This document shows, one piece after another, positions 1-24,261 of a stretch of DNA of 24,261 nucleotides. The DNA is taken from positions 1 through 24,261 of the IMG/VR virus record IMGVR_UViG_3300025782_000073. The stretch is one strand, 5' to 3'. The notes beneath the pieces are model-generated. The model worked only from the letters and a program-made list of their open reading frames with translations, did no database searches and was not told the DNA's origin. Positions within the stretch are counted from its first letter, which is position 1. Every line of letters starts with the position of its first letter. Source of the stretch: a virus. Its lineage: Duplodnaviria; Caudoviricetes. Made by a program: the position numbers and the translations under genes.

Positions 1-106
1 CTTGTGCATTTAGCAAACGAACATAACCAAGCGTGTTTTCATTGTGGTCTACAAGCAAACGCAGCTCTTCTTGCAACCGTTTTAGATACGTTGTTGGTTT
101 ATCCAT
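1..106 (-). CDS. Hypothetical protein, N-terminal part (runs off the window)
   Basis: ATG at 106 overlaps the end of the 99..443 ORF; the frame (MDKPTTYLKRLQEEL...) is open to the window edge. Confidence 0.55.
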   Translation of the reverse strand, partial: MDKPTTYLKRLQEELRLLVDHNENTLGYVRLLNAQ

Positions 107-443
107 TGTTCTTCTCCTTGAGTTTGGCTTCGATGGCTCGGGCGCGACCTTCTGCTGTGATGTAATTTCCCAAACATTCATCGCGCTCCTCATCCGTCAA
201 CCCAACCCATTCACGCTTGCCCATTGCGTTGACTGCTTTGTCCACGCTTGATTGCATCTGTTTTTGCATTCCATCAATAAAGCCACGCTCGTATTCGCTG
301 GCGTGCTTTCGCCAATCATCGTTGATATCCTGCAGTATCTGCTTGCCCAAGTTGGACTGTCTTTCCACCTCGTTAAAGGCTTCGTCTTCCTCCGGCGTCC
401 AATCAACGCTGAGTCGGTCAAATACAAGTTCTACTTTTTTCAT
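99..443 (-). CDS. Hypothetical phage protein
   Basis: 114-aa ORF with AGGAG SD; C-terminal WVGLTDEE...RAIEAKLKEKN module typical of small phage proteins. Confidence 0.75.
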   Translation of the reverse strand: MKKVELVFDRLSVDWTPEEDEAFNEVERQSNLGKQILQDINDDWRKHASEYERGFIDGMQKQMQSSVDKAVNAMGKREWVGLTDEERDECLGNYITAEGRARAIEAKLKEKNNG

Positions 444-452
444 TGCTACTCC

Positions 453-674
453 TTAGATGATGGTTGTTCTGCGGGTGGCGGACTTTGGAAAGAACACCAG
501 CGAGAAGACGGGGAAGTCGATCTCTTCTTTCGGGTCAACCCGCTCGGTGTTAATAATTACAGCGCCTTGCTGCATGTGGCGACGTAGTTCTCCGCCGCTC
601 ATGTCAGTGCATGGATGCTCTGCTGACATAGGAATGGCAGGGCGTAAGTTGCTCAGGTATTGCAGGGCGTTCAT
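453..674 (-). CDS. Small protein with S4-like RNA-binding motif
   Basis: SGGELRRHMQQGAVIINTERV resembles the S4 consensus SxSEARRLIxQGAVxINGxxV; ATGA coupling with the upstream gene. Confidence 0.6.
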   Translation of the reverse strand: MNALQYLSNLRPAIPMSAEHPCTDMSGGELRRHMQQGAVIINTERVDPKEEIDFPVFSLVFFPKSATRRTTII

Positions 675-907
675 TGCTGCTCATTCAACTTCTTTTTCAG
701 TGCACGGTTCTCATCCATGACTTCTTGAAGCATCTTTAGATGTTCTTTGTGGCGCTGCTCCATGACGGAAACCACTTTTTCAAAGTCAAGCATCCATTTC
801 TTGATTGCTTGCTTGAGTAGCTCGGCGTTATACCAAATGTAGTGTTCGGTGACACCTTCAATCTTTACGCTGTCTTTCACAATAAATTCTTTAGTATTCT
901 CATCCAT
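671..907 (-). CDS. Hypothetical coiled-coil protein
   Basis: ATG at 907 (MDENTKEF...) overlaps the exonuclease stop and follows a GGAG SD. Confidence 0.7.
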   Translation of the reverse strand: MDENTKEFIVKDSVKIEGVTEHYIWYNAELLKQAIKKWMLDFEKVVSVMEQRHKEHLKMLQEVMDENRALKKKLNEQQ

Positions 908-1769
908 GTTGCTGCTCCTGGTAACGTTTCCACTGATCACAAAAAGGTGCTGCTTGGCAGTAGCCCTCGCAGCGCGTTCTACCGCCAGGACGAACCTCAA
1001 TGGCGTATCCCTTGGTCAATACCGCTTCAGCTTCTTCCAGCGTCTTGTGGACTGATTTGGCCCGCTTACCGCCCTCTTTCATCACGGCGTACATCGTGGG
1101 TTTCTCCCACATCTCTTCAGGTGTGCATTCAGGCAGGTCGAAGTTGGCGGCGATCGCAAACACGGCATCGTTGTGTGCGCTCAGGCGTCTGGCTACATAC
1201 TGCTCGGCGTATTGAAAATCCCAGATCGGGATATCAATGATGACCACTGGGGCTTGTGGGTAGTTCTCGCGGGTAGTTGCTTCGCGGGCAGACCAGTCGC
1301 GGATGATGGCGCAAATCTGCAGCTTCTTTACATTACTTTGCTTTACTTTACGAACCAGCCAAGCATAGATGTTCAGCTGGTTCTCCCAATCGGCCTTGGT
1401 GTTCATAACAGACCATGCACCAGTAACTTTGTAGTCGCTGATGATGATGCCGTCTTCCTCGACTTCTTGCAGGTCAATAGCGCCAGAGATATGCCAGCCG
1501 TTAAATTCGATGTGCAGCCGCTCTTCAACGATGTGGTGATTGTCTTTGCCGTGCTCCAAGATGCCGTGGACGGCGGAGCCAAAGATAGACCAGACCATTT
1601 CAGAGGCGTCTTGTGTCAGCTCATCCCAATGCTTGTTCTTTAGCTGAACAATGCGGGGCGAATTCAGAATTTCTGTAGCAGATATCTGGGACGCGCCCTT
1701 GGAATACTGAGGCCGCTTGATCACATTTACAAATGTGTCCGGCAAGTTGTGGACATTGGTTATACGCAT
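900..1769 (-). CDS. PD-(D/E)XK exonuclease (Cas4/RecB-like phage recombination nuclease)
   Basis: G..VH..LE, GAIDL, DYK and QLNIY motifs; C-terminal Cys cluster CEGYC...PFC; AGGAG SD. Confidence 0.85.
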   Translation of the reverse strand: MRITNVHNLPDTFVNVIKRPQYSKGASQISATEILNSPRIVQLKNKHWDELTQDASEMVWSIFGSAVHGILEHGKDNHHIVEERLHIEFNGWHISGAIDLQEVEEDGIIISDYKVTGAWSVMNTKADWENQLNIYAWLVRKVKQSNVKKLQICAIIRDWSAREATTRENYPQAPVVIIDIPIWDFQYAEQYVARRLSAHNDAVFAIAANFDLPECTPEEMWEKPTMYAVMKEGGKRAKSVHKTLEEAEAVLTKGYAIEVRPGGRTRCEGYCQAAPFCDQWKRYQEQQHG

Positions 1770-1822
1770 TCATACTCCTATAATTGGGGTTACGAACATC
1801 CTTACTGGTTGTTCTGGTAGAT

Positions 1823-1851
1823 ATGCTATCAGGTATATTCTGGAAATGCAA
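1823..1851 (-). promoter_or_regulatory. Sigma70-like promoter for the leftward exonuclease operon
   Basis: TTGCAT-17 bp-TAGCAT on the minus strand. Confidence 0.55.
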
Positions 1852-1870
1852 CACATGAGGAAAAATATTT

Positions 1871-2164
1871 ATGGCACGTAGGGCGATGAGGCAGGACGAC
1901 AATCATGGGGCGGTGGTGACTGCTCTGCGGGCGATGGGTGCTACGGTGCATACGATCAGCCAAGGCGGTGGGATACCGGACTTGCTGGTGGGTTATAAGG
2001 GGAAGACGGCGCTGCTGGAAGTGAAGGACGGGGACAAGCCGCCGAGTGCGAGAAAGCTGACGGAGCCGGAGGAGAAGTTCTTTGCGAGCTGGTCAGGTGG
2101 TCCGCTGTTTATAGTGAACAGTCCTGAGGAGGCTTGTGCCATGCTGGAGCATCTTGGAGCGTAG
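1871..2164 (+). CDS. VRR-NUC-family / Holliday junction resolvase-like nuclease
   Basis: GIPDLLVG...LEVK...KLT motif in a stand-alone 97-aa domain; GAGG SD. Confidence 0.8.
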   Translation: MARRAMRQDDNHGAVVTALRAMGATVHTISQGGGIPDLLVGYKGKTALLEVKDGDKPPSARKLTEPEEKFFASWSGGPLFIVNSPEEACAMLEHLGA

Positions 2165-2174
2165 TGGAGCATTG

Positions 2175-2183
2175 TGGTATACT
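2175..2183 (+). promoter_or_regulatory. Extended -10 promoter
   Basis: TG-G-TATACT directly upstream of a short terminator-bounded unit. Confidence 0.45.
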
Positions 2184-2189
2184 GAACCC

Positions 2190-2249
2190 GCTATTGCATT
2201 CATACATCCCTTGGTGGGTTCCACGGCTTCTTCGGAGGCCGTTTTTTTT
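2190..2249 (+). ncRNA. Candidate ~60-nt trans-acting antisense sRNA
   Basis: Bounded by an extended -10 and an intrinsic terminator; 2196-2212 is complementary to the SD/ATG regions of the exonuclease and helicase genes. Confidence 0.45.
2223..2249 (+). terminator. Rho-independent terminator
   Basis: ACGGCTTC-TTCG-GAGGCCGT stem with a C(UUCG)G loop followed by a T run. Confidence 0.85.
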
Positions 2250-2290
2250 GCTGGTAATATTACCACTTGGCAGGTACAATTGTTCCTGCG

Positions 2291-2395
2291 TACCAAGACG
2301 CATGGGGATTGGCATAAATGGCTTACCCGCTGGAATAAACCGACAAATACCGGGTTAATGCCAAGTCGGGCTAACAGTCCCCAGTCGTGTTGGTA
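2291..2395 (+). ncRNA. Structured RNA element (long closing stem)
   Basis: TACCAAGACG/CGTGTTGGTA (one mismatch) and TGGGGATTG/CAGTCCCCA enclose a ~60-nt interior. Confidence 0.45.
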
Positions 2396-2399
2396 ATGG

Positions 2400-2469
2400 G
2401 TTGGGGGCGAGTAGGCGAAAGCTGAAAGGGTCGCCGTGTGCAGATACACCCTGCGATGCACACACCAAC
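2400..2469 (+). ncRNA. Compact three-way-junction RNA element
   Basis: Stems GTTGG/CCAAC, GGCGA/TCGCC and GTGTGCA/TGCACAC; GAAA tetraloop; AGUA/GAA loop-E motif. Confidence 0.4.
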
Positions 2470-2477
2470 AATATTTT

Positions 2478-2626
2478 CGGGTTGAAGCGTGATGTGGTGG
2501 CACGATTGCACATTGGGTGCAAAACTTCTTCTGTGGCTACTTGCTTGAACGGCAACTTCTAGAGTGCGTAATAAACAGCAGGGTGTGTTAGAAGTCTATC
2601 TGGTTCGACTCCAGACGACCCGACCA
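2478..2626 (+). tRNA. Aberrant tRNA-like RNA (Pro-type acceptor end, 76-nt variable region)
   Basis: 7-bp acceptor CGGGTTG/CGACCCG plus A-CCA; T-arm TCTGG-TTCGACT-CCAGA; D-arm CGTG/CACG; anticodon arm TTGCA-CATTGGG-TGCAA. Confidence 0.6.
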
Positions 2627-2630
2627 ATTT

Positions 2631-2707
2631 AGGGGGAAAGCGGATGCTGGTTACTTGTTCTAGACAGGGCACATAAAGAGACACTAGACGCAGCGAGTAC
2701 CCCACCT
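2631..2707 (+). ncRNA. Hairpin RNA element with loop-E motif
   Basis: GGGG-GAAA-GC...GC-GAGTA-CCCC with inner stems TGC/GCA and TGGT/ACTA. Confidence 0.4.
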
Positions 2708-2718
2708 AAAAAAAGTTG

Positions 2719-2745
2719 TTGACAACAGTTCTATCTGTGTATAAT
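2719..2745 (+). promoter_or_regulatory. Sigma70-like promoter
   Basis: Consensus TTGACA and TATAAT with a short 15-bp spacer; A-tract upstream. Confidence 0.6.
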
Positions 2746-2797
2746 CCAAAACATCAACGGATTGGTAACCCGTTGTAGTTCGTAGAAACGCAACCGC

Positions 2798-2905
2798 AAA
2801 CCCATTGGTGAGCGGGCTTCGTCAAAGCTGGGATGTCCTGTCTACGCAGGCTCTTATGCGGCAACCAAGCCTAAAGCTCGTTCACCAATGGGTTTTTTGC
2901 TTTTT
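2798..2905 (+). terminator. Long-stem terminator/attenuator
   Basis: 22-bp stem 2798-2819 / 2874-2895 (two G-U pairs) closing a ~54-nt interior, followed by T tracts. Confidence 0.65.
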
Positions 2906-2908
2906 AGC

Positions 2909-3330
2909 CGTATACCTTGATCTGGTAATTTAACGGGCACATGAACGGTTTGGCCCAGATCGAGAGCCATAAAAAGTATCGACGTGGCAAGCGCGGGTGG
3001 AGATAGCGCCAGATGTTGAGTAAACCGCCAGAACGGATCTAGGTCGAGAGATTGAGGTAATCCGGGGCAACGGCAACATTTGGGACAAGCTCGGTCAGTG
3101 CGCTAAGAAGGGGTCTCACAATGGGCCTAAATGTCTGACAGCTACGGCGGAACATTGAGAGATGACCGTAGCCAATGTAACGAAGGAAACGACCGACGTG
3201 ATATTGTTCTTCAGCCAACCCCGCGTCCTGTGGGCTAGGGGTGGGTTGTGTCCAGAGCTTCAGTCTTCTCCCTCCGTGATGTGGGTGTAATACCTTGTAT
3301 TTAGTGGCTCAGACCGATACTTACCGGAGA
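2909..3330 (+). ncRNA. Candidate large structured ncRNA / leader upstream of the HNH gene
   Basis: No ORF of 60 aa or more; stems 2916-25/2955-64, 3076-84/3126-34, 3141-47/3166-72, 3212-22/3238-48; possible pseudoknot 3152-57/3173-78. Confidence 0.45.
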
Positions 3331-3335
3331 TGTAG

Positions 3336-3929
3336 ATGGCTAATCAGGTTGATAAGAGAGTTAAGGGTAGTGCCTTACCTTGGTTTATCACGTCGCGGGT
3401 CCGAGCTGATCGTCGGCTGGGGCTGAGTGAGATGGAGCAGGCGTGTCTAGCCCTGGAGGCTGAAGGTATGCCCTGCCCTGCCGATGTAAGCTTTGAGGCG
3501 TGGGTCAGGACCAACTTTGCCTATATCTGTGCTAGGTATATGGAGAAGTATCCAAAGCCTATTGGCAGTAAGGTAAAGCCCCGTCCGTCCAGGGCTCAGC
3601 GCAAGGCAGCTAGTCAACTTCGTCGTAACGCCAAGTCAGAAAAAGCGCCCGTTAAGCGGGTCGTCAAGGTGTGTGGTGTTGATGTGACCACCGACGCCTT
3701 TTTATCGACGTATGAATGGCGCAGGGTGCGTATGGAGGCGCTGAAGAAGTTTGGGCCTAAGTGTCAGTGCTGTGGAGCTACTCCCGCCCAAGGAGCTGTT
3801 ATGAACGTTGACCACATCAAGCCACGTAAGCTGTATCCAAACTTAGCCCTCAATGTAAACAATCTTCAGATCCTATGCCATGAGTGCAACCACGGTAAGG
3901 GCAATTGGGATCAAACCGACTGGCGGTAA
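3336..3929 (+). CDS. HNH endonuclease with basic N-terminal extension
   Basis: CQCCG...VDHIKP...NLQILCHECNHGK zinc-binding HNH motif; GGAG SD. Confidence 0.9.
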   Translation: MANQVDKRVKGSALPWFITSRVRADRRLGLSEMEQACLALEAEGMPCPADVSFEAWVRTNFAYICARYMEKYPKPIGSKVKPRPSRAQRKAASQLRRNAKSEKAPVKRVVKVCGVDVTTDAFLSTYEWRRVRMEALKKFGPKCQCCGATPAQGAVMNVDHIKPRKLYPNLALNVNNLQILCHECNHGKGNWDQTDWR

Positions 3930-3958
3930 AAATAATTTGACGGAGATGAAAAAAAGTA

Positions 3959-3986
3959 TTGCATGATAATTTTCCTATGATATGCT
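3959..3986 (+). promoter_or_regulatory. Sigma70-like promoter
   Basis: TTGCAT-16 bp-TATGCT with an A-tract upstream. Confidence 0.5.
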
Positions 3987-4041
3987 ACCACCTACAAAGA
4001 CACCAGAACAACCAGTTGACAATTACAGGGAGCACGGCAAA

Positions 4042-4497
4042 ATGAGAAAACGGACAAAGCGCAAGGTGTATGCACTGGTGAACGTTATTCAGCACGCTAT
4101 GGAGGGAGCGGCGCTGGTAGACGGTAAGCCGCTGGAGGATTTAAGGACGAGGGAGTTGCTGGCTTTGGAGGCGTTCCGATCGGGCACAGCGACACCGAAT
4201 GATTGGCGGTCTATTTCGGCGATGGTGAACATTGCTGAGGTGATGGCTAAGAAGGGCGTGGGGCCAGAGGCGATTGAGGTTTGCCGAGAGGCGGAGCTTC
4301 AGTTGCTGGATGACCATGTCAGGTTTGAGAAGACCGGAAAGATGGGCACGACAGCGGGGGGCTTAACGGCTTACCGCGAGGTGTATGAATACCATGACTT
4401 GCAGAGGACATCTATCAGCAGGTCAGAGTATGAGAGGTGGATAAAGAAGACCGCTGACATTTTGAAGAGCGGCCAGGATGTAGTTCATTTAACCTAA
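4042..4497 (+). CDS. Hypothetical phage protein
   Basis: ATG at 4042 after GGGAG; 151 aa (MRKRTKRK...). Confidence 0.75.
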   Translation: MRKRTKRKVYALVNVIQHAMEGAALVDGKPLEDLRTRELLALEAFRSGTATPNDWRSISAMVNIAEVMAKKGVGPEAIEVCREAELQLLDDHVRFEKTGKMGTTAGGLTAYREVYEYHDLQRTSISRSEYERWIKKTADILKSGQDVVHLT

Positions 4498-4509
4498 AAA
4501 GGAGTTTGT

Positions 4510-4857
4510 ATGAAACGAGAGATTAACGATAACGTGGCGGCTTGTAAACAGATCGATCACGACCAGCGGCTGGTAACGTTACCAGTTTACGTTCACCACT
4601 ACCGCCAATACGATGGCAAGTTTGCTTTTTCGATCTCATCGTTTGACCAAAGCAAATACAGCTCGGAGTATGTGTTGGTGGGTAAGACTGAGTTGGTGTA
4701 TTTAGTTCCAGAGGAATTCGATCCGATCGCCCAAGAGGTGGCTGCCCTGCGCCGCAAGAAGATGGACGTGATCAATGAGTTCAATAAGCGGGTCAAAGAG
4801 ATCGAGGAGCAGATCGGTAAGCTGACTGCTATTGAACACACGCCTGCGGAGTTCTGA
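4510..4857 (+). CDS. Hypothetical protein
   Basis: AAGGAG SD; 115 aa with a C-terminal coiled coil. Confidence 0.75.
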   Translation: MKREINDNVAACKQIDHDQRLVTLPVYVHHYRQYDGKFAFSISSFDQSKYSSEYVLVGKTELVYLVPEEFDPIAQEVAALRRKKMDVINEFNKRVKEIEEQIGKLTAIEHTPAEF

Positions 4858-4858
4858 C

Positions 4859-5248
4859 ATGGGAGTAGCAACAGCAGTCGCCATCTCGGCGGCAACATCA
4901 GCAAATATTGCGGCTCAGCACGCAGCAGAATCAGCAGCTCGGGCAGAGTGCATAGCCTACGTGCCAACCTATAAACACGCAGGGGCTACGCTGGAACAGA
5001 TCCACTACTACGCCTATTGCGCGGAGAAGCTATACCCTCAGCCGCATGACGTAGACCGTAATGACGTCATCATATTCAAGGTTGCTTTGATCTTGATCTT
5101 TATCGGTGCTGGCGTAGGCGCTTATTTGAATCGTGACGATTATGATGGACCGTTTATTGGCGCGTTGTATGGCTCGGTGGGAATGCTTTTAGCCGAGTTC
5201 ATTTTGGCCATTGTTGTGATGGCTTTGTACTTTATATTTTTGGGGTGA
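4859..5248 (+). CDS. Hypothetical membrane protein
   Basis: ATG 1 nt after the upstream stop; two C-terminal hydrophobic helices. Confidence 0.7.
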   Translation: MGVATAVAISAATSANIAAQHAAESAARAECIAYVPTYKHAGATLEQIHYYAYCAEKLYPQPHDVDRNDVIIFKVALILIFIGAGVGAYLNRDDYDGPFIGALYGSVGMLLAEFILAIVVMALYFIFLG

Positions 5249-5251
5249 ATC

Positions 5252-5452
5252 ATGACCGGAAGCTATTACATCGGCCAGACCAAGGCACCGCTTGCGAAGG
5301 AGTGGCGCTTGGTCGCCAAGGGGGACGACCCTATGGAAGTCGCCAAGAAGACCACTGCCCTAGCCAACAAGGGCGAGACGATGGCTCGCGTGATGTGGGT
5401 ATCGGATGAGCGGTGGGACAACACCAAAGTAATTCAGGAGATGAAGGTATGA
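5252..5452 (+). CDS. Hypothetical protein
   Basis: 66-aa ORF tightly packed in the operon; GGGGTG SD. Confidence 0.65.
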   Translation: MTGSYYIGQTKAPLAKEWRLVAKGDDPMEVAKKTTALANKGETMARVMWVSDERWDNTKVIQEMKV

Positions 5453-5700
5453 CTGACGAACAAATTGCAAAACTATATGACCAAGCCTTGGTTATTAAAA
5501 GCAATGGTGACTATGTTGCTGGCGAATTAGACCCCGTAAAGTTTGCCAGATTGGTAGCACAACATGAGCGTGAGGCGTGTGCAGAGTTGCGCAAAACTTT
5601 GTCAGCCATTCCAAATAGCCATGTTCCACAATTACAACCAGCAGTTGATTCTGCGCTTGATTTTTATGCCGAAAGAATCCGAGCAAGAGGTGAAGCATGA
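5449..5700 (+). CDS. Hypothetical phage protein
   Basis: ATGA overlap; FARLVAQHEREACA...IRARG motif common in small phage proteins. Confidence 0.7.
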   Translation: MTDEQIAKLYDQALVIKSNGDYVAGELDPVKFARLVAQHEREACAELRKTLSAIPNSHVPQLQPAVDSALDFYAERIRARGEA

Positions 5701-5870
5701 CTGACACATCAAAAGAATACACATTTACTGCGCCACCTAAACCCGTGGGATATTGGGTTTTGTATGAAGGCGCACCGCAGCTAATGATGTTTGCGATGCA
5801 CCATAAACCGACTGAACAGCAGATCAAGAACACAGAAGAACTGCTGGGATGGAAATGGAGAGACGCATGA
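5697..5870 (+). CDS. Small hypothetical protein (57 aa)
   Basis: GAGG SD, ATGA overlaps at both ends; MTDTSKEYTF...LGWKWRDA (translated by hand). Confidence 0.6.
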   Translation: MTDTSKEYTFTAPPKPVGYWVLYEGAPQLMMFAMHHKPTEQQIKNTEELLGWKWRDA

Positions 5871-6004
5871 CTGACGACTATGACTTTGACATTGAAGAAC
5901 TGCGCCAAGAAGTAGCCGCTGAAAAGCGTTACTACAACCAGCTTATTCGCCACCCCAACCCGCAAGACCCTGACTATCCAGAGCTGGAGGACGATGATGA
6001 ATAA
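5867..6004 (+). CDS. Small acidic hypothetical protein (45 aa)
   Basis: GGAG SD, ATGA overlap; MTDDYDFDIEEL...HPNPQDPDYPELEDDDE. Confidence 0.55.
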   Translation: MTDDYDFDIEELRQEVAAEKRYYNQLIRHPNPQDPDYPELEDDDE

Positions 6005-6089
6005 CTGGCCTTTTCCGACTCAGCTGCCGCCCGACAAGGCAGGACTACCGCCATTCAATCCTGACAACCATGAGGAAGCGCCTTGGTAA
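5997..6089 (+). CDS. Small Pro-rich peptide (30 aa)
   Basis: GGAGG SD; MNNWPFPTQLPP...EEAPW. Confidence 0.45.
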   Translation: MNNWPFPTQLPPDKAGLPPFNPDNHEEAPW

Positions 6090-6199
6090 AAGTAACAGTA
6101 GCCGTCTTCTGGGCGGCACTGTTTTTCACTGGTCTGTATTTCATGGCCGGTGAATTGTTTGGAAACTAATGCAAAATTGACGACCCCAAAGGAACAATA

Positions 6200-7000
6200 A
6201 TGAAAATTGAAAACATCAAGCTAGAACACATTCGTATCGATCGCGGCACTCAATCACGCGAGAAGGAAAGTCAAGAGCAGATAGACAACATCGCTGAGGC
6301 GATTAACAACGGCGAAGAGATCGACCCAGCAGTTATCTTTGACGACGGCCAATACTTTTTTCTGGCAGACGGTTTCCACCGCTATCACGCCCACAAGAAG
6401 CAAGGCCAAGCCACCATGCCCTGCATTCGCAAGCTGGGAACCCTGCGTGACGCCCAGATCTACGCCTTCCAAGAGGCAAACAAATTCCAAAAGAGCCTGC
6501 CCCGTAGCCATGCTGACAAGCGCCGCTGTGTGAACTGGTGCTTGGATGACTTGGAATACCAAGACCTTGCCGACCGCGAGATCGCCCGAATGGTAGACGT
6601 TAGCCATGTGTTGGTGAGCCGTATGCGTAAGGAGCGCATGACGCCCAAGGAGGCCAAACCTGCCAAGCTAAAGAACGTGGTCGAACCCAAGCTGGAATTA
6701 TTACCACCTGAGAAAGTGGAATTATTACCAGCAGCCAACGACATGGACGCCGAAGCCATGAATTATTTGCAGGAAGAGAACCAGCGTCTTGAGAAGCAGT
6801 TGGCCGTGGTAGCGATGGAGGCCACGCCCGAAGAGAAAGAATTGGCCAAGACCATGATCGAAGAGCTGCAAGAGGAGGTCAAGATGCTCCGCATTGAGAA
6901 CCAGTCCCTCAAGATCAGTCGTGATACTTACCAAGCAGAGAATGCCCAGCTCATCAAGCAGGTGGGTATGCTTCAGCGACAACTAAAAAAAGCAGCGTAA
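6200..7000 (+). CDS. ParB/Srx-like N-terminal domain protein with HTH and C-terminal coiled coil
   Basis: TQSR...DPAVIF...LADGFHRYHA (ParB-type GxxR box); HTH LADREIARMVDVSHVLVSRMR; heptad-rich C-terminus. Confidence 0.8.
   Translation: MKIENIKLEHIRIDRGTQSREKESQEQIDNIAEAINNGEEIDPAVIFDDGQYFFLADGFHRYHAHKKQGQATMPCIRKLGTLRDAQIYAFQEANKFQKSLPRSHADKRRCVNWCLDDLEYQDLADREIARMVDVSHVLVSRMRKERMTPKEAKPAKLKNVVEPKLELLPPEKVELLPAANDMDAEAMNYLQEENQRLEKQLAVVAMEATPEEKELAKTMIEELQEEVKMLRIENQSLKISRDTYQAENAQLIKQVGMLQRQLKKAA
6693..6730 (+). repeat. Two exact copies of the 14-bp motif TGGAATTATTACCA, 24 bp apart
   Basis: 6693-6706 and 6717-6730; members of the dispersed motif family. Confidence 0.85.
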
Positions 7001-7044
7001 GGTAGCCCAAGCTGGCGGGCTAGTGCCAGCAGTTGAGGGATTGT

Positions 7045-9426
7045 ATGAGTAGCTTAAATTTGCGCGACTACCAAGCGCAGGCGATAGAGTCTCTGCGAAG
7101 GGGCTTTGCGGCGGGATACAGGACACAGATCCTGGTTGCGCCCACAGGGGCAGGCAAGACCGAGATGGCCATTGCCCTGCTAGAGGCGGCCATGAACAAG
7201 GGCAGTAACAGCTCGATGATCTTGGACCGCATTGTCTTGTGTGACCAGACCAGTAAGCGGCTGGAGAAATACAAGATTGATCACGGCGTTCTACAGGCTG
7301 GGCATTGGCGATACCGACCGTATGAAAAGATACAGGTCTGCTCGGCCCAGACGCTGGAGAGTCGCGGGGATTTCCCTGACCTCAAGCTCATGATCGTAGA
7401 TGAGTGCCACCAAACCAGAGCGGCCACGGTGGAGTTCATTAAGAACAACCCGAGCATCAAGGTGATCGGCCTAACAGCCACGCCCTTTACCAAGGGTCTT
7501 GGAAATATTTACGAGCATGTGGTCTCGCCCATCACGACCAAGCAGCTGGTGGAGCAGGGCAGTCTGGTTCCGCTTCGTGTATTCATTGCCAAAGAGATCG
7601 ACATGACGGGGGCCAAGAAGGTCGCTGGCGAGTGGTCTCAGAAAGAATCCACAGAGCGCGGGCTCAAGATCACGGGTGACGTGGTGGCTGAGTGGATCAA
7701 AAAGACCCATGAGATATTCAAGCGTCCGGTCAAGACCGTGGTGTTTGCCTCGGGGGTAAAGCACGCAGAGGACTTGTCACGCAAGTTTGCGGAGCAGGGA
7801 TACAACTTCATCAGCATTAGTTACAAGGATGCCGATGACTTCAAGCGTGACGTGGTCGAAGACTTTTCCAAGCCCGATACAGAGATTCATGGGCTCATAG
7901 CCACAGACATATTGACCAAGGGATTTGATTGTGTTCTGGAGGGATCTCGCGTCCTGACTGAAAGAGGACTTGTTGCCATTGACCAAATTTTGTTAAATGA
8001 TAAGATATGGGATGGTGTGGAGTTTGTTTCCCATCATGGTGTTATTTACAAAGGAGTGAGAGATGTCATCACATACGCCGGACTTACAGCCACCCCAGAT
8101 CACAAAGTCAAAACAGCACAAGGATGGATTGAATTTGGTGAATGTGCGAGACGTGGAATTCCAATCATTAAAACCGGAAATGGTGGGCAAGCGATTCAAG
8201 AACATGAAGGTCAGTTCTCCTTTGGTCTATCTTGCCAACAGACAGACCAACAAAGAGCAACTGATGTGCGAGTGTCTGGATTGTGGCCGCTTGGAATTGG
8301 TGCTTATTTCCATGTTGTATGCGCCTCAATGGGCTGGTTGTTCGGATTGCGCTGCTCCACAGTGGCTTGTTCGTCGATGCAAGGCGCAGAAAGCCAGATG
8401 CACGGATCCATTGCATCCGTCTTATCGGGATTATGGCGGACGAGGAATTCGCTTCATGTTCAGCAGTCCAAGACTGGCGGCGCAATGGATAAAGAAGAAT
8501 ATTGGAATACCAGAAAAAATATCAATCAACATACATCTGGACAGGATCAACAACAATGGTCATTACGAACCTGGAAATCTACGTTGGTCAACTCGGCAAG
8601 AGAACAACTCTCATACGCGTCGAAGCAAGTATGTAGAGCGATTTCATTTGTTTCGTCTAAATTATCCAGAGATCAAATACGCAGACAAGACCCTCAGAAA
8701 TTTGATGGGCTACGGCCTCAGCGACCAGCAGATCATCGAGAGATTCCATCTTCCATCAGACAAGCCAAAGGGCGTGTATGGGACATACTCAACTGCGGTC
8801 CCAGAAATTGCTTTACTTGCGAAGACCTCCTGATTCATAACTGCGCCGATGTTTTTATAGGTATATCTGCTAGGCCCTTCAGTAAATCATTGTCGTCGCA
8901 CATTCAACAGATGGGTCGGGTCATGCGTCCGTCTCCTGGAAAATCCTTCGGTGTCTGGCTTGACCATTCGGGCAACTACATTCGTTTCCGAGAGGATTGG
9001 GATGATGTGTTTGCGAACGGTGTATCTGAGCTGGATGATGGCAAGGAGAAGGCCAAGAAGGAGAAGACAGACAAGGAGAAGGAGGCGGCCAAGTGTCCGA
9101 AGTGTGGCGCGTTGTGGCGGAGCAGTAGTGACACCTGCGCCCATTGTGGCTACATCAAGGAGACCAAGAAGAAGTTGGCAAGTGTTCCAGGTGAGATGGA
9201 AGAATTAACAGCCAATGCAAACCGAGACGAGAAGCAGGAGTTTTGGTCTGAGCTGCAATACAAAGTGAAGGTTGAGGGTTGGAACCCAGGTCGAGCGGCG
9301 CATACCTACAGGGACAAGTTCGGGGTTTGGCCTAGGGGTTTACACGATAACGTTCGAGTGCCAAGTTTGGCCACAGAGCGGTTCATTAAGTCTAGAATTA
9401 TTGCCTACATGAAAGGGAAGAAGTGA
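7045..9426 (+). CDS. Superfamily 2 (RadD/YejH-like) DNA helicase interrupted by an intein
   Basis: APTGAGKT, IVDECH, GLTATP, TKGFD|CADV, QQMGRVMR motifs; C-terminal CPKC..CAHC zinc ribbon; GAGGGA SD before ATG 7045. Confidence 0.92.
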   Translation: MSSLNLRDYQAQAIESLRRGFAAGYRTQILVAPTGAGKTEMAIALLEAAMNKGSNSSMILDRIVLCDQTSKRLEKYKIDHGVLQAGHWRYRPYEKIQVCSAQTLESRGDFPDLKLMIVDECHQTRAATVEFIKNNPSIKVIGLTATPFTKGLGNIYEHVVSPITTKQLVEQGSLVPLRVFIAKEIDMTGAKKVAGEWSQKESTERGLKITGDVVAEWIKKTHEIFKRPVKTVVFASGVKHAEDLSRKFAEQGYNFISISYKDADDFKRDVVEDFSKPDTEIHGLIATDILTKGFDCVLEGSRVLTERGLVAIDQILLNDKIWDGVEFVSHHGVIYKGVRDVITYAGLTATPDHKVKTAQGWIEFGECARRGIPIIKTGNGGQAIQEHEGQFSFGLSCQQTDQQRATDVRVSGLWPLGIGAYFHVVCASMGWLFGLRCSTVACSSMQGAESQMHGSIASVLSGLWRTRNSLHVQQSKTGGAMDKEEYWNTRKNINQHTSGQDQQQWSLRTWKSTLVNSAREQLSYASKQVCRAISFVSSKLSRDQIRRQDPQKFDGLRPQRPADHREIPSSIRQAKGRVWDILNCGPRNCFTCEDLLIHNCADVFIGISARPFSKSLSSHIQQMGRVMRPSPGKSFGVWLDHSGNYIRFREDWDDVFANGVSELDDGKEKAKKEKTDKEKEAAKCPKCGALWRSSSDTCAHCGYIKETKKKLASVPGEMEELTANANRDEKQEFWSELQYKVKVEGWNPGRAAHTYRDKFGVWPRGLHDNVRVPSLATERFIKSRIIAYMKGKK
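7930..8841 (+). mobile_element. Intein (304 aa) inserted in helicase motif V
   Basis: Block A CVLEGSRVLT, block B ATPDHKV, block F RVWDI...CF, block G LLIHN followed by +1 Cys; removal restores TKGFDCADV. Confidence 0.92.
8063..8833 (+). CDS. HNH-type homing endonuclease nested in the +1 frame of the intein
   Basis: AAGGAG 6 nt before the ATG; motifs GKRF, CECLDCG, RCTDPLHPSYRDYGGRGI and LDRINNNGHYEPGNLRWSTRQEN of phage HNH-like homing endonucleases. Confidence 0.85.
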   Translation: MSSHTPDLQPPQITKSKQHKDGLNLVNVRDVEFQSLKPEMVGKRFKNMKVSSPLVYLANRQTNKEQLMCECLDCGRLELVLISMLYAPQWAGCSDCAAPQWLVRRCKAQKARCTDPLHPSYRDYGGRGIRFMFSSPRLAAQWIKKNIGIPEKISINIHLDRINNNGHYEPGNLRWSTRQENNSHTRRSKYVERFHLFRLNYPEIKYADKTLRNLMGYGLSDQQIIERFHLPSDKPKGVYGTYSTAVPEIALLAKTS

Positions 9427-10292
9427 TGGATTTCCTGCAGTTCGCAAGGGCCAAAGGGCTCTTGATGGAAACGTTACCACCGATCGGGGTATGGAAAAGA
9501 TACGCAACAGAAGACCATCCATCTAAGCGCAACGGCTCTGCCAAATACATGGGCACACATGGATTCGTAGTCAACCATGCAATGGACACAAGCGCGGACA
9601 CCTGGAGGCCAGACAGTTCTTATGTAATGGACGCTGCAAAGCAAGCCGAGCTGGCCAGACAGGCGCGTGAAGCTGAGTTACGAACACAGGAATTGAACCG
9701 AGAGGCGGCGCAGAAGGCGGCATGGATACTGAAGCAGTCCCGCTTCGGCCGCCATAAGTATCTGATCAACAAAGGATTTCCAGACGAGGAGGGTAATGTC
9801 TGGAACCAGGATGGTCGGTCATTGTTAATAATTCCAATGCGGCTCGGTGCGCGGCTGGTCGGATGCCAAATGATTGACGAGCAGGGGCAGAAGAAATTTC
9901 TGTTCGGCCAACGGACAAGTAATGCGTCCTTCGTGTTCGACAACAAAGGCCCCAACATATTGTGCGAGGGGTATGCCACAGCGTTGAGCGTTCGGGCTGC
10001 CTTACGCGCCATGAAGCGGCGGTATACGATTCATGTTTGCTTTAGTGCGTCCAACATGATCAAGGTCGCTGCTGGTCTGCCATCGGGGCTGGTGATTGCG
10101 GACAATGATTCGTCGGCCACAGGGGAGAGGGCGGCCAAGCAGATTGGTTGGCCATACTGGATGTCGTCGGTCATAGGCAATGACGCAAACGACGATATGC
10201 AGGCCCAGGGAATCTATAAATTCTCTCAGGGCCTGGTCAGGTCATTGCACCTTCTGGTTGGCCACAATGAACGGTTGAACGGCCAGAATTAG
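9426..10292 (+). CDS. TOPRIM-domain DNA primase
   Basis: LCEGYATA, IADND and DAND TOPRIM motifs; TGATG coupling to the helicase. Confidence 0.85.
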   Translation: MDFLQFARAKGLLMETLPPIGVWKRYATEDHPSKRNGSAKYMGTHGFVVNHAMDTSADTWRPDSSYVMDAAKQAELARQAREAELRTQELNREAAQKAAWILKQSRFGRHKYLINKGFPDEEGNVWNQDGRSLLIIPMRLGARLVGCQMIDEQGQKKFLFGQRTSNASFVFDNKGPNILCEGYATALSVRAALRAMKRRYTIHVCFSASNMIKVAAGLPSGLVIADNDSSATGERAAKQIGWPYWMSSVIGNDANDDMQAQGIYKFSQGLVRSLHLLVGHNERLNGQN

Positions 10293-10445
10293 GGGGTTTT
10301 CCTTTTCGGCCATAGCGAGGTGGTGCATTATTTCCATGCCTACTTCAAGGGCCATTTGGCCTTCGCCCGCATGGTCGGCCATAGCGTATACAAAGCCGGT
10401 GTCGTCTTCGGCCAGGGTGATACTAAATATTGAGCGGGGCTTCAT
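10242..10445 (-). CDS. Hypothetical protein (last gene of the leftward cluster; start uncertain)
   Basis: MKPRSIFSITL...; alternative ATG at 10484; overlaps the primase 3' end convergently. Confidence 0.6.
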   Translation of the reverse strand: MKPRSIFSITLAEDDTGFVYAMADHAGEGQMALEVGMEIMHHLAMAEKENPLILAVQPFIVANQKVQ

Positions 10446-10593
10446 AAATTCGGATGATAACGGTTTGCGCGCCTGGTCGGTCATAGAGCATCGCGGTTTT
10501 GTGGATAGCGCGCACAATGAAAGCCCGCGACGGGGCTTCCATTTCGAGGGTGAATCTGTGCGGGCCTTGCTGCAGGTCGGCGCGCCAGATCAC
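10423..10593 (-). CDS. Small hypothetical protein (56 aa)
   Basis: GTGA overlap with the upstream stop; MIWRADLQQG...IYEAPLNI. Confidence 0.4.
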   Translation of the reverse strand: MIWRADLQQGPHRFTLEMEAPSRAFIVRAIHKTAMLYDRPGAQTVIIRIYEAPLNI

Positions 10594-10682
10594 GGGCGCC
10601 AAACCATCAGGTCGCAGGCGGCCACAATGAGCGCGGCCAAGTAAACGAGCGCGAGAATTATTTTAAATTTGGTCCAAGGCAT
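10590..10682 (-). CDS. Small membrane peptide (30 aa)
   Basis: AAGGAG SD; MPWTKFKIILALVYLAALIVAACDLMVWRP. Confidence 0.55.
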   Translation of the reverse strand: MPWTKFKIILALVYLAALIVAACDLMVWRP

Positions 10683-10686
10683 GGGT

Positions 10687-10869
10687 TTAGCTCCTTTGCC
10701 ATTGGGTGGCCTTGCGTGCTTCATGGCGGCCAATATCGATCAGGCGTCGGGCTTCGGTCCGGTCGTTGATTTTTTCGGCTTGGATCATTAGTCGCAGGAT
10801 CTCGGCCGGGGTTTTCCCCCTTTCGTATCTGTATCCGGCGTCAATGTAGGCGTGTTCGGTGTGTTTCAT
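10687..10869 (-). CDS. Hypothetical protein
   Basis: 60-aa ORF with ATGA overlap. Confidence 0.65.
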   Translation of the reverse strand: MKHTEHAYIDAGYRYERGKTPAEILRLMIQAEKINDRTEARRLIDIGRHEARKATQWQRS

Positions 10870-11009
10870 GTTGTCACTTCCTCATTTTTGCCAAAATAAA
10901 AAAACTGCGTCTTATTTGCTACCCATGCGGTTCGACTAGATTTTTTAATCCAAATCCCCCCAGCGAAATAAAACTTATCGCCTATTGTTATCTCTTTAAA
11001 AGTTTTCAT
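10866..11009 (-). CDS. Small hypothetical protein (47 aa)
   Basis: AAGGTG SD, ATGA overlaps; MKTFKEITIGDKFYFAGGIWIKKSSRTA. Confidence 0.6.
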   Translation of the reverse strand: MKTFKEITIGDKFYFAGGIWIKKSSRTAWVANKTQFFYFGKNEEVTT

Positions 11010-11182
11010 GCTGTCACCTTGTCGAGTTGGTTAAGTTTTTCCTGTAAGCGTTCAATGGCTCTCATGCACCGTTCTTTCTGCATTTTGTCGGGCGTATAGG
11101 CGATGATGTGTTTCTGCCAATCAATGTCGCGCTGTAATCCTTGGCGGATGATTTCGGCTCTGGTCAATTGAAAAGTGTTCAT
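11006..11182 (-). CDS. Small hypothetical protein (58 aa)
   Basis: AGGTG SD, ATGA overlaps; MNTFQLTRAEIIRQGLQRDIDWQ. Confidence 0.6.
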   Translation of the reverse strand: MNTFQLTRAEIIRQGLQRDIDWQKHIIAYTPDKMQKERCMRAIERLQEKLNQLDKVTA

Positions 11183-11355
11183 TCTTTCACCTGTAAAAGT
11201 TCGGTTCTAATTGTTTCTTGGTCGTAGTTTTCATCTGGTTCCGGCTCAACCGTGAATTGATCGTGTGCGGTCATTTCGGCCTCGGCTTCGCTGTTGGCCA
11301 TGATTTCGACTGTTTTGGTGATCGTGGCCTGTATGGTTACGGCGTAAAGTTTCAT
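11179..11355 (-). CDS. Small acidic protein (58 aa, DpnD/PcfM-like pattern)
   Basis: GGAGG SD; MKLYAVTIQATITKTVEIMANSEAEA. Confidence 0.6.
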   Translation of the reverse strand: MKLYAVTIQATITKTVEIMANSEAEAEMTAHDQFTVEPEPDENYDQETIRTELLQVKE

Positions 11356-11363
11356 GCTTCCTC

Positions 11364-11630
11364 CTAGGCGTAACGTTTCTCAATGATTTCAACGGCGTAA
11401 TTAACAGCGTGGAAAAAGTCCTGCGGGTAGAATTTCCGGCTGACGTAGGCCAGAGCCTCGCGGATTTGTTGGTCGGTCGGTTTTAAATCACTTTCAATAT
11501 CTGCAAGATGATTTGTAATGTCATCGGGCGTGACAGTTAGCATTTCATAGTGTCCGAGCTTCTCGTTTATTTGCTTTTTCAGCTTGTAGAGTTCGGCGTT
11601 TGTCATTTGGTCAAGGTTAAATTGTGTCAT
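11364..11630 (-). CDS. Hypothetical protein
   Basis: GGAG SD before MTQFNLDQ; 88 aa. Confidence 0.7.
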   Translation of the reverse strand: MTQFNLDQMTNAELYKLKKQINEKLGHYEMLTVTPDDITNHLADIESDLKPTDQQIREALAYVSRKFYPQDFFHAVNYAVEIIEKRYA

Positions 11631-11631
11631 T

Positions 11632-11817
11632 TCATGCTCCATTCTTTGCGATTAAATTAAAAGTTTTCCAGTATGCGAGGGCGTTTTTGTAGTCGTCCGT
11701 TCGCACTTTGTCGGTTAGGTTTCCGGCGGCGTTGTAAAGTTTCACAACCCAAAGCCCATCGTGATAAACCTTGTCTAAAACAGTCCAGCAGCCATTTTTT
11801 TGGGTTTTTATTTTCAT
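11632..11817 (-). CDS. Hypothetical protein
   Basis: GGGGAG SD before MKIKTQKNG; 61 aa. Confidence 0.65.
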   Translation of the reverse strand: MKIKTQKNGCWTVLDKVYHDGLWVVKLYNAAGNLTDKVRTDDYKNALAYWKTFNLIAKNGA

Positions 11818-11827
11818 GTCTCTCCCC

Positions 11828-12001
11828 TTAATAACGTGATGCGGGCACGCCATTGGCGCGGGCTTTGGTGATTGCGATCTGTGCGGCGCGATAGCTTTTT
11901 AACGTCCGGCCTATAAAATGTCCCGTGTCGTCCGTGATATAGCAGGCGGCACGGTCGCAGCGCCCCTGTATAAACATTCCGTTGTAATAGTGCGTAAACA
12001 T
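11828..12001 (-). CDS. Small hypothetical protein (57 aa)
   Basis: AAGGAG SD; MFTHYYNGMFIQGRCD...SYRAAQIAITK. Confidence 0.6.
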   Translation of the reverse strand: MFTHYYNGMFIQGRCDRAACYITDDTGHFIGRTLKSYRAAQIAITKARANGVPASRY

Positions 12002-12010
12002 GGCGTCTCC

Positions 12011-12337
12011 TTAGTGCTGGCGATAAACAAACCCGCCGGACACTTCACCAACTAAAACGCCCTCATCCTCTAAATACTGGCGCACTTGCTCGGCTTGTTC
12101 GTCCTCGTTTTCGTTTTCGTCAATTTCTATTGAGTAATCAGCGGCGATTGATTGCCAAGAGCCCTCGGCAAAGTCGCAACAAATAGCGATCACATCTAGT
12201 TCCAAATCCTCTCCGGCATCAGCTTCCCAATTCTCCAAATACTCAAAAAGAACGCTTAACCCCTCATAAGAAAAGTTTTCAGGGCGCAGGGATTTAAAAG
12301 CGTTTTCAAAATCAGAACGATAAACGGTTTGCTTCAT
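12011..12337 (-). CDS. Highly acidic phage protein (possible DNA mimic)
   Basis: 108 aa rich in D/E and aromatic residues (FSYEGL..LFEYLE...ELDVIAICCDF). Confidence 0.75.
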   Translation of the reverse strand: MKQTVYRSDFENAFKSLRPENFSYEGLSVLFEYLENWEADAGEDLELDVIAICCDFAEGSWQSIAADYSIEIDENENEDEQAEQVRQYLEDEGVLVGEVSGGFVYRQH

Positions 12338-12417
12338 TTCTCTCATCCTTTCGGTTTGTTACTGTTCGGGCGGTTGCCCCGTAAACCCTGACCAGCAGGG
12401 CTTACAGTGCAGGGCGC

Positions 12418-12591
12418 TTAGAATTCCTCAGCGTAATCCTCAAGTGACGTTACAAGCCCGTCAAAATCCTCAGAAGGGCCAAGCATGGCGGCGAGGGCGT
12501 AAACAGTTTCTCGGGGGTATTCTTCACACAGGCTGTCGAGGTAGGCGCGGCGATTGGCGAAGCCGTTGGCGGTGTAATCGTTCATTTTCAT
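12418..12591 (-). CDS. Small acidic phage protein (57 aa)
   Basis: AAGGAG SD; NGFANRRAYLDSLCEEY...LGPSEDFDGLVTSLED. Confidence 0.65.
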   Translation of the reverse strand: MKMNDYTANGFANRRAYLDSLCEEYPRETVYALAAMLGPSEDFDGLVTSLEDYAEEF

Positions 12592-12597
12592 TTCTCC

Positions 12598-12816
12598 TTA
12601 GTTGCTGAGTAATTGACCTGAGCGGCCTTTGGTCATGGAGTGGTTAAAAATCATGGTCGGTGAATAGTCGGGCGGGAATAGGATCGATTCCGTCCATGTG
12701 AAGTGTTCCAAAGTGTCGGGCTTTGCCTCAGGCTCGAAAATCCAGCCTCCTGTGCCGTGTTCATGGCGATAGTCGCGGGCTGCTTGTGCTGTGGGGAATG
12801 TGCGGAATGTGTGCAT
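12598..12816 (-). CDS. Hypothetical protein
   Basis: AAGGA SD before MHTFRTFPT; 72 aa. Confidence 0.65.
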   Translation of the reverse strand: MHTFRTFPTAQAARDYRHEHGTGGWIFEPEAKPDTLEHFTWTESILFPPDYSPTMIFNHSMTKGRSGQLLSN

Positions 12817-12827
12817 TGGGTGTCCTT

Positions 12828-12971
12828 TCATTGGTTGCGGCCAGCTATCAAGCGGCCGGTGAATCGGTTGTGAATGCGTGCGGTTGGGCTGCAGGCTGCA
12901 AGCCAGGCCAGGGCTTCGGACCAGGTCCAAGCGGTGCGGTCGGTCCCGTAGGTGTCGGTTATGCGATACAT
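12828..12971 (-). CDS. Small hypothetical protein (47 aa)
   Basis: MYRITDTYG...; ATG 1 nt after the upstream stop. Confidence 0.55.
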   Translation of the reverse strand: MYRITDTYGTDRTAWTWSEALAWLAACSPTARIHNRFTGRLIAGRNQ

Positions 12972-12972
12972 G

Positions 12973-13173
12973 TCAAACCCCGGCGCAAACATAAAGCCAA
13001 TGAGTCGCGTCGCGTTTGGTTGAATATTCGCGGTCAAGTTTCCACCGTTCGGCCGTTTTTTCCCAAACCTGCCAGGCGATGTTAGGCGTCGCGTTTCCGT
13101 TGTAGTTTTCCTGGCGGACCAGGTAAAAATTCTTTTCGCGGTTTTTGATTGTTTCGGGTGTTGGTGTTTGCAT
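12973..13173 (-). CDS. Hypothetical protein
   Basis: 66-aa ORF in the leftward cluster. Confidence 0.6.
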   Translation of the reverse strand: MQTPTPETIKNREKNFYLVRQENYNGNATPNIAWQVWEKTAERWKLDREYSTKRDATHWLYVCAGV

Positions 13174-13211
13174 GGTGTTTTCTCTAGGTAAGGGGCCTTG
13201 GCCCCGTTGGT

Positions 13212-13400
13212 TTAAACAATGAATTCCGGGTTGTTGGTGATGTTGTGCTCAGTGGCCAGGACCAGAATTTCAAGCTTGGTGGCCTTGCTACGGGTGGCGC
13301 GATAAAGGGCTGACAATGCGCGGGCCAGGTAATCGGCGCCGAGTCCGGCTGCAGCGAATTGCAGGGCTTTGTTAATCTCGCGGGTTTCTGATTTGGTCAT
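13212..13400 (-). CDS. Hypothetical protein (first gene of the leftward cluster)
   Basis: 62-aa ORF; AAAGG SD; downstream of a sigma70-like promoter. Confidence 0.7.
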   Translation of the reverse strand: MTKSETREINKALQFAAAGLGADYLARALSALYRATRSKATKLEILVLATEHNITNNPEFIV

Positions 13401-13453
13401 GGTTTGCCTTTCGGTTGGTTGCTTAAGGTGTGTTATCAGTTAGCACAGGTGTT

Positions 13454-13481
13454 AATGTAGCAGTTATATTGCATGTGTCAA
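13454..13481 (-). promoter_or_regulatory. Sigma70-like promoter driving the leftward small-gene cluster
   Basis: TTGACA-16 bp-TACATT on the minus strand. Confidence 0.6.
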
Positions 13482-13610
13482 CGGATGATATAGGTTCTTT
13501 ACAATTCTTTACATGGCATACAGTAAAACCACTGTATAGACAAGGCCCGAAGGATCGCGGCGCGATTCGAGCGGCTCAGGCGAAGCCGTGCGGCCTGTGT
13601 GTGGCCAAGG

Positions 13611-13658
13611 TGGAATTATTACCAGGGAGAGAGATCCGACAGGGTGGAAACGTTACCA
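13611..13658. promoter_or_regulatory. Pair of 14-bp operator-like motifs upstream of terS
   Basis: TGGAATTATTACCA at 13611-24 and TGGAAACGTTACCA at 13645-58. Confidence 0.65.
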
Positions 13659-13742
13659 GGGGACCGGCTGCAGGGACCAGAGATAAACCCGGCCAGGCGT
13701 GCTAGGTTTTTTTTCTGTTTTTGTTCTGGTAGTCTCGCGGGC

Positions 13743-14429
13743 ATGAAAGCAACACCGACACCGAAAGAGCCGCGCCCCCTGAGCCGAAGGCAGGCAGCTG
13801 AAGCGATGGAACAGCTCCCCTTGTCTGAAGTATTAGGGAACGCAGTAACAAGGGAGCTAACACACAAACAAAGACAATTCGCCCACCACTTGGCAAGGGG
13901 TGAAACAGGCGCTCAGGCCTACCGCCTCGTTTACTCCAAGACAGCGAAACCCACTACAGCCGGAAACCATGCGAGCCGATTTAAGAAGGACGCCCGAATA
14001 ATGACCGAAGCCGAAGCCTACAGACAAGCATTAGAGGGGGAAAAACAGCGCACACCTGCCGCCCTGCGTGCTTTGGTAATAAAAACGCTCGTTGACGTGA
14101 TGATAAACCCAGAGACGCCGCCCGCCGTGAAGATCAACGCAGCGAAGGTGGCCGGACAGATAACCGAAGTGAGCGCCTTCACCGAGCGCACCGAAGTGAG
14201 AACGATCTCCAGCTCAGAGGATGCGAAGGCAAAGATATTCGAAGAGCTTAGACGCCTCAGTAATGCCCAAGCCGTTGACGTTGACGTGATCCGCTCGGCT
14301 GATTCGCTCCTGGATGAGCTCAACGCCGCCGCCATGCCAGAGCCGCAGGTCGTGGAATCCGCCGATGAGCCGACCCCACCCACCCCCCACCCCCCTCTTT
14401 CGACCGGTGGCACCGGCGCTCGGCCATGA
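13743..14429 (+). CDS. terS: Terminase small subunit
   Basis: LTHKQRQFA...G.TGAQAYRLVY.......ASR.....I HTH motif of TerS; lies upstream of TerL. Confidence 0.75.
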   Translation: MKATPTPKEPRPLSRRQAAEAMEQLPLSEVLGNAVTRELTHKQRQFAHHLARGETGAQAYRLVYSKTAKPTTAGNHASRFKKDARIMTEAEAYRQALEGEKQRTPAALRALVIKTLVDVMINPETPPAVKINAAKVAGQITEVSAFTERTEVRTISSSEDAKAKIFEELRRLSNAQAVDVDVIRSADSLLDELNAAAMPEPQVVESADEPTPPTPHPPLSTGGTGARP

Positions 14430-14516
14430 ACATTATTCCCCACCCTCTGTCACCTAGTTTGTGGAAAACCACCCCCATGCTCGCCAAACAGCGGACCCAC
14501 GGGGGGGTATCCCAAG

Positions 14517-14575
14517 TGGAATTATTAACAGCTTGCTTAGACAATAGTTGCTTAGTCAAGGTGTTAATATTACCA
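14517..14575. promoter_or_regulatory. Pair of 14-bp operator-like motifs upstream of the LexA-like gene
   Basis: TGGAATTATTAACA at 14517-30 and TGTTAATATTACCA at 14562-75, the latter 2 nt before the ATG. Confidence 0.6.
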
Positions 14576-14577
14576 GC

Positions 14578-14886
14578 ATGAAGAAAGTTTTGATTAACAG
14601 GGCGATGGTTAGGAGACGTCGGGAGAAGACGTTTGAGGAATGTATGGAGGCTGGTATGACGCCTATGCAGACGGAAGTGTTTATTGTTATAGATGAGTTT
14701 TGGAAGCGGTATGGGTATGGGCCGTCTCTACGAAACATTGCTGTTGCCCGTGGGAAGATGGGTTTGGGGAACACGAAGGAGATCGTGGATAGGTTAGTGC
14801 GCCTTGGTGTGGTTAAGAGGGTAGAGGGGGCTGCTCGGTCGGTGAGGCCGGTGTATATCAATTTTAGGGAGTTGGATGTTGAGTGA
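14578..14886 (+). CDS. LexA-type winged-HTH DNA-binding protein (no peptidase domain)
   Basis: MTPMQTEVF.VIDEFWKRYGYGPSLRNIA...IVDRLVRLGVVKRVEGAARSVR aligns by eye to the LexA N-terminal domain. Confidence 0.78.
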   Translation: MKKVLINRAMVRRRREKTFEECMEAGMTPMQTEVFIVIDEFWKRYGYGPSLRNIAVARGKMGLGNTKEIVDRLVRLGVVKRVEGAARSVRPVYINFRELDVE

Positions 14887-16375
14887 GATTGAGAAGCTGA
14901 TTGCCGCCCTGCCTAAGGAGCAGCAAGAGCCGATATTCCAGTTGGTGGAGGATTACCGGCTGGCGAGTGAGCGGGAGGTGGCGCAGAGTAGTTTCATGTC
15001 GTACGTGAAGCTGATGTGGCCGTCTTTTGTTCATGGTAGACACCATGCCCTAATGGCTAAGAAGTTTGAAGAGATTGCGGCTGGGAGATTGAAGAGGCTG
15101 ATCATTAACATGCCGCCTCGGCATACGAAGTCGGAGTTTGCGTCCTTCCTACTGCCCTCTTGGTTTTTGGGGAAGTATCCGAATAAGAAAGTGATTCAGA
15201 GCTCTAATACAAGTGACCTGGCTGTTAACTTTGGGCGTAAGGTTCGGAACTTGGTGGGGAGTGAGCAATATAGCAGGGTGTTCCCGTCTGTATCTTTGAG
15301 GCAGGATAGCAAGAGTGCTGGGCGATGGGCGACGAGTCAGAACGGCGAGTACTTCGCTATTGGTGTAGGTGGTACTGTTACCGGTAAGGGTGCGGACCTT
15401 TTGATTATTGATGACCCGCATTCAGAGCAGGAAGCGGCGATGGCGTCTGGGAATCCTGAGGTATTTGACAAGGTGTATGAGTGGTATACGTCGGGTCCTC
15501 GGCAGCGGTTGCAGCCTGGTGGGGCGATTGTGATTGTGATGACGCGCTGGGCTGAGCGGGATTTGACGGGTCGGGTTATTAAAGATGCCTCGATGCGGGA
15601 CAAGGGTGAGGAGTGGGAGGTTATTGAGTTACCTGCGATCATGCCCAGTGGTAAGCCGTTGTGGCCGGAGTTTTGGTCGATTGAGGAATTGACTGCCCTG
15701 AAGGAGGAGTTGCCGCCTGCCAAGTGGAATGCACAGTACCAGCAGAGTCCGACGGGTGAAGAGGGGGCTTTAGTTAAGAGAGAGTGGTGGAGAAGGTGGG
15801 AAGCGGACAGAGCGCCACCGTGTGAGTTTATTATTCAGTCTTGGGATACGGCGTTTACGAAGAGTGAGCGGAGTGACTTTTCTGCATGTACGACGTGGGG
15901 GGTTTTTTATTTGGATGAAGACCCGAGTGATGTGAATATTATTTTGCTAGATGCGTTTCAAAAGCGGATGGAGTTTCCGGAGTTGAAGCAGACGGCGTAT
16001 GACCACTATAGGGAGTGGGAGCCTGATGCGTTCATTGTTGAGGCAAAGGCTGCTGGCGCGCCGTTGATTTATGAGCTCAGGAGCATGGGGATTTTTGTTG
16101 AGGAGTATTCGCCCAGTCGGGGGAATGATAAGTTTGTTCGTATAAACAGCGTGACGGACATGTTTAGATCGGGTAAAGTGTGGGCTCCCGAGACTAGGTG
16201 GGCGCAGGAGGTCATTGATCAGATGGCGTCATTTCCTAATGCTGAGCATGATGACTTGGTGGATAGTTCTACGCAGGCGTTGTTAAGATTTAGGCGGGGT
16301 GGGTTTATTAGACTGCAGTCGGATGAACCTGAGGAACAACAGTTTTTTAAGCGTAAGACTCACGCTTATTATTGA
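14876..16375 (+). CDS. terL: Terminase large subunit
   Basis: Walker A INMPPRHTKS, Walker B LLIIDDP, VMTRW coupling motif; nuclease motifs QSWDTA and HDDLVDS. Confidence 0.95.
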   Translation: MLSEIEKLIAALPKEQQEPIFQLVEDYRLASEREVAQSSFMSYVKLMWPSFVHGRHHALMAKKFEEIAAGRLKRLIINMPPRHTKSEFASFLLPSWFLGKYPNKKVIQSSNTSDLAVNFGRKVRNLVGSEQYSRVFPSVSLRQDSKSAGRWATSQNGEYFAIGVGGTVTGKGADLLIIDDPHSEQEAAMASGNPEVFDKVYEWYTSGPRQRLQPGGAIVIVMTRWAERDLTGRVIKDASMRDKGEEWEVIELPAIMPSGKPLWPEFWSIEELTALKEELPPAKWNAQYQQSPTGEEGALVKREWWRRWEADRAPPCEFIIQSWDTAFTKSERSDFSACTTWGVFYLDEDPSDVNIILLDAFQKRMEFPELKQTAYDHYREWEPDAFIVEAKAAGAPLIYELRSMGIFVEEYSPSRGNDKFVRINSVTDMFRSGKVWAPETRWAQEVIDQMASFPNAEHDDLVDSSTQALLRFRRGGFIRLQSDEPEEQQFFKRKTHAYY

Positions 16376-16383
16376 GGATATAC

Positions 16384-19038
16384 ATGGCTACTAACATCGA
16401 CAAATCGGTTTATCAAGCGCCCCAAGGTTTAGCTGGATTAGAGAGTGAGCCTGTTGAGGTTGAGGTCTTAGGTCCTGAAGAGGACATGGAAGAGGAGCCA
16501 GAAGAAGAGGGTGAAGGCTTTAACGGTAACTTGGCTGAAGAACTGGATGAGTCGATATTACAGCGAATTGGTTCTGAGCTGGCGGCGAGTGTAGATACAG
16601 ACCGCCAATCCCGCAAAGAGTGGGAGAAGACTTATGTGATGGGCCTAAAGCTGATGGGCCTGCAGTATGAAGAACGTACTGAGCCTTGGATGGGTGCTTC
16701 TGGTGTGTTCCACCCAATGATCACTGAGGCGGTGGTACGGTTCCAGTCGGAAACGATTACAGAGATGTTCCCTGCCCAAGGGCCTGTGCGTACGACGATC
16801 TGGGGTAAGGAAACGCCTGAGAAGATGCAGGCGGCTCGGAATGTTGAAGAGGACATGAACTATGAGCTGGTAGAGAAGATGCCAGAGTTCCGCCCTGAGC
16901 AAGAGCGGATGCTGTGGAGCTTGCCTGCTACAGGTTCTGCCTTTAAGAAAGTTTATAAAGACCCGACGTTGGGTCGTCAGAAGTCGGTATTTATTCCAGC
17001 AGAAGATGTGATTCTTCCTTATGGATGTACGGATATTCGCACCTGTGAGCGCGTGACGCATGAGATGCGGATGACGAAGAATGAAATCCTGAAGCTGATG
17101 GCAACGGGGTTTTATCGTGATGTGGAGTTGGGTGACCCCTCACGCACGACGGATGATATTCAAAAAGCCAAAGACCAAGAGACTGGCTTTACGGATAACA
17201 GCGATGACCGGTATACGTTGTTTGAATCGTTGGTGGACCTTGATTTGGATGGGTTCAACGATGTTGACGAGGATAACGATGAGACTGGTATTGCCCTGCC
17301 TTATGTAATGACGATCGTCAAGGGAACGAATCAGGTTTTATCGATACGAAGAAATTGGAAAGAAAATGATCCGCTCAAGCTTAAGAGACAGCATTTTGTA
17401 CACTACCAGTATGTACCTGGGTTTGGAGCCTACGGTTTCGGGCTATTCCACCTTATCGGCGGATTTGCAAAATCAGCGACATCGATTATGCGCCAGCTTG
17501 TTGATGCCGGCACCCTCTCCAACCTACCAGGCGGTCTCAAGTCACGCGGCCTCCGGATCAAAGGCGACGATACCCCGATTGCTCCAGGCGAGTTCCGCGA
17601 CGTAGACATTGGATCTGGCGCACTGCGGGACAACATCCTGCCCTTGCCTTATAAAGAACCTAGCCAAGTTCTGTATACGCTGCTGAATAATATTGTTGAC
17701 GAAGGCCGTCGTTTTGCGGCTACTGCAGATATGCAGGTCAGCGATATGTCGAGTCAGGCCCCAGTGGGCACGACTCTGGCTTTGCTGGAACGCCAATTGA
17801 AGGTGATGACGGCGGTGCAGGCACGGGTTCACTATGCCTTTAAGCAAGAGCTGCAATTGTTGGCTGAGATTATTCGAGAGGATAGTCCTGACGAATACGA
17901 GTTTGATCCTGAAAAGGGTAGCCGTAAGTCGAAGAAAGCAGACTTCTCGCACGTGGATATTATTCCAGTCAGCGATCCTAATGCCGCGACGATGTCTCAA
18001 CGCGTGGTGCAGTACCAAGCAGTTATTCAGATGGCGCAGATGTCGCCTGATATCTATAACCTGCCTGAGTTGCACCGTCGGATGTTGGAAGTGTTGGGCA
18101 TTAAGAATCCTGACAAACTGGTTCCCCTGCCTGATGACCAGACGCCTAAGGATCCAATCTCTGAGAACGTGAATGCACTTAACGGTGTACCGCTCAAGGC
18201 GTTCCAGTTCCAAGACCACCAAGCGCACATTCAGGTTCACATGGCGGCTATGCAGGATCCTCAAATTCAGCAGCTGATGGGACAAAATCCCAAAGCGCCA
18301 ATGATCATGGCAGCTATGCAAGCTCACTTGGCTGAGCACGCTGGTTTTGAGTATCGCAAGCAAGTGGAGGCCCAGTTGGGTATGGCTCTGCCTCAGCAAG
18401 ATGAGAAGCTGCCGCCAGAGGCTGAAGTGGCTATGTCTGGTTTGATGGCTCAAGCGGCTCAGCGCGTGTTGCAACAACACCAGCAGCAAGCTCAACAGCA
18501 GCAGAACCAGCAGAACCAGCAAGATCCGATTATTCAGTTGCAGCAACAAGAGATGCAGATCAAACAAGCTGAGTTGCAGTTGCGTCAACAGGAAGTTCAG
18601 ATCAAAGCTCAGCAGGCTCAGGCTCAAGCGGCTATTGAGCAAGCGCGTCTGCAGGCCAATACGCAAATGCACGCCCAGAAGCTGGCGCTTGAACAGCAAA
18701 AAGTGGGTGGCACATTGCAGGCGCAGACTGCTATTGAGTCGCAGAAGATCAAAGTTAACGCTATGGCCGCAGCGCAGAAAGCGGCATTGGAGAAGCAAAA
18801 ACTGGATGGCAATTTACAGTTGGGTGCCATGAAAGTCGGGGCGGAGGTTAAACGTAACAAACTCCAACACGACGCAGAAAACCAACGCGAAGGGCTGCGT
18901 ATTGGTGCGGATATCGCCAAACACAAAGCCGAACAACGGAGTGCAGAGCGAGAGCTTATGCTCAAGACGGCCAATGAGATGATCAAAAATCACATGGCCA
19001 ATGTGATAGTGGAGAAAGGACCTAAGGAGTCTGAATGA
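16384..19038 (+). CDS. Portal protein with Q-rich coiled-coil C-terminal extension
   Basis: 884 aa directly after TerL; GAGGA SD; long Q/A-rich helical tail like the P22 portal barrel. Confidence 0.88.
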   Translation: MATNIDKSVYQAPQGLAGLESEPVEVEVLGPEEDMEEEPEEEGEGFNGNLAEELDESILQRIGSELAASVDTDRQSRKEWEKTYVMGLKLMGLQYEERTEPWMGASGVFHPMITEAVVRFQSETITEMFPAQGPVRTTIWGKETPEKMQAARNVEEDMNYELVEKMPEFRPEQERMLWSLPATGSAFKKVYKDPTLGRQKSVFIPAEDVILPYGCTDIRTCERVTHEMRMTKNEILKLMATGFYRDVELGDPSRTTDDIQKAKDQETGFTDNSDDRYTLFESLVDLDLDGFNDVDEDNDETGIALPYVMTIVKGTNQVLSIRRNWKENDPLKLKRQHFVHYQYVPGFGAYGFGLFHLIGGFAKSATSIMRQLVDAGTLSNLPGGLKSRGLRIKGDDTPIAPGEFRDVDIGSGALRDNILPLPYKEPSQVLYTLLNNIVDEGRRFAATADMQVSDMSSQAPVGTTLALLERQLKVMTAVQARVHYAFKQELQLLAEIIREDSPDEYEFDPEKGSRKSKKADFSHVDIIPVSDPNAATMSQRVVQYQAVIQMAQMSPDIYNLPELHRRMLEVLGIKNPDKLVPLPDDQTPKDPISENVNALNGVPLKAFQFQDHQAHIQVHMAAMQDPQIQQLMGQNPKAPMIMAAMQAHLAEHAGFEYRKQVEAQLGMALPQQDEKLPPEAEVAMSGLMAQAAQRVLQQHQQQAQQQQNQQNQQDPIIQLQQQEMQIKQAELQLRQQEVQIKAQQAQAQAAIEQARLQANTQMHAQKLALEQQKVGGTLQAQTAIESQKIKVNAMAAAQKAALEKQKLDGNLQLGAMKVGAEVKRNKLQHDAENQREGLRIGADIAKHKAEQRSAERELMLKTANEMIKNHMANVIVEKGPKESE

Positions 19039-19229
19039 TTCAGAAATTCGCAAGCGTATTGCGCGAACAAATACGCAAAGACATGAACAACTACGCCGAT
19101 GATTTGGCTAGTGGTCATTGCCGTACTTTTGAAGAGTACCAAAAACTCTGTGGGGTGATTCAAGGCCTAGCCCAGGCAGAGCGTTATGTTATCGACCTTG
19201 TAGAGAAAGTTGAAAAATCAGATGAGTGA
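19035..19229 (+). CDS. Small helical head-module protein
   Basis: ATGA overlap with the portal; LASG...FEEYQKLCGVIQGL. Confidence 0.75.
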   Translation: MIQKFASVLREQIRKDMNNYADDLASGHCRTFEEYQKLCGVIQGLAQAERYVIDLVEKVEKSDE

Positions 19230-19656
19230 TCTTATTCTGCCACCAGGGTTAACCCTGCCTAAGCAAATTCAACCAGTGGATGCTCCGGCTGATACTGATA
19301 CGAATGAGCAAAAAGCAACGATGCTGCCAGAACCTTCTGGTTGGAAATTGTTGTGTGTCGTGCCTGATGTCTCTGACAAGATTGCAGGTACTGACCTTGA
19401 CCTTGTAAAACCGTCTGACCTGGTCCGCCAAGAAGAACATGCCACTACGGTATTGTTTGTCTTGAAGGTAGGTGTGGATGCGTACAAGGACACCGCCAAG
19501 TTCCCTAGTGGTGCTTGGGCCAAGCCTGGTGATTTTGTCGTGACCCGTGCTTATGCCGGTACACGCCTGAAGATCTACGGTAAAGAATTCCGCCTGATCA
19601 ACGACGACCAAGTCGAAGCAGTGGTGGACGATCCACGTGGCGTAACACGCGCATAA
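19222..19656 (+). CDS. groES: GroES-like co-chaperonin (Cpn10)
   Basis: PSGWKLL...VLKVG...KPGDFV..RAYAGTRLKIYGKEFRLINDDQVEAVV matches the Cpn10 pattern. Confidence 0.82.
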   Translation: MSDLILPPGLTLPKQIQPVDAPADTDTNEQKATMLPEPSGWKLLCVVPDVSDKIAGTDLDLVKPSDLVRQEEHATTVLFVLKVGVDAYKDTAKFPSGAWAKPGDFVVTRAYAGTRLKIYGKEFRLINDDQVEAVVDDPRGVTRA

Positions 19657-19663
19657 AGGAGTA

Positions 19664-20587
19664 ATGATGGAAGACGTATTCAAGTTCCCCGACGAGATCG
19701 AGGAAACGAAAAAAGAGGTGAAAGATCAAGACGGCTTTGATATTGAAGTCGTTGACGATACACCTGAGCGCGACCGAGGCCGTAAGCCTTTGGACCGCGA
19801 AGTGGCCGATCCTACAGAAGACGAGATCGAAAACTATTCTGAGGGTGTGAAGAAGCGTATTAAAGAGCTGACCCATGCCCGCCACGACGAGCGCCGCAAG
19901 GCAGAGCAATTGGCACGTGAGCGCCAAGAGCTTGAACGCCTGGCCCAGCAGCTGGTCAATGAGAACAAAACGCTCAAGCAGTATGTGAACAACGGCAGCC
20001 AGCAGTATGCGACTACGTTGAAGTCTGCTGCGGAGCAAGAGCTTGAAATGGCTCGACTGAACTTCAAGAAGGCGCAGGAATCTTTTGACACGGATGCCAT
20101 CATTCGCGCCCAAGAGGCCATGACTGATGCCAAGATGAAGGTTGCTGCGGCAAATAATTTTAGGCCACAGCCTTTACAAGTGGATGAAAATCCTGTACAA
20201 CTGCGCCAACAAGCACCTCAGCCTGTACAACCTGACGAAAAATCCCTGCGCTGGCAGGCAAGAAACCAGTGGTTTGGTTCGCGTGGGTTTGAGGAAGTTA
20301 CCAGCTATGCACTAGGGCTGCACCAAAAGCTAGTCAACAACGGGGTAAACCCGCAATCTGACGAGTACTTCAATACTATTGACGCTCGCGTAAGGAAAAC
20401 CTTTCCAGAGATGTTTGGAGAGGAGAAGGCCGCCCAAACTCAAACTAGGACCGCGAATGTAGTAGCTCCGGCTGCAAGATCATCGGGTAGTAAGAAGGTT
20501 CAATTAACGCAGACGCAAGTAGCGTTGGCGAAGAAATTGGGTTTAACTAACCAGCAGTATGCTGAACAAGTATTGAAATTGGGGTAA
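19664..20587 (+). CDS. Putative capsid scaffolding protein
   Basis: AAGGAG SD; acidic N-terminus and long coiled coil; lies between portal and capsid genes. Confidence 0.65.
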   Translation: MMEDVFKFPDEIEETKKEVKDQDGFDIEVVDDTPERDRGRKPLDREVADPTEDEIENYSEGVKKRIKELTHARHDERRKAEQLARERQELERLAQQLVNENKTLKQYVNNGSQQYATTLKSAAEQELEMARLNFKKAQESFDTDAIIRAQEAMTDAKMKVAAANNFRPQPLQVDENPVQLRQQAPQPVQPDEKSLRWQARNQWFGSRGFEEVTSYALGLHQKLVNNGVNPQSDEYFNTIDARVRKTFPEMFGEEKAAQTQTRTANVVAPAARSSGSKKVQLTQTQVALAKKLGLTNQQYAEQVLKLG

Positions 20588-20593
20588 TTAAAA

Positions 20594-21031
20594 ATGGCTA
20601 TCAATCGTAATCCTCGTGAGATTGAATCACGCGAACAAACAGCTCGTTATGTTTACAAACCATCGAGCACTCTGCCAGATCCGAATCCTATTCCGGGTTG
20701 GTCCTTCCGCTACATCGCAACTGCGATCATGAGCATTAGTGATCCAACTAACGTGTCCAAAAAGATGCGTGACGGCTGGGAGCCAGTGAAGGCGGAAGAC
20801 CATCCTGAGTTGATGCTTGGTCCTGATGCCAAAGGTAATGTGGAGATTGGTGGGTTAATGCTTTGCAAGATGCCTACTGAACGACTCAAAGCTATGGAAG
20901 AGTATTTTCAGAACCATGCAAAATCGCAGATGGAATCAGTTGACAACAACTTTATGCGTCAGCAGGATCCTCGGATGCCGTTGTTCTCGGAAAAGAGATC
21001 ATCGACAACACGTGGGTCATCTTTATCTTAA
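20594..21031 (+). CDS. Head-module hypothetical protein
   Basis: 145-aa ORF with LP.P...PGW.FRY, GWEPV and IGGLMLCKMP segments. Confidence 0.8.
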   Translation: MAINRNPREIESREQTARYVYKPSSTLPDPNPIPGWSFRYIATAIMSISDPTNVSKKMRDGWEPVKAEDHPELMLGPDAKGNVEIGGLMLCKMPTERLKAMEEYFQNHAKSQMESVDNNFMRQQDPRMPLFSEKRSSTTRGSSLS

Positions 21032-21047
21032 TTTTATGGAGTTATAA

Positions 21048-21938
21048 ATGGCTTATCCTATTGTCCCTGCGGCATACGGTTTAAAACCCGTAAGCCTGAC
21101 CGGCGGTAGAATGTATTCGGGTTCTACCCGTTTCATTCCTATCTCTTCTAGCTATGGCTACAACTTGTTTAATGGCGACGTTGTTGCTATTAGCGGTGGT
21201 ACTTTGGCTGTTACAGCCCTCGGTGCAGCTTCGTCGGTTTCTTCCGGCGCTGGTGCTATCGGCGTGTTTGTTGGCGCTCAATACGTCAACAGCTCTAGCC
21301 AAACCGTGCGTGCTCAGTTCTACCCTGCCAATACTGTTTCTAACAATATCCAGGGTTATGTTGTGGATGATCCACAAGTTGTGTTCCAAGCAGCTGTTTT
21401 GACTCAAGGCACTTCGTCTGTGTCCAACACTCCCGGTGCTACTGTTGGCTACGTGAACCCCTCGTTCATCGGCTCCAATATGTACTTGGTTACCAACGGT
21501 TCTAACGGTGGCTCTGCTTCCGGTAACACCACTACTGGTGACTCTGCTATGGGCGTGACCGGCGGTGTTATCACCTCTGGTACTCAAGGTAATACACGTA
21601 TTACATCGAGCGCTCCGTTCCGTGTTGTGGCTGTGGTTCCTGACACTGCTGTTACTGTTACCGCTACCAGCGGCAACGCAACTTCCAGCAGCGCCACTTT
21701 GACCATTACTGCTGCTAACACTGCTATTAGCCCCGGTATGCAAGTTATTGCTCCTAGCGTGACCGGCATGGCCCAAGGTAACTATTTGACCGTGACTAAC
21801 ATCAGCGGTACAACTTTGACCTTGTCCACCACCGTGTCGGTGCCTGCCGGCACTGCTTTGTCTTTTGTTGGCTACCCAGAAGTGCAAGTACAGTGGAACT
21901 TCGGTTACCACAACTACTTCAACGCTACTGGCGCCTAA
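21048..21938 (+). CDS. Putative virion structural (capsid decoration) protein
   Basis: GGAG SD; S/T/G/V-rich beta-type sequence; immediately upstream of the capsid gene. Confidence 0.7.
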   Translation: MAYPIVPAAYGLKPVSLTGGRMYSGSTRFIPISSSYGYNLFNGDVVAISGGTLAVTALGAASSVSSGAGAIGVFVGAQYVNSSSQTVRAQFYPANTVSNNIQGYVVDDPQVVFQAAVLTQGTSSVSNTPGATVGYVNPSFIGSNMYLVTNGSNGGSASGNTTTGDSAMGVTGGVITSGTQGNTRITSSAPFRVVAVVPDTAVTVTATSGNATSSSATLTITAANTAISPGMQVIAPSVTGMAQGNYLTVTNISGTTLTLSTTVSVPAGTALSFVGYPEVQVQWNFGYHNYFNATGA

Positions 21939-21951
21939 GGAGTAATATAAA

Positions 21952-22854
21952 ATGGCTATTTCACGCGCACAACTACTTAAAGAACTGCTCCCCGGCTTGA
22001 ACGCTTTGTTCGGTTTGGAGTATGCCCGTTACGGTGAAGAACATAAAGAAATTTATGAAACCGAAACTTCTGAACGTTCGTTTGAAGAAGAAACCAAACT
22101 GTCTGGCTTCAACGCCGCTCCGGTGAAGAATGAAGGCAGCGCAATTTCTTATGACAATGCTCAAGAAGCTTGGACTGCTCGCTATAACCACGAAACCATC
22201 GCCTTGGGTTTCTCGATCACTGAAGAAGCGATCGAAGATAACTTGTACGACAGCTTGTCTGCTCGTTACACCAAAGGCTTGGCTCGTGCTATGGCTTACA
22301 CCAAGCAAGTTAAGGCTGCTGCAGTTTTGAACAACGGTTACAACAACGCCTACGTTGGCGGCGATGGCGTGTCCTTGTTCTCTACCGCTCACCCCTTGGT
22401 GAACGGCGGTACTAACAGCAACACTTTCACCACTCCTTCTGATTTGAACGAAACTTCTTTGGAAGCTGCCGTTATTCAAATCGCTGCTTGGACTGATGAA
22501 CGTGGTCTGTTGATCGCTGCTAAACCCCGCAAGTTGGTGGTTCCCCCAGCACTGATGTTCGTTGCTACCCGTCTGCTCGAAACCGAGTTGCGCGTTGGTA
22601 CTAACAACAACGACATCAACGCCATCAAGAACAATGGTTCGATTCCTGAAGGTTACGCTGTTAACCACTTCTTGACTTCGACCAACACCTGGTTCTTGAC
22701 CACTGATGTGCCTAACGGCCTGAAGCACTTCGAGCGGATTCCGTTGCAGAATTCAATGGATGGTGATTTTGATACGGGCAATGTACGTTACAAGAGCCGT
22801 GAACGTTACAGCTTTGGCTGGTCTGACCCACTGGGCATCTTCAGCTCATACTAA
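21952..22854 (+). CDS. Major capsid protein (HK97 fold, Mu gpT-like family)
   Basis: AAGGAG SD; 300 aa MAISRAQLLKELLPGLNALFG...GDGVSLFSTAHP...RYKSRERYSFGWSD; strongly biased codons; followed by a terminator. Confidence 0.9.
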   Translation: MAISRAQLLKELLPGLNALFGLEYARYGEEHKEIYETETSERSFEEETKLSGFNAAPVKNEGSAISYDNAQEAWTARYNHETIALGFSITEEAIEDNLYDSLSARYTKGLARAMAYTKQVKAAAVLNNGYNNAYVGGDGVSLFSTAHPLVNGGTNSNTFTTPSDLNETSLEAAVIQIAAWTDERGLLIAAKPRKLVVPPALMFVATRLLETELRVGTNNNDINAIKNNGSIPEGYAVNHFLTSTNTWFLTTDVPNGLKHFERIPLQNSMDGDFDTGNVRYKSRERYSFGWSDPLGIFSSY

Positions 22855-22874
22855 GCACTCGTTGCTTACAGGGA

Positions 22875-22899
22875 AAGGGGCTTCGGCCCCTTTTTCTTT
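22875..22899 (+). terminator. Rho-independent terminator after the capsid gene
   Basis: AAGGGGC-TTCG-GCCCCTT followed by a T run. Confidence 0.88.
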
Positions 22900-22927
22900 G
22901 GGTGGTAATAATTCCAGCAAAAATATC

Positions 22928-22955
22928 TTGACTACTGCTTTGGATCGGTTACTAT
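22928..22955 (+). promoter_or_regulatory. Sigma70-like promoter with an adjacent 14-bp motif
   Basis: TTGACT-16 bp-TACTAT; motif TGGTAATAATTCCA at 22903-16. Confidence 0.5.
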
Positions 22956-23044
22956 CTACGCATCTGGGAATTCGACCTTGTTGCCACTGGCCCAGCAGAC
23001 GATGCAACGATTAACAAGGTAACTTTTGCATAAGGACATTTGTC

Positions 23045-23761
23045 ATGGCACGTAGTACATTTGAAGGCCCAATCCTTTCGGGCGACAACCGTTTTGGCGC
23101 TTTGCGCGACGTCGGTTACACAGTCTTGGAACAAGACTGCTACATTGATCTTTCCAACAGCACTGCTGGCACTGCTGGTTACTCTGGTGGCTCTGGTCAA
23201 TTTGCTTGGGGCAACAACATCCCCAACCTGCCCGGTACAGTTTATACCCCCTCTAGCGTTTACAGCGCTAACGGCCCTACCGTGCAAACCATCCCCGCCG
23301 ATACCACCACTCAGGTGTATCGCGGCGTTGTGATGTATATTCCCAATGGCAGCGAAATCATTGACGTGACTGTGGACTACATCTCTGCCATCACTGGTGA
23401 GTCTGGTGCTACGTTGAGCAACGTGAGTGTGTTTGTTTCCAACAACTACACTGCCGCTGCCGGTACTCCCGCTTATGCTACTGCCGCTCTGGGCACTACG
23501 ACTGTTGGCACTGCTGGCCGTCAAAGCATCACCTATACCGGCACGAATTTGGCTAACTTGTTGGCTACCACTGCTGATATTCAGAACCCCACCTTGGGCG
23601 CTAACCCTTCGTTCTTGTCGCAAGTTGTGTTTACTCTGAGCATTACAGGCACTAGCGTTGCGGCTCCCACTGGCGGCAAACTGAACTTCATCTTGCGTTA
23701 CTCACAGCCCGACAACAACATCGGTACGCTGACTCAGTACCCCTACGGTAACCTTGACTGA
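23045..23761 (+). CDS. Putative virion structural protein
   Basis: AAGGA SD; MARSTFEGPILSG N-terminus; T/S/G-rich. Confidence 0.75.
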   Translation: MARSTFEGPILSGDNRFGALRDVGYTVLEQDCYIDLSNSTAGTAGYSGGSGQFAWGNNIPNLPGTVYTPSSVYSANGPTVQTIPADTTTQVYRGVVMYIPNGSEIIDVTVDYISAITGESGATLSNVSVFVSNNYTAAAGTPAYATAALGTTTVGTAGRQSITYTGTNLANLLATTADIQNPTLGANPSFLSQVVFTLSITGTSVAAPTGGKLNFILRYSQPDNNIGTLTQYPYGNLD

Positions 23762-23767
23762 TTGAAC

Positions 23768-23789
23768 GGGGGCTTCGGCCCCCTCTTTT
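23768..23789 (+). terminator. Hairpin / weak terminator
   Basis: GGGGGC-TTCG-GCCCCC followed by TCTTTT. Confidence 0.6.
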
Positions 23790-23803
23790 AAGGAGCTTCA
23801 ATC

Positions 23804-24091
23804 ATGACAGTTCAGTATGACGTAAAGTCGGCCACGGGCACGACTTTTCCTGTTCAGTTGTTTACGGGTAGAACCCGGCTAAAATCCCTCGTCTTCTTGG
23901 GCAACGGCACAGCTGGCACTTTTACCATCTATGACGGCACGGACACTACCGGCGCAGTTGTGTACACATTCAAGTATTCGACTGCGGTGCAGCCATTCCA
24001 AGTATTGCTTCCCGGCGAAGGCATCCTTTGCCAGAACGGTATTTACGTGGTTGGCACGACGCTTACTTCTTTGGCTGTGACGTATGGCTAA
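23804..24091 (+). CDS. Putative small structural protein
   Basis: AAGGAG SD; 95-aa beta-rich ORF (GRTRLK...LPGEGILCQNGIYV). Confidence 0.75.
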   Translation: MTVQYDVKSATGTTFPVQLFTGRTRLKSLVFLGNGTAGTFTIYDGTDTTGAVVYTFKYSTAVQPFQVLLPGEGILCQNGIYVVGTTLTSLAVTYG

Positions 24092-24261
24092 GACACCAGC
24101 ATGGCAGCGCAAGGAAGGCAAGTCGGAAAAAGGCGGCTTGAACGCCAAGGGGCGAGCCTCCGCCAAAAAGCAAGGGATGAATCTGAAGCCCCCGCAACCC
24201 GAGGGCGGAAAAAGGCGCGACAGCTTTTGTGCCCGAATGGAAGGCATGAAGAAGAAGCTGA
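24084..24261 (+). CDS. Basic phage protein, N-terminal part (runs off the window)
   Basis: ATG overlaps the upstream gene end; MAKTPAWQRKEGKSEKGGLNAKGRAS...RRDSFCARMEGMKKKL is open to the edge. Confidence 0.7.
   Translation, partial: MAKTPAWQRKEGKSEKGGLNAKGRASAKKQGMNLKPPQPEGGKRRDSFCARMEGMKKKL

Follow-up and report, generated by a model that had tools for sequence, protein, structure and literature searches.

The helicase gene of the phage analysed here is interrupted by a class 1-type intein whose likely homing endonuclease is, very probably, encoded by a gene of its own that overlaps it in the +1 frame. Comparison with related loci showed that both frames are open and selected in complementary stretches, that the element has recently moved between divergent helicases, that a near-identical phage exists without it, and that a Cys at the position following the intein (Cys+1) is tied to its presence. 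The window, that is the whole 24-kb stretch (24,261 nucleotides) that was analysed, is a metagenome-derived phage record with genes for a helicase, a primase, a terminase, a portal and a capsid protein. The relevant features are as follows.

7045..9426, + strand: SF2 (ResIII/DEAD-like) phage DNA helicase gene, with its ATG at 7045 (PHROG 16, E=4e-68; Pfam ResIII, E=4e-21).
7930..8184, + strand: N-terminal splicing region of the intein, containing C1 and block B (T55-x-x-H58 at 8092-8103).
8051..8056, + strand: Shine-Dalgarno (SD) sequence AAGGAG of the nested ORF, 6 nt before ATG 8063, formed by intein codons K41-G42-V43.
8063..8833, + strand: nested +1-frame ORF of 256 aa, with ATG at 8063 and TGA at 8831-8833 (PHROG HNH matches; mean pLDDT 87; dN/dS of 0.10 in the centre).
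8185..8772, + strand: linker in the helicase frame (frame 0), stop-free, S/Q/R/G-rich, predicted to be disordered and not conserved as a protein (pLDDT, dN/dS and composition).
8540..8605, + strand: predicted active-site motif of the nested ORF, D160-R161-x6-Y168-x3-N172-x8-N181 (conservation and a weak PacI fold match).
8773..8841, + strand: C-terminal splicing region of the intein (block F, V283-W-D285; block G, H303-N304).
8842..8982, + strand: foreign-looking 3′ helicase tract of 141 nt, starting at the Cys+1 codon TGC, likely a co-conversion tract.

Positions 7930-8841 add 304 residues to the helicase in frame 0, at a point which we take to lie between motif V (TKGFD) and motif VI (QQMGR). 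The motifs of protein splicing follow one another in this frame as C1, T55xxH58, V283WD and H303N304, and the next residue is Cys. C1, T55, H58, D285 and N304, as well as G290, were invariant in the intein family (91/91 members), and the residue after the intein was Cys in 84 of the 91 and Ser in the other 7. The boundaries of the insertion are exact. Two related loci without the intein (L005 and L006) align with the window up to 7929 and resume after 8841, and in a run contig with an empty allele position 7929 is joined directly to 8842. A structure model built from the 91-sequence alignment showed pLDDT values of 96-98 at residues 1-80 and 281-304, and these ends form a Hint fold (Z 16.3, rmsd 2.4 over 121 residues against the Mtu RecA intein, 2imz); the top 33 structural-match rows were all Hint domains. 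Pfam detected no intein family in frame 0 of the window, and across the 91 members it reported Hint_2 in one and Intein_splicing in one. The boundaries, the splicing residues and the Hint fold are all those of a class 1 intein, and the 304-aa helicase intein with complete splicing motifs described in the first-pass annotation was recovered in full. A structured RNA element such as a group I intron is not needed to explain the insertion, because it lies in frame and encodes a Hint fold; Rfam at its gathering threshold gave 0 matches in the window, and no tRNA was found there.

The centre of the intein in frame 0 (residues 90-221) was modelled with pLDDT mostly below 50 and had no family match in Pfam or PHROG, in agreement with the earlier view that it is not a folded domain. 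No in-frame endonuclease was found between blocks B and F. A canonical bifunctional intein was ruled out, given the missing family match, the low pLDDT and a dN/dS above 2 in the frame-0 centre. A compact splicing domain of about 110 aa apparently tolerates an arbitrary linker of 195 aa.

The intact 256-aa ORF in the +1 frame, its HNH-type motifs (CECLDCG, YRDYGGRGI and LDRINNNGHYEPGNLRW) and the AAGGAG preceding its ATG were all located as claimed. The predicted product consists of an unconstrained leader of about 39 aa, an N-terminal beta domain with two CxxC pairs, an HNH-type nuclease core and a C-terminal helical domain. Frames 0 and +1 are both open across the shared 771 nt, and the +2 frame over the intein is crowded with stops. 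An antisense ORF of 105 aa (8168-8485) had no Pfam match. The nested ORF spans blocks B and F, and its stop sits in the codons of L301 and I302, 8 nt short of the intein end. The proposed overlap with blocks B, F and G therefore holds for B, F and the start of G but does not reach H303-N304. This double openness is not a product of chance. When the +1 protein was fixed and its codons were randomised, frame 0 gained a mean of 15.8 stops; when frame 0 was fixed, the +1 frame gained a mean of 7.1 stops; the other frame was open in 0 of 10,000 trials in both cases.

Selection on the two frames was compared by dN/dS pooled over 10 pairs with 72-92% DNA identity; two of these pairs belong to the cluster of the window itself, so the ten are not entirely independent. 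In the centre, the ratio was 0.10 for the +1 frame versus 2.37 for frame 0, with 63% of the substitutions at third positions of +1 codons, and the window compared with L004 alone gave 0.07 and 2.44, respectively. The ratios were 0.88 (+1) versus 0.28 (frame 0) in the block B overlap and 1.03 (+1) versus 0.11 (frame 0) in the C-terminal overlap. Conservation of the +1 protein begins only at about intein codon 84. The proposal that selection in the centre acts on the +1 frame, frame 0 merely avoiding stops, is borne out by these values. In the overlap with blocks B, F and G both frames are open, as had been stated, but the constraint there is on frame 0, the +1 frame being stop-free and unconstrained. 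Judged from these substitution patterns, the DNA is doubly open yet mostly singly constrained, each frame being filler where the other works.

Family scans with intein and nuclease alignments yielded 107 distinct records. Thirteen were set aside: three cut by contig or locus ends, nine with a divergent N-terminus, and L147, which carries a frameshift. Six of the nine divergent records were inspected, and these were split inteins that flank an overlapping nuclease gene. As the overprinting hypothesis supposed, both frames stay open in homologues: frame 0 was open in all 94 complete members and 91 of them had the +1 nuclease ORF, the other three being mini-inteins. A stop inside the nuclease was found in two of the 91 nuclease-bearing members, and the nuclease core has been lost in L105, which together with L114, L182, L190, L206 and L209 makes up the decayed and mini forms. 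Eighty loci were found with the nuclease query and are biased toward nuclease-bearing copies; among the loci found via the intein frame alone, 42 of 44 had the +1 ORF. At 95% identity, the records formed 88 clusters, of which 46 were in SF2 helicases (7 aligned positions), 36 in PolA-like polymerases (8 aligned positions), five in DnaB-like proteins and one in an SNF2 helicase. The PolA and DnaB host labels are presumptive, being based on sequence motifs, and that of PolA is also backed by annotated phage matches. The intein family occupies 17 aligned sites in phage helicases and polymerases. The +1 layout is also present in the GenBank phages RW, APSE-1, SFCi1 and vB_Gva_AB1, and phage MR14 has a related ORF in the +2 frame.

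The window intein differs from that of L003 at 1 of 870 nt and from that of L002 at 7 of 912 nt, while the flanks of these two loci show 9-25 differences from the window per 60-nt bin (about 15-40%). The intein copies share about 99% identity, although the helicases that contain them are about 30% apart. The intein-free alleles postulated in the first-pass annotation do exist: L005 and L006 lack the intein and are near-identical to the window upstream, with 15 and 34 differences, respectively, in 1,499 bases. A near-identical intein in divergent helicases, together with its absence from a phage about 99% identical upstream, points to recent transfer. A patchy distribution combined with horizontal transfer is as for out-of-frame homing endonuclease inteins. 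The empty site itself had been reconstituted incorrectly. It was given as GAT followed at the junction by TGCGCCGAT, and the closest intein-free phages read GAC followed by GTGCCTGAC, with Val at +1. Since the nearest empty alleles have Val and not Cys at this position, the cleavage substrate to be proposed should be the Val allele.

The difference at +1 belongs to a delimited tract. Over the 141 nt from 8842 to 8982, the window and L005 have 35 mismatches, whereas no other 141-nt window exceeds 4 mismatches upstream or 8 downstream, and the +1 codon is TGC (Cys) in the window and GTG (Val) in L005 and L006. Among 76 loci empty at the window's site, the +1 residue was Val in 64, Cys in 8 and Thr in 4. 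At a second site, represented by L094 and L096, Cys at +1 faces Asp in empty alleles of 86-94% identity; all three bases are changed, and the excess differences are confined to the first 30 nt 3′ of the intein. At most family sites the aligned homologue residue is not Cys, Ser or Thr, a count in which one-column alignment slips are possible. A constant orientation of the tracts toward helicase motif VI, considered at first, does not hold, as L094 and L096 have the intein at a downstream site and their excess again lies 3′ of it, away from motif VI. The polarity of the tract may reflect the position of the cut, or only the filter for Cys+1.

The window's version of the tract looks foreign, because L005 is nearer than the window to 71 of 77 relatives in this region and because of GC3, which is 0.51 in the window tract (0.31 in its first 16 codons) and 0.35 at the start of the intein, compared with 0.66 in the L005 tract and 0.70 in the shared N-extein. 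The reverse history would be a loss, in which the ancestor of L005 and L006 had the intein and a foreign allele with Val+1 replaced it. The direction is not given by the pairwise comparison alone, and the tract donor was not found in metagenome contigs, where the six matches to a 20-nt pattern were L216 (a copy of the same phage) and five unrelated sequences. However, the resemblance of most relatives to the L005 tract, and the GC3 values, which place the window tract near the intein and the L005 tract near the N-extein, make a loss unlikely. As the donor was not found, ordinary recombination may also account for the 141-nt tract of this single event. We favour acquisition of the intein by the window's lineage together with its 3′ flank.

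Profile and structure searches run separately for each frame, as had been recommended, returned the Hint fold in frame 0 and HNH matches in the +1 frame only. The +1 protein matched the PHROG 'HNH endonuclease' families 3377 (E=4e-19), 374 (E=4e-18) and 2081 (E of 4e-19 to 8e-11 over the three), and Pfam assigned it no HNH family. In the predicted active site, R161, Y168 and N172 were conserved in 85 of 85 sequences, D160 in 83/85, and N or Q occurred at position 181 in 84/85. The canonical catalytic His of HNH (His-Me finger) nucleases is absent, and Arg161 stands in its place (85/85). In PacI, according to two reports (PMC5714182, PMC4081073), a Tyr takes the place of the usual catalytic His. 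The nuclease model gave a weak match to PacI (residues 99-189; Z 5.0, rmsd 2.9 over 76 residues, 13% identity), which is in a range where chance matches are possible and ranked second, below an unrelated chain. Foldseek searches with the model gave no match at E<=0.001, which is not evidence of a new fold, and PDB sequence searches gave no relevant match. By analogy with PacI, we infer that the nested nuclease is a PacI-like enzyme that depends on Tyr168 in place of the usual His.

The ORF could instead encode a conserved DNA-binding protein, or an inactive nuclease with another role, the intein spreading by ordinary recombination. Arg161 in the position of the HNH His in all 85 sequences would fit this explanation, as would the PacI match at Z 5.0 and the lack of a significant Foldseek match. 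Nevertheless, the metal-ligand-type residues D160 and N181 and the invariant Tyr are retained, and PacI, in the same two reports, offers a precedent for Tyr instead of His. A quick version of the nuclease ORF tree groups by host gene and site, as expected of a site-specific enzyme, a pattern that relatedness alone would also give, and the occurrence of decayed and mini forms is what a homing cycle would produce. We consider a DNA-binding or inactive protein quite unlikely, and a homing endonuclease the better reading of the nested ORF.

None of the other candidate starts paired as strongly with the anti-SD as the AAGGAG of the nested ORF (-8.2 kcal/mol). In 88 inteins, the +1 frame contained 340 stops in 5,457 codons up to reference codon 62 and 2 stops in 19,194 codons at reference codons 63-280, versus 1,061 in the +2 frame there. 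In 71 of the 88 inteins, the last +1 stop was followed by an ATG or GTG whose anti-SD pairing reached -5 kcal/mol or lower, and six control windows gave 8-15 of 88; at a threshold of -7 kcal/mol the numbers were 48/88 and 0-4/88. The nested starts alternate among codons 41, 45, 49 and 63, typically just past the last +1 stop. The two sigma-70-like matches upstream of the nested ATG were not significant (0.7 expected by chance), nor was RNA folding near the SD (z 0.49). None of the sequencing runs listed for this sequence was an RNA run, a result with no bearing on expression. Alternatively, ribosomes translating the helicase/intein frame could shift by +1 in a programmed manner and make the nuclease as a fusion without a start of its own. 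Such an origin would agree with a +1 protein that is unconserved until about intein codon 84, and with L147, where a frameshift fuses the nuclease to the helicase frame. However, +1 stops vanish from codon 63, some 20 codons ahead of the conserved domain, and the stop opportunities used in this frame amount to 1 of 222 at codons 63-85 versus 38-43% at codons 1-40. SD-start pairs are moreover enriched, and their shifts among codons 41, 45, 49 and 63 follow the position of the last stop. These start-site statistics, although indirect, favour independent initiation over frameshifting, which we regard as very unlikely.

An assembly or sequencing artefact, in which compensating frameshifts mask an ordinary in-frame nuclease intein, might be suspected in a metagenome-derived virus record but is refuted, as contigs from runs X2 (possibly the source) and X18 (7798-9500; not labelled as source) match the window without differences or gaps, no indels occur in the intein of L002, L003 or L004, the 771 nt are open in both frames, and 91 relatives and the four GenBank phages share the +1 layout; the compensating errors against which the first-pass annotation had cautioned are absent.

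We propose the following mechanism. In the helicase-frame precursor, the two Hint halves would fold around the disordered linker of about 195 aa, and splicing via Cys1, T-x-x-H, His-Asn and Cys+1 would restore the helicase. Ribosomes would also start internally at AAGGAG-N6-ATG 8063, releasing a free 256-aa beta-beta-alpha-metal nuclease, probably with Tyr168 replacing the usual His. In mixed infections, the nuclease would cut or nick intein-free helicase alleles near the site, and repair would copy the intein together with its 3′ flank. Products without Cys+1 would be lost, as their helicase would not splice. Because most empty alleles have Val at +1 (64/76), a repair product would encode a functional helicase only if it had also imported the Cys codon, and this requirement would explain the one-sided 141-nt tract. 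Our more specific suggestion is a tentative one that we hold with somewhat less than even confidence: the predicted nuclease, trans-acting and dependent on Tyr, cuts on the 3′ side of the insertion point, co-conversion takes in the Cys codon along with the intein, and positions without a nucleophile are colonised, even near-invariant Asp or Gly. If true, it would explain how one family came to occupy seven aligned positions in SF2 helicases and eight in PolA, and the split (L181-type), overlapped (window), fused (L147) and mini forms would represent stages in the gain and loss of endonucleases by inteins.

Annotation pipelines assign a single gene to each stretch of DNA, and neither frame is recognised by Pfam. 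A widespread phage element is thus read as a 'degenerate' intein although its mobility gene is intact and selected. The window and L005/L006 form a near-isogenic filled/empty pair that names the real target allele, and the delimited one-sided tract importing the splicing nucleophile bears on an idea that was mostly inferred before. Cultured phages with the same layout, such as Caulobacter phage RW, make translation and homing directly testable.

The layout of an out-of-frame intein nuclease is already published for other nucleases (Gosselin 2025; Phillips 2026). The novelty that the first-pass annotation had left to a literature check is accordingly limited: the layout as such is in print, and no paper on a +1 HNH intein family in helicases or PolA was found in a search of largely open-access literature, although the supplements of the two preprints may include such inteins. 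Phillips, DeSimone and Gogarten (bioRxiv 10.64898/2026.09.14.751524) describe a cyanobacterial dnaX intein with an out-of-frame LAGLIDADG homing endonuclease. It shares with our intein the overlapping-frame nuclease ORF, a disordered in-frame linker, a Shine-Dalgarno sequence before the nested start, frame-dependent dN/dS, and the coexistence of empty, mini and full alleles. It differs in its nuclease type, its chromosomal host gene and its single site, whereas the present family is HNH-type and occupies 17 aligned sites in phage helicases and polymerases. Gosselin, Arsenault and Gogarten (bioRxiv 10.1101/2025.01.02.630785) report actinobacteriophage inteins with a frame-3 EndoVII-like nuclease, an antisense LAGLIDADG or VSR nuclease, or an in-frame HNH nuclease. 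As in our case, a functional-looking intein is combined with a nuclease read in another frame (the endonuclease VII-like one of frame 3), and transfer seems to be continuing. Their hosts are polymerase, capsid, terminase and thymidylate synthase genes, and the ORFs 'typically lie outside' the splicing domain, whereas the ORF of the window uses the +1 frame, lies in a helicase and extends over blocks B and F and into block G.

The ShiLan element (Arsenault 2025, PMC11855218), an out-of-frame HNH gene in a phage methylase, is likewise a hidden HNH gene in a stop-free host frame; invaded alleles have Ser or Thr at +1 and empty ones Pro, and imported +1 residues are mentioned there as speculation. 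It has no splicing domain or detectable ribosome-binding site, unlike the complete Hint domain and clear SD found here. For the haloarchaeal MCM-d intein (PMC10643990), the +1 nucleophile must also be co-converted on invasion (Pro to Ser). Such cases are called infrequent there, whereas a non-nucleophile +1 residue dominates in homologues at most sites of the present family, and the tract can here be delimited against a 99% identical empty allele. PacI-type beta-beta-alpha-metal nucleases resemble the nested nuclease in having no His general base, a Tyr in a loop, Asp and Asn as likely metal ligands, and Cys4 zinc sites (PMC5714182, PMC4081073, PMC3384342). PacI is, however, a restriction enzyme, and the equivalence of residues with the nested nuclease is presumptive, from a match of 13% identity and Z 5.0. 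The intein in the APSE-1 DNA polymerase (P45) belongs to the same family, and its nested P46 corresponds to the C-terminal portion of the +1 nuclease ORF (GenBank AF157835; profile E=8e-48); it differs from the window in its PolA host gene, and P46 is annotated without function. Set against these systems, the most useful additions of the present analysis are the pair of filled and empty alleles with the tract that brings in Cys, the statistics on start sites and an active site that lacks the His.

The stop codon of the nested ORF, which encodes a predicted HNH-type nuclease in the +1 frame of the helicase intein, lies at window positions 8831-8833 and is made by the codons for the L-I/V-H-N residues of the intein. 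In 54 of the 91 relatives carrying a +1 ORF, this stop is located exactly 8 nt 5′ of the intein end. The window also encodes the following genes:

3336-3929: free-standing canonical HNH gene (Pfam HNH, E = 4e-8)
19210-19656: ORF directly after the portal gene, with a weak match to the co-chaperonin GroES (PHROG, E = 4e-6)

The free-standing HNH gene is separate from the nested nuclease, and the profile matches of the two are unrelated.

Related nuclease ORFs were also found in named phages. In APSE-1 (L213:1685-2353, AF157835), the annotated ORF P46 is the +1 nuclease of the polymerase intein, called in 5′-truncated form. Pseudomonas phage MR14 (L215:1575-2336) carries a related intein with its related nuclease ORF in the +2 rather than the +1 frame.

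PolA-like genes are broken up by a split form of the family intein in the related loci L181 (1987-2933), L185, L188 (1996-2957), L194, L197 and L198. In all of these, the N-terminal splicing part (IntN) terminates at a stop and the C-terminal part (IntC) is encoded from the third frame; IntN retains its overlap with a related nuclease ORF in +1. A second, contiguous intein of the same family was observed further downstream in L188, L191, L194 and L197. At one site, L190 carries a mini-intein of 135 aa (3747-4151) and L188/L191 carry full inteins of 315 aa (3747-4691), with exteins 95-99% identical between the two forms. The L004 helicase has the intein at the same site as the window; another family site, located after motif VI and reading VWLCHSGNY, is free of intein and has Cys at the +1 position, as does one of 39 others. 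This Cys is possibly the scar of an intein loss.

In a further relative (L147:2156-3096), a frameshift close to the first CxxC brings the core of the nuclease into the reading frame shared by the helicase and IntN, and IntC then lies in a different frame. A frame fusion was proposed by Gosselin et al. in their study of non-canonical actinobacteriophage inteins (bioRxiv 10.1101/2025.01.02.630785), and the L147 frameshift represents either an assembly error or this fusion.
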